Below, piece by piece: positions 1 to 64,000 of a DNA stretch of 64,000 nt (positions are counted from its first letter, which is position 1; every line of letters begins with the position of its first letter). The stretch covers positions 416,001 to 480,000 of the forward strand of contig CAWISW010000002.1 of NCBI GenBank assembly GCA_963838925.1. Reading direction: 5' to 3'. The position numbers were made by a program, and so were the translations under genes. Below the pieces are notes generated by a model. The model saw only the letters and a list, made by a program, of their open reading frames with translations, did not search any database and was not told where the DNA came from. This stretch comes from an uncultured Nitrososphaerota archaeon. GTDB lineage: Archaea; Thermoproteota; Nitrososphaeria; Nitrososphaerales; Gagatemarchaeaceae.

Positions 1-608
1 GCAGCTCCGCCTCCGCGCTCTCCGCGGTCATGGCGGTCGCTGCTGCCCTCAAGCTCCCCCTAAGCAAGGAGCGGGTCGCGACCTTCGCGCACGAGGCCGA
101 CATCGTGCGGCACACCGGGCTGGGGACGGTCTCCTCAACGTACAACCACTCGGGCGCAGCAATCATAGTCCACCCCGGCGGGCCCGGGGTCGCGAGGCTG
201 AAGGCCATCAAGGTCCCGACTGGTGTCAGGGTCGTGACCGCGTGCCTATCGAGGAAGCCGAAGGCCACCCTGCTCACGTCCACGAGAAAGCGCGACAAGA
301 TCAACAGGCTGGGCGAGGTGGCGCTGGCTCAGGCCTCCGACCTCAAGCTGGAGAGCCTCCTGGAGGCCGGACACGCCTTCGCCGAAGGGCTGGGCCTGAT
401 GACCCGGGCCGTGGAGCACCTGGTCGCGGCCGCGCTCGAGAGCGGCGCCATAGGGGCGAGCCAGAACATGGTGGGCAACTCGATGCACGCCGTCGTCCAT
501 GACGAGGACCTCGAGGCGGTTACCTTGGCCCTCCGCTCGGCCTCGAGGGCCGCCACGCTCGACTCCTTCCGGATCGGGGGAAGGATGGCAAGGATTCTGA
601 CGGAATAG
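1..608 (+). CDS. GHMP-family kinase, probably pantoate kinase (5'-truncated by the window edge)
   Basis: Frame is open from position 3 (SSASALSA, the tail of a GHMP Gly-rich loop); AHEADI, TGLGTV, PGGPG and ASQNMVGNS motifs resemble archaeal pantoate kinase. Confidence 0.75.
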   Translation, partial: SSASALSAVMAVAAALKLPLSKERVATFAHEADIVRHTGLGTVSSTYNHSGAAIIVHPGGPGVARLKAIKVPTGVRVVTACLSRKPKATLLTSTRKRDKINRLGEVALAQASDLKLESLLEAGHAFAEGLGLMTRAVEHLVAAALESGAIGASQNMVGNSMHAVVHDEDLEAVTLALRSASRAATLDSFRIGGRMARILTE

Positions 609-681
609 TTTGCGCGACTTTGCGCATGCTTAGGCTTATATCGCCACTTCTCCACAGCTAAAGCTAGCCGGAGTTCACAGA

Positions 682-3600
682 ATGGGGTATATTCGAAGGC
701 TCGAAGTAAAGGGTTTCAAGTCCTTCGGCCCTCGCGCGCTCACCATCACGTTCGAACAGGGGCTGAACGTAGTCACCGGTCCCAACGGCAGCGGCAAGTC
801 CAACATCGCAGACGCCATCCTCTTCGCCCTGGGCGAGAACTCGCCGAGGATCCTCAGGGCTGCGCAGGGGCGCCTGACCGGCCTGATCTACGACCCCAAG
901 AGGGAGGCCATCGAGGCCCGACAGCAGGGGGCGGAAGGTGAGACCGCCGAGGCAGCGGCGGGGCGCGCGTTCCCAACCGAGGAGCGCCCCTCAAGCTGCA
1001 AGGTGAGCCTACAGATCGACAACACGGACAGGAAGATCCCGGTCGACGCCGACCTCGTCACTCTGACGAGGGAGCTCAAGAACAACGGCGAGAACTCATA
1101 CTACCTCAACGGCAAAAAGTCCACCAAGAGCATGATCGCCGACTTCCTCGAGGTCTCGGGCCTCTCGCCCAGCGGGCTCAACGTGATCCCTCAGGGCGCC
1201 GCGACGAGGGTGGCCGACCTCACCCCCGACGAGAAGAGGAAGATGATAGAGGACGTCGTCGGCATCTCGAAGTTCGACGACAAGAAGGCCGAGGCCCAGA
1301 AGCAGCTGTCGCAGGCCGACACCAAGCTACAGATAGAGCTCGCGAGGACCGGGGAGATGAAGTCGCAGCTCGAGCGCCTCGAGGAGCAGAGGAACGACCT
1401 CGTTAGGTTCAACCAGCTCGAGGGGCAGCTGAGCTGGCTCAAGGCCGTCCAGACATCCAGGAGGGTGACCGAGCTCCGCGAGAAGCTGAGCTCCAACAAG
1501 CGGATGGAGGAGGAGCTCACGCTCAAGCTAGACGAGGTGCGCAAGAGGAAGGAGGAGTTCGAGTCTCGAGTAACCGGTCAGACCGCAGAGAAGGAGAAGT
1601 TCATCATCGAGATAGTCCAGGGAGGGGGCGAGGGCCCCACCAAGCTCCGCGACGAGCTCGAGTCGGTCAGGCTCCGCCGCGACCAGCTGACAGGAGAGGT
1701 CTCGAGGCGCGAGGAGAACATCAGGAGGCTCGAGATGGAGTCGATGCCCACCCTGCGCTCCATAGTCGCAGAGCGAAAGAAGCAGGTCACGGCTGTCAAC
1801 TCGACCGTCGAGTCGCTACAGACCACGAACGAGAAGCTCGACGCAAAGAGGAAGGACCTGAGCGCGCAGCTCCAGGACATCCTCGACGCCGAGGAGACGC
1901 TCCGCGCGACCATAGAGCGCAACAGGAAGCAGGGCGACAGGATCAGGGCGAAGCTCGTCGACCTCTCCGAGGAGGTCTCCCCCATCGGGCTGGAGATCAA
2001 CGCCGTGCAGGCCGGCCTGGGCGCCGAGAAGAAGCGGGCGGAGGAGCTGGAGGCGAGGGTCAAGAACTTCACGGAGCTCCTCGACAGGCTGGACAACAAC
2101 TCGAAGCAGCTCCTGGAGCTACAGACAAAGGAGACGGAGCAGCTGGCCGAGATAGACCAGGAGCTTTCCGGGCTCGAGAAGGAGAGGAACCTCATCGAGC
2201 AGAGCATCGGCGCGGCGAGCAAGGTGCTCGACAAGGCCTCGGGCGAGGTCGCCACGCAGACGGCCAAGGCCGATTTCTCCGAGGAGCTCAACTCGGACCG
2301 CGTGGGGCACGGGAGGCTCAGGGAGCTTTGCGAGGGCGGCGGGATCCCCGGATACATCGGGATGGTGAACGAGCTCGTGACCTACCCAGCCCAGTACACC
2401 AGGGCGTGCTCCGCCGTCATGGACATGTGGAGCAGCGCGTTCGTCGTCTCCGACGTCAGGTCGATGACCGCGCTGATCAAGGCCGGCAAGAGGCTCAACA
2501 TCAAGTCGTTCGCGATAATCCCGCTCTCCGAGGTGAGCGAAGTGAGGCCCGTCTCGGTCGGAAAGTCGGCGGGGGTGATAGGTCCTCTCTCGACCGTGCT
2601 GAAGGCCGACAAGCAGTACAGGGGCCTCATGAACTTCATCGCCGGGGACACAGTCCTCGTCGAGTCAGAAGGGATCGCGTACATCCTCGCCTCCGAGGGG
2701 TTCAAGACGGTGACCCCAGATGGGGAGATCTTCGAGCTGGGCGGGAGGGCCTTCGCGTACGGCCTCAGGGACGCGCTCTCGAAGGTGCTGGAGGCCCTCG
2801 AGGACATCGAGAACGTGGGCGAGGTCCAGGGGGCGGTCAAGGCACTCAGGGCCGCCATCGACAAGCGGAAGCAGCAGATGGGCTCTCTCGAGAGCGAGGA
2901 CAAGTCGCTCACAAAGGACCGCGTCAAGAAGATAGCCTCTGTGGCGGCCCTCAGGGCTGAGGCCGAGACCGTCGTCAGGCTCTCCAAGCGCTACAGAGCG
3001 ATGCACCGCTCCATCAACCAGGACTACGAGGCCCAGATGAGGTCGGTGGAGAGGCTCCAGAGGCGCGAGGCATCGCTCCAACTGAAGAGGGACGCCATAA
3101 CCACCGAGATGAAGCTGCTCAAGGACGGCCTCTCGGAGCAAGAGTCCCTCGGGCTCGACGGGTTCATCGCGGAGATCGAGAACGCCAGGAATGACCTCAG
3201 CCTCCAGCTCAGCGAGCTGTCGTCCAAGATATCGGAGTTCCACCTGTCCTACACGCGTGAGAAGGCAAACCTGGAGCAGATGGTGGTGCCCAACCTCGAG
3301 CGCGTGAGGCAGGACCTCGAGGCGAGCGAGATGCAGTACGAGGCCGACAGGCAGTTCGTGATAGCCTCCAGGAAGGAGCTCACCGAGCTGAACCACAGGT
3401 TCGCCGACCTCGACTCCCAGCTCCTGAAGGTGCTCGACTCCTCCACAAACAGCAGGCCCGTCCTGGAGGAGTTCGACAACAAGATCCGCAGGCTAAGGGA
3501 GGAGGCCGCCGCAGCGGAGCGCTCGGCCTTCAACACGGAGAAGGAGATCTTCGCGCTCCAGCAGAGCGCGATCTCGCTCCAGGACAAGGTCGCCGAGCAA

Positions 3601-4305
3601 CTCAGCAGCCTGAGGTTCTATGGCTACGACGAGGTCCTCGAGCTCTTCGAGGGGAGCGACCAGCTCCTCTCGCAGGTGGAGTTCGAGCACGAAGGCCTCG
3701 CGAGGACCGTCAACAAGAGCTCGGAGAGGGACTACGGCGTCGTCTACGACAGCTACAGGAACCTCTCCCAGAGGATCAACGAGCTCGAGCAGGAGAGGAA
3801 CTCCATCGTGAGGTTCATAGAGAGCGTGGACTCTGAGAAGAGGAAGGTCTTCGCCACCGCCTTCGAGACAATCAACAAGGAGTTCGCCGTCACCTTCAAG
3901 ACCCTGACGCAGGGCGAGGCGTGGCTCGAGCTGGAGAACAAGGAGGAGGTGTTCACCGGCGGGATCTACATGATGGCGAGCTTCAGGGGAAAGCCCGCCT
4001 GGGAGTCCTCGTCCATGTCGGGAGGGGAAAAGTCGGTGACAGCCGTCGCGCTCATACTCGCCATACAGAGGGTCAACCCGCACCCGTTCTACCTCTTCGA
4101 CGAGATCGACCAGAACCTCGACCAGGCCAACTCGCAGAGCCTCGCCAGCTTCTTCAAGGAAAGGTCGCAGCAGTCCCAGATCATCGTGGTCTCCCTCAAG
4201 GACACCATGGTCGCGGGGAGCGGCGTCGCCTACGGGGTCTACAACGTCGCCGGCATCTCGAGGATAGTGCGCGCAAAGATGGAGGTCCAGGTCAAGAGTG
4301 GTTGA
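682..4305 (+). CDS. smc: Chromosome segregation protein SMC
   Basis: GFKSF, Walker A GPNGSGKS, long coiled coils, hinge, signature MSGGE, Walker B LFDEID. Confidence 0.97.
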   Translation: MGYIRRLEVKGFKSFGPRALTITFEQGLNVVTGPNGSGKSNIADAILFALGENSPRILRAAQGRLTGLIYDPKREAIEARQQGAEGETAEAAAGRAFPTEERPSSCKVSLQIDNTDRKIPVDADLVTLTRELKNNGENSYYLNGKKSTKSMIADFLEVSGLSPSGLNVIPQGAATRVADLTPDEKRKMIEDVVGISKFDDKKAEAQKQLSQADTKLQIELARTGEMKSQLERLEEQRNDLVRFNQLEGQLSWLKAVQTSRRVTELREKLSSNKRMEEELTLKLDEVRKRKEEFESRVTGQTAEKEKFIIEIVQGGGEGPTKLRDELESVRLRRDQLTGEVSRREENIRRLEMESMPTLRSIVAERKKQVTAVNSTVESLQTTNEKLDAKRKDLSAQLQDILDAEETLRATIERNRKQGDRIRAKLVDLSEEVSPIGLEINAVQAGLGAEKKRAEELEARVKNFTELLDRLDNNSKQLLELQTKETEQLAEIDQELSGLEKERNLIEQSIGAASKVLDKASGEVATQTAKADFSEELNSDRVGHGRLRELCEGGGIPGYIGMVNELVTYPAQYTRACSAVMDMWSSAFVVSDVRSMTALIKAGKRLNIKSFAIIPLSEVSEVRPVSVGKSAGVIGPLSTVLKADKQYRGLMNFIAGDTVLVESEGIAYILASEGFKTVTPDGEIFELGGRAFAYGLRDALSKVLEALEDIENVGEVQGAVKALRAAIDKRKQQMGSLESEDKSLTKDRVKKIASVAALRAEAETVVRLSKRYRAMHRSINQDYEAQMRSVERLQRREASLQLKRDAITTEMKLLKDGLSEQESLGLDGFIAEIENARNDLSLQLSELSSKISEFHLSYTREKANLEQMVVPNLERVRQDLEASEMQYEADRQFVIASRKELTELNHRFADLDSQLLKVLDSSTNSRPVLEEFDNKIRRLREEAAAAERSAFNTEKEIFALQQSAISLQDKVAEQLSSLRFYGYDEVLELFEGSDQLLSQVEFEHEGLARTVNKSSERDYGVVYDSYRNLSQRINELEQERNSIVRFIESVDSEKRKVFATAFETINKEFAVTFKTLTQGEAWLELENKEEVFTGGIYMMASFRGKPAWESSSMSGGEKSVTAVALILAIQRVNPHPFYLFDEIDQNLDQANSQSLASFFKERSQQSQIIVVSLKDTMVAGSGVAYGVYNVAGISRIVRAKMEVQVKSG

Positions 4306-4951
4306 AGGCGGCATCCTGGCCAGGCCACCGCTGAACCTCCTCATCGACCCCAACGCAGCGAAGAGGAAGAGCCCGTGGGAGATCCACATCTCGGAGCTCC
4401 TGGACATGTTCCTCGACGCGATACTAAAGTCGGAGTTCCTCGACCTCAGGGCCGCTGGGACCGCGGCGCTTACCTCAGCCACAATATACCGGTTCAAGGT
4501 AGAGTCGCTCTTCCTGTTCGAGAAGCTCCAGCGCGAGAGGAGGGTCCTCGACTCAGTCGAGCCACCGCAGATCGTCGTCATGCCGTTCAGGTACGAGGTG
4601 TACTCCACCACCGTCGACGAGCTCTTCGACGCGCTCACGCGCATCCTCGAGGAGATAGTCCACAACGACAGAGAGGAGAGCACTGTCTCGCCCTCCCTCC
4701 TCGAAGAGGGCCCGCCGCCCAACCCAGAGGACTACCTCATCACCATACTCTCGAACCTCCAGGCCTTCCAGCGGGTCCTGAGAGAGCGGATAGGAGCGCT
4801 CGGGAGGATAAAGTTCTCCGACCTCATCGCCGGGATGCCCCTCATAGAGGCGGCACGCACGTTCATCCTCCTCCTCTTCGCCGCGAGCAACGGGACGGTC
4901 GTGCTGGACCAGGAAGGCGAGTACGACCTCCAAGTGATACTGGTGGGCTGA
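4298..4951 (+). CDS. scpA: Kleisin ScpA
   Basis: PWEIHI...DLRAAGTA N-terminal kleisin motif, C-terminal TFILLLF winged helix; overlaps the smc stop. Confidence 0.9.
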   Translation: MVEGGILARPPLNLLIDPNAAKRKSPWEIHISELLDMFLDAILKSEFLDLRAAGTAALTSATIYRFKVESLFLFEKLQRERRVLDSVEPPQIVVMPFRYEVYSTTVDELFDALTRILEEIVHNDREESTVSPSLLEEGPPPNPEDYLITILSNLQAFQRVLRERIGALGRIKFSDLIAGMPLIEAARTFILLLFAASNGTVVLDQEGEYDLQVILVG

Positions 4952-4958
4952 CCGCGAG

Positions 4959-5546
4959 ATGAGCGAGCCTCAGCAGCAGGAACAGACAGAAAGGGTCGAG
5001 CAAGCCGAACAGACTGCGCGCCCCAAGGTCAGCGACGAGGAGATCAGGGCTAGGATCGAGGCGGCCCTCTACTCCTCAGGGAGGGCGCTCGACGCCGAGC
5101 AGCTTGCGAAGGCCGCCGGGATCTCCTCCAAGAAGAGGGCGATGGACGAGGCCAAGGCGATCCAGCAGAGGATGAAGTCCATGGTCTCCGCGATCGAGGT
5201 GGTTGAGTACCCAGGCCAGAGATACGCCATGCAGCTCAAGGCCGAGTACACCAGCGTCGCGAGGAAGTTCGCGACCAAGCCTCTGCTGTCCAAGGCCGCG
5301 CTCCGTACCCTCTCGTTCATCGCATACTTCCAGCCCATCTCGAGCGCCGACCTAGCGCTCAGGAGGGGCTCACAGGCCTACGACCACGTGAAGGACCTCG
5401 AGGAGGTTGGGTTCCTCGCCTGGGAGAGGAAGGGAAGGTCGAAGCTCTACAGGACCACCACGGAGTTCTCAGAGTACTTCGGGCTGAGCGTCGACCCACA
5501 GACCCTGAAGCACCAGCTCGAGAGGCGCGCCCTCATACTCCGATAG
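4959..5546 (+). CDS. scpB: ScpB (kite subunit)
   Basis: IEAALY, LSKAALRTLSFIAYFQPI, YRTTTEFSEYFG. Confidence 0.95.
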   Translation: MSEPQQQEQTERVEQAEQTARPKVSDEEIRARIEAALYSSGRALDAEQLAKAAGISSKKRAMDEAKAIQQRMKSMVSAIEVVEYPGQRYAMQLKAEYTSVARKFATKPLLSKAALRTLSFIAYFQPISSADLALRRGSQAYDHVKDLEEVGFLAWERKGRSKLYRTTTEFSEYFGLSVDPQTLKHQLERRALILR

Positions 5547-5611
5547 CCGGATCCCCAAAAGGATCAAGAGAAAGTTCGGGCGCTCGCTTCGACGCGGAGG
5601 GCGACGGCATT

Positions 5612-5863
5612 TTGGGTGCCCCTTCGCGGGAAGACACTCCGACCACAAGGCGCAACTTTAGCAGAGGCTCCGTTGCCGCGCTGTCATTCGTCGTGCTGAT
5701 GGAGTTCGGCTTTGGCTTCACTTTCAGGTACCTCGTCCCGAACCTCGCCGTCGCGACGCTCGACGAGCTGTATTTCCTCACCTTTGCAATCGCTACGGCT
5801 GGGACCTTGCTAATCTACCGATATCTTCCAGATTCGAAGAAGCCCGCGTTCGACCTCTCGTAG
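5612..5863 (+). CDS. Small hypothetical membrane protein (2 TM)
   Basis: Two hydrophobic segments; fills the gap between scpB and rps8e. Confidence 0.5.
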   Translation: MGAPSREDTPTTRRNFSRGSVAALSFVVLMEFGFGFTFRYLVPNLAVATLDELYFLTFAIATAGTLLIYRYLPDSKKPAFDLS

Positions 5864-5928
5864 CTTGACGCGGTCTTCCGGAAGAAAGGCTTAACACCCT
5901 CCCTTGGCGGGAGTCGCCAGAACGCGAC

Positions 5929-6312
5929 TTGGTAAAGGCAGTAGAGAACCTGAGGAAGAAGAAGCTCACCGGCGGGAAGAGGCGCCCGTTCCGTGGACGC
6001 AAGGCGTGCGAGGCAGACGACTACGCTTTCGAGACGGCGGTGGGCGAGCCTGTCAGCTCTCCCAAGCGCACGAGGGGAGGTAGCTGGAACTTCGGCCTGC
6101 GCTACGCTAACAAGGCCAACGTCTTCGACCCTTCCACAAGCAAGACCGTCAAGACCGACATCCTCAGGGTGACGGCGAACCCGGCCAACAGGGAATACGA
6201 GAGGAGAGGCGTCATCACGCGGGGGGCCACGATCGAGACCAAGCTCGGCAAGGCGAGGGTCACCTCGAAGCCCAGCGACGACGGCGTCGTCAACGGCGTC
6301 CTCATCAAGTAA
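5929..6312 (+). CDS. rps8e: 30S ribosomal protein S8e
   Basis: KKLTGG, RTRGG, NPANREYERRGVITRGATIET, ARVTSKP. Confidence 0.96.
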   Translation: MVKAVENLRKKKLTGGKRRPFRGRKACEADDYAFETAVGEPVSSPKRTRGGSWNFGLRYANKANVFDPSTSKTVKTDILRVTANPANREYERRGVITRGATIETKLGKARVTSKPSDDGVVNGVLIK

Positions 6313-6520
6313 GAAGGGGTTCCGCTAACTCTTCGGCTCAAGCCGTTGTCGAGTCAACTTGCTGGCATCGACTCGGAGGATTAGGGTAGTCGTCCCGTTC
6401 CACGTCACCGCTTCACTTGCCAGCCCTTTTTCCTTCTCAATCGGACTGCAGGAGGTAGTAGCTTGTTGCGAGCGACATTCACCCTGCGTCTCCGACCGGG
6501 AGAGAAGGGAACGGTCGAAC
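6300..6520 (-). ncRNA. Predicted omegaRNA (reRNA) overlapping the tnpB 3' end; boundaries approximate
   Basis: About 70 aa of low-information tail follows RuvC-III, where TnpB omegaRNAs normally overlap; minus-strand hairpin GAGTCGA...TGACTC near 6352-6375. Confidence 0.55.
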
Positions 6521-7654
6521 CTCGACCGCCCCCTTGCGGACAGGTTCATGGCTGCGTGCACGTCCCTGTCTGTCCACCTGCTACACGCCTGACACCACAG
6601 CATCCTCGCATGCGCGACATCGTCCCTTGCGGGACTGCGGAGCTTCTCCCCACACGTCGAGCACCTCGACGAGGAACCAGAGGTGTCAGACCTCGTGAGC
6701 TGGATTGTGGTCACGCCCCTCCACGCGGCCTTGTATTCGAGCATCTTCTTGGCCTTCCAGTGGGGCCACGAGTTGAGCCTGAACCTATACTCCGCTCCCT
6801 TGCGGTTCCCCCTGTGATACAACTTACTGATGCCCGTCAGGTCCTCGATGGCGAGAGCGGCCCCGTCCTTCGCGGCGACGTCGACGACGTAGTTCGTGGC
6901 CGCGTGGATGAGCTGGTCGCCCCTGTGATTCGCCCTCTCCCAGTACTTGCGGGCGAGCCTCCTTCGCATCCTGACGTCGTTCCTCTTGAACGAGCCGACT
7001 ATCTCCCTTGTAGTCTGCCTGACCCTGACCAGCTTTGACATCCCAACTACCGTGACCTTCTCTCTGTCCCCGAACGCTATGTTCTTCTCGTTCCTGTCCA
7101 CGCCGTAGACCCTCCTGATCTGGGCAGGCTCGATGTCCTCGCTGTAGCAGAGTGAGAGCGAATCGCGCGTTAGGGTAAGGCTCCTCACCTCCCTGTCGGC
7201 GAGCTTCTTCAGCGTGTATGGTTCGAGTTGGATGTCGAAATATTTGTCGCGCCTCAGTGGGATGAAGAGCCGCCCCTTCATCGTGATGAAGAACCCGGAG
7301 ATGATGCACACGACGGGTCTCAGAGGTCTTGCATGGCTGACCCTGACGCCTCGCCTCTCGCCCTTTTCACGGCTTCGGACGACGGCACAGGCCCGCGTCA
7401 TCGATGCGAGCTTGTAACACGAAGGCAGTTTGATGTCCTTGAGCGTGCGGTAGAACCCCTTCATCCCTCTGCGGCTCTCGATCTTGTTTTCTTCGGCGTA
7501 CTGGATGGCGTTGTATGTGAGGGTCAAACACTCGGAGAGCAGGTCGCCGAGCTGCAGGCTGGAATAAGATTGAGTGACGGACTTTGTGGCTCGCAACCAT
7601 AAGCTACACTGGAATCGTATAAATGCGCACATGCGCCGAAGAGTTAACAGAGCC
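6318..7654 (-). mobile_element. Non-autonomous TnpB-carrying element with terminal inverted repeats and an 8-bp target-site duplication
   Basis: TIRs at 6318-6337 (GGTTCCGCTAACTCTTCGGC) and 7635-7654 (reverse complement GGCTCTGTTAACTCTTCGGC), 17/20 identical; TAAGAAGG directly repeated at 6310-6317 and 7655-7662; inserted between rps8e and SRP19. Confidence 0.85.
6325..7632 (-). CDS. tnpB: RNA-guided endonuclease TnpB (true start probably slightly downstream of the ORF start)
   Basis: RuvC-I GVDRN, RuvC-II AIEDL, Zn ribbon CSTC...CQAC, RuvC-III DRDVHAAMNL; all three catalytic acids present. Confidence 0.95.
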   Translation of the reverse strand: MCAFIRFQCSLWLRATKSVTQSYSSLQLGDLLSECLTLTYNAIQYAEENKIESRRGMKGFYRTLKDIKLPSCYKLASMTRACAVVRSREKGERRGVRVSHARPLRPVVCIISGFFITMKGRLFIPLRRDKYFDIQLEPYTLKKLADREVRSLTLTRDSLSLCYSEDIEPAQIRRVYGVDRNEKNIAFGDREKVTVVGMSKLVRVRQTTREIVGSFKRNDVRMRRRLARKYWERANHRGDQLIHAATNYVVDVAAKDGAALAIEDLTGISKLYHRGNRKGAEYRFRLNSWPHWKAKKMLEYKAAWRGVTTIQLTRSDTSGSSSRCSTCGEKLRSPARDDVAHARMLWCQACSRWTDRDVHAAMNLSARGRSRFDRSLLSRSETQGECRSQQATTSCSPIEKEKGLASEAVTWNGTTTLILRVDASKLTRQRLEPKS

Positions 7655-7724
7655 TAAGAAGGAAACTACTATAACACTCGCGACACGCGGCGGTCGCAGT
7701 CGAGCACGGGTTGAGCGCCTCTAG

Positions 7725-8024
7725 TTGAAGGAATACGAGCGTTTCGTCGTCTGGCTCGACTATATCGACTCAGAAAGGAAGCGGAGCGAGGGGCGCAGGG
7801 TCCCTCTGAACTCGTGCGTGCGAGCGCCGAACCTGGAGGAGATGGTCCAGGCGTGCAGGAAGCTCAACCTCGACGCCCAGCCCGAAAAGGCATTCTACCC
7901 CCGGGCCTCGCGCCGACAGTCAGGATACGTCTCGATAAAGAAACAGGGGCAAAAACAGCAGGTTATCATGGCAATTGCCCGAGAATTGTCAAGAATCAGG
8001 GGTTCGCAGCCAAAGAAAGTTTAA
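7725..8024 (+). CDS. srp19: Signal recognition particle protein SRP19
   Basis: VVWLDYIDS..RSEGRRVP, APNLEE, YPR. Confidence 0.93.
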   Translation: MKEYERFVVWLDYIDSERKRSEGRRVPLNSCVRAPNLEEMVQACRKLNLDAQPEKAFYPRASRRQSGYVSIKKQGQKQQVIMAIARELSRIRGSQPKKV

Positions 8025-8054
8025 AGGCAACCTTTGGGCTTCTAAGGAAGCCAT

Positions 8055-8279
8055 ATGCAGGAAGTTGGCGAGGTCCTCCATCAGGCGAAGAGCGGAAGGC
8101 TGATCATACGTTTGTCAGGCAAAGTCTACGCTGGCCAGGTGCTCCTGGACTCGAAGGGGAGGAACGCCGCGAAGATCATAGAGCTCATCGGCCCCGTCTC
8201 GAGGCCTTACGCATCTGCGGCTCCAGCGTCCGACCGCGCGGCCACTGGGAAGGAAGGCCGGAAGCTCTTCGTGGGGTGA
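8055..8279 (+). CDS. gar1: H/ACA RNP subunit Gar1
   Basis: VGEVLH..KSGRLII, ELIGPVSRPY; located between SRP19 and TFB. Confidence 0.85.
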   Translation: MQEVGEVLHQAKSGRLIIRLSGKVYAGQVLLDSKGRNAAKIIELIGPVSRPYASAAPASDRAATGKEGRKLFVG

Positions 8280-8288
8280 CCGGGGCAA

Positions 8289-9233
8289 GTGTGGGACCCC
8301 AAGGCAGACAGCGAAGTCTATAGGACGGACTGCCCCAACTGCGGGAACAGGCTCTTCGGCGACTCTGAGAAGGGCGAGCAGGTCTGCCAGTCCTGCGGCT
8401 ACGTCGCCCAGGCGGGCGCGGACGAGGGGCCCGAATGGAAGGCGATCGACCTCGAAGAGAAGACGAAGAGGGTCAGGGTCGGGTCCCCGACGACGCTAAC
8501 TCTGCACGACCTGGGGCTCTCTACTGACATCGGAAGGGACATGCGCGACTCGCACGGGAAGTACCTCGACCCCACGATGCGCGCCACGGTCGAGAAGATG
8601 CGCAAGTGGCAGAGCCGCGTGAGGACGATCAACAGCCAGGAGAGGGGACTCGCCATCGTGCTAGCGAAGATAACCGAGGTGTGCGACAACCTGAACCTCC
8701 CTCGCAACGTCGCAGAGACGGCGGCGCACATATACCGCACATCGGTCAAGCTCAAGGTAGCGAAGTCAAAGTCGATAATGGGGATGACCGCGGCGACCGT
8801 CTACCTGGCGTGCAGAAAGTGCGGAGTGAGCAGGACCCTCAAGGAGGTCGCGAGGGCGGCCGGGATAGACAAGGGATCCGTCGCCAAATACTTCAGGCTG
8901 ATACTCAAGGACGTCGAGAAGGAGTACGTCCCCCCCGCCTCTGTGGAGAAGCACATCTCGAAGCTCGTCAACCTCGCGAAGATCGACCCGCGCGTCGAGC
9001 ACCTCGCGCTCCAGCTCTCGCGCCTGACCAACGACTCGAAGATCTCGAGCGGCAAGGCACCGGCGGGGCTCGCGGCGGCGTACGTCTACATGTCCTCCGT
9101 CATGAGGGGGGAGCACCTCCCACAGCGCGAGGTCGCCGAGTTCGCGGAGGTCACGGAGGTCACCGTGAGGAACAGATGCAGAGAGCTGCTCGACAATTAC
9201 ATTATAAGGCAGAAGATAGGGTCAACCGAATAG
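8289..9233 (+). CDS. tfb: Transcription initiation factor IIB
   Basis: Zn ribbon CPNCG...CQSCG, GPEW, RVG.P..LHDLGLST, cyclin repeats, VTEVTVRNR. Confidence 0.96.
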   Translation: MWDPKADSEVYRTDCPNCGNRLFGDSEKGEQVCQSCGYVAQAGADEGPEWKAIDLEEKTKRVRVGSPTTLTLHDLGLSTDIGRDMRDSHGKYLDPTMRATVEKMRKWQSRVRTINSQERGLAIVLAKITEVCDNLNLPRNVAETAAHIYRTSVKLKVAKSKSIMGMTAATVYLACRKCGVSRTLKEVARAAGIDKGSVAKYFRLILKDVEKEYVPPASVEKHISKLVNLAKIDPRVEHLALQLSRLTNDSKISSGKAPAGLAAAYVYMSSVMRGEHLPQREVAEFAEVTEVTVRNRCRELLDNYIIRQKIGSTE

Positions 9234-9752
9234 TTGGCAAAGGGCGCGAAGGGCAAGAGCGTAAAGGCCGCGAAGAAGGCACCGGCCAAGGCTAAGCCCG
9301 TCCAGAAGGAACCGGAGAAACCGGTAGAGAAGAAGCCCAAGCCTCTTCCTAGGACCGAGAAGACCGAGGAGGAGCTGGTCGACCTCACCTCCCGGGTGTA
9401 CAAGCTCGTGGTCGAGAGGGGGAAGGACGGGGTCCTCCAGAGCGAGATCTGGAAGGAGCTGGGGCTCACCAGCAGGGACGGCTCACGTCTCGCCATCAGG
9501 CTCGAGAAGCGCGGCATGATACGGCGAGTGAAGGTCTTGGATGACGGCAGGTGGACCTACAAGCTCACGCCCCTGCGCCTCCCCGCTAACATTTCATCCA
9601 TGGAGTCGGCGCCGTGCATCGTCTGCCCGGTCGAGTCGAAGTGCTCGGTGACGACGGACATCAACCCGCTGACCTGTCCGCTCATCGGCCCCTGGGTGAT
9701 GAAGGAGTTCGCGGCCTCCAAGACGATGGAAGTCGCGCCACCGGTAGTCTAG
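9234..9752 (+). CDS. RPC34-like wHTH/Fe-S protein (TFE beta)
   Basis: wHTH GVLQSEIWKELGLTSRDGSR and C-terminal CIVCP....C...C cluster; follows tfb. Confidence 0.8.
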   Translation: MAKGAKGKSVKAAKKAPAKAKPVQKEPEKPVEKKPKPLPRTEKTEEELVDLTSRVYKLVVERGKDGVLQSEIWKELGLTSRDGSRLAIRLEKRGMIRRVKVLDDGRWTYKLTPLRLPANISSMESAPCIVCPVESKCSVTTDINPLTCPLIGPWVMKEFAASKTMEVAPPVV

Positions 9753-9758
9753 TCCAAG

Positions 9759-10352
9759 ATGAGACTCGAGGACGCGAAGCGAGACCAGTACAGGAAGCTC
9801 GCCAGGGAAGAGGGCTACAAGAGCAGGGCGGCCTACAAGCTCCTAGAGAACGTCAGGAAGTACCGCCTGATCAAGCCAGGCGACTACGTCCTCGACTTCG
9901 GCGCTGCACCAGGGGGCTGGCTGCAGGTAGCCTCCGCGGCCGCAGGAGAGACTGGGCTCGTCGTCGGAGTAGACCTCGAGCCGGTCGACCTCAATGAGCC
10001 CAACATGGTGACGATCCAGTCAGACATAAAGTCGCCCGAGCTCTCCGTGAAGCTCGAGAGGGCCCTCTCAAGGAAGGCCGACGTGGTGCTCTCTGACCTC
10101 TCGCCGCAGGTCATGGGGACGTGGGACCTCGACCACTACAGGCAGATCGAGCTAACCATGGCGGCCGCCTCCCTGATGGGCGGGTTCCTTCGCAAGGGCG
10201 GGAGCGCCATGTTCAAGGTCTTCGATGGCGAGAGGTTCGGGGAGATGAGGGCCCTCCTCTCGAAGCAGTTCGAGAAGGTCCAGATAACGAAACCAAAGGC
10301 GAGCCGCAAGGGGAGCGCCGAGCTCTACCTCGTGTGCTTCGGCTTTCGCTGA
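9759..10352 (+). CDS. rlmE: 23S rRNA 2'-O-methyltransferase RlmE/FtsJ
   Basis: YKSRAAYKL, DFGAAPGGW, VLSD, KPKASR..SAE. Confidence 0.95.
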   Translation: MRLEDAKRDQYRKLAREEGYKSRAAYKLLENVRKYRLIKPGDYVLDFGAAPGGWLQVASAAAGETGLVVGVDLEPVDLNEPNMVTIQSDIKSPELSVKLERALSRKADVVLSDLSPQVMGTWDLDHYRQIELTMAAASLMGGFLRKGGSAMFKVFDGERFGEMRALLSKQFEKVQITKPKASRKGSAELYLVCFGFR

Positions 10353-10411
10353 AGGCGAAGTGCGACCTTTCTTCCACATCCTTCTTAAGGGAAAAGCGCG
10401 CTCGGGCGTGC

Positions 10412-11983
10412 ATGAAGAGGACACTGCCCCTAGCGGCCGCGTCTTTGGCGCTCCTCGTGCTGTCGCTAGCGAGCGGGATGGCCGCGGTCTCAGCCGCCGG
10501 AGCCGCGGTCAGCTTGTCCACGGTCGGCGTGGGGAACGCGCCCACCGCGCTCGCCTACGACCAGGGAAACGGCTACGTGTACGCCGCGAACTCCAACTCC
10601 TCCAGCGTCTCAGTGATCAACGGGACCTCGGTCGTCGCGACTGTCGCGGTGGGCTCTGACCCCACCGCGCTCGTGTACGACCCTGCAAACGGGTTCGTCT
10701 ACGTTAGCAACACCAATTCGAGCACCGTCACGGTGATCTCAGGGACACTCGCCGTCGGCACGGTGAACGTCGGCGCGGGTCCGACGTCCCTGGTCTACGA
10801 CCCGGTCAACGACTACGTCTACGTTTCTGACACCAATGTGAGGGGAGAGGGGAACCTGCGGGACAACGTGACGGTACTTGAAGGGACGGGCGTCGTGTCC
10901 ACCATTGGCGTCGGCTCCCTCCCAGCGTCTCTCGTATTCGACCCCGACAACGAGTACGTCTACGTGGCAGTCAAGGGCTCGGGAACGGTCGTCGAGCTGT
11001 CGGGGACGACCGTCGCGGCGACCACGAAAGGGTTCTCCACGCCTAACGCGCTCCTCTACGACCCCGTGAACGGCGCGGTGTACGTGTCGAACCTCGGCTC
11101 AAGCGTCGTCTCGGAGGTCTTCGGGTCCGCGCTCACCGCCAACATAACGGTCGGGGTTGACCCCGTCGCGCTCGCCTTCGACCCGACCAACGACTACGTC
11201 TACGTCGCGAACTTCGACAGCTCGAGCCTCTCAGTCATCTCTGGATCTGCGGTCACCGCAAACGTAACTCTAGGGCTCTTCCCGTCGGCGCTCGTCTACG
11301 GCGCCTCTGACCACCGACTCTATGTCGCCAACGCGAACTTTGCCGCCACCGTTGGAACGGTCTGGGAGGTGGCTGGCACCGCCGTGGCCGGGAACCTCAC
11401 GGCGGGCGTGGAGCCAAGGCCTCTGGGCCAGCAGCACATGATTTACGACCCCTCAAATGGCGACGTCTACGTCGCGAACGTCCTCTCAGGGAGCGTCTTG
11501 GCGATACAGACAGGCCCCGCCACCTCCTCGACCTCGACCACCACGACTGCGACTTCCAGCTCCTCATTGACGTCCACGGTGACCACTACAAGCGCGACCA
11601 GCAGCACCACAACGAGCACTCAGACGACGACATCGTCGACCTCGAAAGCCTCCTCATCCACCACGCTGACGAGCACATCTAGCGCTTCAAGCACGACAAG
11701 CACGAGCCCAACGACCAGCACGACTGCCTCAAGCTCCAGTGCCTCGGCTTCGGCGTCATCTAGCGCCTCGTCGTCGAGCAGCCCGTCATCCACGAGCATC
11801 ACGACCACAACGACGACCACGAGCACTTCGTCTTCGATCCAGTCCACGGCAGCGAGCACGACGGTTCAAAATCCCACCACACCCGCGGCGCCCAACAACA
11901 CCGGCTTCGTCATCGTCGGCGCGCTCGCAGTGGCTGGGCTCCTGCTAGTCGTAGGGGCGGTCGTCGTCCGCAGAGGCAAGTGA
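10412..11983 (+). CDS. Surface protein: YVTN/YncE-type beta-propeller repeats, Ser/Thr-rich stalk, C-terminal TM anchor
   Basis: Signal peptide MKRTLPLAAA; about 9 repeats of VG..P.AL.YDP.N.YVYV.N; long S/T tract; TM plus RRGK tail. Confidence 0.88.
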   Translation: MKRTLPLAAASLALLVLSLASGMAAVSAAGAAVSLSTVGVGNAPTALAYDQGNGYVYAANSNSSSVSVINGTSVVATVAVGSDPTALVYDPANGFVYVSNTNSSTVTVISGTLAVGTVNVGAGPTSLVYDPVNDYVYVSDTNVRGEGNLRDNVTVLEGTGVVSTIGVGSLPASLVFDPDNEYVYVAVKGSGTVVELSGTTVAATTKGFSTPNALLYDPVNGAVYVSNLGSSVVSEVFGSALTANITVGVDPVALAFDPTNDYVYVANFDSSSLSVISGSAVTANVTLGLFPSALVYGASDHRLYVANANFAATVGTVWEVAGTAVAGNLTAGVEPRPLGQQHMIYDPSNGDVYVANVLSGSVLAIQTGPATSSTSTTTTATSSSSLTSTVTTTSATSSTTTSTQTTTSSTSKASSSTTLTSTSSASSTTSTSPTTSTTASSSSASASASSSASSSSSPSSTSITTTTTTTSTSSSIQSTAASTTVQNPTTPAAPNNTGFVIVGALAVAGLLLVVGAVVVRRGK

Positions 11984-11993
11984 CGCAGAAGGT

Positions 11994-13136
11994 CTAGCTG
12001 GACGAACCCTTGACCGCGGCGACGACCTCTTCGTACGAAGCGGTCGTCTTCAATCCTTGCGACCCGAAGGGCTGCCGTATCGCCGACCTGCCAGAGGCCT
12101 TCAACGCGTCCACCACCGTCTGGAACTTCACGGACGAGATCTTCTCCCTGGAAGTGATCCCTTCCATGGAATATCCGAACGGCGGGAACCCGTCGACCCC
12201 CTCCAGCGCGTTAAGAGCCTCCGCGGCGCCCCTCCATCCGAGGGCCGCGCAGTCCTTCGCGGCCTCCATCGCTAGGCGCTCGTCGACCAGCTTTCCCACC
12301 CACTGAGGCCCGATGGACTTCGCCTTCCCTCCGCACCTCGGGCAGACTGTGCTGTAGCTGGCCGTCATGGAGGCCTCGTGACAGGTCCCGCAAGCCGCGA
12401 CGTAGCCCAGCTCCTTGAGGCACCGGTCGGACATCGCCGCACCCCTGGCGACCCTGAAGTAGACCCGCAAGTAGTGCAGGGTGCTGTGCGCGGCCAGAGG
12501 CTGTATCGCAGTGTCGACGATCCCGCCGATTCGTGCGCAGAACCCGAGGAGAACTCGTATGGCAGCCTCGTGCGCGAACTCGCTCTTGACGATCTGCGCG
12601 CCGTACCTCCTCAGGGCGGCTGTTGGGTACACCCCGCAGAGCGTGGCGGTGTCTGTCGCAGTCATCGAGACTATCGCACCGTCGTCGGCGGCGGTAAGCG
12701 CCCCCTGGACGTATGGCGCAGGCGTCCCGAAAGGGTCGACGTCGACCGCGTCGAACCTCTCAAGCCTCCCGAACCGGGAGTGGAGGTACGCGTTCGACTC
12801 CTCGTGGACAAACTCGCACCGCGCGCCGACACGGCTCTTCCTTGCGTTCTTCTTCGCTATCGCGAGCGAGGTCGCGTTGAACTCGACGAGGGTCACCTCC
12901 ACGGTCTTCGAGGCCTCGTTCGCGACCCGGACTCCCCTCGCACCGACCCCTGCGAGGGCGTCGAGGAAGCTTGATGGCCCGGTGGCCCTCGCTATCGCGA
13001 CCGAGACGTCGCGGTTGACCCTCGCGGCTGGGTTGAAGAACGCGGGGAAGGTCTTGGGCTCCTTCGCCTTCAGGCTCTCCGCCGGGACGTACAGGTCGGT
13101 CGAGCCCTCGCGCGAGAGGGCCAGCTTGGGGAGCAA
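11994..13136 (-). CDS. trm1: tRNA (G26-N2)-dimethyltransferase Trm1
   Basis: FFNP..RVNRD, GARGVR, DVDPFGTP, TATD, HYLR. Confidence 0.93.
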   Translation of the reverse strand: MLPKLALSREGSTDLYVPAESLKAKEPKTFPAFFNPAARVNRDVSVAIARATGPSSFLDALAGVGARGVRVANEASKTVEVTLVEFNATSLAIAKKNARKSRVGARCEFVHEESNAYLHSRFGRLERFDAVDVDPFGTPAPYVQGALTAADDGAIVSMTATDTATLCGVYPTAALRRYGAQIVKSEFAHEAAIRVLLGFCARIGGIVDTAIQPLAAHSTLHYLRVYFRVARGAAMSDRCLKELGYVAACGTCHEASMTASYSTVCPRCGGKAKSIGPQWVGKLVDERLAMEAAKDCAALGWRGAAEALNALEGVDGFPPFGYSMEGITSREKISSVKFQTVVDALKASGRSAIRQPFGSQGLKTTASYEEVVAAVKGSSS

Positions 13137-13193
13137 GAACCTTGGCGCCGCCGACGAAGCATTTAAGCCGAGTCTGAAGGGTTCGGCTAGAAC

Positions 13194-13742
13194 TTGTCGT
13201 CCCCGAAAACAAAGATCTGGCTCGTCACGGGCCCCCCGGGCATCGGCAAGTCCTCGCTGGTCTCAAAGGTCGTCTTCTCGGTGAGGTCCAGGGGACACGG
13301 GGTCGGCGGCTGCCTTACCAAGGAGGTAAGGAAGGGGAGAGAGCGCACCGGGTTCAGGATTATCGACCTCCTGAGCGGGAACGAGGCCGAGCTTGCGTCA
13401 GTGAGCGGGCTGGGCCCCCGGGTGGGCAAGTATCGCGTGAACATCACGAACCTCTCCTCTCTAGGGGCAGGCTCGCTGCTCCGCGCGGCCGAGGTCGCGG
13501 ACTTCATCGTGATCGACGAGGTGGGCCCTATGGAGCTCACGAGCCCCGAGTTCAGGAGGGGCGTCAAGGCGTGCCTCGCCTCCGGGAAGCCGATGCTGAT
13601 AGTGCTGCACGAGAGCATGAAGGACCCCCTCATGACCGAGATCTCGGAGCAGCCGAACAGTACCCTGGTCGAGCTGACCCTCCACAACAGGGAGGGGGTG
13701 GCGCAGCAGCTCCCCTCGGAGATTGCCTTAAGTCTGGGCTGA
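13194..13742 (+). CDS. Nucleoside triphosphatase (THEP1/NTPase_1)
   Basis: TGPPGIGKS, RTGF, RVGKY.V, IDEVGPME. Confidence 0.93.
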   Translation: MSSPKTKIWLVTGPPGIGKSSLVSKVVFSVRSRGHGVGGCLTKEVRKGRERTGFRIIDLLSGNEAELASVSGLGPRVGKYRVNITNLSSLGAGSLLRAAEVADFIVIDEVGPMELTSPEFRRGVKACLASGKPMLIVLHESMKDPLMTEISEQPNSTLVELTLHNREGVAQQLPSEIALSLG

Positions 13743-13757
13743 GGAGAGCAGACTGGC

Positions 13758-14405
13758 GTGCTAGTCGGCGGCTGTGACGAAGCCGGGCGTGGGTGTGTGT
13801 TGGGCCCGCTCGCAGTCGCCGGTGTCTCGGTAGACTCGAGAAGGCTCAATGAGTTGGCCGAGCTGGGGGTCAAGGACTCGAAGATGCTCACGGCGAACCA
13901 GCGCGACTCGCTCTACGTCGAGATCATGAGGGTCTGCAGCGGGGTCGGCGTGTCGCGGATACCGCCTAACGAGATAGACCGGTACGTGAGGAGGGGCAAG
14001 AAGCACCGGCGCCTAAACTACCTCGAGACGATCCACATGGCGAAGGTCATCGACGGGCTCGGGGTCGACGAGGTCTTCATCGACGCCCCAGACATCAACC
14101 CCGCGAGGTTCACCGCCGAGCTCGTCGAGCTGATGACCTCAAAGCCGAGGATAGTCGCTGAGCACAAGGCGGACGTAAACTACGCAATAGTCTCCGCGGC
14201 CTCGATAGTGGCGAAGGTCGAAAGGGACCGCGACATCGCGGACCTCAGGGCGCTCCACGGCGACTTTGGGTCGGGCTACCCCTCAGACCCGGACACCATC
14301 GCGTTCCTGAAATCGTGGGTGAAGCGGGAGAGCTCGCAGCCCGAGTTCGCGAGGAAGAGCTGGAAGACGTGGGACAGGATCGCCGTCTTCCCCACGCTGG
14401 ACTAG
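13758..14405 (+). CDS. rnhB: Ribonuclease HII
   Basis: GCDEAGRG, VKDSK, VSAASIVAKVERD, GSGYPSD. Confidence 0.96.
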   Translation: MLVGGCDEAGRGCVLGPLAVAGVSVDSRRLNELAELGVKDSKMLTANQRDSLYVEIMRVCSGVGVSRIPPNEIDRYVRRGKKHRRLNYLETIHMAKVIDGLGVDEVFIDAPDINPARFTAELVELMTSKPRIVAEHKADVNYAIVSAASIVAKVERDRDIADLRALHGDFGSGYPSDPDTIAFLKSWVKRESSQPEFARKSWKTWDRIAVFPTLD

Positions 14406-15094
14406 AGCTGCCGCATCGTCGCCCAGATCAGCGCGTGGTCCTTGTCGTACGGGCGGAGGTCGATCACCCTCTCCACGGCGAAGCCGGCGTCCCTGAGCTT
14501 CTGCGCCTCCTCCTTGAAGACCAGCGAGGGCTCCTTGAGCTGGTCTATGCTCCTCGCCTTGACGATGAGCAGGAGCATACCGTCCTTCTTCAGGTGCGCC
14601 CTCGCGTTTGTAATCGCGATCTCAGTCTGGTCCCTCTGCGCGATGTCGCAGTAGACCACGTCCATCTTCCCGAACCCGCCGAACCTCTCGGTCTCCCTCG
14701 CGTCGGAGATGAACGGGATGACGTTGGGCCTCGCCTTCGCGACCTTCTCGAGGAACTCCCTCCCCACGCGCGCCGAGAGCTCCACGCCCACAAGGAGCCC
14801 CTCGCTCCCCACGATGTCAGAGACGTGGGAGGCAGTGGTCCCGGTCGATGCGCCGAGGTAGAGCACCTTGTCGCCGCTCCTTATGATGTCGGCTGGAAGC
14901 TCGCCCTTCAGGATCGCCCCGGCGAGCTTGCTCCTGTACGGGTCCCAGCTTCGGTATTCGCTGCCGTGTATCTTCAGGAGGTCCTCGTCATACACCCTGC
15001 TGCCCGGGACGAGGTTTCTTGTAAAAGCGCCTCTCCTTCCCTCCCGGCCGCCTTCCCGCCCCCGGCCTTCCATAACGAGGACGTTGCTGGTCAT
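14402..15094 (-). CDS. flpA: Fibrillarin-like rRNA/tRNA 2'-O-methyltransferase
   Basis: WDPYRSKLA, VLYLGASTGTT.SH, DIAQ.DQ, KARSID. Confidence 0.96.
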   Translation of the reverse strand: MTSNVLVMEGRGREGGREGRRGAFTRNLVPGSRVYDEDLLKIHGSEYRSWDPYRSKLAGAILKGELPADIIRSGDKVLYLGASTGTTASHVSDIVGSEGLLVGVELSARVGREFLEKVAKARPNVIPFISDARETERFGGFGKMDVVYCDIAQRDQTEIAITNARAHLKKDGMLLLIVKARSIDQLKEPSLVFKEEAQKLRDAGFAVERVIDLRPYDKDHALIWATMRQL

Positions 15095-16238
15095 TTCGCC
15101 GGAACTCTCTTCGCTGTTCCGGACGCATCGGCGGTGGCTCCTTATACTTTATCTTGATCTCGGCGAGCCTCTTCTCAAAGAGCCCGGTCAGCTCGCCCGC
15201 CTTCTCGCCCCGGTAGTAGTCGATGCGGGCCGCGATCGCAATCTTGTTCGCCAGCGTCCTTGCGATCTTCCCCCTCTGCCACTTGGGCGCCATGTGCACC
15301 GCCTCGTGCTGGAAGAGTATGCCGTGCTTGGGGGGCCTCGACCCCGTCCTGATCGCCCTGAAGAGGGCCTTCTCAGCCCCCAGGACCTGTATCGTGCTCG
15401 CGGGAAGCCTAGCCATCCTCTCGAGCCCCCCCGCCCTCGCTATGAGCCGCGCCCCGATAGTCGCGCCCGCGACTGCCGTGATGTTGGGCGCGATCTTGTT
15501 CATCGTCGACTCCACCGTCTCGGCCATCTTCTCCCTCTCTGCGGCGGTCTTGACCGCCAGCTCGGCGAGGCCGATGATGCGGCGGATGTCCCTCTCCGAA
15601 ATGGTGCCCCCCTTCGACTTCTCGGCGGCGAGGACTATCGCCTCCGCCTTCTTGTCGCCGAACCCCTGCTTCTCCAGGGACTCTACGTCGAAGGTCCCCC
15701 GCCTCCCTATCTCGATGATCAGCTTCGCAAGCGCGAGGTTGTCCTTGAGGATGTCCTGGAGCTCTGGGAAGTGGAGGCTGTACCACTCCATCGTCCTCTC
15801 GGTCATGATGTTGAGGAATCGGTCGAGCTCGTCGAGAGCCATTATAGCGTTGACGAGGTGGAGGTCCTCCTTCGAGGACGCCTCGCTGACCTCGTGCTCC
15901 GCGGCCGCGATGGCGCTCGCCCTCGCGCTCTCCAGCGCGGTCCCGGCGTCGCTCGCGAACCCGGCCTTGGCGATGAGCTTGAACTTCCTCGCGTCGAGGT
16001 CGTCGCGCTCGTCGTCTGTAGTTATCATCGTCTCGATGCCGAACTCCTCCATCTTCTCCTTAGCGGGGATGCTCGAGACCTTCAGGCGCGAGATGCCCTT
16101 CCTCTTGACCCCTTCCGCGACCCTCTTGAGCCTCTCGTCGCGCGCCTGCCCCTTCTCCGCCCTCTCTGAGACCAGGACGTCGTCACCTTGGACGACTATG
16201 AAACCAGCGTCTGTCTCGTAGAGAATCGGCTCCGGCAA
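14988..16238 (-). CDS. nop5: C/D box sRNP protein Nop5 (Nop56/58)
   Basis: EWYSLHFPEL, PASTIQVLGAEKALF, PPKHG, RGKIAR.LA.KI.IAARID. Confidence 0.96.
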   Translation of the reverse strand: MPEPILYETDAGFIVVQGDDVLVSERAEKGQARDERLKRVAEGVKRKGISRLKVSSIPAKEKMEEFGIETMITTDDERDDLDARKFKLIAKAGFASDAGTALESARASAIAAAEHEVSEASSKEDLHLVNAIMALDELDRFLNIMTERTMEWYSLHFPELQDILKDNLALAKLIIEIGRRGTFDVESLEKQGFGDKKAEAIVLAAEKSKGGTISERDIRRIIGLAELAVKTAAEREKMAETVESTMNKIAPNITAVAGATIGARLIARAGGLERMARLPASTIQVLGAEKALFRAIRTGSRPPKHGILFQHEAVHMAPKWQRGKIARTLANKIAIAARIDYYRGEKAGELTGLFEKRLAEIKIKYKEPPPMRPEQRREFRRNDQQRPRYGRPGAGRRPGGKERRFYKKPRPGQQGV

Positions 16239-16289
16239 GAAAAGTTCGCTTGCTGCGTCGGCGGGGCACGGATAAAGGTTACCGCGTCA

Positions 16290-16751
16290 CTAGTTCGTCA
16301 CGGTCATCGTCACGTTGTTGGAGCGGGCCGTGCTCCCGTCGGCGAAGGTCACCACCGCGTAGACCTGGTTGACGCCCACGTCCGAGGGGTCGGCGGGGCC
16401 GGAGTCGATGACGTACGTGTAGTGCGTTGAGGTCACGTTCCACGCGAGGTCTCCGTAGACGTGGTTCCTGAACACCTGGTGCAGGGAGACGGGGGCGGTA
16501 GAGTTGGGCACGGAGATGGAAAGCAGCAGCTCCTGTCCGAGCGCGTAGGTCGCGTTCGTGACCGGGTTCCCGCTCGGGTCGATCGCCCTCGCCACCACCT
16601 GGACTGAGGAGGCGGTCGACGTGGAATGGTCGGTCGCCTCGACATACATTCCCAGGACCATCGCGCCCCCGATGACGAGGATGAGGATGGCTGCCACCGA
16701 GGACTGTCCGATAGCGCCCCTTGAGTCGAAGAGTTTCAGACTGCCGCTCAA
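16290..16751 (-). CDS. Hypothetical membrane-anchored or secreted protein with a possible class III (pilin-like) signal peptide; start uncertain
   Basis: SRG-AIGQSSVAAILILVIGG hydrophobic N-terminus followed by a beta-rich domain with N-glycosylation sequons. Confidence 0.55.
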   Translation of the reverse strand: MSGSLKLFDSRGAIGQSSVAAILILVIGGAMVLGMYVEATDHSTSTASSVQVVARAIDPSGNPVTNATYALGQELLLSISVPNSTAPVSLHQVFRNHVYGDLAWNVTSTHYTYVIDSGPADPSDVGVNQVYAVVTFADGSTARSNNVTMTVTN

Positions 16752-16812
16752 CTCCGGCGTGCCTCCAGCCTGCCCAGCCTTAAATAGCCGCCCTGAGCCC
16801 CTCATCAATACA

Positions 16813-17715
16813 GGAGTGTAAGGGTACGCCAACACACGGTTGGCCTCGAGGCGATTAACCTCGGCAAAGCCGATGGGCGGCTAAATAGTCTGACTCCCTG
16901 AGCAGATGATGACTCTGAAGAACTGCAGAACTTGCGGTAAGGCTCTCCCCAAGCGCGACTCCCAATTCTGCGACAGAGCATGCTACTCCCAAGCCTACAG
17001 GAATGGGATTATCACGAACCGGGGCTGGTTCAGGAAAGGAATACCCTCTCTCAACAAGGGGAAGACGCTCGAGTCTTGGGTCGGCAAGGAGAGAGCCCGA
17101 GAAATTAGGCACAGGATGTCGGAGAACTCGAAGGGGAAGGCCGGTCAACTCAGGAGGTTGAACGAGGATCCGCGGGTCTTGGGCAAGAGAAGGCTTTCTC
17201 GCAGGTTCCACGAGGCAGTCGTGCAGACCCTCGTCAAGGAGTTTAGAACCTTGGGTTGGAGGTGCTACACTTTGTCAGAGTACGTCAAGGAAGAGAGGAC
17301 ACCGGACGCGATTTTGTTTGACGGAAGGGAGTTAGTAGCTTTGGAGGTCGAAGTGAAGAAGAAGTGGAAGCCCACCGAAGCTTCGATGACTCGGCGGCTA
17401 ACTGATTTGAATGGTTCGTCAAGATTCTTCGATAGGACCAGCGTCGTATTTCCAGATGAGGGACTCGATATGGCCGAGCAGGTCCCCATGCTTGTTGGCG
17501 AGATATTGAATCGCAAAAGATTATATGAGGACTCCCCGAGCTAGAAATCGGAGGATTGAAAATACAACATGCCGACCCACGGGAGTCAGCAGCTAAGAGC
17601 AACTCTTACTGCCTCCAATCACTAAGGCCGGGAAAGTCCGATCGCAAACTCCGAAGATCGAGGGGAAGGTCCACAGAAGCAAGATCCCTAAGGTAAGGAA
17701 CACCCGGACCTACAT
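16813..17715 (+). ncRNA. Putative structured RNA, family unassigned, that encloses an endonuclease ORF
   Basis: Dense hairpins on both sides of the ORF; 9-bp perfect long-range helix 16890-16898/17581-17589; complementary 5' and 3' ends; TATA-like TTAAATA at 16780-16786. Confidence 0.55.
16906..17544 (+). CDS. Homing-endonuclease-like protein (Zn finger, NUMOD3-like DNA-binding segment, PD-(D/E)xK nuclease)
   Basis: CRTCG...FCDRAC; PSLNKGK and RMSE NUMOD3-like motifs; TPDAIL...ALEVEVK catalytic motif; lower GC than the flanking genes. Confidence 0.75.
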   Translation: MMTLKNCRTCGKALPKRDSQFCDRACYSQAYRNGIITNRGWFRKGIPSLNKGKTLESWVGKERAREIRHRMSENSKGKAGQLRRLNEDPRVLGKRRLSRRFHEAVVQTLVKEFRTLGWRCYTLSEYVKEERTPDAILFDGRELVALEVEVKKKWKPTEASMTRRLTDLNGSSRFFDRTSVVFPDEGLDMAEQVPMLVGEILNRKRLYEDSPS

Positions 17716-17751
17716 CAAGAGATTTACTCTAAAGAGAAAACCTGGACAGAA

Positions 17752-19377
17752 TTGGAGACTTTAGACTCCGATTCTCAAGACGGCAGAGAGGCGGCGGCTA
17801 TCTCCTCGATAGTCGTCTCCATTCTCTCTGGCCAGATTGCCTCACGCCACCAGCTCGAGCAGGCCAAGAAGGAGGCCGCCAAGCGTCACCGCCTCGACAA
17901 GTTCCTCACAAACTCTCAGATCTACCTCGCGCTCACACCGGAAGAGAGGAACGGGAGGAAGGAGATCTTCAGGGTCCACCCGCGAAGGAGCGCATCGGGC
18001 ATAGTGATCGTCACGGTCTTCACCTCTCCCGCGAGCTGCCCGCACGGGACCTGCGTCTATTGCCCGGGAGGGCCCTCCATGGGCACGCCCCAGAGCTACG
18101 TCCCCGACGGCCCGAGCATGCGGGGTGCCAAGGCGGTGGGCTTCGACCCGTTCCTTCAGGCCCAGAAAATGCTGAAGAAGTACCTCGACAGGGGGCACGA
18201 GGCGTCCAAGGTCGAGTTGATGGTCGAGGGCGGGACGTTCCTCGCGATGCCCCGCGACTACCAGAAGTGGTTCATCAAGGGCGCCTTCGACGGGCTGAAC
18301 TGCGCCCCCACCCCGACAGCCTCGCTGGAGCAGGCGCATGCCGCCAACGAGTCCGCCGAGTACAGGTCGGTCGGGCTGACGATCGAGACCAAGCCAGACT
18401 GGTGCCGCCCCGAGCACGTTGACATGCTTCTCTCGTACGGCGTCACAAAGGTGGAGATAGGCGTCCAGGCGCTGAGGGACGAGATACTCGCCAGGAGCAA
18501 CCGGGGCCACACGGTGCAGGACACGGTCGACGCCTTCCAGGCCGCGCGGGACTCCGGCCTGAAGATAGCGGCCCACATGATGCCCGGGCTTCCGGGGTCT
18601 AACCCGGGGGACGACCTAGCCGACCTCCTAAGGCTCTTCGAGGACGAGTCGCTCAGGCCGGACATGATGAAGCTGTACCCGACGACGGTGGTCAGGGGGA
18701 CCGCCCTGGCGAAGATGTGCGAGGCGGGCCTCTACAGGCCCTACGACCTCGAGACCGTCGTGAGACTCATCGCCGAGATGAAGGTCCACGTCCCGAGCTG
18801 GCACAGGATCATGAGAATCCAGCGCGAGATCCCAGAGGCGGACATCACCGCCGGGAGCAGGGCGGGAAACCTCCGGGAGCTGGTCCTGGCGAAGGTGAAG
18901 GAGGACGGGAACTCGTGCGGCTGCATACGGTGCCGGGAGGTGGCCATGGACTCGCCATCAGCGCTCGGGGAGAGCGAGCAGGGAGACCTGGTCATGCGAA
19001 AGCAAGACTACGGGGCCTCAGGGGGGACAGAGGTCTTCGGGACATACGAGTACGAGAAGACGGGGAAGCTCGCCGGGTTCGTCAGGATGAGGTCCCCATC
19101 CGACGTGGCGCACCGGCGTGAGCTGCAGGGCGGAGCGTGCATCGTCAGGGAGCTCAAGGTCTACGGGAGGGTGGTGTCCGTCGGCTCCCACGACGAACAG
19201 GCTTTCCAGCATCGCGGCCTTGGCCACTCCCTCTTGGAGGCGATGGAGCAGGAGGCGCGAGAGGCCTTCGACGCCCGCACCCTCCTCGTGATGAGCGCGG
19301 TCGGGACTAGGAACTATTACCGCAAGTTCGGGTACGAGCGGCTCGGCCCGTACATGGCGAAGCAGCTGCCAGCATAG
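17752..19377 (+). CDS. elp3: Elp3 radical SAM/GNAT tRNA U34 modification enzyme
   Basis: CPHGTCVYCPGG, GGTF, IETKPD, RIQREIP, QHRGLG, SAVGTRNYY. Confidence 0.96.
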   Translation: METLDSDSQDGREAAAISSIVVSILSGQIASRHQLEQAKKEAAKRHRLDKFLTNSQIYLALTPEERNGRKEIFRVHPRRSASGIVIVTVFTSPASCPHGTCVYCPGGPSMGTPQSYVPDGPSMRGAKAVGFDPFLQAQKMLKKYLDRGHEASKVELMVEGGTFLAMPRDYQKWFIKGAFDGLNCAPTPTASLEQAHAANESAEYRSVGLTIETKPDWCRPEHVDMLLSYGVTKVEIGVQALRDEILARSNRGHTVQDTVDAFQAARDSGLKIAAHMMPGLPGSNPGDDLADLLRLFEDESLRPDMMKLYPTTVVRGTALAKMCEAGLYRPYDLETVVRLIAEMKVHVPSWHRIMRIQREIPEADITAGSRAGNLRELVLAKVKEDGNSCGCIRCREVAMDSPSALGESEQGDLVMRKQDYGASGGTEVFGTYEYEKTGKLAGFVRMRSPSDVAHRRELQGGACIVRELKVYGRVVSVGSHDEQAFQHRGLGHSLLEAMEQEAREAFDARTLLVMSAVGTRNYYRKFGYERLGPYMAKQLPA

Positions 19378-19413
19378 AGGGGCTAAAAGCGGCGGGCCCC
19401 GACCTCGTGCGCC

Positions 19414-20073
19414 GTGATCATCGGGAACTGCGGCTTCGCCGACGACGCCCTCTACGACCTCGACTCAAACACTTGGGTCCGGCTCAAGGAAGGCGAGCCT
19501 GCCACCGTGGGAATCACCTCGATCTTTGCCTGGCTGGCGGGTTCCGTCACGTCGGTGTCGTTCAAGCCGCCTGGGACGGTGGTGGCGCGGGGCAACGGGC
19601 TCGGATCGGTCGAAGGCCCGAAGCGCTTCGACATCGTCCGGAGTCCCCTCACCTGCAGGGTGGTGAGCGTGAACGAGTCGTTGGTCGGGAGCCCGAGGCC
19701 GCTCAACCACGACCCGTACTCCGCAGGTTGGTTCGCCACGCTCGAGCCTCTCAAGCCGGACGAGCTCTCCCTGCTCGAGCCGCCCGGGGACGCCAAAGAG
19801 GCGCTCCAGAGGAAGATCGCCGAGCTCAGGGTCAGGTGCTTCGCCGAGTTCCCCGACGACGAGATGGTCGAGATCGGGACGGAGTGCTCCGCTGTCCTGG
19901 CGCGCCTCGACGAGCTGCTCTCGCGCTCGCCCAAGGGGTTAGTCGTCCACCTGGTCTCGGACGACCTCTCTTCGGAGGTTGAGATGATGGGGTGGAGCGA
20001 GAGGACCGGGAACCTCCTCCTAGAGAAGAGGAGAGAAGGGAACCTTATCCACTATATCGTGAAGAAGGCCTAG
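19414..20073 (+). CDS. GcvH-like lipoyl-domain protein fused to a TusA/SirA-like domain
   Basis: TWV...VGIT, GSVEGPK, SP..G.V..VN, N.DPY..GW; C-terminal IGTECS...LVSDD...W.ERTGN. Confidence 0.75.
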   Translation: MIIGNCGFADDALYDLDSNTWVRLKEGEPATVGITSIFAWLAGSVTSVSFKPPGTVVARGNGLGSVEGPKRFDIVRSPLTCRVVSVNESLVGSPRPLNHDPYSAGWFATLEPLKPDELSLLEPPGDAKEALQRKIAELRVRCFAEFPDDEMVEIGTECSAVLARLDELLSRSPKGLVVHLVSDDLSSEVEMMGWSERTGNLLLEKRREGNLIHYIVKKA

Positions 20074-20094
20074 CTGCCTAAAGTGAGGGGCTCC

Positions 20095-20949
20095 CTACCT
20101 CTCGACCGGGGTGCCCACGGAGTTGCCCCACTCGGTCCAAGAGCCGTCGTAGTTCTTCACGTTGGGGAACCCTAGCAGGTACTTCAGGACGAACCACGAG
20201 TGCGAGGACCTCTCGCCTATCCTGCAGTAGGTGATCACCTCCTTGTCCGGGGTGACGCCCTTGGGCGCGTAGAGCGCCTCGATGTCCTTCCTCGACTTGA
20301 ACGTCCCGTCCGCGTCGTTGACCGTCTGCGCCCACGGGATGTTCTTCGCTCCGGGGATGTGCCCGCCCCTTTGGGCGTGCTCCGTCGGATACTCGGGGGG
20401 AGCGAGGATCTCTCCGCTGAACTCCTTCGGTCCCCTCACGTCGACAAGAACCTTGTCCCCGAGTTGGAGCGCCTGGAGAACGTAGTCCCTGTAGACTCTC
20501 AGCGAAGGGTCCGGCTTTCCGGGCTTGTAGCTCGTCTTCCCGTATGCCGGGACGTCCTTCGTCACGGGCCTGTCTTCGAGGAGCCACTTCTTCCTTCCGC
20601 CGTTCAGTATCTTGACCTTCTCTACACCGTGGGACTTGAAGACCCAGAACGCGAACGCTGCGAACCAGTTGTTGAAGTCCCCGTAGAGGATGACCCAAGT
20701 GTCAGGGGTGATCCCTGCGTTGCTGAACAGGGCCTCCAGCTGCTCCCTGCTCAAGACGTCCCTCCTCAGGGGGTCGTTGATGTCCTTCTTCCAGTCGAAT
20801 AGGACGGCCCCGGGGATGTGGCCTGTCCCATAGTTCGCCGCCGGGTCGTAGTCTACCTCTGCGATTCTAACGTCGGCATCCTTGTGGTGCTGCAGGACCC
20901 AGTTGGTGTCCACCAGCACGTCGGGGTGCGCGTATTCAGTGACGCTCAT
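20095..20949 (-). CDS. Thiosulfate sulfurtransferase (tandem rhodanese)
   Basis: GHIPGA twice, YCRIGERS, YDGSWTEW. Confidence 0.95.
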   Translation of the reverse strand: MSVTEYAHPDVLVDTNWVLQHHKDADVRIAEVDYDPAANYGTGHIPGAVLFDWKKDINDPLRRDVLSREQLEALFSNAGITPDTWVILYGDFNNWFAAFAFWVFKSHGVEKVKILNGGRKKWLLEDRPVTKDVPAYGKTSYKPGKPDPSLRVYRDYVLQALQLGDKVLVDVRGPKEFSGEILAPPEYPTEHAQRGGHIPGAKNIPWAQTVNDADGTFKSRKDIEALYAPKGVTPDKEVITYCRIGERSSHSWFVLKYLLGFPNVKNYDGSWTEWGNSVGTPVER

Positions 20950-21137
20950 ATTATCACATGCGTTATTATTCCCTATATCAAGGGCACTGCCCAAGATATT
21001 CTATTGCGAATCCCACGCTATGGAGCGCCCGTACGACCACGCTCAAGGCCTGGACGAAGAAGGAGATGGCGCGCATCTTCTCGAGCCTGGAAGGCTAGGC
21101 CCTTCATCGAACCCGCTCCTGAAGACCTCAAAGCTTT

Positions 21138-22490
21138 ATGCGGTCTGAGGAGGAACCGGATGGCAGCGACATGCCAGGACTCTCGGGATACCGCGGCCCC
21201 TCCGCGAAGCTACTGGAAGGTGCTGGCGCCAACATAGGGGACGTCCTGGAGGTCAGCACGGGGGGCGAGAGAGTCAGGGGGACGCTCGTCCCGAGGTACG
21301 AGCACGACGACGAGAAGCACATCGTCATCAAGCTGAAGAACGGTTACAACGTCGGCATCTCCGTCGAGAAGATCTCCAAGGTCGAGCGGGTGGCGAAGGG
21401 CGAGGCACCGAAGTTCGTCGCCCCCGCGAAGCTCGCGAACAAGGGCCTACCAGTGGTCTCAATCCTGGGGACGGGCGGGACGATTGCTAGCCGCGTGGAC
21501 TACCGGACCGGAGCGGTCGCACCCGCGACGACGGCCGGAGAGCTCTACTCCCTCTTTCCCGAGCTATCTGAGATAGCCAACATCGCTCCCGAGATCGTCC
21601 TGAGCGTGTACAGCGAGAACCTCGAACCGGGCCACTGGGAGACGATAGCCAAGAAAGCCTCCGAGGTCGTCTCGAAGGGCGTCTCAGGGATAATCCTCAC
21701 GATGGGGACTGACACGATGGGCTACACGGCAGCCGCCCTGAGCTTCGCGCTAAAGGGCATCCCCGTCCCGCTCTTCATCGTGGGGTCGCAGCGCTCCTCC
21801 GACAGGCCTTCCTCCGACGCTTTCCTCAACCTGATCGGCGCGGCGACGATGGCGGTCCAGGCGGACTTCTCGGGGGTCTTCGTGGTCATGCACGCCGACT
21901 CTAGCGACGAAAGGCTCGCCGTCCACATGGGGACGCGCGTGAGGAAGAACCACACAAGCGCGAGGGACGCGTTCGAGTCGATGGGAGTCGAGCCTGTCGG
22001 ATACTGGTCGCGCGACGGGACTCAGGTCACCGCGCGCGAGGCGCCCCCGCCCCGTGGAAAGACAGCCGGGTTCTCAGCGAAGCCGAAGTTCGACCCCCGA
22101 GCGGCCCTCGTGAAGTTCTTCCCGTCGATGTCTAGCGAGTACCTAGGAGCCCTGCTGGGCTCGGGGCTCCGCGGTCTGGTCTTCGAGGGGACGGGACTCG
22201 GGCACATAAACAGCAAGAACCTCGAGGTGGTGGAGAAGTTTATCGCAGGCGGAGGGGTCGTCTGCATGACGTCTCAGTGCCTGTGGGGGAGGGTGGACAT
22301 GAACGTCTACGACACGGGGAGGGACCTTCTCAAGGCCGGCGTGGTCCCCCTCGAGGACATGCTCCCTGAGACGGCCATCGCGAAGCTCATGTGGGCGCTG
22401 GGCAACTTCAAGACCGCCGAGGAGGTCAAGGCCGTCATGCAGGAGAACCTCACCGGCGAGACGACAGGCAGGTCCACGCAGAGGAGGTAG
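21138..22490 (+). CDS. gatD: Glu-tRNA(Gln) amidotransferase subunit D
   Basis: KLKNGYNVG, TGGTIASRVDYRTG, GTDT, GSQRSSDRPSSD. Confidence 0.96.
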   Translation: MRSEEEPDGSDMPGLSGYRGPSAKLLEGAGANIGDVLEVSTGGERVRGTLVPRYEHDDEKHIVIKLKNGYNVGISVEKISKVERVAKGEAPKFVAPAKLANKGLPVVSILGTGGTIASRVDYRTGAVAPATTAGELYSLFPELSEIANIAPEIVLSVYSENLEPGHWETIAKKASEVVSKGVSGIILTMGTDTMGYTAAALSFALKGIPVPLFIVGSQRSSDRPSSDAFLNLIGAATMAVQADFSGVFVVMHADSSDERLAVHMGTRVRKNHTSARDAFESMGVEPVGYWSRDGTQVTAREAPPPRGKTAGFSAKPKFDPRAALVKFFPSMSSEYLGALLGSGLRGLVFEGTGLGHINSKNLEVVEKFIAGGGVVCMTSQCLWGRVDMNVYDTGRDLLKAGVVPLEDMLPETAIAKLMWALGNFKTAEEVKAVMQENLTGETTGRSTQRR

Positions 22491-24412
22491 GCGCCCTGGA
22501 GCGACGAGCCCCGGCCACGACCCTGCCCTTCGACCCCGAGTCCAGCCGGCTCAGGGTGGGCCTTGAGATCCACCAGCAGCTGGCCACCGACACCAAGCTC
22601 TTCTGCCCCTGCCCCATAGTGAAGTCTGAGGAGCTGCCGCTCTGCTTCGAGAGGAGGCTCCGCCCCACGCAGAGCGAGTTGGGTCAGATAGACCCGGCAG
22701 CGGTCTTCGAGTTCAACAAGGGGAGGGTCAACCTCTACAAGTGGAACCCCGAGTCCTCGTGCCTGGTCGAGGCGGACGAGGAGCCCCCACACCCTCCGAG
22801 CAGGGACGCCATCGAGACGGCCATCCTGGTCGGGGAGATGCTCGGCGCCAAGGCCGTGGACGAGGTCCACGTCATGCGCAAGATAGTGATAGACGGGTCG
22901 AACACCTCTGGCTTCCAGAGGACTGCCATCATCGCCCTGGGAGGGGCGCTGAGCGTCGACGGAACGAGCGTGGGGGTGCAGACGATTACCGTCGAGGAGG
23001 ACTCCTCGAGGGTGCTCAAGGAGGGGGCGCAGGCGAGGGAGTATGCGCTCGACAGGCTGGGGGTGCCCCTCGTCGAGATCGCCCTCGACCACGTCTTGGG
23101 GGTGCCCGAGTACGTCGAAGCCGTGGCCCTCTCTCTGGGAAGGTCTCTCCGCTCCACTGGAAGGGTCGCGAGGGGCCAGGGCACCATCAGGCAGGACCTG
23201 AACGTGTCGATACTCGACGGGCAGGCCGTGGAGGTGAAGGGAGTCCAGAAGCTCAGCCTCATCTCGAAGGTCGTCCGTTACGAGGCGACGCGACAGATGG
23301 GGCTGGTGAAGATCGCGAGGGAGATCAAGAGGAGGGGCCTGGCTGACGTCTCCTGCGCCATGAAGGACGCGACGGGGACCATGAAGGCCACCGCGTCCCC
23401 GGTTCTCAAGCGCATCATCCAGAAGGGAGGAGCGGTGACGTGCGTGGCCGCAAACGGGTTCGCAGGGCTCTTCGGGCTCGAACCGTTCCCCGGGATCCGC
23501 CTGGGGAAGGAGCTCGCGGAGATCGCAAGGACGAACGGCCTGGGCGGGGTGATCCACTCCGATGAGTTCGCGAAGCAGGGTGTGACAGAGGGCGAGGCTG
23601 CCGCCCTCCGTGCTCTCACAGGCTCCGGTCCCAGCGCGGGGCTCGTCCTTGTCGCCGGCGACTCGCCAGAGAGGGTGGGGACGGTCGCAGCGCTCGTCGT
23701 AGAGCGCATCAAGAAAGCCCACGTCGGTGTCCTCGGAGAGACGCGAGCAGCCACCTTCGAGGGCGAGACCAGGTACCAGAGGCCGCGCCCGGGCGCAGCG
23801 AGGATGTATCCCGAGACCGACATCCCGGAGATAGTCGTCTCAGAGGACTGGAAGCTCAGCCTCAGGAGGCACCTCCCCGTCCCGTGGAAGGAGAAGGTCG
23901 CTGGGTTCTCCAGGAAGCACTCTCTGAGCGAGGAGGCCGCCCTCCAGCTCTACGACTCGGACAACTCGAAGCTCTTCGAAGAGCTCGCGGCCAAGCTGAA
24001 GCTCGAGCCTTCGGTGATCGCCTCAATCCTCGTGGAGATACCGGTGCGCCTCTCGAGGGAGGGCATCGACGAGTCGAAGATCACCGAAGAGACGCTCTCC
24101 GACGTCCTGGGGGCGGTCGACGCGGAACGGTTCGCGAAGGAGGCTGCGATAGAGGTGCTCCGCTCGATCGGCAAGGGGGAGACGCGCGACGTCGACGAAG
24201 CGGTCTCGAAGCTGGGCCTGACCGGGATGAGCGACGCGGAGCTCGACAAGATAATCAGCGGCGTAATGCAGCGCAACAAGGCCCTCACGGAAGAGAAGGG
24301 GGAGCGGGCCTTCAGCGTCCTCATGGGCGAGGTGATGAAGCTCGCGAGAGGGAGAGTCGACGGACAGAAGGTGAGCAGGCTCTTGAAGAAGGCGATGGAG
24401 AAGGGCGCCTAG
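22391..24412 (+). CDS. gatE: Glu-tRNA(Gln) amidotransferase subunit E (true start probably near 22490-22550)
   Basis: VGLEIHQQL, KLFC.C, DGSNTSGFQRT, DRLGVPLVEI, RPRPGAARMYPETD. Confidence 0.96.
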   Translation: MGAGQLQDRRGGQGRHAGEPHRRDDRQVHAEEVGALERRAPATTLPFDPESSRLRVGLEIHQQLATDTKLFCPCPIVKSEELPLCFERRLRPTQSELGQIDPAAVFEFNKGRVNLYKWNPESSCLVEADEEPPHPPSRDAIETAILVGEMLGAKAVDEVHVMRKIVIDGSNTSGFQRTAIIALGGALSVDGTSVGVQTITVEEDSSRVLKEGAQAREYALDRLGVPLVEIALDHVLGVPEYVEAVALSLGRSLRSTGRVARGQGTIRQDLNVSILDGQAVEVKGVQKLSLISKVVRYEATRQMGLVKIAREIKRRGLADVSCAMKDATGTMKATASPVLKRIIQKGGAVTCVAANGFAGLFGLEPFPGIRLGKELAEIARTNGLGGVIHSDEFAKQGVTEGEAAALRALTGSGPSAGLVLVAGDSPERVGTVAALVVERIKKAHVGVLGETRAATFEGETRYQRPRPGAARMYPETDIPEIVVSEDWKLSLRRHLPVPWKEKVAGFSRKHSLSEEAALQLYDSDNSKLFEELAAKLKLEPSVIASILVEIPVRLSREGIDESKITEETLSDVLGAVDAERFAKEAAIEVLRSIGKGETRDVDEAVSKLGLTGMSDAELDKIISGVMQRNKALTEEKGERAFSVLMGEVMKLARGRVDGQKVSRLLKKAMEKGA

Positions 24413-24483
24413 GGCCTCCTTCCACTATTCAAGATTTTTGCGAAGGACGCTTATATAACAACACCCCACTGTCATGCTCGTCG

Positions 24484-25089
24484 ATGCCAGAAGACAACAT
24501 CAAAATCAGAGTGAGGGCGGGCGACAGCGAGGCGGAGATAGAGGCGCCCCTCTCGAGCATCAGAGAGGCAATCGAGCTCATTCCTGACGTCATCGCGAAG
24601 CTCCCGAAGGCGGGAGCAGGCGCCAAGCCCCAGCCTGCCGGGACCCAAGGCGAGGCCGCGACGGTCCGGGCCCCGGAAGCAGCTTCCATGTCGATCCAGG
24701 ACGCATCTGCCGCCTCAACGATGCCGATGGTGACCGTCGAGAAGGGCGACTCTCTCAGCGACGTCATCTCCAAGTTCTTCTCCGACTCCTGGGGGAGGAG
24801 CCCGAGGAAGCTCATGGAGGTGAGGGACGCGCTCCAGTCGTACGGCCTGAACTACCCGAAGCAGTCCGTCGCAGTCGCCCTCTTGAGGCTGGCCAAGGGC
24901 TCCAAGCTCCGCAGGTTCAAGGGCGAGGGAGGCGAGTACGTCTACACCGCCTCCACTGGGGCGGCGCGCATCTCCGGGCCCACACAGCCAGCCGCGAGGC
25001 AGCTCATCGAGGAGGAGGCCGCGCCACCGCTCGAGACCGGGGAGGAGCAGGAAGAGCAACTCGACCTCGACGCGCCCGCGGCGAACTGA
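24484..25089 (+). CDS. Hypothetical protein with a small N-terminal domain and C-terminal winged helix
   Basis: IKIRVRAGDSEAEIE; SPRKLMEVRDAL...SVAVALLRL...LRR...YVY. Confidence 0.7.
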   Translation: MPEDNIKIRVRAGDSEAEIEAPLSSIREAIELIPDVIAKLPKAGAGAKPQPAGTQGEAATVRAPEAASMSIQDASAASTMPMVTVEKGDSLSDVISKFFSDSWGRSPRKLMEVRDALQSYGLNYPKQSVAVALLRLAKGSKLRRFKGEGGEYVYTASTGAARISGPTQPAARQLIEEEAAPPLETGEEQEEQLDLDAPAAN

Positions 25090-25146
25090 AATCCCTCTCG
25101 GTGAACAAATGTTTAATCGGGGAGAAATCTCTCCCGGAGTCCGCGT

Positions 25147-25680
25147 TTGTCCGTTACAACTGATAGGCAGCTAGCGGTGGTGGTCAGCTACGGCGAGGTG
25201 AAGGTCGAGTTCACGGGCTCTCCCGACGTCGTCTTCCGCTCGATCCACGAGTTCATATCGAAGGAGATCCCCAACATAGACCTCGCGAAGAGCATCTCGG
25301 TCAACTACTCGCTAAACGACCTGATACAGATGTTCAAGGACTACATCCGGTTCACCGAGGAGGGGCCGAGGGTCTGGGTGCAGGACAAGAAGCTGAGCGA
25401 CAAGGACGTCATCGCGCTGCAGCTCGTCGCAGCCAAGGCGGCGATGCTCTCCGGCAAGGCGAGGAGCGACGACATGAACGTCCTCGAGCTCCAGGCCGCC
25501 ACGAGCCTCCTCGCGAAGACGATAGGCTCGCGCCTATCTGAGCTGAACAAGTCGGGGGCGGTCGACAGGCTCGAGGGCGAGGGCACGGGGAGGTACCGGA
25601 TCACGACGACCGGGGTGCACTGGCTCCACGGCCAGCTCACGAAGAAGTTTCCCAGGTCGCCTCAGGCGCCCGCGCCCTGA
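25147..25680 (+). CDS. Hypothetical protein with a C-terminal winged helix
   Basis: VVVSYGEVKVEFTG; KTIGSRLSEL.KSG.V...YRITT.G. Confidence 0.75.
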   Translation: MSVTTDRQLAVVVSYGEVKVEFTGSPDVVFRSIHEFISKEIPNIDLAKSISVNYSLNDLIQMFKDYIRFTEEGPRVWVQDKKLSDKDVIALQLVAAKAAMLSGKARSDDMNVLELQAATSLLAKTIGSRLSELNKSGAVDRLEGEGTGRYRITTTGVHWLHGQLTKKFPRSPQAPAP

Positions 25681-26108
25681 GGCTCGAGCGGTCGCTTCTG
25701 CACGTACCGGTAGTTCCTCATCGTCCCGTCCCTGAAGAGCGTCCCCTCCCTCACGAGGTCGACCAACGAGTGCGAGACCGCGGTGCGGTCGTAGTGGTAT
25801 CCCCTCCTCGCGAGCTCCTCGTGCACCTCGCCCAGGTTCTTCTCGGTGGCGAACCACCCCTCCTTCCACATCCTCTCCAGGAGCCCCCTGCACGTGTCGA
25901 ACCTCTTCCCCTCCTCCCCAGGAGCGGGCTGGTCGAGCGACGCTTCTATCGAGACCTGCTCTTTCGATACCATCCCTGCCAGCACGCTCTCGACGGCCTG
26001 CTGCACCTTGTCCGGCACGCATGTTATCTCGATCTCCCAGGTCCCTCGCTTGAGCTTCACGGTCACGCTGGGAGGAGGGGCATCACCCGACAACGGGGTC
26101 AACCTCAT
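25662..26108 (-). CDS. Hypothetical protein with a C-terminal winged helix
   Basis: VKLKRGTWEIEI; GWF..EKNLGEVHEEL...AVSHSL.DLVREG.L.R.G....YRY. Confidence 0.75.
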   Translation of the reverse strand: MRLTPLSGDAPPPSVTVKLKRGTWEIEITCVPDKVQQAVESVLAGMVSKEQVSIEASLDQPAPGEEGKRFDTCRGLLERMWKEGWFATEKNLGEVHEELARRGYHYDRTAVSHSLVDLVREGTLFRDGTMRNYRYVQKRPLEPQGAGA

Positions 26109-26217
26109 CGGTCATGGCAGGCGCCATCCGGTCGCCGCCCGGTCGATGTAAGAGTTCGGGAGTGCCGTGTATCTCGATGTTCGGGCGCCCGCGTGCGGTG
26201 CCCATGACGGACTCATC

Positions 26218-26282
26218 TTGCGCAATAGCATGTTGCGCAACACTTATTAATTAAGTTGCGGATAGGCATGTTGCGCAACATG
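26218..26282. promoter_or_regulatory. Three copies of the TTGCGCAA palindrome around an AT-rich core (candidate operator in a divergent promoter)
   Basis: TTGCGCAA at 26218-26225, TGTTGCGCAACA at 26231-26242, CATGTTGCGCAACATG at 26267-26282; TTATTAATTAA between them. Confidence 0.6.
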
Positions 26283-27272
26283 AACAATCAATTGAGCGTC
26301 GCAACTGTCGTGAACATGGACACACTACAATCTCTCGCGAAGGAGTTCAAGCAACGCTTCGAGCTCTCTTCTGACCTGATACACGAGAAGCTGGCGGGCA
26401 AGGAGTTCATCTTCAACCACGACGGGAAGGACACGTATCCCTTCGCTGGCTGGAGCGAGGCTTGCGACGGCGAGCTGCGGCCGATAATCCCCGTGCAAGA
26501 GCAGGTTACGATAGCTTCGACAGACTCCTCGTGCATCCTGCTCGGCGAGTCATTCGAGGGGGCGGTCTACGCAGTTAGGGCGGCAGTGGCATTCAGCTGC
26601 GGAGGCCTCGTCAGGGGGTACTTCAGGGTCGGGCCGACGATCGTCTACCTTTCCGCGAAGGGAGCCTACGGCCTGCCCTCCGACCTCGAGCCGTTCGAGC
26701 TGCGGGTGGCGCTCACAGACCACCAGATCGCAGAGCGGATAATCAGGAACGCCGTCGAGCAAAAGATCGTCTCGACGTTGGTCTGCTCGCCGCAGATTTC
26801 CATCGTGATGGCCGACGGGTCACTCAAGCACCCATTCGAGCTTTACCCGGCAAAGACCAGCCAGTCCGAATCCGACGCATGTCTCGTCGGCTTCTCAAAG
26901 TCGAGCTCCTTGGTCGCGTCGAGCAGGCTCACTGGGACGGTCTCGAAGGCGATCGGCCCAGCCTACTGCGCCGCACAGGAAGGCGCAATCCAGACGATAG
27001 TCGCCAAGTTCAGCAACGACGGTCTGGTCTTCAGGCTGGACGTCGCCAGGCCCATCGCGCAGCTCCAGCGCGTCCTCGGACTCGTCATCCACAACGACGG
27101 GTTCTCGGTCGGCTACCCGGAGTCTCTCCGGGTCGCCCACCACCTATCGGTCTTCTCACGGTCTGAGGACTGCGCGCTCAAGGCCTATCTGAGCAAGCGG
27201 TACCTCCTCAAGCACCTGCCAGCATTCGGGCTCCGCAGGATGACGCTCGGCGGGCTGAGCAACTCAGGGTGA
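26256..27272 (+). CDS. nurA: NurA-family nuclease (divergent; start probably at a downstream ATG)
   Basis: IASTDSS, VMADGSL, VGFSKSS, FRLD, GYPESLRVAH. Confidence 0.8.
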   Translation: MRIGMLRNMNNQLSVATVVNMDTLQSLAKEFKQRFELSSDLIHEKLAGKEFIFNHDGKDTYPFAGWSEACDGELRPIIPVQEQVTIASTDSSCILLGESFEGAVYAVRAAVAFSCGGLVRGYFRVGPTIVYLSAKGAYGLPSDLEPFELRVALTDHQIAERIIRNAVEQKIVSTLVCSPQISIVMADGSLKHPFELYPAKTSQSESDACLVGFSKSSSLVASSRLTGTVSKAIGPAYCAAQEGAIQTIVAKFSNDGLVFRLDVARPIAQLQRVLGLVIHNDGFSVGYPESLRVAHHLSVFSRSEDCALKAYLSKRYLLKHLPAFGLRRMTLGGLSNSG

Positions 27273-27281
27273 CCTTGGCAA

Positions 27282-28799
27282 ATGAGAATCCTGCGAAAGG
27301 AAGGCGCGAACATCCTGGTGGTGGCCTCCCCCAACGAGAACGTGAGGCTGGGGGACTATCTCATGGTCTCCGACAAGGACGAAAGGAGCCTGATCCTTCA
27401 GATCTACGACGAGAACTACCTCGACGTCAGCGGGATAGAGGAAGAGGTGGCCAGGGAGGAGGTGCTCTTCTCGTCAACGCAGGGGGTGACCGAGGACCCC
27501 GCGGACGTGGGGACGATCTCGAAGGAGATACGCGACATGAGGCTGCTCCAGTGCAAGGCGAGGGGCAGCATCGAGCACGGGCGCTACAGCTCCCGGAACG
27601 ACTGGATACCCTCGCGCACCGCCTCGAAGATCACGAAGCTGAGCGTGAACGAGCTTCTCGACATGGTCGGGAGGCCGGGCGAGAGGTTCATCAAGATCGG
27701 CCGGACGGGGAGCAGGAACCACCAGTTCAGCATCCCCGCGGAGGCGCTCGACGGGCGGGTCACCATAATCACCGGTAGGAAGGAGTCGGGCAAGTCACAC
27801 CTTGCCAAGATGATGGTCAGGGGCCTCGTCCAGCAGGGAGCCTACTGCATCGTCTTCGACCTCAACGACGAGTACGGCAGCATCGGGATGAAGGCGGACG
27901 GGAGCGGCACCGACGTCGCGAAGAAGGTCGAGGTCAAGAGGCCAGGGCGCAACCTGAAGTTCTCCCTCGCGGGCGCGGGGCTCCGCGCGATCACCTCCCT
28001 TCTACAGCACTCGCTTGACATGACGGGCACCTCCATCCGGGAGTTCATCCGGATATGGGAGGCCATGGAGGCGAAGCACGAGGTGGGCCTGACCTGCCTG
28101 GGGAACTACATCCAGCAGTGGCGGTGCAACGAGTTCGTCCGGGACGCCCTCTACTCCAGGTTCTACACCCTCTCGAACTCCGGCATCTTCTACGAGGGCA
28201 AGGCGGGCGACCCGGACTTCCGCGAGGAGGACGCCATCGAGAGCTTCTTCGCGGCGCACCCAGACGGCGGTGCGCTCGTAATCTCTCTCACCCGGACCTC
28301 CCCGCTCAACAGGAGGATGACGGTCGAGCTCATCCTCTCGAAGCTCGTCGAGCTGCTCGAGCACAGGAAGATCCCTCCGGTCTTCCTCCTCTCGGAGGAG
28401 GCGCACCTCTACCTGCGAGACACCTACTGGGAGGACCTCATCACGAGGATGAGGCACTTCGGGGTCTTCACCACCTTCGTGACGAACCAGCCCGACGCCA
28501 TCAAGCAGGAGATCTACAGGCAGGCGGACAACATCTTCCTCTACAACTTCTCCAACGACTCGGACCTCTCGCTCGTCTCCCAGGCCTCCATGGTGGACAC
28601 CGACACCGTGAGGTCGATAGTCCGCACCCTCCCGCCGAGGATGTGCCTCGCGCTTGGGCACGCGGTGAGCAACCTCCCCATCCTAGTGAACGTGGACGCC
28701 TTCGACTCCCCGCCCACCGGGCTCACGAGGCTCTTCTTCCAGAAGGAGGGGGACGCGGTCAGCGTCGCTGTCAGGGGGCGCAGGGGCCCCGAGCCATGA
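27282..28799 (+). CDS. herA: HerA/FtsK-family ATPase
   Basis: N-terminal HAS-like barrel, ITGRKESGKS, VFDLNDEY, LSEEAH, RMRHFG, TNQP. Confidence 0.88.
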   Translation: MRILRKEGANILVVASPNENVRLGDYLMVSDKDERSLILQIYDENYLDVSGIEEEVAREEVLFSSTQGVTEDPADVGTISKEIRDMRLLQCKARGSIEHGRYSSRNDWIPSRTASKITKLSVNELLDMVGRPGERFIKIGRTGSRNHQFSIPAEALDGRVTIITGRKESGKSHLAKMMVRGLVQQGAYCIVFDLNDEYGSIGMKADGSGTDVAKKVEVKRPGRNLKFSLAGAGLRAITSLLQHSLDMTGTSIREFIRIWEAMEAKHEVGLTCLGNYIQQWRCNEFVRDALYSRFYTLSNSGIFYEGKAGDPDFREEDAIESFFAAHPDGGALVISLTRTSPLNRRMTVELILSKLVELLEHRKIPPVFLLSEEAHLYLRDTYWEDLITRMRHFGVFTTFVTNQPDAIKQEIYRQADNIFLYNFSNDSDLSLVSQASMVDTDTVRSIVRTLPPRMCLALGHAVSNLPILVNVDAFDSPPTGLTRLFFQKEGDAVSVAVRGRRGPEP

Positions 28800-29119
28800 C
28801 CCTGGTCGAGCCCGCGGTCTCCCCGGCGGAGCCCGCGGCCCAGTCCTCTGACAACAAGGCCGCGACGGCGTGCGCCTTCTGCAGGAGGAGGCTGGCCGAG
28901 GAGTTCTACTTCACCTGCAGGAGGTGCAACGCCTCCTACTGCTACATCCACATGTCGCGCCACCAGCCCGTCCCCTGCGCTAGGATGGAGGCGAGGCGCC
29001 GCCGAACCTCGAGAATGCCCGTCCCCGTCGCTGCGCCTCAAGCGGCGCGTGCTAGGCCGGGGGATCAATCCATCCTCCCCGGGGCTGAGTCGTTGGACCG
29101 CTGTTCGGCAAATGTTTAA
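28796..29119 (+). CDS. Small AN1-like zinc-finger protein
   Basis: CAFC...FTCRRCNASYCYIH...H; ATGA overlap with the herA stop. Confidence 0.65.
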   Translation: MTLVEPAVSPAEPAAQSSDNKAATACAFCRRRLAEEFYFTCRRCNASYCYIHMSRHQPVPCARMEARRRRTSRMPVPVAAPQAARARPGDQSILPGAESLDRCSANV

Positions 29120-29145
29120 TAGACATTCACCCCCTTTGGACTTGC

Positions 29146-29853
29146 ATGGAATCGTCCCGGCAGGAGTCGATAGCGAAGATTGCTGGCGAGGTTGTCGCCA
29201 GCGAGGAGCCGGGCAAGGCGCTAAAGTCCTGGCGCGAGAAGCTCGGGATACGCCAGATCAACCTGGCCAGGCAGCTGAAGCTGTCCCCGTCGGTCCTTAG
29301 CGATTACGAGAGCGGCAGGAGGCCGTCCCCGGGAGTCCTCTTCGTGAGGAAGTACGTCGAGGCCATGGTCACCCTCGACGAGTCGCAGGGGAGGGTCGCC
29401 TCGAGGCTGCTCTCGAGGGAGGACAGCTCCGCGATCCTCGCGATAAAGGAGTTCGTCGAGCCAATCAGCGCCACCGACCTCCTCCACAGGGTGAAGGGGA
29501 AGGTCCTCGCGGGAGACCCGAGCAAGCTGCACCTCTACGGCTACACGGTGGTCGACAGCATCAAGACGATCTACGCGCTCTCGGGATACGACTTTTACCG
29601 CATCTTCGGCGCCACGACGGAGAGGGCGATAATATTCACAAAGGTGGGCATGGGGAGGAGCCCGCTGGTGGCGATCAGGGTGTCCCAGCTCAAGCCCAGG
29701 GTGGTCGTCGTCCACGGCCCGGAGCACCTCGACCCGCTCGCGGTCGACCTGGCGAAGAAGGAGGGGCTAGTCCTCGCGCTCTCCCACAGCACCGACGAGG
29801 CCGACATCATCTCCTCGCTCGCCACTCTGGGGCGCGAGCGCGCCAAGCCCTGA
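29146..29853 (+). CDS. XRE-HTH transcriptional regulator (archaeal COG1709-like)
   Basis: IAGEVV.SE.PG.ALK.WRE, SVLSDYESGRR.SPG, GYTVVDS, GRSP.VAIRV. Confidence 0.88.
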   Translation: MESSRQESIAKIAGEVVASEEPGKALKSWREKLGIRQINLARQLKLSPSVLSDYESGRRPSPGVLFVRKYVEAMVTLDESQGRVASRLLSREDSSAILAIKEFVEPISATDLLHRVKGKVLAGDPSKLHLYGYTVVDSIKTIYALSGYDFYRIFGATTERAIIFTKVGMGRSPLVAIRVSQLKPRVVVVHGPEHLDPLAVDLAKKEGLVLALSHSTDEADIISSLATLGRERAKP

Positions 29854-29914
29854 CGCGCGCTCCCTCGGGAAACCTTTTAGGTCGTAGTTCGGGCGCGTCG
29901 AAAAGCGGCTTTTC

Positions 29915-30733
29915 TTGCTTCAAGTCTCCCTACTCTCCGCCCTAGCCTACCTGGCCATCGTCGTCATCTTCGCCCTGGTCGCCATAGGGGCCAAGGCCAT
30001 CGACAGTCGGGGGTTCCTGGCCAGCCTAGCGGTGGGCTACCCCATCCTCCTGGGCGGGGGGTGGCAGTGGTTCGTCATCGTCGCCACCTTCTTCGTCCTG
30101 GGCGTCGCCTTCACTTGGTACCGCTACGAGTACAAGAAGAGCATCGGGAGCGCCCAGGAGAAGGGAGGGACCCGGAACTGGCCGAACATCCTCGCCAACG
30201 GGGGCGTCGCCGCGCTCCTCGGCCTCGGCGAGTTCCTGGGAGGGGGCCTGGGGTTCGCGGTCCTCTACGTGGGCGCGGTGTCGGCGGCGGCGAGCGACAC
30301 GGTCGCGACGGAGCTCGGCCTGCTCAACCGCTCCCCTCCGAGGCTCGTCACCGACCTGAGGAAGACAGTCTCGCCGGGCACGTCGGGGGGCGTGAGCCCG
30401 ATGGGCTTGGCTGGGACCGTCCTCGCATCCGCGCTGATAGGGGTGGTCGCTGCCCTATTAGGCGTCGCGAGCGGCCTCAAGGGGGCGGACGTCCTCGCTG
30501 TATCGGTCTTCGGCGGGGTCGTGGGCTCCCTGGCTGACAGCGTCGCGGGCGCCACGTTCCAGCGCAAGAGCTTCTGCGTCGTCTGCGGCAAGCCCTCGGA
30601 GAACCTCATGCACTGCGGCGAGCCGACGAGGTACTCCTCAGGGGTGAAGTTCGTGGACAACCACGTGGTCAACGTGCTCGCCACGCTCTTCGGGGCGCTG
30701 GGCGCGGTGGCGCTCTACCTGCTCGTTCGGTAG
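29915..30733 (+). CDS. DUF92/TMEM19 membrane protein
   Basis: R.W.NILANG, SDTVATELG, PGTSGGVS..G, DS..GA.FQ, DNH.VN. Confidence 0.92.
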   Translation: MLQVSLLSALAYLAIVVIFALVAIGAKAIDSRGFLASLAVGYPILLGGGWQWFVIVATFFVLGVAFTWYRYEYKKSIGSAQEKGGTRNWPNILANGGVAALLGLGEFLGGGLGFAVLYVGAVSAAASDTVATELGLLNRSPPRLVTDLRKTVSPGTSGGVSPMGLAGTVLASALIGVVAALLGVASGLKGADVLAVSVFGGVVGSLADSVAGATFQRKSFCVVCGKPSENLMHCGEPTRYSSGVKFVDNHVVNVLATLFGALGAVALYLLVR

Positions 30734-30749
30734 GTCTCTCAGCCTTGTC

Positions 30750-32210
30750 TCAGAGGTGGGCTTTCAGCCACTCGCCCAGCTTGTCCTTGCTTACCTTGTC
30801 CTGGGACCTGTCGTCCCTGTGCCTCACCGTCACCTCGCCCTTCTCCAGCGTGTCGTGGTCTATCGTCACGCAGAAGGGTATCCCCGCCTCGTCCGCCCTC
30901 GCGTACCTCCTGCCTATGGAGCCAGACTCGTCGTAGAAGAGGTCGTAGTCCACGCGCAGCGCGTTGTAGAGCCGCTCGGCCTCGACGTCGAGCCCGTCCT
31001 TGGACACCAGGGGGAATATCCCCGCCTGTATGGGGGCGATGTCCGGCCTCAGGGACAGGTACACCCTGTCCCCGCCCTTGCTGTCCTTCTCTGACCTGTA
31101 CGCCTTCTCTAGGATGACGTAGAGGCTCCTGTCGACCCCCATCGAGAGCTCGAAGATGTGCGGGAGCACCTTCTTCCCGTCCTCCTGGATGGTGTAGTCC
31201 GTCCCGCTAACCTCGGAGTGCCTCTTGAGGTCGTAGTCCGACCTGTAGTTGCAGGCGACCAGCTCCAGCCACCCCACCGAGGTCCTAACCTCGAGGTCGA
31301 AGGCGACCTTGGAGTAGAAAGCCTTCTCCACGTCCGAGAGAGTCCTGAGCCTGATGTCCGCCTTCGGGAGGCCGATCGCCTCCTCGTAGAAGCTCTGGAT
31401 GAGGTAGAGGTAGTAGCCGATGAGCTTGTTCGGGACGGTCCCGGCGGCGATGGCCTCGGAGACCTTCGTTGAGACCGGCTCGACGTCCCCCTTCGAGACG
31501 GAGAGCGCAAACTCGGAGGCCACGTCGAACTTGGGGAGCGACACGTTCTCCGGGTCGAAGCAGACCTCGATCTCGGCCTGGTAGATCTCCCTGACCCTCA
31601 AGACGCCCTGCCTCGGGGCTATCTCGTTCCTGAAGCTCTTCCCGAACTGCGCGAAGCCCTTCGGGAGCTTGATCCTCTGGGTCTTGAAGAGGTACGGTAT
31701 GTCCGCGAATATGCCCTGGCAGGTCTCCGGCCTGAGGTACGCCTCGTCCCCCTGGGGTCCTATCCCGAGCCTGAACATCATGTTGAACCTCTTCGTCCCG
31801 GTGAGCTCGGCCTTGCACTTTGTGCACCTGATGCCGTTCTCCTTGAGGAGCTCGTCGTACACTTCGTCCGGCAGGTTCTCGGGGGTCGCCTGGCCCAGCT
31901 TCTCCTCGATCAGCTTGTCCGGCCTGTAGAGCGAGCGGCAGTTGCCGCAGACGACTATGGGGTCGGTGAAGTTTGAAAGGTGGCCCGAGGCGACGAAGAC
32001 CGCCTTGGGCATTATCTGTACCGCGTCTATCTCAACCATCTCGTCGCGCTTGACGAGGTTCTTGCGCCAGAGCTCGACGTACCTGTTCTTGAGAGCCACC
32101 CCCAGCGGACCATAGTCCCAGAAGCCTGCGGGCGTGTTGGGGTACGCCTCGGCGGACTGCATGAGGTAGCCGCGCCTCGTGGCGACGTTCATCACGTCTT
32201 CGTAGTTCAT
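30750..32210 (-). CDS. glyS: Glycine--tRNA ligase
   Basis: DYGPLG, YLRPETCQGIF, FRNEIAPRQG..R.RE, ELSMGVDR, GSIGRRYAR.DE. Confidence 0.96.
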   Translation of the reverse strand: MNYEDVMNVATRRGYLMQSAEAYPNTPAGFWDYGPLGVALKNRYVELWRKNLVKRDEMVEIDAVQIMPKAVFVASGHLSNFTDPIVVCGNCRSLYRPDKLIEEKLGQATPENLPDEVYDELLKENGIRCTKCKAELTGTKRFNMMFRLGIGPQGDEAYLRPETCQGIFADIPYLFKTQRIKLPKGFAQFGKSFRNEIAPRQGVLRVREIYQAEIEVCFDPENVSLPKFDVASEFALSVSKGDVEPVSTKVSEAIAAGTVPNKLIGYYLYLIQSFYEEAIGLPKADIRLRTLSDVEKAFYSKVAFDLEVRTSVGWLELVACNYRSDYDLKRHSEVSGTDYTIQEDGKKVLPHIFELSMGVDRSLYVILEKAYRSEKDSKGGDRVYLSLRPDIAPIQAGIFPLVSKDGLDVEAERLYNALRVDYDLFYDESGSIGRRYARADEAGIPFCVTIDHDTLEKGEVTVRHRDDRSQDKVSKDKLGEWLKAHL

Positions 32211-32280
32211 CTGGTCTCTGTGCGCTCCGCTCGCCGAGACCGTATTTTAGGAGTTGGTGTGCCGCGGAAGAAGGCGCGCC

Positions 32281-32508
32281 TCAGATGGCCTTGATCTGCT
32301 TTACTACGCTCGGTCTGACCTTCCTGAAGACCCGGTAGCCGCAGATGCACTTCACCTCAGGAAGGGAGGAAAGCTCCTCCTGGGTAGTCCTCGTGCCGCA
32401 CCGCACGCACTCGTACACCGCCCCTGGGAAGACCTTCACCGGCGGCGCTTCGCCGGCGGGAGCGGCGACCTTCGCTTCGCCTGATTCTGGCGATTGTGTT
32501 TCAGACAT
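32281..32508 (-). CDS. rpoP: RNA polymerase subunit Rpo12 (RpoP)
   Basis: YECVRCG...KCICGYRVFRKVR. Confidence 0.92.
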   Translation of the reverse strand: MSETQSPESGEAKVAAPAGEAPPVKVFPGAVYECVRCGTRTTQEELSSLPEVKCICGYRVFRKVRPSVVKQIKAI

Positions 32509-32610
32509 GTCGCTTTGACGCGCCAGGGGGGCATATTTCTACATTGCCCCGCGAATCGAGGCCTTTTCGATGAGAACGGTTAAATTTCGCTCCTGCGACC
32601 CTCCTCTTGC

Positions 32611-32892
32611 ATGGCAAACGATAGGGCCCTTGGGGGAGCCATCCTTCTGGGGAGCATTGCGGGCATAATCATCTACGGAATTCTACTCTTCTACTGGCCG
32701 ACGCTCATCCTCGAGATAACCGCGTTCCTCGCGGTCGTGGTCCTCCTCGGAATACTCGGCTGGATCGGTTGGACGATGGCTACCACGCCGCCCCCGGAGC
32801 CAATGCCCGAGATGACAGGGACTGCAGGACAGCCTCCCGCGGCTCCCGGCGCCCCCGCGGCCGGCGCGACCGACAAGAAGCCCTCCAGCTAG
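32611..32892 (+). CDS. Small conserved archaeal 2-TM protein
   Basis: DRALGGAIL...WIGWTMATTPPP. Confidence 0.75.
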   Translation: MANDRALGGAILLGSIAGIIIYGILLFYWPTLILEITAFLAVVVLLGILGWIGWTMATTPPPEPMPEMTGTAGQPPAAPGAPAAGATDKKPSS

Positions 32893-32898
32893 AGCCGG

Positions 32899-33681
32899 CT
32901 AGTACTTCCTGAACCTGATGCTCAGGACGCCGGCGAAGAACTCCCACATCTCGCCGCTCCCCATCTTGGAAGCGCCCTTCGCCCTCTCCTCAAACGTGAA
33001 AGGAACCTCGGTCATCCGGTAGCCGTTCTTCTTCAGGATGTACAGCGACTCTACCTGGAAGATGAACCCGACTGACCGCGGGGGGTGCTGGAGCAGGCAC
33101 TCGACGGCGCTCCTCCTGAGCGCCTTGAACCCGGTTGTCGTGTCCTTCACCCCCAGCCCGAGCACAGTCCTCGAGAACCAGCTCGCGCCCTTGCTGATCG
33201 CCCTCCTCCTCCAGTTCAGCCCCTTGAAGCTCCCTCCCTTGACGTGGCGCGAGGCGATGGCCACGTCGGCATCTCCCGAAGCGACCTTCGAGACGAGGGT
33301 CTCGAGTATCTCGGGCGGATGCTGGAGGTCCGCGTCCATCTGCACAACCACGTCAGGGTCCTGGCTCTCGACGACCTTCCTGAACCCCTCGATGTACGCC
33401 GTCCCCAGCCCCTTCTTGCCCTCCCTCTCGAGGAGCCTGAACGCCGGGGTGTTCTCCATCAGGCTCCTGATCTCGGCCCCGGTCCCGTCGGGACTGTTGT
33501 CGTCCACAAATAGGACGGTCATCCTCCCCTGCATGGACTCTAGGACGGGCCCGAGCCTGCGCTTGAACTCCTGGATGTTCTCCCTCTCGTTGTAGGTGGG
33601 AACGACGACCGCGACCCGGGGCTGCCTCGTGGCGACCTTCGTTGGATCGGCTTGAGGAGGAGCGCTCTTCCCCAGGCTCAA
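32899..33681 (-). CDS. Polyprenol/dolichol-phosphate mannose synthase (DPM1-like GT2)
   Basis: VPTYNEREN, VDDNSPDGT, GLGTAY..GF, MDADLQHPP, D.TTGFK. Confidence 0.92.
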   Translation of the reverse strand: MSLGKSAPPQADPTKVATRQPRVAVVVPTYNERENIQEFKRRLGPVLESMQGRMTVLFVDDNSPDGTGAEIRSLMENTPAFRLLEREGKKGLGTAYIEGFRKVVESQDPDVVVQMDADLQHPPEILETLVSKVASGDADVAIASRHVKGGSFKGLNWRRRAISKGASWFSRTVLGLGVKDTTTGFKALRRSAVECLLQHPPRSVGFIFQVESLYILKKNGYRMTEVPFTFEERAKGASKMGSGEMWEFFAGVLSIRFRKY

Positions 33682-34784
33682 GCCTTCACCGCCTTCGCGA
33701 ACTCCTCGGCGACGAGCTCGACCTCCTCCTCTGTCACGCCCGGGTGGACGGGCAGCGAGAGCACGTGTCCCGCCGCGCTCGCCGACTTTGGGAGCTTCAG
33801 GTCCCCGTACCCCAGCTTCTTGTAGAGTGGCATCCTGTTCACGGGCGTCTCCCAGTACGCGGCCGCACCGACTCCCCGCGCCCTCAGCCTCTTGACGACC
33901 TCGTCCCTCCTCTTCGCCAGGAAGACGGTGTAGAGGTACCAGACGTGCTTCCTGTCGCCTGAGAGCTGCCTGAGCTCGACGCCCTTCAGCGACGATATCG
34001 TCTCCGTCAGCGCCTTCGCGTTCTTCCTCCGCGCCGCGATGTAGGAGTCGAGCCTGTCCATCTGGACAGAGGCGAGGGCCGCCGCCATCTCAGGCATCCT
34101 GTAGTTGAACCCGAGGACCTTCGTGTCGTAGCCCGCCTGCATGCCGTGGTTCCTCACAAGCCTGACCAGGTCGGCGAACTCGTCGTCGTCGGTCGTTATC
34201 GCGCCCCCCTCGCCCGAGGTGATCACCTTGGTCGCGTAGAGGCTGAAGCACCCAGAGTGGTCCGTCTTCCCGGTCGCCCTTCGGTGGTACGCAGCGCCCA
34301 GCGACTCGGCCGCGTCCTCGATCACCTTGGCCGAGGCCTTGTCCGCTATCTCCCTGACCTCGTCGAGGTCGGCCGGATAGCCGTAGACGTCAACTGGGAT
34401 TATCGCCTTTGTCTTCTTGGAGACCTTCCTCCGCACGTCGCTCGGGTCGATGTTGTAGTCGTCCTTGATGTCAGCGAAGACGGGCTTTGCGCCGCACGCC
34501 AGGACGACGTTCGCGGTGGCCTCGAAAGTGAACGCTGGGACGATCACCTCGTCTCCGGGGCCCACGCCGTAGGCGACCAGCGAGGTGTGGAGCGCCGCGG
34601 TCCCAGAGTTCACGGCGATCGCGTGCTTCGTCCCTACCTTGGCCTTCAGCTTCGCCTCGAACTCCCTGACGAACTTGCCTCCCTCGTAGCTGGCGTTGGT
34701 GAGGAGCCCGCTGTCGAGGACCGCCATCACCGCGTCCTTCTCCTCCTTCCCCAGGATGGGGATGTTGATCGGGATGAACCTCAT
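33678..34784 (-). CDS. DegT/DnrJ/EryC1 sugar aminotransferase
   Basis: NSGTAAL, IEDAAE, FSLYATK, GEGG, LSLPVHP. Confidence 0.95.
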   Translation of the reverse strand: MRFIPINIPILGKEEKDAVMAVLDSGLLTNASYEGGKFVREFEAKLKAKVGTKHAIAVNSGTAALHTSLVAYGVGPGDEVIVPAFTFEATANVVLACGAKPVFADIKDDYNIDPSDVRRKVSKKTKAIIPVDVYGYPADLDEVREIADKASAKVIEDAAESLGAAYHRRATGKTDHSGCFSLYATKVITSGEGGAITTDDDEFADLVRLVRNHGMQAGYDTKVLGFNYRMPEMAAALASVQMDRLDSYIAARRKNAKALTETISSLKGVELRQLSGDRKHVWYLYTVFLAKRRDEVVKRLRARGVGAAAYWETPVNRMPLYKKLGYGDLKLPKSASAAGHVLSLPVHPGVTEEEVELVAEEFAKAVKA

Positions 34785-34791
34785 CTTACGG

Positions 34792-35883
34792 TCACCTGGC
34801 GGCGACGGGCTTTCCCTCGTCGCGAATGATCGCCATGGCCTCCTCCAGGACATTCGTCCCCCTGAAGTGCTCCCTCACTGGCGCCACAACCTCGTCGAGG
34901 CTCGCGGCGACCGCCTTCTTCAGGTCCGTCGGGTGGAGCTTCCCCGCCACGTAGTCCCTCTCGAGCTCGGCGTAGCTCCCGTAGCGGACGGTCCCCCCGT
35001 ATTTCTCAGGCCTCACAATCTCGATTTGGCTCGTCTCGTGGAAGACTATATGCCGCGCGTATTCGAGGACGGGGTTGCCCTCGGACTGCTTCTCCGGGCA
35101 CCAGGCCTTGACCATCTTCCTGGATATCTCCTCTGCGCCGTCGTGGACGAATATGGCCGAGTCCGGCTTGGACTTGCTCATCTTGCTGGAGATGACCTTG
35201 TCTGCCTCCGCGTCCTCGTCGAGACCGGCCGCCTCTGGCTTGAGGAGGCCCGCCAGAAGGTGGTGGTGGACGGCGACCGGGACCTTCCAGCCGAGGGACG
35301 GGAAGACCTCTCTGACGAGCACGTGGACCTTCCGCTGGTCCATCCCGCTGTGTGCGATGTCAAGTTCCATCGCCCTGATGTCCACCGCCTGCATCGGAGG
35401 GTAGATGTACTGGGCGACGTCCAGCTTGTCCCTCGTCGTCCTCCCCATTATCGTGAGGCACCTTGTGTCCCGCGCCAGGGTGATCTGCTTGGAGAACCGA
35501 AGGAGGTCCTTCCAGTATTGGTCGTTCCCTGCGTAGAGTTTGCTCCCGAGCTCGAACTCGACCCCGGGGCAGAAGAACCCAAAGGCCTCCTTGTAGTACC
35601 TCGAGACCCTCTCTATCTTCTCGATGTCCCCGCCCAGCTTGTTGTTGATGTAGCTGTGCCAGTCCGCGAGGAATACCTTGCAGCGGATGCCGGCCTTGAG
35701 AAAGTCGTTGATCTTGAAGCCCAGTATCACCAGCGAGCCGAGGTGGAGCAGCCCCGAGATCTCGAGCCCGATGTAGTGCTTGGGGTGCGCCTCCTTCCCG
35801 AGGAGCGCTACCAGCTCCGCCTCCGTCAGAACCTCTTCCGTGGGCGGCCTCCTAACGAGCGCAAGCCTCTCCTCTAGGTCCAT
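34792..35883 (-). CDS. tyrS: Tyrosine--tRNA ligase
   Basis: YIGLEISG.LHLG, YPPMQAVD, GMDQRK, KMSKS. Confidence 0.96.
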   Translation of the reverse strand: MDLEERLALVRRPPTEEVLTEAELVALLGKEAHPKHYIGLEISGLLHLGSLVILGFKINDFLKAGIRCKVFLADWHSYINNKLGGDIEKIERVSRYYKEAFGFFCPGVEFELGSKLYAGNDQYWKDLLRFSKQITLARDTRCLTIMGRTTRDKLDVAQYIYPPMQAVDIRAMELDIAHSGMDQRKVHVLVREVFPSLGWKVPVAVHHHLLAGLLKPEAAGLDEDAEADKVISSKMSKSKPDSAIFVHDGAEEISRKMVKAWCPEKQSEGNPVLEYARHIVFHETSQIEIVRPEKYGGTVRYGSYAELERDYVAGKLHPTDLKKAVAASLDEVVAPVREHFRGTNVLEEAMAIIRDEGKPVAAR

Positions 35884-36001
35884 GGATGCTCCTCGACGTC
35901 TTGTTCCCCTCGCCCGTCGCCATTTAAGGGATTCAAGGGAATCCGTCTGCAGGATCTCGGCGACAAACACTTTAAAGGAATGTCCGGGGTGATTTGCCCG
36001 A

Positions 36002-36574
36002 ATGTCCATGGAGCAGATGGATGAGCTCCGCCGTCCGGACGCGAACACGCGCCTGATGTACAGGATCGTGTTCGGGGTGTCCGGGGTCGTGATCCTGGCG
36101 GCTTGGGCGTACGGTATCGGGACGGCGGCCATCGTCTCGAGCGGGAGCCTCCCGGTCATCGGGCAGAGCATGGTGAACGTCTCCTGGCCTCTTCCCTACT
36201 TGGCCCAGCCTGTGGACTACCTCTGCGTTGCCTCCGTGACCTTCTTCTACTCCGGGATCCGGCTCTGGCAGAACAAGGTCGCGCAGTGGTCGCACCTCGT
36301 GCTGGCCTCGCTCCAGCTCCTCGCCATCGTGGTCGCTTTCGCGACGGCATACGAGGTCATGTACAACTTCATGCTTTGGGGCTCGTACTTCAGCATCCAG
36401 GTGCTCAACAGCAACTTGGCCTCCAATCCGCTGCTGCTCTCTAGCCCTGGCCCGACCCCCTGGAACCTCGGGTTCGCGACCAAGATGTTCTCGGCGATCT
36501 TCTTGATAAGCGCCTACAGCGCGTACTTCCTGAGAAAGGTGCACCAGGTGCCGGGCGCGCCCGACAGCCTCTAG
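36002..36574 (+). CDS. Hypothetical multi-TM membrane protein
   Basis: About 4 hydrophobic helices; YEVMYNF..W, PWNL.FATK. Confidence 0.7.
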   Translation: MSMEQMDELRRPDANTRLMYRIVFGVSGVVILAAWAYGIGTAAIVSSGSLPVIGQSMVNVSWPLPYLAQPVDYLCVASVTFFYSGIRLWQNKVAQWSHLVLASLQLLAIVVAFATAYEVMYNFMLWGSYFSIQVLNSNLASNPLLLSSPGPTPWNLGFATKMFSAIFLISAYSAYFLRKVHQVPGAPDSL

Positions 36575-36945
36575 GCCTTCTTGGCGGTCTCTGAGGGACG
36601 GCCCATCGAGAGGGTCGCCATCTCGAGGTAGGCGCAGACTATCGCGAAGACCCCGAACACGCCGAGGCTCGTCAGCCCCACGCCGCCTAGGTTCGATCCG
36701 ATGAGGGTCGAGGCCTCGTACGCCTGGTAGACGGTGAGGGTCAGCCCGAAGAGCGCGCTCGCTCCAGCAAGCGGCCTCCCCACCCAGCTCGACGGCGTCG
36801 CGAGCAGGAGTACCCCGCTCAGCAAGAACGCGAGAGCGGCCAGGACGAGCAGGGCTCCCCCGCCGGTCGCCACTATCCCGACCCAGAAGACTCCCACCAC
36901 GAAGAACAGGATGGGCACAAGCAACTCCCTGAGCGACTTCGCCAC
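36571..36945 (-). CDS. Hypothetical 4-TM membrane protein
   Basis: Four hydrophobic segments. Confidence 0.65.
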   Translation of the reverse strand: MAKSLRELLVPILFFVVGVFWVGIVATGGGALLVLAALAFLLSGVLLLATPSSWVGRPLAGASALFGLTLTVYQAYEASTLIGSNLGGVGLTSLGVFGVFAIVCAYLEMATLSMGRPSETAKKA

Positions 36946-37111
36946 GACTCCGACCGAAAAATGCAGAAGTTATAATCATTTGGGCTGCTGACAAATCTCG
37001 TGTGCGTACGCGTGCATTCGTGTCCCGGCGACCATCCTGACAGGATTGGGGATTCATCACCCTAAAATACAACATACGTCATGGAGTCCCCTCTAGGGTG
37101 GTCGATGGAAG

Positions 37112-37759
37112 ATGGTATCACCAGAAGTCGCTCACGCGCTAAAGACGATGCAACCCGGTAGTCACACCATCCTGGTATACGACTCGCCTGAGCACAAGCA
37201 CGACGTGCTCTTCACCCACCTGAAGTATGGCCAAAACGATTCAAAGCTGGCCTACGTCTGCTCGGAGGAAACGCCCAGCCAGATAAGAGAGGGCATGGAT
37301 TCCGACGGGATGAATGTGAACACCCTCGAACACGACGGCCGACTGTCTGTGGCAAACTACGACGAGGTGCATATCAAGAACGGACACGTCGACATCCCCC
37401 GCGTGATAGACCACTTCTCTAGCCTTTCCTGGGACTGTCTGAAGCGGGGCATGAGGAGCTTGCGAGCCTCGGCCGAGATGTCGTGCTTCATTCAGCAAGA
37501 GAAGATGATTGAGCTGGAGGAGTACGAACACGCCCTTGGAAGAGAGATGCCCTTCCCCGCAATGGGAATATGCGCCTTCAACGTGGTGGAGATGCAGAGG
37601 GCGGGTTACGTGGACCGGCTCATGCCTCTCCTGATGGAACACGGGACTGTCATTCTTACAGGGCCGAAGGGGAGCTCGGTATTGAACAGTGACAGGGTCA
37701 AGGACACTCACGTCGAAAAGGTCTTCCACGTGAGGATCTCAGGAAGCTCATCCAGATAG
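37112..37759 (+). CDS. MEDS (DcmR-like sensory) domain protein
   Basis: PGSH.ILVYD, LRASAEM, EYEH.L, GICAF. Confidence 0.75.
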   Translation: MVSPEVAHALKTMQPGSHTILVYDSPEHKHDVLFTHLKYGQNDSKLAYVCSEETPSQIREGMDSDGMNVNTLEHDGRLSVANYDEVHIKNGHVDIPRVIDHFSSLSWDCLKRGMRSLRASAEMSCFIQQEKMIELEEYEHALGREMPFPAMGICAFNVVEMQRAGYVDRLMPLLMEHGTVILTGPKGSSVLNSDRVKDTHVEKVFHVRISGSSSR

Positions 37760-38000
37760 CGCAGAAGAGACACCGACATTCTGAACGGTTCGAAACGGAT
37801 AGGCCAAACGGAGCGCCGCGGAGGCTGATCGAGCCTAATTCGCCGTCAACCACGAAGATATGATTCCATGATGATCGCATCGTTGGCTCTCGCCCTGGCC
37901 GGCCTAGTTTGGGCGGGTCGCCGCGCTAGCAGCAGGAGCGGGCCGAAGACCAAGGGTATTTCTGAGGGCAGAAGACCGGCCGGGCTGAGAGCCGCGAGCG

Positions 38001-39493
38001 TTGAGCGTCACTTCCAAGGCTGACAGAGAGATCCCAGTCCAGGGGGGCGTGACGCCGCCCGCCATCCGCGGCGCGGCGGAGTACGTCAAGGCCCACTACC
38101 TCGACCCAAACATCGACTCCCTGACGGGCCGTGCCTACAGAGAGACCTGGTCGAAGGACGCAGGTAGCGTCGAGCTCGAGTGGGGGTTCTCGCCACCGGA
38201 GACCCCCGGACGCGTCGTAGAGCCCTTGCGAGGAAGGGAGGTCCGTCTGACGATAGCTCCCAGCTCGGTCTCCGTCGCCTTCCCGGGGCTAGACCCGGCC
38301 GACGGCCCGGGGGTGCGCGCATGCACGAAGGTGGCTGACGACCTCGAGGTGCTGGTGAACATGTTCCTGACCAAAGCGAAGACGACGAGCCTCTACTTCA
38401 TCTTCTCGACGGGGAAAAGGGGGCCGTCCGCGACGTCCCCTCGCCATCCCCAATCGGGGGCGAGACCCTGAGGAGGCTGCTAAGCGGGAACATGATGAAC
38501 CTCTACCTCGTGATAATGGCCCTCAGCTTCGGGCTCTTCCTCGTGCTCGGCGACCCCGCCATCTTCTTCGTGCTGGGGATCCAGCTCCTGGCGCTATTCT
38601 ACTCCGACAGGCTCGCCCTCCTCGTCGGCAAGGTGCGACCCACATCCTCGAGGCCGAGGGTCACCATGGTCTGCGTCCCCGTCTCCATCGAGATGAAGGG
38701 AGAGGTCGCGAAGTTCGCCAAGACCATCATCTCGGACGTAAGCGACCGCCTCGAGGCAAGGCTCTCGCCCGACGCTCTCGAGGGGCCGGACGCGAGCAAG
38801 GCCGTCCAGGAGGTCCTCGCCTCCGCGGGCATCAAGTCCACCGCGAACGAGATCAAGATAGTGACGAGGAACGTCTACGACCTCGTCAAAGGCGTCGCCG
38901 ACCGGTTCCGGCTCCCCGTGCCTAAGGTGACGATCGTGAACAGCGTCGCGGACAACGCCGCCGCCACGGGGGTCTCCCCAGGGAGGTCGGCCATCACGAT
39001 AACGGCGGGCTCCCTCGAGGACCTCGGCGACGCGGAGCTCTCCTCGGTCGTGGGACACGAGCTCGGACACATCAGAGGTCGCGACTCGCTGATACTATTC
39101 TCCGCTACCTTCCTTCTCTACGTCGGGGGCCTCTATCTCTGGCTGCCGCTCCTTCTCTATCTGGGGCTGTTCTACTACATCATCATCTTCGCGGTCATCT
39201 TCTCGATAGGGAAGGTCCTCGAGACAAGGGCGGACACGGAGTCCGCGGCCAAGCTGGGCGAGCCGAAGGTCCTCGCCTCGGCGCTAACGAGCATCGGCTT
39301 CCGTCAGCTCTACATCGAGAGGTACTCCAGGGGAGCCAGGCTCCTGGACTGGCTCAGCTTCGACCCCCACCCGCCGATCTACTTCCGTGTGCAGCGCCTT
39401 TCGAAGCTCGCTGCGAGCGGCGGCAAGATAGGGAACACGCTCCTGCTGGCGCTAAGGGACTGCGTCACGGGGTTCCTCGACGCGCTGGTGTAG
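38001..39493 (+). pseudogene. HtpX/M48 metalloprotease with an N-terminal extension, split by a -1 frameshift near 38410-38425 (pseudogene or sequencing error)
   Basis: The 38492-39493 frame is open upstream through GGGGAAAAGGGGG (GAVRDVP...LSGNMMNLY); HELGH, ETRAD and HPP motifs in the second part. Confidence 0.65.
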
Positions 39494-39565
39494 GCTGGTT
39501 TGGTCATTCGGAGTTCACACATACGCTAAAATATCGGAAGACTGATAGTTCCGCCAGTCGTCAGA

Positions 39566-39973
39566 TTGACTGGCCAGGAGCTGCAGCTTCGTCTGATCGC
39601 CGGATTCATCGTGGTGATCTCGGCGACCCTCGTCCTCGACAAGGTCGGAGACTACCTCTTTCACAGGGGCATCGCCAAGCCCTTCTACCTGCTCGGCTAC
39701 CGCCTCCATCACAGGAACTTCCTGCTGGCCATAGTCCCCGCAGCCTACGCGGCAGTGGGCAGCCTGGTCTACCTGCACTACTTCCGCGTGCTTTGGTCGT
39801 CGTTCTGGCCCAGCTTCGAGTTCACCCTCCTGCTCGCGGGCGCGTGCCTGCTCGTGGACTTCACCCTCGACGCCCTCTCGACCGTCGAGAAGAGGAGGGC
39901 GCTCCTCCACCACGAATGGGTGTATCTCGTCGTGCCCGCTTACGCGATGACCCACCTGATCGCCTTCGTGTGA
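39566..39973 (+). CDS. Hypothetical membrane protein with His pairs
   Basis: RLHHR and LHHEW between TM helices. Confidence 0.65.
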   Translation: MTGQELQLRLIAGFIVVISATLVLDKVGDYLFHRGIAKPFYLLGYRLHHRNFLLAIVPAAYAAVGSLVYLHYFRVLWSSFWPSFEFTLLLAGACLLVDFTLDALSTVEKRRALLHHEWVYLVVPAYAMTHLIAFV

Positions 39974-40020
39974 CCCGAAAACTGCGCCCGCCATTCAGAG
40001 CGCGAGCTTCCCTTCGTCGA

Positions 40021-41589
40021 CTAGGAAGGCCGCGTGCCCTCTTCGGCCAAAGCGCTGCCGAGGTTCCGGGCCACGCTGACGAGGACGTCGGGCCTGGGTG
40101 CCGGGTCTGCGGCGAGAGGCTTTGACCTGCGCTGGAGGTGCCTCGCGAGGTTCATCGACCACAGCGTGAAGGCGCCGAAGGCCACGAGCGAGAGGGAAAG
40201 GAACCAGACGCCGCGGAGGAGCACGAGCACAGACAGCACTATCCCAGCGACCGCGAGCACTCCTTCGACTATGGCGTTCCTGTCGTTCGTGAGCGCGTGG
40301 AAGTACCTCGTCTTCGCGGCCCCTCCCGACCCGCCCTTCGGGGTCCTGTACAGGAAGAACCCCATCCTGTCGAAGACGCCGTAGAAGAAGCCCATCGAGC
40401 CCAGCGTGAGCATGCTCCCTGAGGCGTATCCCAGAGCTGGAATCAGGACGACGTTCCTCATCGTCATTAGGCCCTGGACGCGGAGCGCCCAAGCCCCGGA
40501 CGCAAGCGAAAGCCCCATCGGCACCGCGGTCGCGACGACGTACACGGGGTTGCTGAACAGCGAGTGCGCGGGAGGGACCAGGTTGAAGATCACCGCGAAG
40601 GCCGACAGGAACGTGACGATTATCCAGGTCAGGCTTGTAAAGGGCGCCATGAGCATGAGCACGAGGCCGAGCTTCTTGCGGACGCTCACGTTCCTCGACG
40701 TGAGGATCGTGCGCCCGTACCTCGCTATGCACCTCCACCATCCCTGGGACGTCCTGGCCACCTGCTTCTTCCAGACCTCGAGAGTCGAGGGGTCCTCGGC
40801 CATTATCTTCACGCTGCTGAGGTAGATGCCCCTCTTCCCCGCGAGGTACATCTTGATCGAGATGTCTGCGTCGTCGGCTATCCGCTCGTTGGACCACCCT
40901 CCCACCTCCCTGAGGTCCTTCGTCCTCACCAGCGCCATCCCTCCCTGGAGGGAGAACGGTGCGTCGATGTGGTACGCCCCCATCTTGGAGAGCGTGTCGC
41001 CGATGTCCTGCGTGAGGGCGAACATCTGAGTGACCAGGTTGTAGTTCCTGTTGTAGTGCCCGTACCGGAACGACACGAAGGAGGCCCGCGGGTGCTTCTC
41101 CATCGTGTCGATCCCCTTCGTGACGGCGTCCGGGGTAATGATGGAGTCAGCGTCGAGCAGCAGGACGTAGTCTCCCGTGACCTTCTCCAGCCCCTTGTTG
41201 AGCGCGCCGCACTTGAAGTTCTCCCTCACCGGCCTCCTCGAGACCACCGCCTTGATGCCAGACGCGTTGAGGTCGCGGATCTTCTCGTCTATGAGCGCGA
41301 CCGTCTGGTCGTTCGAGTCGTCCGCGACCACCACCTGTATCTTGTCCTTCGGATAGTCGAGGTTCTTCATCGCGTCGAGGGACCTCTCTATCACGTATCG
41401 CTCGTTGAACGTCGCGATGAGTATCGAAACCATCGGGTGGTCCTCCAGCGTCACCTCGCCGACGCCCAGGTCCCTGGGGTACCTCAGAGAGTTCCCCAGG
41501 AGAAAGACCCAGTAGTACTCCAGGGCGAAGACTGGGACGCTGAAGACTAGAGTGACTACCTCAATCAGGAACCATGTTTGTATCGCCAT
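40021..41589 (-). CDS. Cellulose-synthase-like GT2 glycosyltransferase
   Basis: LDYP, DDS.D, KCGALN, LDAD, ADDAD, QVART.QGW, flanking TMs. Confidence 0.9.
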   Translation of the reverse strand: MAIQTWFLIEVVTLVFSVPVFALEYYWVFLLGNSLRYPRDLGVGEVTLEDHPMVSILIATFNERYVIERSLDAMKNLDYPKDKIQVVVADDSNDQTVALIDEKIRDLNASGIKAVVSRRPVRENFKCGALNKGLEKVTGDYVLLLDADSIITPDAVTKGIDTMEKHPRASFVSFRYGHYNRNYNLVTQMFALTQDIGDTLSKMGAYHIDAPFSLQGGMALVRTKDLREVGGWSNERIADDADISIKMYLAGKRGIYLSSVKIMAEDPSTLEVWKKQVARTSQGWWRCIARYGRTILTSRNVSVRKKLGLVLMLMAPFTSLTWIIVTFLSAFAVIFNLVPPAHSLFSNPVYVVATAVPMGLSLASGAWALRVQGLMTMRNVVLIPALGYASGSMLTLGSMGFFYGVFDRMGFFLYRTPKGGSGGAAKTRYFHALTNDRNAIVEGVLAVAGIVLSVLVLLRGVWFLSLSLVAFGAFTLWSMNLARHLQRRSKPLAADPAPRPDVLVSVARNLGSALAEEGTRPS

Positions 41590-41735
41590 TCAACGTTCCC
41601 GGGAAAAACGAGGTAAACCCCTAGACCCGGTATGTAAGTTTTCGGATGTTTCGCGAATGCCTGGGCTCGGGCGGGGCGCCGGCGCGGCGCCCGGATAAAT
41701 AGGCGCGCGCAGCACCCGCGAGAAAGACTTCGGCC

Positions 41736-42906
41736 GTGCGCAAGATCTACATCGCTGTCTTCGGCTCGGGCCTGGGCCACGCCACCCGGATGCTGGACAT
41801 AGCCGAGCGCCTTGGGTCGGACGGAGACAGCATCCGCTACTCCTGCTCTGGGCAGGGCTTGCGCTACCTGAGGACGCGCGTGCCGCTGGCCGAGACGGTC
41901 GAGTGCCCGCCGTTCGACGTGGAGTGGACCGAGGAGGGGAGCTTCTCCTCGTGGGTTCGTGGTGCACTTCCCGCTCATGCTCCGCTCCTTCACGAACCAG
42001 GTCGCGTTCGAGGCGGATAGCATCGGAAGGTTCGACCCGAAGGTCACGGTCTCTGACTCCCGGCTCTCGGCGGTCCTCGCCGCCAGGTCGAGGTCGTGCC
42101 CGGTCATCACGATGCTGAACCAGTTCAAGGTGACGCTCCCGCCGAGGTACAGGGGGGACGCCCTCGGGAAGCTCTACGAGAGGATAGCGGGGGACGTCCT
42201 GGGCCTCATGTGGTCGCTGAGCGATGAAGTGTTGCTTACCGACCTCCCCCCTCCCTACACGATCGGGGAGGCGAACGTGGACGGGACAGACCTGACGAGG
42301 ATAGTGAAGTACGTGGGGTTCACCACCCCCAGCCTCGAGGTGAGCGAAGAGAGGCTCCAAAAGGCGAGGGGCGTCCTGGAGTTCGACTCTCGGCCGCTCG
42401 TCTTCTTCCAGATAAGCGGACCTGATGCGACCAAGAAGAGGTTCATCGACATCGTCCTCAAGTCGGCGACCGCGCTCTCAGCAAGATACAAGATCGTTGT
42501 CTCCATGGGCTACCTGGGAGGCTCGGGGGAGCCGAGGAGGCTGGCCGACGGGACCCTGCTGTACGACTGGTGCCCGATCAAGGACGAGCTGTTCTTGCTC
42601 TCGCAGGTGCTGGTCGCCAGGGCGGGCCACAGGACGATCGGGCAGTGCATCGACTCCGGGAAGCCGGCCGTCCTCGTCCCGATCCACAACCACTCTGAGC
42701 AGCTCGGCAACGCCGAGAAGTTCCAGAGGCTCGGGCTGGGGATAGACATCCTGCCGCAGGACCTCGACCCCGAGGGCCTGACCGCGGCGGTGGACGCGTG
42801 CATGACGGACCCGAAGTACAGGAAGAACCTGGACGCCGTCGGGCAGGTCTCGAAGAGGTACAGGGGGATCGAGAAGTGCGCCGAGATGATAGACGCGTAC
42901 TCCTAG
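41736..42906 (+). pseudogene. GT28/MurG-like glycosyltransferase split by a +1 frameshift near 41950-41958
   Basis: N-terminal GSGLGHATR in one frame; RAGH.T and P..NH.EQ..NA in the next frame; the junction lies in TCGTGGGTTC. Confidence 0.75.
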
Positions 42907-42950
42907 GGTAAGACCCTCCTCGAAGCGCGGCGTCTCAGCGAGGCGGAGCC

Positions 42951-43646
42951 TCACCGCTGACGCGAGATGAAGCGCTCGAACTCTTTGAGCGATTCCGGGG
43001 TCCCTATCTCGTAGAACCTGTCCTTCACCGGGAACGCGAGGAGCTCGCCCCGCTTGATGAGCTCCCCGTAGAACTCCTCCTCGCCGCACTCCCTTCCCGC
43101 GCGGACGAAGGAAAGCGCGCTCCTCCTCAGGGCGGAGACACCGAAGTTCACCCAGTCCATGCCCGGCGCCTTTCCCGACTTTTGGTACCGCGCCACCATG
43201 CCGTCCCTCACGACGACGTCGCTCCTGCCATACCTGTCGTGGTTCTCGTAGACCGCCATGGCACCGAGCTTGCCCGACTTCTCGAGGGCGCTCATCAGGC
43301 GCCGATAGTCCGCCCTGAGGTAGGCGTCGCCGTACGTGACTAAGAAGCGCTCGTCGAGCAGGGGCTCGGCCTTCTTCAGCGCCCCGGCCGGCCCGAGGAG
43401 CTTGGGTCCGTCGTAGCTGTACCTGACCCTGACGCCCCACCTCCCGCCGTCCCCGAAATGAGACTCCACCTTCTCCCCGAGGTGGCCGACGCACAGCACG
43501 AAGTCGTCTATACCGCCCCCCTTCAGCAGTCCAATCTCGTGCTCGAGGAAGGGCTTCCCGGCCACGAGCACCATGGGCTTGGGCACCGACTTGGTCAGGC
43601 TTCCGAGCCTCGTCCCGAGGCCCCCCACGAGTATCGCGGCCTGCAC
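42951..43646 (-). CDS. Sugar-1-phosphate nucleotidyltransferase (HddC-like)
   Basis: ILVGGLGTRL...PKPM, LG.AGAL, VTYGD, FYEIGTPE. Confidence 0.9.
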   Translation of the reverse strand: MQAAILVGGLGTRLGSLTKSVPKPMVLVAGKPFLEHEIGLLKGGGIDDFVLCVGHLGEKVESHFGDGGRWGVRVRYSYDGPKLLGPAGALKKAEPLLDERFLVTYGDAYLRADYRRLMSALEKSGKLGAMAVYENHDRYGRSDVVVRDGMVARYQKSGKAPGMDWVNFGVSALRRSALSFVRAGRECGEEEFYGELIKRGELLAFPVKDRFYEIGTPESLKEFERFISRQR

Positions 43647-43678
43647 CTCAAGACCTCCCCCGCGTAAGCGATCCGCCC

Positions 43679-44683
43679 CTAGACGTTGTAGATTACCTTG
43701 CTGCCTTCGAAGTCGAACCGGAACCTCATCTCGGTCAGCCCCTCTGCTGCGAGGGCTGCCCTGACCTTCTCCCGTCCATCCTGGCAGAAGACCATCAGGA
43801 AGCCCCCGCCTCCCGCCCCCACCAGCTTCCCCCCGAGGGCGCCGTTCTTCCTCGCGATGGAATACCACGAATCGACGCGGTCGGTGGTCATGCTGTCGGT
43901 GATGCCCCGCTTGACGAGCCAGTGCTCGTGGAGAAGCTCGCCGAACCTCCTGAGGTCCCCGGACTCGAGCGCCTTCTTGCTCTCGAGGCCTATGGCCTTA
44001 ATCGAGTGCATCCTCTTGACTGCGTCTCCCTCCTTCTCCGAGACCTTGGCCTGCTGCTTCCCGAGGATCTCACCCGCGCTCCTCGTTATCCCCGTGTAGA
44101 ACATCATTATCCCGTACTCGAGCTCGGAGAGAGTGCTCTCGGATATGTCGAGCTCCCTCGCGGTGACGTTCCCGCGGGTGTCTATCTCGTAGGACCTTAT
44201 CCCCCCCAAGCTGGCACTGTACTCGTCCTGCTTTCCTGACGGCTCGTGCAGCCTGTTCATGGCGATGTCGCAGGCTATCTCCGCGACCTGCTCTGGCGTC
44301 TTGACCATCTTCTGGTGGGCGAAGAGGGCGTTGAGCAGACCCACGGTGAAGCTCCCAGACGAGCCGAGGCCGGTCGCAGCGGGGACGTCGGCGAGCGAGA
44401 CTATCTCGAGCTTGTCCCTCAGCTCCAAGAGCTTGAGAGCCTCCCTCACGAGGGGGTGGCGTATCTGGTCGATGGAGCTCACGATCTCCGTCTGGCTGTA
44501 GCTCAGCCTGATGCCCGGCTCGAACCTGTTGTTGACGACGATGTGCATGTACTTGTCGACCGCCCCGGAGACGAAGAATCCGCCGAACTTCGTGTAGTAG
44601 GCGGGCAGGTCCGTCCCGCCCCCTCCGAGCGACAGCCTGAAAGGGGTCCTTGAGACGATCAAAGGAGGATGCGGGCGCTCCAA
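43679..44683 (-). CDS. hddA: D-glycero-alpha-D-manno-heptose-7-phosphate kinase (HddA-like GHMP kinase)
   Basis: PFRLSLGGGGTD, GLGSSG, GKQD.Y, GGKLVGAGGGGF. Confidence 0.88.
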   Translation of the reverse strand: MERPHPPLIVSRTPFRLSLGGGGTDLPAYYTKFGGFFVSGAVDKYMHIVVNNRFEPGIRLSYSQTEIVSSIDQIRHPLVREALKLLELRDKLEIVSLADVPAATGLGSSGSFTVGLLNALFAHQKMVKTPEQVAEIACDIAMNRLHEPSGKQDEYSASLGGIRSYEIDTRGNVTARELDISESTLSELEYGIMMFYTGITRSAGEILGKQQAKVSEKEGDAVKRMHSIKAIGLESKKALESGDLRRFGELLHEHWLVKRGITDSMTTDRVDSWYSIARKNGALGGKLVGAGGGGFLMVFCQDGREKVRAALAAEGLTEMRFRFDFEGSKVIYNV

Positions 44684-44716
44684 ATCCGAGCCCCCTTTTC
44701 GAGTATTTAACCAGTC

Positions 44717-45352
44717 TCAGGGCGGCGAGAGGTTGGCGGGCTGCGCGGGCCTTCTGGCGAAGAGCTTGCCCGCCCTTGACGCGATAGGCTCCCAGTCTAT
44801 CTTGTAGACGACGATGCCGAGCACCACGAAGACCGCGGACGCGATTATCGAAAGCTCCAGCTGGGTGAGCCCGAAGAGGCGGTGCGTGAGACGGGATATC
44901 TCCAAGAGCCCCGAGAGCTCGAGCAGTATCTCGAAGGCGCTCTTCGCGAGCTTGGCGATGAACGTCACCCCGAGCATGGGCGCCAGCTTGGCCCTGTTGG
45001 CGCCCGCCCCGATGTAGACGTAGTCGTCGAGGGGGAGGGCGGGGAGCAGGGCGGTGACGAAGAGCCCCAGGTAGAATCCGCTCTTTCCCAGCCACGTGCC
45101 GAGCAGCCTCACGTTCTTGTTCCTCTTGAGGCTGTTCTGGAGCCCGAGGGCGCTGAAGTAGATCACGATCTTCCCGATGGTCGCCCCGAGGGCGGTCACG
45201 AAGACGACCAGAGTGAAGCTCTCGAGGTTGATTCCGGTGGCGGCGAGCTCCGCCGTCGCTATGAAGGTGTACGAGGCTCCGAAGAACGCCGTCGCGTTTG
45301 AAACCACCGAGAAGAGGAAGAGAAGGAGAAGGCGCACCGCTGCAGAAATCAT
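44717..45352 (-). CDS. VTT/DedA-like membrane protein
   Basis: ALGATIGK.V.Y, PLDD..YI. Confidence 0.7.
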   Translation of the reverse strand: MISAAVRLLLLFLFSVVSNATAFFGASYTFIATAELAATGINLESFTLVVFVTALGATIGKIVIYFSALGLQNSLKRNKNVRLLGTWLGKSGFYLGLFVTALLPALPLDDYVYIGAGANRAKLAPMLGVTFIAKLAKSAFEILLELSGLLEISRLTHRLFGLTQLELSIIASAVFVVLGIVVYKIDWEPIASRAGKLFARRPAQPANLSPP

Positions 45353-45474
45353 TCGTAACAGACGCTCTGGCGACGCTCCCCGCGGGCCCCTTATAGACGG
45401 TGCGCGGCCTCGGCCTCGTCGCCTCGAGGAGGCCCTCGCGGCAACAGCCTAAAATACGGAGTTGACCCGCTTCA

Positions 45475-47007
45475 GTGAGGAAACCTCACGGCGGTGGCAT
45501 ATCATTGAACAAGCTGGTCATCATCGGGCTCGACGCAGCCGACTTTCAGCTGACGAGGGGCTTCATGGAGAGCGGGGACATGCCGAGGCTCTCCGCCATC
45601 CGGGACCAGAGCTGCTTCTCGAGCCTAAAGTCCGGCATTCCGCCGCAAACCGCCCCCGCGTGGACGTCCATCACGACAGGAGTGAACCCGGGAAAGCACG
45701 GGATATACTACTTCTACAACTTCACTACCTTCCCGCTCACCATAACCAACTCCACGGACACCTCGACCCCGAGGATCTGGGACTACGTCCAGTCTCTCGG
45801 CGAGAGGTCCGTGATGGTCAACGTCCCGGTCACCTATCCCGTGCACGAGATCTCGGGGTCGATCGTCTCCGGGATACCCCCCTGGTTCATCGACGAGAGG
45901 TCGGTCTATCCCCAGGCCCTGCTGGCCCGGCTAAGGGCGGCTGGCTACGAGATAGACACCCCGCTGAGCAGGGGCCTCGAGAAGCAGCCCGACGTCATGG
46001 TCGGCAAGATGATAGCGACCGAGGAGAAGAGAGTCGAGCTCTTCCTTGACCTGTTGAAGGAGGAGGACTGGTCCTTCGGCATGATAGTGCTCACCGCCTT
46101 GGACCGCCTCCAGCACAAGGCTATGGGCAAGGGGGACGAGGAGAGCGAGGCTGTGAGGCGCGGCTACCGCGAGGTCGACAGGCTCGTGGGAAGGCTGATC
46201 GACTCGATCGGCGCGGGCGTCAACTTCCTAATCGTCTCAGACCACGGCTTCAACCCGAGACCCCTCGCGTTCTATCCAAACGCGTGGCTCCACGGCCAGG
46301 GGCTGCTGAAGAGGAAGTCCTCCTTGCCCAACCGCCTCACAAGGGCAGCCCACGACCTGCTCGACGGGCACCTGCTCTGGCTCCCACAGGGGCTGACCAA
46401 GAGGTACCAGGGCGCCACGACGGTCGTCCACACCATCGACGCCGTCGACCTGGAAAGGTCGCGAGCCTTCGTGCCCGGGACCGACGGCGTGATCGTCGTG
46501 AAGTCGAAAGAGGACGAGAAGGCGATAGTCTCGGGCCTCTCCGGGCTGAGGGACGACTCGGGCAAGGAGGTCTGCAAGGTCTACGCCCGAGACGAGGTCT
46601 ACAAGGGCGACAGGCTGGAGTCCGCTCCCGAGCTGCTGATCGTACCGCGCGACGACGTCAACATCAAGACCGACCCTTACAGCCGAAGCGTCCTGTCAAG
46701 GTCAGGCGACTTTCCGAAAGCAAACCACGGCCCGAACGGCATATTCCTCGCCACCGGCCCCGGGATCAGAAGTTCGGGAGGCTTCGAGGTCTGCCTGGAG
46801 GACGTAGCCGCGACCTCGCTCGCGCTGATGGGTATATTACCGCCAGATTCCATGGATGGGCACGTGATTCAGGACATCTTGGCGGAGCCGCATCCTGCTC
46901 ACCCTCTCAAGCCGACAGACGTAATAAGCGACGGCCGCGACTATGCGTTCTCGGAGGAGGACGAAAGACGGGTTATGGATAACCTGAAGCGCCTTGGCTA
47001 CACCTGA
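45475..47007 (+). CDS. Alkaline-phosphatase-superfamily phosphodiesterase
   Basis: IIGLDAA, PPQTAPAWTSI.TG.NPGKHG, DRLQH, VSDHGF. Confidence 0.9.
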   Translation: MRKPHGGGISLNKLVIIGLDAADFQLTRGFMESGDMPRLSAIRDQSCFSSLKSGIPPQTAPAWTSITTGVNPGKHGIYYFYNFTTFPLTITNSTDTSTPRIWDYVQSLGERSVMVNVPVTYPVHEISGSIVSGIPPWFIDERSVYPQALLARLRAAGYEIDTPLSRGLEKQPDVMVGKMIATEEKRVELFLDLLKEEDWSFGMIVLTALDRLQHKAMGKGDEESEAVRRGYREVDRLVGRLIDSIGAGVNFLIVSDHGFNPRPLAFYPNAWLHGQGLLKRKSSLPNRLTRAAHDLLDGHLLWLPQGLTKRYQGATTVVHTIDAVDLERSRAFVPGTDGVIVVKSKEDEKAIVSGLSGLRDDSGKEVCKVYARDEVYKGDRLESAPELLIVPRDDVNIKTDPYSRSVLSRSGDFPKANHGPNGIFLATGPGIRSSGGFEVCLEDVAATSLALMGILPPDSMDGHVIQDILAEPHPAHPLKPTDVISDGRDYAFSEEDERRVMDNLKRLGYT

Positions 47008-48601
47008 TTCTGAGCCGAGAAGGGACCAGGGCTGGTCTCCCCTCCGGGCGGCATCGACCGAGTTTGCTCCGCTGTCGGAGGTCGGTCAAATGGCGTCCTC
47101 AGAGAGGGCGAAGAAGATCGCCTCGGGCATAAGGTCTCTCACCGTCCAGAACCTGGTCAACAGCGTGGTCGGCTTTGTCTTCCTGACAATGCTGCTGCGA
47201 CTCTTGACGCCTTCCGAGTACGGCCTCTATTCGTCGATCGTGCTGGTCACAGGGATCGGTTCGTCCGTCGCGTTCTTCGGCCTGCAGTCCGCCGCCACCA
47301 GGTTCGTCGCTTACATGGCGCACGACGAGGGGGAGTCTAGAGTCGTGTCGAGGTCGATAGTCGTCCTCTCCTTGATCTTCACCTCGGCGGCCACGGTCGT
47401 CTTTGTGATGCTCTCGCCTGCGCTCTCGATGTACTTCACGAAGAGCGCAAGCTCGGCTTGGATCTTCGCCGCGTCGGGCGCATGGCTCTTCTCGAGCACC
47501 ATCTCGGGGATATTCCAGGGCCTCGTCCAGGGCATGAAGAAGTACGAGTCTCTGGCAAGGGTTCTGATAAGCGCGAACCTCGCGATGGTGTGCCTGACCG
47601 TGCTAGGCCTCTTCGAGTTCCACAGCGTAATCGTCCCCATCGTCGGCTGGGTCTTCTACGGACTCGTGATCAGCGTCTGGTCGCTCGCCATCACCCGAAA
47701 GCGGCTCCTTGTCGCAGCTCCCGCCAGGGCGCGCGGGCGCACCGTGAAACAGGTGCTGAGGTACTCGATACCCCTGGGGATCGCGGGGATAGTGACTGTA
47801 GCGACGGGCGCCGCAGACCCGTTGGTGGTGGGGGGCCTGCTCAACGAAGCTCAGATGGGCGCGTACTACGCTGCGATAGCCATCTCCGGGGGCATAGGCG
47901 TGATGCTCTTCACGCCGCTCAACACCGCGTTCTTCCCGGAGACGTCCTCGAACGCGAACGACCCTGGCAAGCTCACGTCAGGGTTGAGGCTCGCGTTCAG
48001 GTACACAATGCTAGCCCTGATCCCAGTGTCCTTCGCGCTCGTCGGCCTCTCCAAGCAGATGATCAGGCTGTTCTCAGGGGGCGCGGCGAGCTATCTCATC
48101 GCAAACCCATCGCTGCAGCTGATGTCGTTCTTCTTCCTCTTCGTCGCGATGCAGGGGATACTCACGTCCCTGCTCCTCTCGACCGGAAGGACGGTTCAGG
48201 TGATGTGGATAGGAGTGGTGACCGTGGTGCTGGACCTGGCGTTGTCGGTGCTGCTGGTCCCGAGCTTTGGGATCCTGGGGGCCGCGACGAGCAGGATAGT
48301 GGTGGACATCGCGGGCTTCCTGATGGCGGTCTATCTGACCAAGGCCTACCTTGCGGGGGTCGCGGACGTCGGGTTCCACGCCAAGGTGATCGCCTCCTCG
48401 CTCATCATGCTGGGGGTGCTCTTCTCGCTGTCAAAGTTCCTGTCGAACAGGACGCTGACGCTCGGCCCGTACGCGCTCATAGGCGCGGCGGTCTTCCTCC
48501 TCTGCGCGCGCGGCCTGCAGCTCCTGACCGAAGAGGACAAGAGGTACTTGGAGCACTTCATGCCCGCCAGCCTTGGCAGGCTGATGCGCATGCTCCTCTG
48601 A
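46994..48601 (+). CDS. Oligosaccharide flippase (Wzx-like)
   Basis: RLL.PSEYG, G.Y.AA, FFP..S, P.FGILGAA; many TMs. Confidence 0.9.
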   Translation: MATPDSEPRRDQGWSPLRAASTEFAPLSEVGQMASSERAKKIASGIRSLTVQNLVNSVVGFVFLTMLLRLLTPSEYGLYSSIVLVTGIGSSVAFFGLQSAATRFVAYMAHDEGESRVVSRSIVVLSLIFTSAATVVFVMLSPALSMYFTKSASSAWIFAASGAWLFSSTISGIFQGLVQGMKKYESLARVLISANLAMVCLTVLGLFEFHSVIVPIVGWVFYGLVISVWSLAITRKRLLVAAPARARGRTVKQVLRYSIPLGIAGIVTVATGAADPLVVGGLLNEAQMGAYYAAIAISGGIGVMLFTPLNTAFFPETSSNANDPGKLTSGLRLAFRYTMLALIPVSFALVGLSKQMIRLFSGGAASYLIANPSLQLMSFFFLFVAMQGILTSLLLSTGRTVQVMWIGVVTVVLDLALSVLLVPSFGILGAATSRIVVDIAGFLMAVYLTKAYLAGVADVGFHAKVIASSLIMLGVLFSLSKFLSNRTLTLGPYALIGAAVFLLCARGLQLLTEEDKRYLEHFMPASLGRLMRMLL

Positions 48602-48668
48602 CGCCGCCCCCCAAAGCGAAAAGCCGACAGACAGACTTAAAGCGATTATAGGGCGCAAGTTCGCCGAC

Positions 48669-49286
48669 TTGGCCCGAACGCAGGAATACCTCGAGGAGGT
48701 CTCTCAGATCACGGCGAAGCTGGACAGGGGAGCCATCGACAAGGCGATAGGTGTCCTGTACGACGCATGGAAGAACGACAGCCAGGTCTTCGCCATAGGC
48801 AACGGAGGGTCTGCCTCCACCGCGACGCACTTCGCGTGCGACCTCAACAAGTGGGTCTCTGACGAGGCCGACAGGAAGTTCCGGGCTTTCTCCCTGGTGG
48901 ACAACATCCCCCTCGTGAGCGCTCTCACGAACGACAACGGCTGGGGCGACATCTACTACGAGCAGCTCAGGAACTTCTTCAGGAAGGGGGACGTCCTGGT
49001 GGCGATCAGCGTACACGGAGGCTCGGGCAGCGACAAGGCCGGGCCTTGGTCGCAGAACCTTTTGAAGGCGGTGAAGTACGCGAAGGACAACGGCGGGAAG
49101 GTCGTCGGCCTCTCCGGGTTCGACGGCGGCGTGCTGAGGACTGCCTCCGACGCCTGCATCGTCGTCCCCGCGAACTCCACTCCGCACGTCGAGGGCATGC
49201 ACCTCGTCCTGACGCACCTGATGTGCGAGCAGCTTAGAGGAATGATCTCGTCCAAGGCCGCAGGCGCGAAGCCCTCCAGATACTGA
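48669..49286 (+). CDS. gmhA: Sedoheptulose-7-phosphate isomerase (SIS domain)
   Basis: GNGGSAS.A.HF..D, TND, SGFDGG, E..H. Confidence 0.88.
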   Translation: MARTQEYLEEVSQITAKLDRGAIDKAIGVLYDAWKNDSQVFAIGNGGSASTATHFACDLNKWVSDEADRKFRAFSLVDNIPLVSALTNDNGWGDIYYEQLRNFFRKGDVLVAISVHGGSGSDKAGPWSQNLLKAVKYAKDNGGKVVGLSGFDGGVLRTASDACIVVPANSTPHVEGMHLVLTHLMCEQLRGMISSKAAGAKPSRY

Positions 49287-49297
49287 CACTTCGCCCC

Positions 49298-50041
49298 CTA
49301 ACTGCGGGCCCTTCTCGTCTTTGGTGCGGTCGAGTTGTCCAGGCTCCTCAGAAGGTCGGGCACGGCCTTGAGCGAGGGAAGGACGTAGTCGGGCTGGGCG
49401 CGCTCGCTCTCGATCATCTTGCCTAGGAAGGTCGTGACGTGGCCGAGCAGGACGGTCTTGCAGCCCGCGGCCCTCCCGGCCTTCACGTCGACGAGCGCGT
49501 CACCCACGAAGAACGACCTCCCGAGGTCGACTCCGTTCTCTCGGGCCGCTCGAAGCAGGAGGCCGGGCTTTGGCTTCCTGCAGTCGCAGTCCAGCCTGTA
49601 CTTCTTTACCAATGCGTCCGGGTGGTGGAGGCAGTAGTACTCGCCGTCCAGCGAGCCCCCGCCCTTGGCCAGCTTTTCGCGGACCATCCCGTTCATCTTC
49701 TCGAACTCGGAGTACGAGAGCTGCCTCTTGGCGACCCCTGGTTGGTTCGAGACGAGTATCGCCAGGTACCCGAGCTCCTTAATCCTCTTCACCGACTCTC
49801 CCGCGCGGGGGGCTATCCTGAGCTGCCTCGCCGAGAGGGGGCTCCCTATGCTCCCCTCTTCGTGGTTGTACTCCAGGTCGTTCAGGACCCCGTCCCGGTC
49901 GAGGAAGACCGCCCTCTTTCGTCCCTTTACTCCCCCTCCGCGGCTTTGTCGAGTCGTCTTGGAGTCACCCGTCCGGACCGACTTTATGCCTTTCGCAATA
50001 ACAGCAATTCTTATACGACAGGCCGGGTTAACCTCGGCCAT
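49298..50041 (-). CDS. gmhB: Heptose-1,7-bisphosphate phosphatase (HAD); true start probably downstream
   Basis: AVFLDRDGV, SNQPG, C.HHP, CDCRKPKPG, VGD...D. Confidence 0.9.
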   Translation of the reverse strand: MAEVNPACRIRIAVIAKGIKSVRTGDSKTTRQSRGGGVKGRKRAVFLDRDGVLNDLEYNHEEGSIGSPLSARQLRIAPRAGESVKRIKELGYLAILVSNQPGVAKRQLSYSEFEKMNGMVREKLAKGGGSLDGEYYCLHHPDALVKKYRLDCDCRKPKPGLLLRAARENGVDLGRSFFVGDALVDVKAGRAAGCKTVLLGHVTTFLGKMIESERAQPDYVLPSLKAVPDLLRSLDNSTAPKTRRARS

Positions 50042-50053
50042 AGGCGCATTGGC

Positions 50054-50734
50054 GTGGTCCAGTTCTTCCTAGATACCGCCTCTTTGAACGAAATAGAGGT
50101 CATTTCACGGCAGGGCGTGACCGAAGGAGTCACCACGAACCAAAAGATACTCCTCACCGAAGGGAAGGTGGACTTTAAGCGGCGGATCATGGAGATCTGC
50201 AGGCTCGTAAAGGGCCCCGTGAGCGTGGAGACGACAAAGAGCTCAGTGCAGGAGCTCCTCGCGCAGGGGAGGGAGTTCGCATCCTGGCACAAGAACATCG
50301 TGGTCAAAGTCGCGATGCACGGCGACGGGAGGGGCCTCGAGGTGGTGCACCAGCTCGCAAAGGAGCACATCAAGACCAACATGACCGTGATGATGACGTT
50401 CAACCAGCTCGTCCTGGCGTCCAAGGCGGGCGCGACCTATGTCTCGCTGTTCTACAACAGGGCGATCGAAGCCCGCGAGAACCCGTTGCAGATAATCAGG
50501 GATTACGCGGCCCTCGCGAAGGAGGACAGCACGATGGGGAGGCTTATCGTCGGGAGCATACGGAAGCCCGAGGACGTCGCCCTCGCGGTGGCGGCGGGCG
50601 CCCACATCATGACCGTGCCCTTCAAGATCCTAAAGCAGATGCCCTACAACAAGCGGACCGAGGAGACCATCGATGAGTTCGACAAGGCCTGGGAGGAATT
50701 CGAGGCCATGAAGAAGGAAGCCATCGTCCGGTGA
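50054..50734 (+). CDS. tal: Transaldolase (short TalC/Fsa type)
   Basis: FFLDTA, GVTTN, GPVSVE, NIVVKV, GATYVS, GSIR. Confidence 0.9.
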   Translation: MVQFFLDTASLNEIEVISRQGVTEGVTTNQKILLTEGKVDFKRRIMEICRLVKGPVSVETTKSSVQELLAQGREFASWHKNIVVKVAMHGDGRGLEVVHQLAKEHIKTNMTVMMTFNQLVLASKAGATYVSLFYNRAIEARENPLQIIRDYAALAKEDSTMGRLIVGSIRKPEDVALAVAAGAHIMTVPFKILKQMPYNKRTEETIDEFDKAWEEFEAMKKEAIVR

Positions 50735-50865
50735 ATGGGGCAGGTAAGGGCGCCGTTCTCGTCACCAAGCAGGCATCTGTCAACCCGCAAAGTTCTTCGG
50801 ATTGCGCGTAGCTCGGAATAAGGCAGAGCTAGATTGACCGAGTTGCTGCCTCCATCGGATGATTT

Positions 50866-51849
50866 ATGCGAGGAGAGAGGAGGCCGGTTGAGGGAATGAA
50901 GAAGGCCCTGGTCACCGGCGGACTCGGCTTCATCGGCAGCCACCTCGTCGACCGCCTGCTCGACGACGGGTGGAGCGTGGTTGTCCTTGACAACCTCCTG
51001 ACGGGCCGTCGCTCCAACGTGGCTCACCACAAGGGCAACCCCCGCCTGAAGGTGGTGGAGGGGGACATCAGGGACCTCGAAACCGTCTCAAAGTCCTCAC
51101 AGGGTTGCGACGCGGTCTTCCACCTCGCCGCCCACGCGCTGATGCGGGTGAGCCTCCGCGACCACCGCGCAGACCTCGAGCACAACGTCGTCGGGACCCT
51201 CAACGTCCTCGAGAGCATGGTGGCGAACAAGGTCAAGGACTTCATCTTCGCTTCCACCTCGGCCCTCTATGGAGAGGCCGCGGTCACCCCGACCCCCGAG
51301 ACCTACTCGGGCATCCAGACGTCGCTCTACGGGGCTGCAAAGCTCGCGGGCGAGGGGTACGCCTCGGCGTTTGCGGAGTTCAGCCCGATCAAGGTGTGGG
51401 CCTATAGGTTCGGGACGGTCCTCGGAGAGAGGTGCAGGAGGGGGGCAATCTGGGACTTCACCCACAAGCTGCTCGCGGACCCCTCCAAGCTTGAGATACT
51501 GGGCGACGGAAAGCAGAGCAAGGACTACCTGTCCGTGAAGGACTGCGTCGACGGCATCATGCTCGGCTACGCGAAGAGCTCGGGCCGCGTGAACATCTTC
51601 AACCTCGGCCTCCAGGAGCAGACCACGGTCAACGAGGTTGCCGACATCGTGATCGAGGAGATGGGGCTCACGAAGGTGAAGAAGAGCTACACGGGCGGCG
51701 CCCGCGGATGGGTGGGCGACAACCCGGTGGTCTACCTCTCCACGAAGAAGATCAAGGGGCTAGGATGGAAGCCCAAGACGTCCCCCGCCGACGCGCTCAG
51801 GCAGACCGCGCGATGGACGCTGCGAGAGGTCGGTAGGCAAGGGAAGTAG
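50866..51849 (+). CDS. NAD-dependent epimerase/dehydratase
   Basis: TGGLGFIGSH, YGAAK, GDGKQSKDY. Confidence 0.93.
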   Translation: MRGERRPVEGMKKALVTGGLGFIGSHLVDRLLDDGWSVVVLDNLLTGRRSNVAHHKGNPRLKVVEGDIRDLETVSKSSQGCDAVFHLAAHALMRVSLRDHRADLEHNVVGTLNVLESMVANKVKDFIFASTSALYGEAAVTPTPETYSGIQTSLYGAAKLAGEGYASAFAEFSPIKVWAYRFGTVLGERCRRGAIWDFTHKLLADPSKLEILGDGKQSKDYLSVKDCVDGIMLGYAKSSGRVNIFNLGLQEQTTVNEVADIVIEEMGLTKVKKSYTGGARGWVGDNPVVYLSTKKIKGLGWKPKTSPADALRQTARWTLREVGRQGK

Positions 51850-51855
51850 CGGAGC

Positions 51856-52845
51856 ATGTCTCGAGTAGCGGTCACGGGAGGCGCCGGGTTCCTCGGCAGC
51901 CACATCGCAAGGAGGCTGATCGACGACGGCCGCCAGGTCTCAATCGTCGACGACCTCTCGGCTGGCTCGCTTCAGAACCTCGCTGACCTCGGCGTGAGGC
52001 GGAAGTGCGCCATTGGAGACCTGCGCGACTACAGGTTCGCGAAGGACTCTCTCCGGAGGGCCGACACGGTGTTCCACTTCGCGGCAGAGGTCGGAAGCGT
52101 GAGCTACCTGCACGGCTCGAATGCGGCGGAACTCGCCGCGATGCAGTCCAACCTGGTCATCGACGCCAACGTCTTCAGGGCCTGCCTCGAGAACGGCGTC
52201 AAGACGTTGATCTACGCGTCGAGCGTCTCGGTCTATCCGTTCGACGAGCAGCAAGGCTCCAATGCGCAGTTCCGTGAAGAGGATTCGGAACGAAAGGTGA
52301 ACCCCGAGGGAGGATACGGCTGGGCGAAATACATCGCGGAGAAGCAGCTCGCCCTGATGTCCGGCGTCTCCTACGGAGCCGCCCGGATCTTCCACGCTTA
52401 CGGCAAGAACATCTACCTAAAGCCCGACAGGAGCCAGGTGATCGCTTCCCTGATCAGGAAGGCCGTCAGGTACCCCGCAGAGGGCTTCGTGGTCTGGGGG
52501 GACGGGAGCCAGAGGCGGTGCTTCGTGTACATCGACGACGCGCTCGACGCGCTGATGCGCCTGGAGAAGCACGTCAGGGAGCGGGGGAGCCTCACGGTCA
52601 ACATCGGGTCGACGGAAGAGACGACCGTGCGGGACCTGGCCAGGCAGATAATCCGCCTCTCGAAGAAGGACATCCCGCTGAGCTTCGACGACTCCAAGCT
52701 GACCGGCGCCCTCAACAGGATGCCGGACCTGAAGAGGGCGAAGGGATCCCTCGGCTGGAGCCCGACCACCTCGCTCTCGGACGGCCTGGCGAAGACGTTC
52801 GACTGGGCTGCGGCAAGGCTGGGAATACGGGGAAGCACGGCTTGA
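51856..52845 (+). CDS. NAD-dependent epimerase (GDP-sugar epimerase-like)
   Basis: TGGAGFLGSH, YGWAK, VWGDGSQRR.F. Confidence 0.92.
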   Translation: MSRVAVTGGAGFLGSHIARRLIDDGRQVSIVDDLSAGSLQNLADLGVRRKCAIGDLRDYRFAKDSLRRADTVFHFAAEVGSVSYLHGSNAAELAAMQSNLVIDANVFRACLENGVKTLIYASSVSVYPFDEQQGSNAQFREEDSERKVNPEGGYGWAKYIAEKQLALMSGVSYGAARIFHAYGKNIYLKPDRSQVIASLIRKAVRYPAEGFVVWGDGSQRRCFVYIDDALDALMRLEKHVRERGSLTVNIGSTEETTVRDLARQIIRLSKKDIPLSFDDSKLTGALNRMPDLKRAKGSLGWSPTTSLSDGLAKTFDWAAARLGIRGSTA

Positions 52846-52967
52846 AGCCGCCCGGGTGAAGTGCTCGCTCGGCTGGCCCCGACGAGTGACCGTCGCGCCC
52901 TCGCTGATTGTCAGAGATGAGAAATGTGTCCGGCCGTTATATATGAAGAGGCGTTAGGAAACCTCCA

Positions 52968-53225
52968 ATGAGCCTCGGCAAGGCAGGGGTTCTGCCCAAG
53001 TCACTCGTGGTGGTCGACGCCGAGGTCTGCAAGGGGTGCGACCTGTGCGTAGTGGCATGCCCGCAGAGGAACCTGAAGCTCTCCAGCGCGCTCAACCGGA
53101 ACGGATACCATCCCGCGGTGTTCAACTATCACGGGGAGAGGGGCGACTGCACCGCGTGCGGGATCTGCTACTGGGTCTGCCCTGATTATGCGATAAAGCA
53201 GGTCATGAGGCTGAAGGAAGAATGA
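52968..53225 (+). CDS. 2-oxoacid:ferredoxin oxidoreductase delta subunit (2x4Fe-4S)
   Basis: CKGCDLC...CP and CTACGIC...CP. Confidence 0.92.
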   Translation: MSLGKAGVLPKSLVVVDAEVCKGCDLCVVACPQRNLKLSSALNRNGYHPAVFNYHGERGDCTACGICYWVCPDYAIKQVMRLKEE

Positions 53226-54292
53226 GCCAGAGGGAACTCATCAAGGGAAACGAGGCACTGGCGTACGGCGCCCTGAGGGCGGGGCTGAACGCGTACTTCG
53301 GGTACCCGATAACCCCCTCGAGCGAGGTCCCTGAGACCCTCGCGCAGGAGTTCGGGAGCCCAGAGTACCCAGGCTTCAAGGTCTTCCTCCAGTCGGCGAG
53401 CGAGCTCGAGGCGATCAACATGGTCATCGGGGCGGCCTCCACGGGCGCGAAGGTGATGACCGCGACCTCAGGCCCGGGGTTCAGCCTGAAGCAGGAGGGG
53501 ATATCGTACGCGGCGGGGATGGAGCTCCCCATCCTCGTGGTGGACGTGAACAGGGCGGGCCCGGGGCTGGGAAACCTGGGGCCGGAGCAGAGCGACTACT
53601 TCCAGGCCACGAGGGGAGGCGGGCATGGTGGGTCCAGGAGCATCGTCCTGGCGCCCAACTCGGTGCAGGAGATGGGCTCGTTCCCGCAGCTGGGCTTCTC
53701 GCTGGCCTTCAAGTACAGGAACCCGGTCGTGATCCTCGCGGACGCGTTCATAGGACAGCTCAAGGAGGACATCCTCTTCCCGACCGCGACCTCGGAGGAG
53801 TTCGACGTCTCGTGGGCAGCCACTGGGGCTAGGGGCGAGAGCAGGCACCTCATCCTCTCGCTCCACCTTGACTTCAACGACCAGAGCGAGCACTCGGAGC
53901 AGCTCAGGAGGAAGTACGAGAGGATGGACGCCGCCGAGCCGAGGTCAGAGTCCTATCTCACTGACGATGCGAGCATCGTCCTCGTCGCGTACGGGGTGGT
54001 CTCTAGGCTCTGCAAGGAGGTCGTCGACGACTTGCGAGAGAAGGGCGTCAGCGCGGGCCTCTTCAGGCCGATAACGCTCTCCCCGTTCCCGAGCAGACCG
54101 CTCGCGGACCTCGCCTCGAGCGGCAGGAAAAAGTTCCTCGTGGTCGAGCTGAACATGGGCCAGATGCTCTACGACGTGAAGCTCGCTGTAGGCAGCTCCG
54201 CGCCCGTCGGCACTGTCCAGAAGCTCGGGGGCCTAGTGCCCACCGCCAAGGAAATCGCAAGAAGGGTGGAGATGGACCTTGCCGTCGCATAG
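53222..54292 (+). CDS. 2-oxoacid (VOR-like):ferredoxin oxidoreductase alpha subunit
   Basis: GYPITPS, TSGPGFSLKQE, R.GPGLG..PEQSDY. Confidence 0.93.
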   Translation: MSQRELIKGNEALAYGALRAGLNAYFGYPITPSSEVPETLAQEFGSPEYPGFKVFLQSASELEAINMVIGAASTGAKVMTATSGPGFSLKQEGISYAAGMELPILVVDVNRAGPGLGNLGPEQSDYFQATRGGGHGGSRSIVLAPNSVQEMGSFPQLGFSLAFKYRNPVVILADAFIGQLKEDILFPTATSEEFDVSWAATGARGESRHLILSLHLDFNDQSEHSEQLRRKYERMDAAEPRSESYLTDDASIVLVAYGVVSRLCKEVVDDLREKGVSAGLFRPITLSPFPSRPLADLASSGRKKFLVVELNMGQMLYDVKLAVGSSAPVGTVQKLGGLVPTAKEIARRVEMDLAVA

Positions 54293-55094
54293 CCAGGGAG
54301 ATACCGAGGGCGAGTACGTCGTCAAGCTCGGCGAGCTCCCGACCCTCACGGGGAAGCCGACGCACTACTGCGCCGGCTGCGAGCACGGCACCCTCACCAA
54401 GCTGATCGCGAACGCTGTGAACGATCTCGGTATCAGGGAGAGGTCTGTCCTTGTGGACTCGGTGGGTTGCAGCGTCTTCGCGCACGACTACATCAACACG
54501 GACGCGGTCCAGGCGCCGCACGGCAGGGCCCCCGCGGTGATGGCCGGGATAAAGAGGGTGAGGCCTGACCTCGTCGTGTTCTCGGTCCAGGGCGACGGCG
54601 ACGCCGTGTCGATAGGGCTCCTCGAGCTGATCTACGCGGCGAACCGCGGCGAGCCGGTCACGATCTTCCTGGTAAACAACGCAATCTACGGGATGACGGG
54701 AGGTCAGATGGCCCCCACGACCCCGGAGGGGATGGTGACCACGACGTCCCCTCGCGGGAGGGACACGAAGTACACCGGCCCTCCCATGGACGCCTCGCGA
54801 CTGCTCGCGACACTCGAGGGGCCCGCGTACGTGAGGAGGGTGTCGCTCCCTCTCGAGCCGCTGAACTCGACAGACCTCTATAGCGCCCGGGGGACGATGG
54901 AGTGCTCCAGGGCGGTGGAGAACGCGTTCAGGGTGCAGCTCATGGGGGGCTTCTCGTTCGTCGAGGTCGTCAGCACCTGCAGCGTGAACTGGAAGATGTC
55001 CGTGCTCGAGTCGAAGCGGTACGCCGCCGACGTCCTCTCCAAGCTCTTCCCGCCGGGGCTCTACAAGGACAAGTTCGGGGTAGAGAAGAGATGA
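54279..55094 (+). CDS. 2-oxoacid:ferredoxin oxidoreductase beta subunit (TPP-binding)
   Basis: YCAGCEHG, HGRAPA, QGDGD, NNAIYGMTGGQ. Confidence 0.93.
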   Translation: MPSHSQGDTEGEYVVKLGELPTLTGKPTHYCAGCEHGTLTKLIANAVNDLGIRERSVLVDSVGCSVFAHDYINTDAVQAPHGRAPAVMAGIKRVRPDLVVFSVQGDGDAVSIGLLELIYAANRGEPVTIFLVNNAIYGMTGGQMAPTTPEGMVTTTSPRGRDTKYTGPPMDASRLLATLEGPAYVRRVSLPLEPLNSTDLYSARGTMECSRAVENAFRVQLMGGFSFVEVVSTCSVNWKMSVLESKRYAADVLSKLFPPGLYKDKFGVEKR

Positions 55095-55696
55095 GGAGGC
55101 GGCTGATCTTGGCGGGCCACGGAGGGCAGGGCGTCCTCGAGCTCGCCAACTACATCTCCCTCTTCGAGATGCTCAGGGGGCAGCACGTCGCATGCACTCC
55201 CTCCTACGGCCCGGAGAGCAGGGGAGGGAAGGTGAAGTGCTACGTGGTCACATCGGAAGAGGAGATCGACTCACCGATAGTCGAAGAGGCGGACTTCCTC
55301 ATCGCCATGAACATCCCCTCCATGGACTACCTGCCGCTCCTCAGGGAGGGAGGGACGCTCTTCATGAACTCCTCTCTGGTCCTCGCGACCCCGGACAGAA
55401 GCGACATACGAGTGATCAGGATCCCTGCGACCGTGATCTCGGCCGAGCTGAAGAGCCTGAAGCTGGAAGGAGTGCAAGACAGCAAGATAGCGGCAAACTC
55501 CGTGATGTTCGGGGCGTACCTCGCCGTCACGGGGGAGGCGCTGGACCTGGACCTCATGAACCGGGTATTCTCGGAGTTCTTCACGGGCCGCAAGGCTGCC
55601 TACATCCCCCTCAACTTGCAGGCCGTCCAACGCGGGTACGGCTTCGCGGCGAGCCTGTCGAAGGGTAAGGAAGCCGCGTTGTCAAAGGCCTTATGA
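55091..55696 (+). CDS. 2-oxoacid:ferredoxin oxidoreductase gamma subunit
   Basis: AGHGGQG, PSYGPESRGG, N.VM.GA. Confidence 0.92.
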   Translation: MRRRLILAGHGGQGVLELANYISLFEMLRGQHVACTPSYGPESRGGKVKCYVVTSEEEIDSPIVEEADFLIAMNIPSMDYLPLLREGGTLFMNSSLVLATPDRSDIRVIRIPATVISAELKSLKLEGVQDSKIAANSVMFGAYLAVTGEALDLDLMNRVFSEFFTGRKAAYIPLNLQAVQRGYGFAASLSKGKEAALSKAL

Positions 55697-56784
55697 GCGA
55701 ATCGCGTCGAGAGCCGGCCAAGGCGGTCGACACCGATTTGAAGAGAGCGGGCACTACAAAGGCGCAAACCGCGGAGCTGGTGTTCGTGGTCGCGATGCTC
55801 GTGCTCGGAGCGTCGTACGTCCTCACCCTGCAGCCAAAGGCGGCCACGTCTACGACAACCACAGGGGCCTCGACGGAGACCTCCGCCAGTCGGACTCCGC
55901 CGCCCATCACGACGAGCTCCTCCACATCGACGACGGCAGCTCCGAAGGTGTCTCACGTCATCGTCATCCTGATGGAGAACGAGGAGTACGGCAGCGTGAT
56001 AGGGAGCGCCTCCGCCCCGTACCAGAACAGCCTCGCCTCGAGCTACGCCCTCGCGGCCGACTACTACGGGGTCGCGCATCCCTCGCTCCCGAACTACCTC
56101 GCGCTGGTAGCGGGCAGCACCTTCGGGGTGACGAGCGACTGCCTGCCGGCGCAGTGCGGCCTCCCCGGCAACATCACCACGATAGCCACCCTGATCGACT
56201 CCCACTCGCTGTCGTGGAAGGAGTACGCAGAGTCGATGCCTGCGAACTGCTCGCAGGTCAACAGCCCCGACGGGTTGTACTTCCCGAAGCACAACCCCTT
56301 CGTCTACTTCGGCGCTGTAACGGGGAACAACGGGACAGGGAGCGCCTCGAGCTACTGCAACTCCCACGTGGTCTCGATGAACCAGTTCTACACGGACCTC
56401 CAGGCCGGCAACCTTCCCAACTATTCCTTCATCACGCCCAACATATGCGACGACGCGCACAGCTGCCCACTCCAGACGGGTGACCAGTGGCTCGCCACGT
56501 TAGTCCCGAAAATAGTCAACTCGAGCTCTTTCGCTACGACCGCCCTCTTCATCACCTATGACGAGGGGAACGCGAACGACACCACAGGTGGCGGGGGGCA
56601 GGTGCCCTGCATACTCGTCTCGCCTTTCGCGAAGGCGGGGTACGCCTCGCACGTGGAGTACTCGCACTACTCCCTTCTTGCGACGGTCGAAGACCTCCTC
56701 GGGGTGGGCACGCTCGGACGAAACGACTCTACCGCAGCCCCGATGTCTGACCTCTTTACGCCTCAGGTCCACCTGTCCGGGTAG
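55693..56784 (+). CDS. Membrane-anchored phosphoesterase/acid phosphatase
   Basis: TM plus S/T linker; ILMEN, HPSLPNY, KHNPF, TPN.CDD.H, TYDE, HYSLL. Confidence 0.9.
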   Translation: MSESRREPAKAVDTDLKRAGTTKAQTAELVFVVAMLVLGASYVLTLQPKAATSTTTTGASTETSASRTPPPITTSSSTSTTAAPKVSHVIVILMENEEYGSVIGSASAPYQNSLASSYALAADYYGVAHPSLPNYLALVAGSTFGVTSDCLPAQCGLPGNITTIATLIDSHSLSWKEYAESMPANCSQVNSPDGLYFPKHNPFVYFGAVTGNNGTGSASSYCNSHVVSMNQFYTDLQAGNLPNYSFITPNICDDAHSCPLQTGDQWLATLVPKIVNSSSFATTALFITYDEGNANDTTGGGGQVPCILVSPFAKAGYASHVEYSHYSLLATVEDLLGVGTLGRNDSTAAPMSDLFTPQVHLSG

Positions 56785-56852
56785 GGACCCGCGCTCCCAA
56801 GGGGCTGATAAAGGGTACAACACCTTATCCAGCCCGGAGTGCAGCTCGAGTC

Positions 56853-57176
56853 TTGAAGATCGGCCTGTGGACCGCAATCGTCCTTGCGCTGATCCCAGTC
56901 GTCGCGCTTGAGCTGGTCTTCGCGCCAGTAGACGAGGTCCTTGCGTCTCCCCCCAACGTCCCTCTGACCACGTGCTCCACGGTCCAACTCGGGGGTTCGG
57001 CCGCCCCAGTGTGCACCTTCGCCGCCCGCTACTACGTCGGGGCGGGCTCCCTGACGTACTGCTTCCTGGGGGAGGGCGCGCTGTACCTGAGGGGCGTCTA
57101 CTACCCGCTCACCCAACCGCAGGCGAGCCCTGCCCGGGTGATATCGAACGCCTACTGCCCGGCGATGCGCCGGTAG
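56853..57176 (+). CDS. Small secreted or membrane hypothetical protein with 4 Cys
   Basis: Hydrophobic N-terminus; fills the intergenic gap. Confidence 0.5.
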   Translation: MKIGLWTAIVLALIPVVALELVFAPVDEVLASPPNVPLTTCSTVQLGGSAAPVCTFAARYYVGAGSLTYCFLGEGALYLRGVYYPLTQPQASPARVISNAYCPAMRR

Positions 57177-57327
57177 GCCGCAAAGTAAACGGCGCGGACT
57201 CGCCGCCAACCTGGGGACGCGCTTCCCGCCGTCCGCCAGGGTCCCCCGTCCGGTGGAGAATCGTTATATCACCCGCAGAGGCAGTGCGAAAAAGGAAGTT
57301 TTCAGGAAGCAAACGGTGTTAGTCTGA

Positions 57328-60300
57328 TTGTTACAAAGCGTCGCGGAGGGGCAGGATCTCGCCAAGAAGCTCCAAGAGCTGACCACCCCTGTCACCGAGT
57401 TGGACGAAGGCCTCCTCGTCTCCGCCACCTACGACGGCGAGAAACGGAAGGCGGTGCTCAAGTTCTACGACTCCAAGAGGGGGAGGGTGTGGCTGTGGGT
57501 CGACAACACCGGGCACAGGCCGTATTGCTACACCAAGCTCACCCGCGCAGAGCTCGAGGCCGAGGGCGTCAGCGTGGGGAAGAACGGGGTCGCCTCGATC
57601 GACGACGACGACTCGAAGTACGACCTCCTGACCGATTCGAAGATCACAGTAAGAAAGATCACCGCAACCGACCCGCTGGCGATCGGAGGCGCCCCGGGAA
57701 GCCTCAGAGAGCGGATAACATGCTGGGAGGCGGACATCAAGTACTACGAAAACTACCTCTACGACAGGCACCTCAAGGTCGGAACCTACTACAAGATAAC
57801 CCAAGGGGAGCTGGCGCCGGTCGAGAAGGAGGTCGAAGGCGAGGTCCAACGGTCCCTCGACTCCATCCTCACCAAGGCGACGGGAGACGCCGCGTCTCAT
57901 ATCCGTGAGTGGGCAGAGCTGCTCGGGCAGCCGCTCTCTGCGTTCAAGAGGATCGCCTGCGACATCGAGGTCGCCAACGAGGAGAACCGCCTCCCGGACC
58001 CCGAGACCGGGGACAGACCGGTCATCGCCGTCTCGTTCTGCAACGACAAGGAGTCCATCGTCTACATGGTAGACAGGACGGGGGAGGACAAGTCGCTGGA
58101 TGGGGCGTTGACGGCCTACACGCACACCGTATTTCCCGACGAGGCCTCGCTGCTTCGAGCCACCTTCGCAAAGATGATGGAATACCCGTTCCTGATCACC
58201 TTCAACGGGGACGACTTCGACCTGAGGTATCTCAAGAACCGCGCCATGAGAAAGGAGATTGGAATACGGGAGGAAGAGATCCCCATCTCGCTTCAGCGGC
58301 AGGAAGCCTCGCTGAAGCACGGCGTCCACATCGACCTCTACCGGTTCTTCAACAACCGCTCCATCCAGGTCTATGTCTACAACAACAAGTACACCGAGCA
58401 CACGCTCAACGGAATATCCGAGGCGCTCCTGGGGAAGGAGAAGATACCGTTCGAGGGGAACATCAGCGAGCTTCCGCTGCTGAAGCTAGCAGACTACAAC
58501 TTCAACGACTCGGAAATAACCTACGAGCTGACCAGCGCGAACGACTCACTGCTGATGAAAATCCTGCTCGTCATCTCGAGGATCGCCAAGATGCCCATGA
58601 ACGACGTCGCTCGTTTAGGCGTCTCCAACTGGATACGGAGCATGCTCTTCTACGAGCACAGAAAGGACCGCGCCCTCATCCCTCGCACGGACGAGCTCGC
58701 GAGGAAGGGCGGCGCCTCATCCGAGGCGATAATCAAGGGGAAGAAGTACAAGGGAGGCCTCGTAATCGAGCCGAAGCCAGGGGTGTTCTTCGGGGTCTCC
58801 GTGCTGGACTTCGCCAGCCTGTACCCCAGCATCATAAAGGTCCACAACCTCTCCTACGAGACCGTGAACTGCGGTCACGAGGAGTGTAGGTCGAACAAGG
58901 TCCCCGACACCGACCACTGGGTCTGCAGAAAGAGGGATGGGATAGAGAGCCTCGTCATAGGCTCCCTGAGGGACCTCCGGGTCGGACACTACAAGGCGCT
59001 CTCCAAGGACAAGACCATCCCGAAGGAGAGCAGGGACCTCTACGGCACGGTTACCCAGGGACTAAAAGTGATCCTGAACGCTTGCTTCACTGGCGACACG
59101 ATGATAGTCACCCCGACCGGAATAAGGAATATCAAAGACGTGAAGGTCGGAGATCATGTCGTCAACGTTAATCCGGAGACGTTGTCAGTCGAAGTGGACA
59201 AAGTCGTAGAGGTTCAAGCGTTTCCCTTCGTCGGGAACTTGTACCACTTCGAGGACAACAGATTTGTGGACCTAACAGTCACCCCCAACCACCGATTCCT
59301 GACCCAAGATAGACGCAAATCAGCTAACAACGGGACGAAGTTCAGGTCGGCAGAAGAGATTGCAAGACTCGCGAACGTGACAATTCCCAAACTGAAGTCC
59401 GGCGTCCAGTCGGACCATGTTCCAACCCGCATTTCTTTGTTGGAAACCGCGAAGGACATGAACGCAAACGCGTACCTCTATCCGAAGACGGGAGCAAGGT
59501 TGATCGACTGGTTCCGTACGTTACCGCCGGAGCTCCAGCAAAAAATCCGCGCAAACGGCCGTGTGAGGAAACTCGGGATGGAAAGCCCTCGGGTCGAGTC
59601 CAATCGAAGACGACAATCGCACTACGTTCTGCCGTCAAGCGTCGTCAACGAGGACGATATCCATGCTATTGAGAGCGCACACGGGCAGGTCATGCTCGCT
59701 GAGACACGAGGACGCCAAGTGCCTGCGAACTACGATGGCAAAGACTTCGCGACACTCTGCGGATGGTTCGTCGCCGAGGGAACTCCCCATGCGACGTCGC
59801 GTAAAGAATATCCCAACGGCCGTGTTCGCGGGCGAACATCTGGGATAACGATCACTCAAGGGTTTGGCAAGGGGAACCAGATGGGCTTCCATTACAGGGA
59901 AGAAATCCGAATCCTTCTCGCGAGGTTAGGACTGCGAAGCAAAAGGGACGCGTCAGATAACAAGTACTACAAGATCAGCAGCTCAATATTCAATCGATGG
60001 ATGGTCTTGCACTGCTATGACGATGCCGAGCCTGCTCATCATGCGACGTCGAAGAGGATTCCGAACTTCGTCTTCCACTCTGCCGAGACGATGAGAGCCT
60101 TTCTCGACTCTGCCTACAAAGGCGACGGCAACAGGCGAGGGGTGAGGTATTCGACAGTCAGTGTCCGGCTCGCAAGCGAGATGGTTGCCCTTACGGCGAT
60201 GTTGGGGCACAGGGCAAAGATGACCTACGACAAAGACGAAAGAATCTACAGAGTGATCTTCAAGAACGTGAGTTCGAAGTTGACATATTCGGGAGCCGAG

Positions 60301-61359
60301 AAGGACAAGAGGATCACGATGACTCCTTTCGATGGCACGGTCTACTGCGTGACTACTGAAAGGAACCATACGGTCTTCGCCGGAAGGAATGGGAGGTTCG
60401 TCCCGGTGGGTCAATCCTACGGTGTGATGGGCTTCGAGACGTTCGCACTCTACTGCTTGCCGGTAGCCGAAGCGACGGCCGCACTAGGCAGGGACGCGAT
60501 CACACGGACCATCGAAAAGTGCAAGCAGGAGAGCGTCTCTGTCATTTACAGCGATACTGATTCGCTCTTCATCGAAAACCCCGACAAGGACAAGGTCGCC
60601 GACGTTCTAAAGTGGGCGGACAGGGAATTAGGCGTAGAGCTCGAGGTAGACAAGACGTACCGGTATGTCGCTTTCAGCGAGCGCAAGAAGAACTACTTCG
60701 GAGTCCTCCAGGATGGCGCCGCGGACATCAAGGGGCTCACCGGCAAGAAGTCCCAGACGCCAAAGTTCCTGAAGGACGAGTTCTACCTGATGCTCGACAT
60801 CCTAGGCAACGTCTACAGCGCTGACGACTTCGGGCAGGCGAAGTCGAAGATCAAGAAGCTGCTCAACGACATGGTGACCGCTCTCAAGGAGAGGAAGATA
60901 CCGCTCGACGACCTCGCGTTCAACGTCATGATGGGCAAGTCCATAGACGGGTACAAGTCCACGAAGACGACGACAGAGCCCGCCGACAGGAAGGAGGCGA
61001 TGAAGCAGCGCGAAGAGGGTGCGAAGAGGCAGCGAGAGCAGATGTCCCTCCACGAGGGAGTACAGGAGCGGCCGGAGGCGGCCCTCTCGGCCTCGATGAG
61101 CGGGCTGCCTCAGCACGTGAAGGCTGCGATACTCCTGAGGAACTCGAACAGGGAAGTCAAGGCGGGCGAGCTCATCTCCTTCGTGAAGACGAAGGGCAGG
61201 GAAGGGGTGAAGCCCACCATTCAAGCCAAGCCAGAGGACATCGACGTCGACAAGTACATAGAGTACGCGAGCTCTATGTTCGACCAGGTGCTCGGTGCGC
61301 TCGACCTGTCGTTCGACTCGGTCGTGCCGAGGACCAGTCTGGACGCCTTCTGGGCCTAG
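57328..61359 (+). CDS. polB: Family B DNA polymerase (PolB1-type) containing one intein
   Basis: DIEV, TFNGDDFD, DFASLYPSII, KVILNA|SYG, YSDTDS, KKNY.G. Confidence 0.96.
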   Translation: MLQSVAEGQDLAKKLQELTTPVTELDEGLLVSATYDGEKRKAVLKFYDSKRGRVWLWVDNTGHRPYCYTKLTRAELEAEGVSVGKNGVASIDDDDSKYDLLTDSKITVRKITATDPLAIGGAPGSLRERITCWEADIKYYENYLYDRHLKVGTYYKITQGELAPVEKEVEGEVQRSLDSILTKATGDAASHIREWAELLGQPLSAFKRIACDIEVANEENRLPDPETGDRPVIAVSFCNDKESIVYMVDRTGEDKSLDGALTAYTHTVFPDEASLLRATFAKMMEYPFLITFNGDDFDLRYLKNRAMRKEIGIREEEIPISLQRQEASLKHGVHIDLYRFFNNRSIQVYVYNNKYTEHTLNGISEALLGKEKIPFEGNISELPLLKLADYNFNDSEITYELTSANDSLLMKILLVISRIAKMPMNDVARLGVSNWIRSMLFYEHRKDRALIPRTDELARKGGASSEAIIKGKKYKGGLVIEPKPGVFFGVSVLDFASLYPSIIKVHNLSYETVNCGHEECRSNKVPDTDHWVCRKRDGIESLVIGSLRDLRVGHYKALSKDKTIPKESRDLYGTVTQGLKVILNACFTGDTMIVTPTGIRNIKDVKVGDHVVNVNPETLSVEVDKVVEVQAFPFVGNLYHFEDNRFVDLTVTPNHRFLTQDRRKSANNGTKFRSAEEIARLANVTIPKLKSGVQSDHVPTRISLLETAKDMNANAYLYPKTGARLIDWFRTLPPELQQKIRANGRVRKLGMESPRVESNRRRQSHYVLPSSVVNEDDIHAIESAHGQVMLAETRGRQVPANYDGKDFATLCGWFVAEGTPHATSRKEYPNGRVRGRTSGITITQGFGKGNQMGFHYREEIRILLARLGLRSKRDASDNKYYKISSSIFNRWMVLHCYDDAEPAHHATSKRIPNFVFHSAETMRAFLDSAYKGDGNRRGVRYSTVSVRLASEMVALTAMLGHRAKMTYDKDERIYRVIFKNVSSKLTYSGAEKDKRITMTPFDGTVYCVTTERNHTVFAGRNGRFVPVGQSYGVMGFETFALYCLPVAEATAALGRDAITRTIEKCKQESVSVIYSDTDSLFIENPDKDKVADVLKWADRELGVELEVDKTYRYVAFSERKKNYFGVLQDGAADIKGLTGKKSQTPKFLKDEFYLMLDILGNVYSADDFGQAKSKIKKLLNDMVTALKERKIPLDDLAFNVMMGKSIDGYKSTKTTTEPADRKEAMKQREEGAKRQREQMSLHEGVQERPEAALSASMSGLPQHVKAAILLRNSNREVKAGELISFVKTKGREGVKPTIQAKPEDIDVDKYIEYASSMFDQVLGALDLSFDSVVPRTSLDAFWA
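59083..60414 (+). mobile_element. 444-aa intein with a LAGLIDADG homing endonuclease
   Basis: Starts CFTGDT; block B VTPNHRF; LCGWFVAEG and FLDSAYKGDG; block F VYCVTT; ends GRNG...GQ followed by Ser; lower GC. Confidence 0.93.
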
Positions 61360-63080
61360 GTGTAGTTCAGTACCTTCTGTCTTGTCTCGGCGATGAACTC
61401 GTCGAGCTTCACGCCGTACCTCACGTCTCCCTCTCGGGCTCTCACGGCCACCGTGCCTGCATCCTCCTCTTTGGAGCCTATCACCAGCATGTAGGGGACC
61501 TTCTGGAGCTGCGCGTCCCTGATCTTCCCCCCAATCGTGCCGCTGGCGAAGTCCCTCTCGACCCTCAGGCCGCCATCGGCAAGGCCCTGTGCGACCTTCT
61601 CCGCGTATCCCTTGTTCTCGTCGGAGACCGGCAGGACCCTGACCTGCACCGGGGCGATCCAGACGGGGAACCTGCCCTGCACGTGCTCGGTATAGACCCC
61701 GATGAACCTCTCGAGCGAGCCCAGTATGGCGCGGTGAATCACCACCGGCACGTGGTCCTTCCCGTCCGAGCCGGCGTAGGTCAGCTTGAACCTCTGTGGG
61801 AGCTGGTAGTCGAGCTGGATCGTCGAGTTCTGCCACTCCCTCCCCATCGAGTCCTTGATGTCCACGTCTATCTTGGGGCCGTAGAACGCTCCGTCCTTGT
61901 CCTTCACCTTGTAGGTCAGCCCCTTCGCCTCCATCACCCGGGCTAGGGTCCCCTCCGCCTTCTCCCAGAACTCCCGTGTGCCCATGTGGTCGTCGGGCAT
62001 CGTCGAGAGGTTGAGCTTGTACTCCAGGCGGAATATCTTGAAGACCCTGTCCAGGAGGTCTATCATCCCCTTCACCTCGCCCTCCACCTGCTCCTCCGTG
62101 GCGAAGATGTGGGCGTCGTCCTGCGAGAAGGACTTGACCCGGAAGAGCCCCGAGGCCACCCCGCTGAGCTCGTTCCTGTAGAGCGAGTCGAAGCACGAGA
62201 CCCGGAGCGGGAGCTCCCTGAAGCTCCACCTCCTCGTCCTGTAGAACAGCATGGTCGGCGGGCAGTTCATCGGCTTGAGGCCGAACTCCTCGTCTCCCAT
62301 CTGCGTGAGGAAGAGGTTCTGCTTGTAGTGGTCCCAGTGGCCGCTAACCCTCCAGAGGGCGTTGCTCACCAGCCCGGGGGTGCTGATCTCGATGTACCCG
62401 CCCTTTGCCAGCTCGCCGCGCATGAACTCGATCAGGAGGTTCCTGAGCTTCAGCCCCTTGTTGTGCCAGTAGACCATGCCCGGCGAGGGCTCCTGGAAGC
62501 TGAAGAGGTCCAGCCTCTCGCCTATGATCCGGTGGTCCGTCTCCGGGAGCCCCGCGAAGTCGCTCTTCCTTATGCGCGAGAACAGCTGCTCCTCGGTCAT
62601 CTCCTGCTGCGGCCTCTTCTCGTGGGCCGGGGCGGCCTCGGCCTTCGCGCCTGCAGGCGCGGGCGCGACGTTGGAGTAGATCCTCGACTGCTCGGCTAGG
62701 GGATGGCCCTTCACCTTGATCTGGAAGGCCTTGTTCCAGCCGAAGGGGGCGCGATGGGTCTCGAGCCCTGCCTCCCTCGCCATCCTCTCCATCGTCCTCA
62801 GCTCCTCCAGCGCCTCCTTCGGCCGCGCCAGGTTCGGGCTGAGGTGCGCGTACGGGTATATGATTATCTTATTGACCTTGAGCTTCTCCAGGAAGGACCT
62901 TGTGCCCTCTACCGCCTTCTTCGCGACCTCCTCGTCGTCCCCGGGCTCGACGCTCACGAAGAGCGCCACTATCTCCTCGAACCGCTGCTTCTTCTTGTCC
63001 GGGATCTCCTCCGCGGAAGAGATCTCCTTGCCTATCGGCTCGTACTCGATGAAGTCAAGGTGCTGCTGGAGTATCCTCAT
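61356..63080 (-). CDS. thrS: Threonine--tRNA ligase with an archaeal N-terminal editing domain
   Basis: YPYAHLS, PFGW.KAF..KGHPLAE, KPMNCP, YRNELSG, FYGPKID, HRAILGS.ERF. Confidence 0.96.
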   Translation of the reverse strand: MRILQQHLDFIEYEPIGKEISSAEEIPDKKKQRFEEIVALFVSVEPGDDEEVAKKAVEGTRSFLEKLKVNKIIIYPYAHLSPNLARPKEALEELRTMERMAREAGLETHRAPFGWNKAFQIKVKGHPLAEQSRIYSNVAPAPAGAKAEAAPAHEKRPQQEMTEEQLFSRIRKSDFAGLPETDHRIIGERLDLFSFQEPSPGMVYWHNKGLKLRNLLIEFMRGELAKGGYIEISTPGLVSNALWRVSGHWDHYKQNLFLTQMGDEEFGLKPMNCPPTMLFYRTRRWSFRELPLRVSCFDSLYRNELSGVASGLFRVKSFSQDDAHIFATEEQVEGEVKGMIDLLDRVFKIFRLEYKLNLSTMPDDHMGTREFWEKAEGTLARVMEAKGLTYKVKDKDGAFYGPKIDVDIKDSMGREWQNSTIQLDYQLPQRFKLTYAGSDGKDHVPVVIHRAILGSLERFIGVYTEHVQGRFPVWIAPVQVRVLPVSDENKGYAEKVAQGLADGGLRVERDFASGTIGGKIRDAQLQKVPYMLVIGSKEEDAGTVAVRAREGDVRYGVKLDEFIAETRQKVLNYT

Positions 63081-63101
63081 CTATCTTCGCCGTCGTCTTC
63101 C

Positions 63102-63308
63102 CTAGCCCCATCTGGCCCTTTCCATGTCCCTGTCCTTCTTCGTCGCCTTCTTCCACACCTTGGAGTGCTCGCGGCAAAGGTAGACCCGCTTCCCCTCGCC
63201 GCCCGCTGTGAGCCCGCTCCCCTTGAGAGTGTCCCTCCCCACCGACCTCTCGCTGGGGTTCTTGCAGCCGGTCACAGAGCACGCGACGCCTTTCTCGACT
63301 TTGCCCAT
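63102..63308 (-). CDS. Small conserved Zn-finger protein
   Basis: CSVTGC...YLCREH. Confidence 0.8.
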   Translation of the reverse strand: MGKVEKGVACSVTGCKNPSERSVGRDTLKGSGLTAGGEGKRVYLCREHSKVWKKATKKDRDMERARWG

Positions 63309-63399
63309 TCCGGATTCGGGCAGCCTAGTCCGTATTTATAGCATGTTCTGGTGCAGCTTATTACGAGCCGCGGCTCGACCGGCCAGCAGGGATACCTGC

Positions 63400-64000
63400 T
63401 TGCTCGACAGGCTGAGGGGGTCGCTGAAGGGTCTGCTGGAGTCGGCAGGCTCGGTGGCGGCGAAGATCATCCCGCGCCCAACGGCGTGGACGGTCATCGG
63501 CCTGTTCTTCGCGTTCCTGGCCTTCATCTACTACGGGGGAGGGGACCAGGTGGGAGGCGGGTTGCTCGTGATACTCGCCGGGCTGTTCGACGTGCTCGAC
63601 GGGGCGGTGGCGCGCGCGACGGGCCGCGTCAGCGTCCGCGGGGCGTTCCTCGACTCGACGTTGGACAGGGTCTCGGAGGTGGTGGTCTTCCTCGGGATAC
63701 TCTTGGGCGGGTTCGTGAGCCCGTTCTTCGTGCTGCTCGCACTGTCCTTCAGCCTGCTGGTCAGCTACACCCGCGCGAAGGGAGACGCCCTGGGGGTGAA
63801 CCTCGCGGGGGTAGGGGTTGGCGAGAGGAGCGAGAGGCTGGTGGTGCTCATCGTGACCTCGCTTCTCTCGATAGTCGGGCTTGGGGTGCTCCTCATAGCG
63901 ATCCTCGCGCTCATCACCTTCGTCCAGAGGACGGTGAAGGTCAACAGGGCGCTCGGGCGCGCCCAAAAGGCGGAAGCTCCCGCTCCCCAGCCTACAGCCC
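63400..64000 (+). CDS. CDP-alcohol phosphatidyltransferase (archaetidylinositol-phosphate synthase-like), 3'-truncated; absent from the ORF track
   Basis: Manual translation from TTG at 63400: MLDRLRG...FDVLDGAVARATG...GAFLDSTLDR...SYTRAKGD...ERSERL. Confidence 0.9.
   Translation, partial: MLDRLRGSLKGLLESAGSVAAKIIPRPTAWTVIGLFFAFLAFIYYGGGDQVGGGLLVILAGLFDVLDGAVARATGRVSVRGAFLDSTLDRVSEVVVFLGILLGGFVSPFFVLLALSFSLLVSYTRAKGDALGVNLAGVGVGERSERLVVLIVTSLLSIVGLGVLLIAILALITFVQRTVKVNRALGRAQKAEAPAPQPTA

Follow-up and report, generated by a model that had tools for sequence, protein, structure and literature searches.

The element inserted between rps8e and SRP19 in the window, by which we mean the whole 64-kb stretch of DNA that was analysed, appears from its sequence to be an intact member of a thaumarchaeal transposon family of ~1.3 kb whose sole cargo would be an RNA-guided nuclease module, tnpB together with a guide-RNA scaffold. 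The element occupies positions 6318–7654 (1,337 bp) and, as read from the sequence, is bounded by terminal inverted repeats (TIRs) and flanked by a target-site duplication (TSD); its features are collected in Table 1. We hold with moderate confidence to an overall reading in which this tnpB and guide-RNA transposon, with its TIRs and 8-bp TSD, would be moved in trans by a DDE-type transposase, be targeted to promoter edges and home by means of TnpB.

Table 1 Features of the element and its flanks, in window coordinates
Feature	Position	Strand	Remarks
TSD copy at right end (tnpB orientation)	6310–6317	none	Contains the TAA stop codon of rps8e; same sequence as 7655–7662
Right-end (RE) TIR	6318–6337	−	Holds the tnpB stop codon (6325–6327); 3′ arm of the final RNA helix
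Structured RNA, putative omega-RNA scaffold	6324–6574	−	8 helices, 43 pairs; from covariation
tnpB CDS	6325–7596	−	423 aa and stop codon, TTG start; from domain, fold and alignment
TATA-like box TTTATA of the element	7618–7623	−	21 nt upstream of TTG; presumed function
Left-end (LE) TIR	7635–7654	−	From repeat search and family comparison
TSD copy at left end	7655–7662	none	Identical to 6310–6317
Host TATA-like heptamer	7669–7675	+	−21 to −15 from the left end; probable SRP19 TATA box
rps8e	5929–6312	+	Convergent with tnpB; Pfam Ribosomal_S8e 9.4e-31; stop codon inside the TSD
SRP19	7725–8024	+	Divergent from tnpB; start at 7725

An earlier note on this DNA had described 20-bp TIRs and a perfect direct repeat that takes in the rps8e stop codon, and a reading of the sequence bears out both. 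The TIR arms are complementary at 17/20 positions, and a repeat search lengthens them to 23 nt at 83%; the direct repeat, TAAGAAGG, is identical at 8/8 positions and abuts both TIR tips. A degenerate 20-mer spanning both arms has exactly 2 matches in the 64-kb window, where 0.02 are expected, and two or more matches occur in none of 100 shuffles of the window. Taken by itself, the 8-mer is not rare (3 occurrences in the window against 0.89 expected, with at least 3 in 6 of 100 shuffles) and carries weight because of its placement against both TIR tips, not because of its rarity.

Further copies with the same ends and different 8-bp duplications, which the earlier note had led us to expect, were found. 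A set of 21 copies with both ends, from 15 thaumarchaeal assemblies and the window, has flanking repeats identical at 8/8 positions in 9 copies and 7/8 in 5 (14 at ≥7/8), 6/8 in 4 and no more than 2/8 in 3, and the duplicated sequences all differ between copies. As the 8-bp flanking repeats recur with differing sequence, they are true 8-bp TSDs, and their variability in turn indicates that insertion proceeds by cutting the two strands of the target DNA with an 8-bp stagger. In a blind scan that required a TIR match of at least 14/20 and a flanking repeat of at least 7/8, 9 of 29 TnpB places passed, the window among them, whereas none of 80 control places drawn at random from the window did. 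Chance and assembly artefact are ruled out by the 20-mer shuffles, the control-place scan and the recurrence in 15 assemblies.

Elements of the family measure 1,278–1,382 bp, and the inverted repeats of one locus, L008, score 20/20 in the scan, with perfect arms of up to 24 bp. The lineage counts 336 database clusters in one protein search and 134 representatives at E ≤ 1e-30 in another; plasmid and phage collections gave no tblastn match at 1e-10. Copies sharing one genome are 68–80% identical and thus give no sign of recent bursts, and several tnpB copies are broken into two or more ORFs. In favour of mobility, the closest pair, L010 and L025, comes from two assemblies and has 94% nucleotide identity with different flanks; the window and a relative, L002 (ScpB 91% identical), likewise carry their copies at different sites. 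L002 was considered as an empty site for the window insertion and set aside, its own copy following scpB and its spacer being too diverged from the window. Neither rps8e nor SRP19 had a tblastn match among the retrieved relative loci.

The single gene inside the element encodes a TnpB-like protein (Pfam PF07282 at 2.5e-13), and the claim of the earlier note that a TnpB with intact D/E/D residues is the only cargo holds. Numbered on the 423-aa protein that starts at TTG 7596, the RuvC triad is D167, E251 and D345 (codons 7096–7098, 6844–6846 and 6562–6564), and it is invariant across 29 aligned relatives, 29/29 of which also have the PF07282 (zinc-ribbon/TNB) domain. TTG 7596, which matches the database protein and 28 relatives, is the likely start codon, rather than ATG 7632. 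The protein scores 69.9 bits against NCBIfam guided_TnpB, under the cutoff of 100, and by this measure is a divergent subfamily. All 14 matches in a PDB profile search are of the TnpB/Cas12f type, and the best Foldseek matches are all Cas12f, TnpB or Fanzor (top E 5.8e-13, TM ~0.5), the query being an AlphaFold model of moderate confidence with a mean pLDDT of 64.8. With its triad and predicted fold, the protein is a candidate RNA-guided nuclease of the TnpB/OMEGA type. Most copies have an A/T box similar to TTTATA at a similar distance from the start codon. The spacing of TTTATA to TTG in the window suggests that the tnpB mRNA is leaderless or nearly so.

On the sense strand of tnpB, a covarying RNA structure spans the final ~250 nt and reaches into the RE repeat. 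The model pairs in 96.3% of cells against 87.0% in shuffles, with 0 of 500 shuffles reaching the former value; pairing falls to 34–52% once the partners are slid, and double changes are seen at 15 pairs. Fixed or near-fixed G-U pairs, such as that at columns 119/139 (25/25), assign the RNA to the tnpB strand. Third-codon-position identity in tnpB rises from 0.41–0.54 over residues 1–300 to 0.63–0.72 over residues 301–420, and AlphaFold pLDDT is below 50 over residues 362–423; these values fit a tail that, on the predicted model, would be conserved for the RNA and not for a protein fold. An Rfam search with the RNA returned nothing above threshold, its sole match being a snoRNA at 15.6 against 45 bits. 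We read the structured RNA as a putative omega-RNA scaffold nested in the 3′ part of the ORF.

The two ends of the element are strikingly unequal. Of the right ends, 25/25 open with GG and 24/25 carry G at position 7, against 11/21 and 15/21 of the left ends, which vary even beside perfect TSDs; over the first 8 nt, agreement with the right-end consensus is 7.44/8 on the right and 5.14/8 on the left. The L010/L025 lineage has a common non-GG left tip. In the window, the tnpB stop codon lies 7 nt from the tip of the RE TIR, and a stop codon is found at the equivalent position in 20/25 right ends. The three roles of the right end, as transposon end, stop codon and RNA helix, account for its far stronger conservation, relative to the left end, across the family; this single 20-bp sequence is a compact natural example of such a combination.

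Beyond the left end, in the host flank, a TATA-like heptamer lies at −21 to −15 in 23/23 copies. Its information over 7 columns is 5.99 bits, compared with a maximum of 2.15 in 2,000 random-register controls, and the spacing from the left end equals the 8-bp TSD plus 6 bp. A divergent ORF of at least 70 aa lies beyond the heptamer in 22/23 loci, with a candidate start codon 23–34 nt past it in 18/23, and 11 of the divergent neighbours are ordinary host genes by Pfam. In most copies, the heptamer is probably the TATA box of that neighbour. A TAM-like motif adjoining the duplicated 8 bp was sought and none is conserved, positions −13 to −9 holding only 0.25–0.60 bits each, so that the homing step is left without its expected signature. 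The weak signal at −13 to −9 could just as well stem from a BRE in the host promoter; a BRE/TATA profile over 324 crude ORF starts in these genomes was too noisy for use. The constant spacing could in part be a survival effect: where intergenic spacers are very short, harmless insertions are the ones that persist. We suggest, tentatively and by analogy, that the transposase may be steered to the upstream edge of promoters bound by TBP/TFB, as an archaeal counterpart of Ty3/TFIIIB targeting.

The element encodes no transposase. Inside the TIRs there is tnpB only, with no DDE gene, in keeping with the earlier note; beyond them, a Pfam scan of the 52 other ORFs of the window found no DDE transposase, Y1 transposase or serine recombinase, and a scan of 246 flank ORFs (129 + 117, from ~12 kb around each copy at 28 loci) found no transposase of any class. 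The 298 ORFs together contain three further TnpBs. Run over all loci, a 12-mer repeat-tip pattern picked up only the ends already known, one mini-element of 79 bp and some isolated matches. Of these last, L009:8064 and L020:7051, lacking a partner arm and a gene, were dropped as remnants or chance. From the absence of a transposase among these 298 neighbouring ORFs, we infer mobilisation in trans by a DDE enzyme, on the assumption that the partner is encoded elsewhere in the genome, the scanned DNA comprising ~12 kb per copy and the 64-kb window. With TIRs, a TSD, no transposase and presumed mobilisation in trans, the element would be non-autonomous, and a MITE in the wide sense; the term 'MITE-like' of the earlier note suits it to that extent but is loose for a coding element of 1.3 kb, which exceeds the usual definition.

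The mechanism that we favour would run as follows. A transposase of the DDE type that recognises the TIRs, its gene lying at another place in the genome, would mobilise the element in trans; the ends and TSD size resemble those of IS6/IS26, but the enzyme may be of another family. Insertion would be aimed at core promoters, on the upstream side of their BRE/TATA elements, through sequence, DNA bending or the TBP/TFB complex, and an insertion at that edge would leave the host promoter intact. The TATA box of the element itself would drive the tnpB mRNA, and read-through past the right end would yield an omega RNA whose guide consists of the duplicated 8 bp and the adjacent host DNA. TnpB would then cut element-free copies of the locus, and homologous repair would restore the element. 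Cut-and-restore homing of this kind has been shown for IS605-family TnpB. Variable left tips, on the other hand, would be unusual if the DDE enzyme depends on both of them. A 2026 review (PMC13565253) argues that cut-and-paste DDE elements gain little from OMEGA modules.

The earlier note was more specific, calling the ends IS6-like and proposing that TnpB had been captured by an IS6-like DDE lineage and is moved in trans. That the partner is an IS6/IS26-family transposase, with the element an IS6 derivative in which tnpB replaced the transposase gene, we regard as possible but doubtful. The 8-bp TSD is common to both; TSDs of this size are also made by other DDE families (ISL3, IS1595, IS256 and hAT-like elements). 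The right ends with GG and G7 agree in their first 8 nt with the 14-bp bacterial IS6/IS26 consensus given in PMC6807381, where Table 5 includes elements of the IS6 type from archaea that end in GG and duplicate 8 bp; the relevant passages there also place the GG and G7 bases in other IS families, however, and doubt that archaeal 'IS6' elements belong with IS26. Inward from position 10, the repeat departs from the IS6 consensus, and the left tip is variable in the window family. IS6/IS26 elements measure 0.7–0.9 kb with a gene for a DDE transposase that has an H-HTH domain, whereas the element here measures 1.3 kb with TnpB, and the 298 ORFs hold no IS6-type or other DDE gene. The cointegrate formation of IS26 would, moreover, fit poorly with simple single insertions beside promoters. 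What survives of the proposal is a TIR/TSD element with IS6-like right ends; the capture itself finds no DDE gene to match it, and the IS6 label would draw only on end similarity and TSD size.

It seems improbable to us that most copies are immobile, the host having kept the TnpB–RNA module for a function at promoters or close to them (RNA-guided regulation or defence, for instance), with the TIRs and TSDs as relics of old insertions. Such a role would agree with the decay of left ends alongside a conserved right end, ORF and RNA, with the divergence of copies within a genome, with the consistent promoter-adjacent position and with the exapted TnpB regulators that have been described. But the triad is invariant, whereas recruitment of TnpB for other, mainly regulatory, functions goes with nuclease inactivation in the account of the 2023 PNAS study (PMC10691335). 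The nine perfect 8/8 TSDs mark those insertions as young, near-identical elements occupy different sites in different genomes, and copies split into two or more ORFs are as expected of selfish elements; the presumed guide, too, would derive from the flank away from the promoter.

We give slightly less credence again to a self-mobilising RNA-guided transposon with no DDE partner, in which TnpB would read the TATA-like heptamer as its TAM, make an 8-bp staggered break 6 bp away and insert the element. Members of the family encode TnpB only and keep to a length of ~1.3 kb, with no other transposase near the 28 loci or in the window, the family tolerates variable left tips in a manner unlike typical DDE elements, and a TnpB-family protein is an RNase-H-fold DED nuclease. 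We know of no precedent, however, for strand transfer by the RuvC site of TnpB or Cas12, and the fold search returns guided nucleases only and no transposase. For guided cleavage, the guide would have to match the new site, and the old flank cannot supply such a guide. The A/T motif at a fixed distance resembles the T-rich TAMs of known TnpBs as described in PMC13565253, but it lies 6 nt from the duplicated 8 bp instead of adjoining it, and a TATA box serving the divergent host gene explains it well. If true, TnpB would here for the first time be serving as a transposase, and archaea would have their first mobile element directed at core promoters.

An ordinary IS200/IS605 (IS1341-type) element with a Y1 TnpA acting in trans, its repeats being hairpin feet and a repeated target motif, is very unlikely: the protein is a TnpB, relatives are labelled 'IS605 OrfB family transposase' in databases and TnpB-only elements are usually so filed (PMC13565253, PMC3119063), but that family, as described in PMC4810608 and PMC13565253, has no TIRs or TSDs and inserts 3′ of a fixed 4–5-nt target, which is contradicted by 8-bp repeats that differ per copy and by the perfect repeats of L008, and a Y1 gene is absent from the 298 ORFs. 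The view of the earlier note that the element is of neither the IS200/IS605 nor the IS607 type is accordingly upheld, the TIRs and TSDs being real, the 8-bp repeats variable and no Y1 transposase or serine recombinase lying nearby.

TnpB-only elements are among the commonest archaeal genes and are routinely filed as IS200/IS605, presumed to be borne by Y1 enzymes without duplication of the target. Here, a widespread archaeal TnpB lineage uses a staggered-cut, inverted-repeat mechanism instead. New are the embedded covarying RNA that includes the RE repeat, the asymmetry of the ends and the TATA-like heptamer in 23/23 copies; the earlier note has none of the three, neither the guide-RNA scaffold nested in tnpB nor the unequal ends nor the constant spacing to a TATA box. 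The fixed distance raises the question of how an archaeal transposon finds the edge of a core promoter, and for genome editing the family offers a 423-aa putative nuclease with a guide scaffold readable from covariation.

The IS5 subgroups ISL2 and IS1031 make TSDs of 2–3 bp. The TSD of IS630 is TA (PMC13565253), against 8 bp here. The earlier note spoke of an atypical OMEGA context, which is fair but has precedents: TnpB was already linked to DDE transposons within TIRs, in 'DDE-1..6' branches that include IS630 with symmetrical ends (Altae-Tran et al. 2023, PNAS; PMC10691335) and in the 2026 review, which names ISL2, IS630 and IS1031 (PMC13565253). Such elements have been described as rare. 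Compared with these branches by their published description, the window family likewise places a prokaryotic TnpB within symmetrical inverted-repeat ends, unlike the ends of IS605 and IS607, but has no DDE gene inside or beside it (0 of 28 loci and the window), and its hosts are non-ammonia-oxidising Thaumarchaeota.

With IS1341-type elements, such as the ISDra2-type OMEGA modules, the family has in common a single tnpB of ~400 aa, an omega-RNA scaffold that would overlap the tnpB 3′ end up to the right end, and a low copy number with high diversity per genome. Unlike IS1341-type elements, it has TIRs and 8-bp TSDs and lacks both subterminal hairpins and a fixed tetranucleotide target, its ORF runs into the terminal repeat and its guided_TnpB score is under the cutoff. 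It differs from IS607 in its TIR and TSD, and the 298 ORFs contain no serine recombinase TnpA.

Yeast Ty3 is a retroelement that integrates at TFIIIB-bound RNA polymerase III start sites, with a demonstrated contact between integrase and TFIIIB. Ty3 and the window family both lie at a fixed short distance from a promoter landmark of the TBP/TFIIB type and leave the gene usable; the evidence for the family is a positional statistic, that for Ty3 the proven protein contact.

Many Fanzor elements also carry a transposase of their own. Fanzor1 of eukaryotes and giant viruses is, as described in PMC13565253, likewise a TnpB-family nuclease with a guide RNA in a TSD-making transposon, the 3′ part of the guide RNA overlapping the terminal repeat there as, by our reading, it would here. 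The host here is prokaryotic, the protein is small at 423 aa, and Fanzor fold matches rank under those to Cas12f and TnpB; in its staggered-cut, inverted-repeat mechanism, the window family is a prokaryotic counterpart of the Fanzor situation.

The element is a single tnpB gene enclosed by inverted and direct repeats, set in chromosomal thaumarchaeal DNA with smc, scpB, rps8e, SRP19, TFB, aminoacyl-tRNA synthetases and PolB. A degenerate 20-mer for its terminal inverted repeat (TIR) occurs in the 64 kb at just its two ends, against 0.02 expected. The flanking 8-mer by itself is not unusual (3 copies in the window versus 0.89 expected), and its weight comes from its position against the TIR tips, not from rarity. 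In a blind scan for TIRs of at least 14/20 with flanking repeats of at least 7/8, 0 of 80 random window places pass. The one ORF, on the minus strand, encodes TnpB (Pfam PF07282, 2.5e-13; NCBIfam guided_TnpB, 69.9 bits, below the cutoff of 100). A PDB search with a profile of 29 relatives matched 14 chains, all of TnpB/Cas12f type, and the predicted AlphaFold structure, of moderate quality (mean pLDDT 64.8), resembles Cas12f, TnpB and Fanzor complexes (best E 5.8e-13, TM about 0.5). D167, E251 and D345 are invariant among the aligned relatives. The earlier note had described a TIR-bounded element with an 8-bp duplication and an intact D/E/D triad, and both parts hold. Elsewhere in the window, the PolB ORF may contain an intein, judging by a weak splicing-domain match (27.5 bits, cutoff 35.8) that separates the exonuclease part from the polymerase part.

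Features of the window element and of related loci (L-numbers, fetched loci with TnpB relatives; other coordinates refer to the window)
Feature	Coordinates	Size or match	Context
Element insert	6318–7654	1337 bp	between rps8e stop (6310–6312) and SRP19 (start 7725)
TIRs	6318–6337 (right), 7635–7654 (left)	17/20 complementary	23 nt at 83% in repeat search
Direct repeat TAAGAAGG	6310–6317, 7655–7662	8 bp	adjoins both TIR tips
tnpB start, TTG	7596	423 aa	as in database protein and relatives; not ATG at 7632
TTTATA box	7618–7623		21 nt upstream of TTG; similar boxes before most copies
TATA-like heptamer	7669–7675		SRP19 start 49 nt beyond
Right-end flanks near stop codon	6310–6317; L002:1028–1039; L006:7271–7279; L011:7280–7283
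Diverged copies in L002	L002:1–1027, L002:5944–7252	80% nt identity	same orientation
Mini-element	L008:2536–2614	79 bp	inverted arms 21/26 matching
Other-subfamily TnpB genes	L008:7338–8531; L009:2297–3628; L027:4297–5385		within a few kb of elements
PolB ORF	57328–61359	1343 aa	family-B DNA polymerase

This layout extends from the window element to a family. A word-index search with the window TnpB found 336 proteins, of which the top 120 share 58–100% identity; where their sources are named, these are Thaumarchaeota or Nitrososphaerales. An exhaustive search returned 134 representatives with E≤1e-30 and 2485 with E≤1e-3, and plasmid and phage collections contained no match. Of 53 pattern matches examined in a genome scan, 29 encode relatives, yielding 28 loci in 18 assemblies, ‘Candidatus Gagatemarchaeum’ among them. 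With TIRs of at least 14/20, the blind scan recovered 8/8 flanking repeats in the window, L005, L008, L023, L024 and L025, and 7/8 in L018, L020 and L027; the L008 TIRs match at 20/20, with arms identical across 24 nt. Once boundaries were set by coordinates after that scan, 21 two-ended copies showed flanking identity of 8/8 (9 copies), 7/8 (5), 6/8 (4) or at most 2/8 (3). Left out of this count are L001 and L022, truncated by contig ends; L009 and L010, whose loci contain no right end; L006, L013 and L021, where the left boundary could not be placed; L002b, one of the L002 copies, whose left end falls outside the locus; and L028, a 40% partial match. The duplicated 8-mers all differ among copies, so they are a genuine duplication from an 8-bp staggered cut rather than a fixed target word; further copies with the same ends and different duplications, the check that the earlier note had proposed, thus occur across the family.

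The tnpB gene is split into at least two ORFs or stopped early in L016 (after 129 codons), L020, L025, L026 and L027, so the family comprises intact and decaying members; in L007 and L019 the ORF runs beyond the repeat. The two L002 copies lie on either side of the smc-scpA-scpB operon in a close relative of the window organism (ScpB 91% identical), one with its right end 9 nt from the scpB stop codon. The L008 mini-element shares its tip with the TnpB elements, is without a flanking duplication and may have arisen by deletion or be a MITE. A second TnpB gene begins 68 nt past the L008 element's right end, and one of the neighbouring TnpBs in L008, L009 and L027 has a clear OrfB_IS605 domain.

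Left and right ends are not equally conserved. Right ends, at the tnpB 3′ side, start with GG in 25/25 copies and over the first 8 nt agree with their own consensus at 7.44 positions, as opposed to 11/21 and 5.14 of 8 for left ends, even with perfect duplications. L010 and L025, 94% identical in different assemblies and flanks, have a non-GG left tip in common. In 20/25 copies the right repeat contains the tnpB stop codon, at 7 nt from its tip. An insertion of ~24 nt before the right repeat (columns 316–339 of A3, an alignment of element 3′ regions) is present in L005, L007, L008, L011, L012, L017, L018, L025 and L026; in several copies it forms a hairpin and resembles a second, inner copy of the repeat, and in this subfamily a matching one sits about 30 nt in from the left end. 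Such inner copies may be extra transposase binding sites.

The end of tnpB also encodes a structured RNA. Aligned for 25 copies, its final 260 nt together with 20 nt of flank fold into 8 helices that total 43 pairs; double compensatory changes occur at 15 of these pairs. The paired fraction is 96.3%, versus 87.0% in column shuffles (0/500 reach 96.3%), a generous control since the alignment is coding and its sequences are related; the stronger control, sliding partners by 1–3 columns, lowers pairing to 34–52%. G-U pairs that are fixed or nearly so assign the RNA to the tnpB strand. In the last helix, positions 7–13 of the right repeat pair with a stretch just after a long-range helix, leaving 6 nt before the host flank. 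Among 15 intact ORFs (a set without L002 and L015, which contain N, and without L007 and L016, excluded by length), third-codon-position identity is 0.41–0.54 over residues 1–300 and 0.63–0.72 from residue 301, equalling positions 1 and 2 at residues 381–420; in the protein model, predicted pLDDT is below 50 across residues 362–423. Rfam gave no match. We read this RNA as a putative omega-RNA scaffold, because its position, strand and reach match known systems, and we infer its expression and guide.

The insertions lie in a fixed register. Aligned on the left boundary, the upstream flanks of 23 copies read TATTTAA at −21 to −15, with 5.99 bits over the seven columns, or 7.67 bits for the 14 copies with duplications of at least 7/8; 2000 random-register trials reach at most 2.15 bits (3.42 for the 14-copy set), and the flank past the right end at most 1.25. 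At least 6/7 heptamer positions are A/T in 19/23 flanks, as opposed to an A+T of 0.36 farther out. An ORF of at least 70 aa points away from the element in 22/23 loci, with a candidate start codon 23–34 nt past the heptamer in 18/23. By Pfam, 11 of these neighbours, divergent from tnpB, are ordinary genes: SMC, VIT1, an HTH_10 regulator, aquaporin, CO-dehydrogenase flavoprotein, a TPP enzyme, polyprenyl synthetase, proteasome alpha, ThiI, Usp and SRP19. The spacing of heptamer and start codon fits an archaeal TATA box before a leaderless gene; a rough promoter profile across the genomes had too much noise to bear this out. The elements thus lie upstream of the heptamer, separated from it by 6 bp and the 8-bp duplication, always left end first, and fill a very short spacer from one gene's stop to the next gene's promoter. 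The right end is often within 10 nt of a convergent host gene's stop codon. Selection that removes harmful insertions from short spacers may play a part, but alone it cannot give a single register in 23/23 copies; the fixed distance means promoter-edge, orientation-specific insertion.

At 1278–1382 bp, the elements have no room for a second gene, and the best-supported reading is that a DDE-type enzyme would be supplied in trans. The first 8 nt of the right end are identical to those of the bacterial IS6/IS26 consensus, and the size of the duplication agrees, but such end bases are common to other families too, according to PMC6807381. Among 52 other window ORFs and 246 flank ORFs we found no DDE, Y1, serine or tyrosine recombinase domain, three more TnpBs being the sole related finds; of the earlier note's IS6-like element mobilized by a DDE partner, the TIR and duplication layout stands, and the partner did not appear among these 298 ORFs. 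The mechanics of IS200/IS605 and IS607, defined in PMC4810608 and PMC13565253 as lacking TIRs and duplications, are ruled out by the TIRs and variable 8-bp duplications.

In the literature sections compared, neither a TnpB-only element making 8-bp duplications, nor this thaumarchaeal TnpB family, nor TATA-proximal insertion is described. The DDE-tied TnpB branches of PMC10691335 include IS630 with symmetrical ends, and several are reported to mobilize regularly; a 2026 review (PMC13565253) names TnpB with ISL2, IS630 and IS1031 and terms these associations rare.
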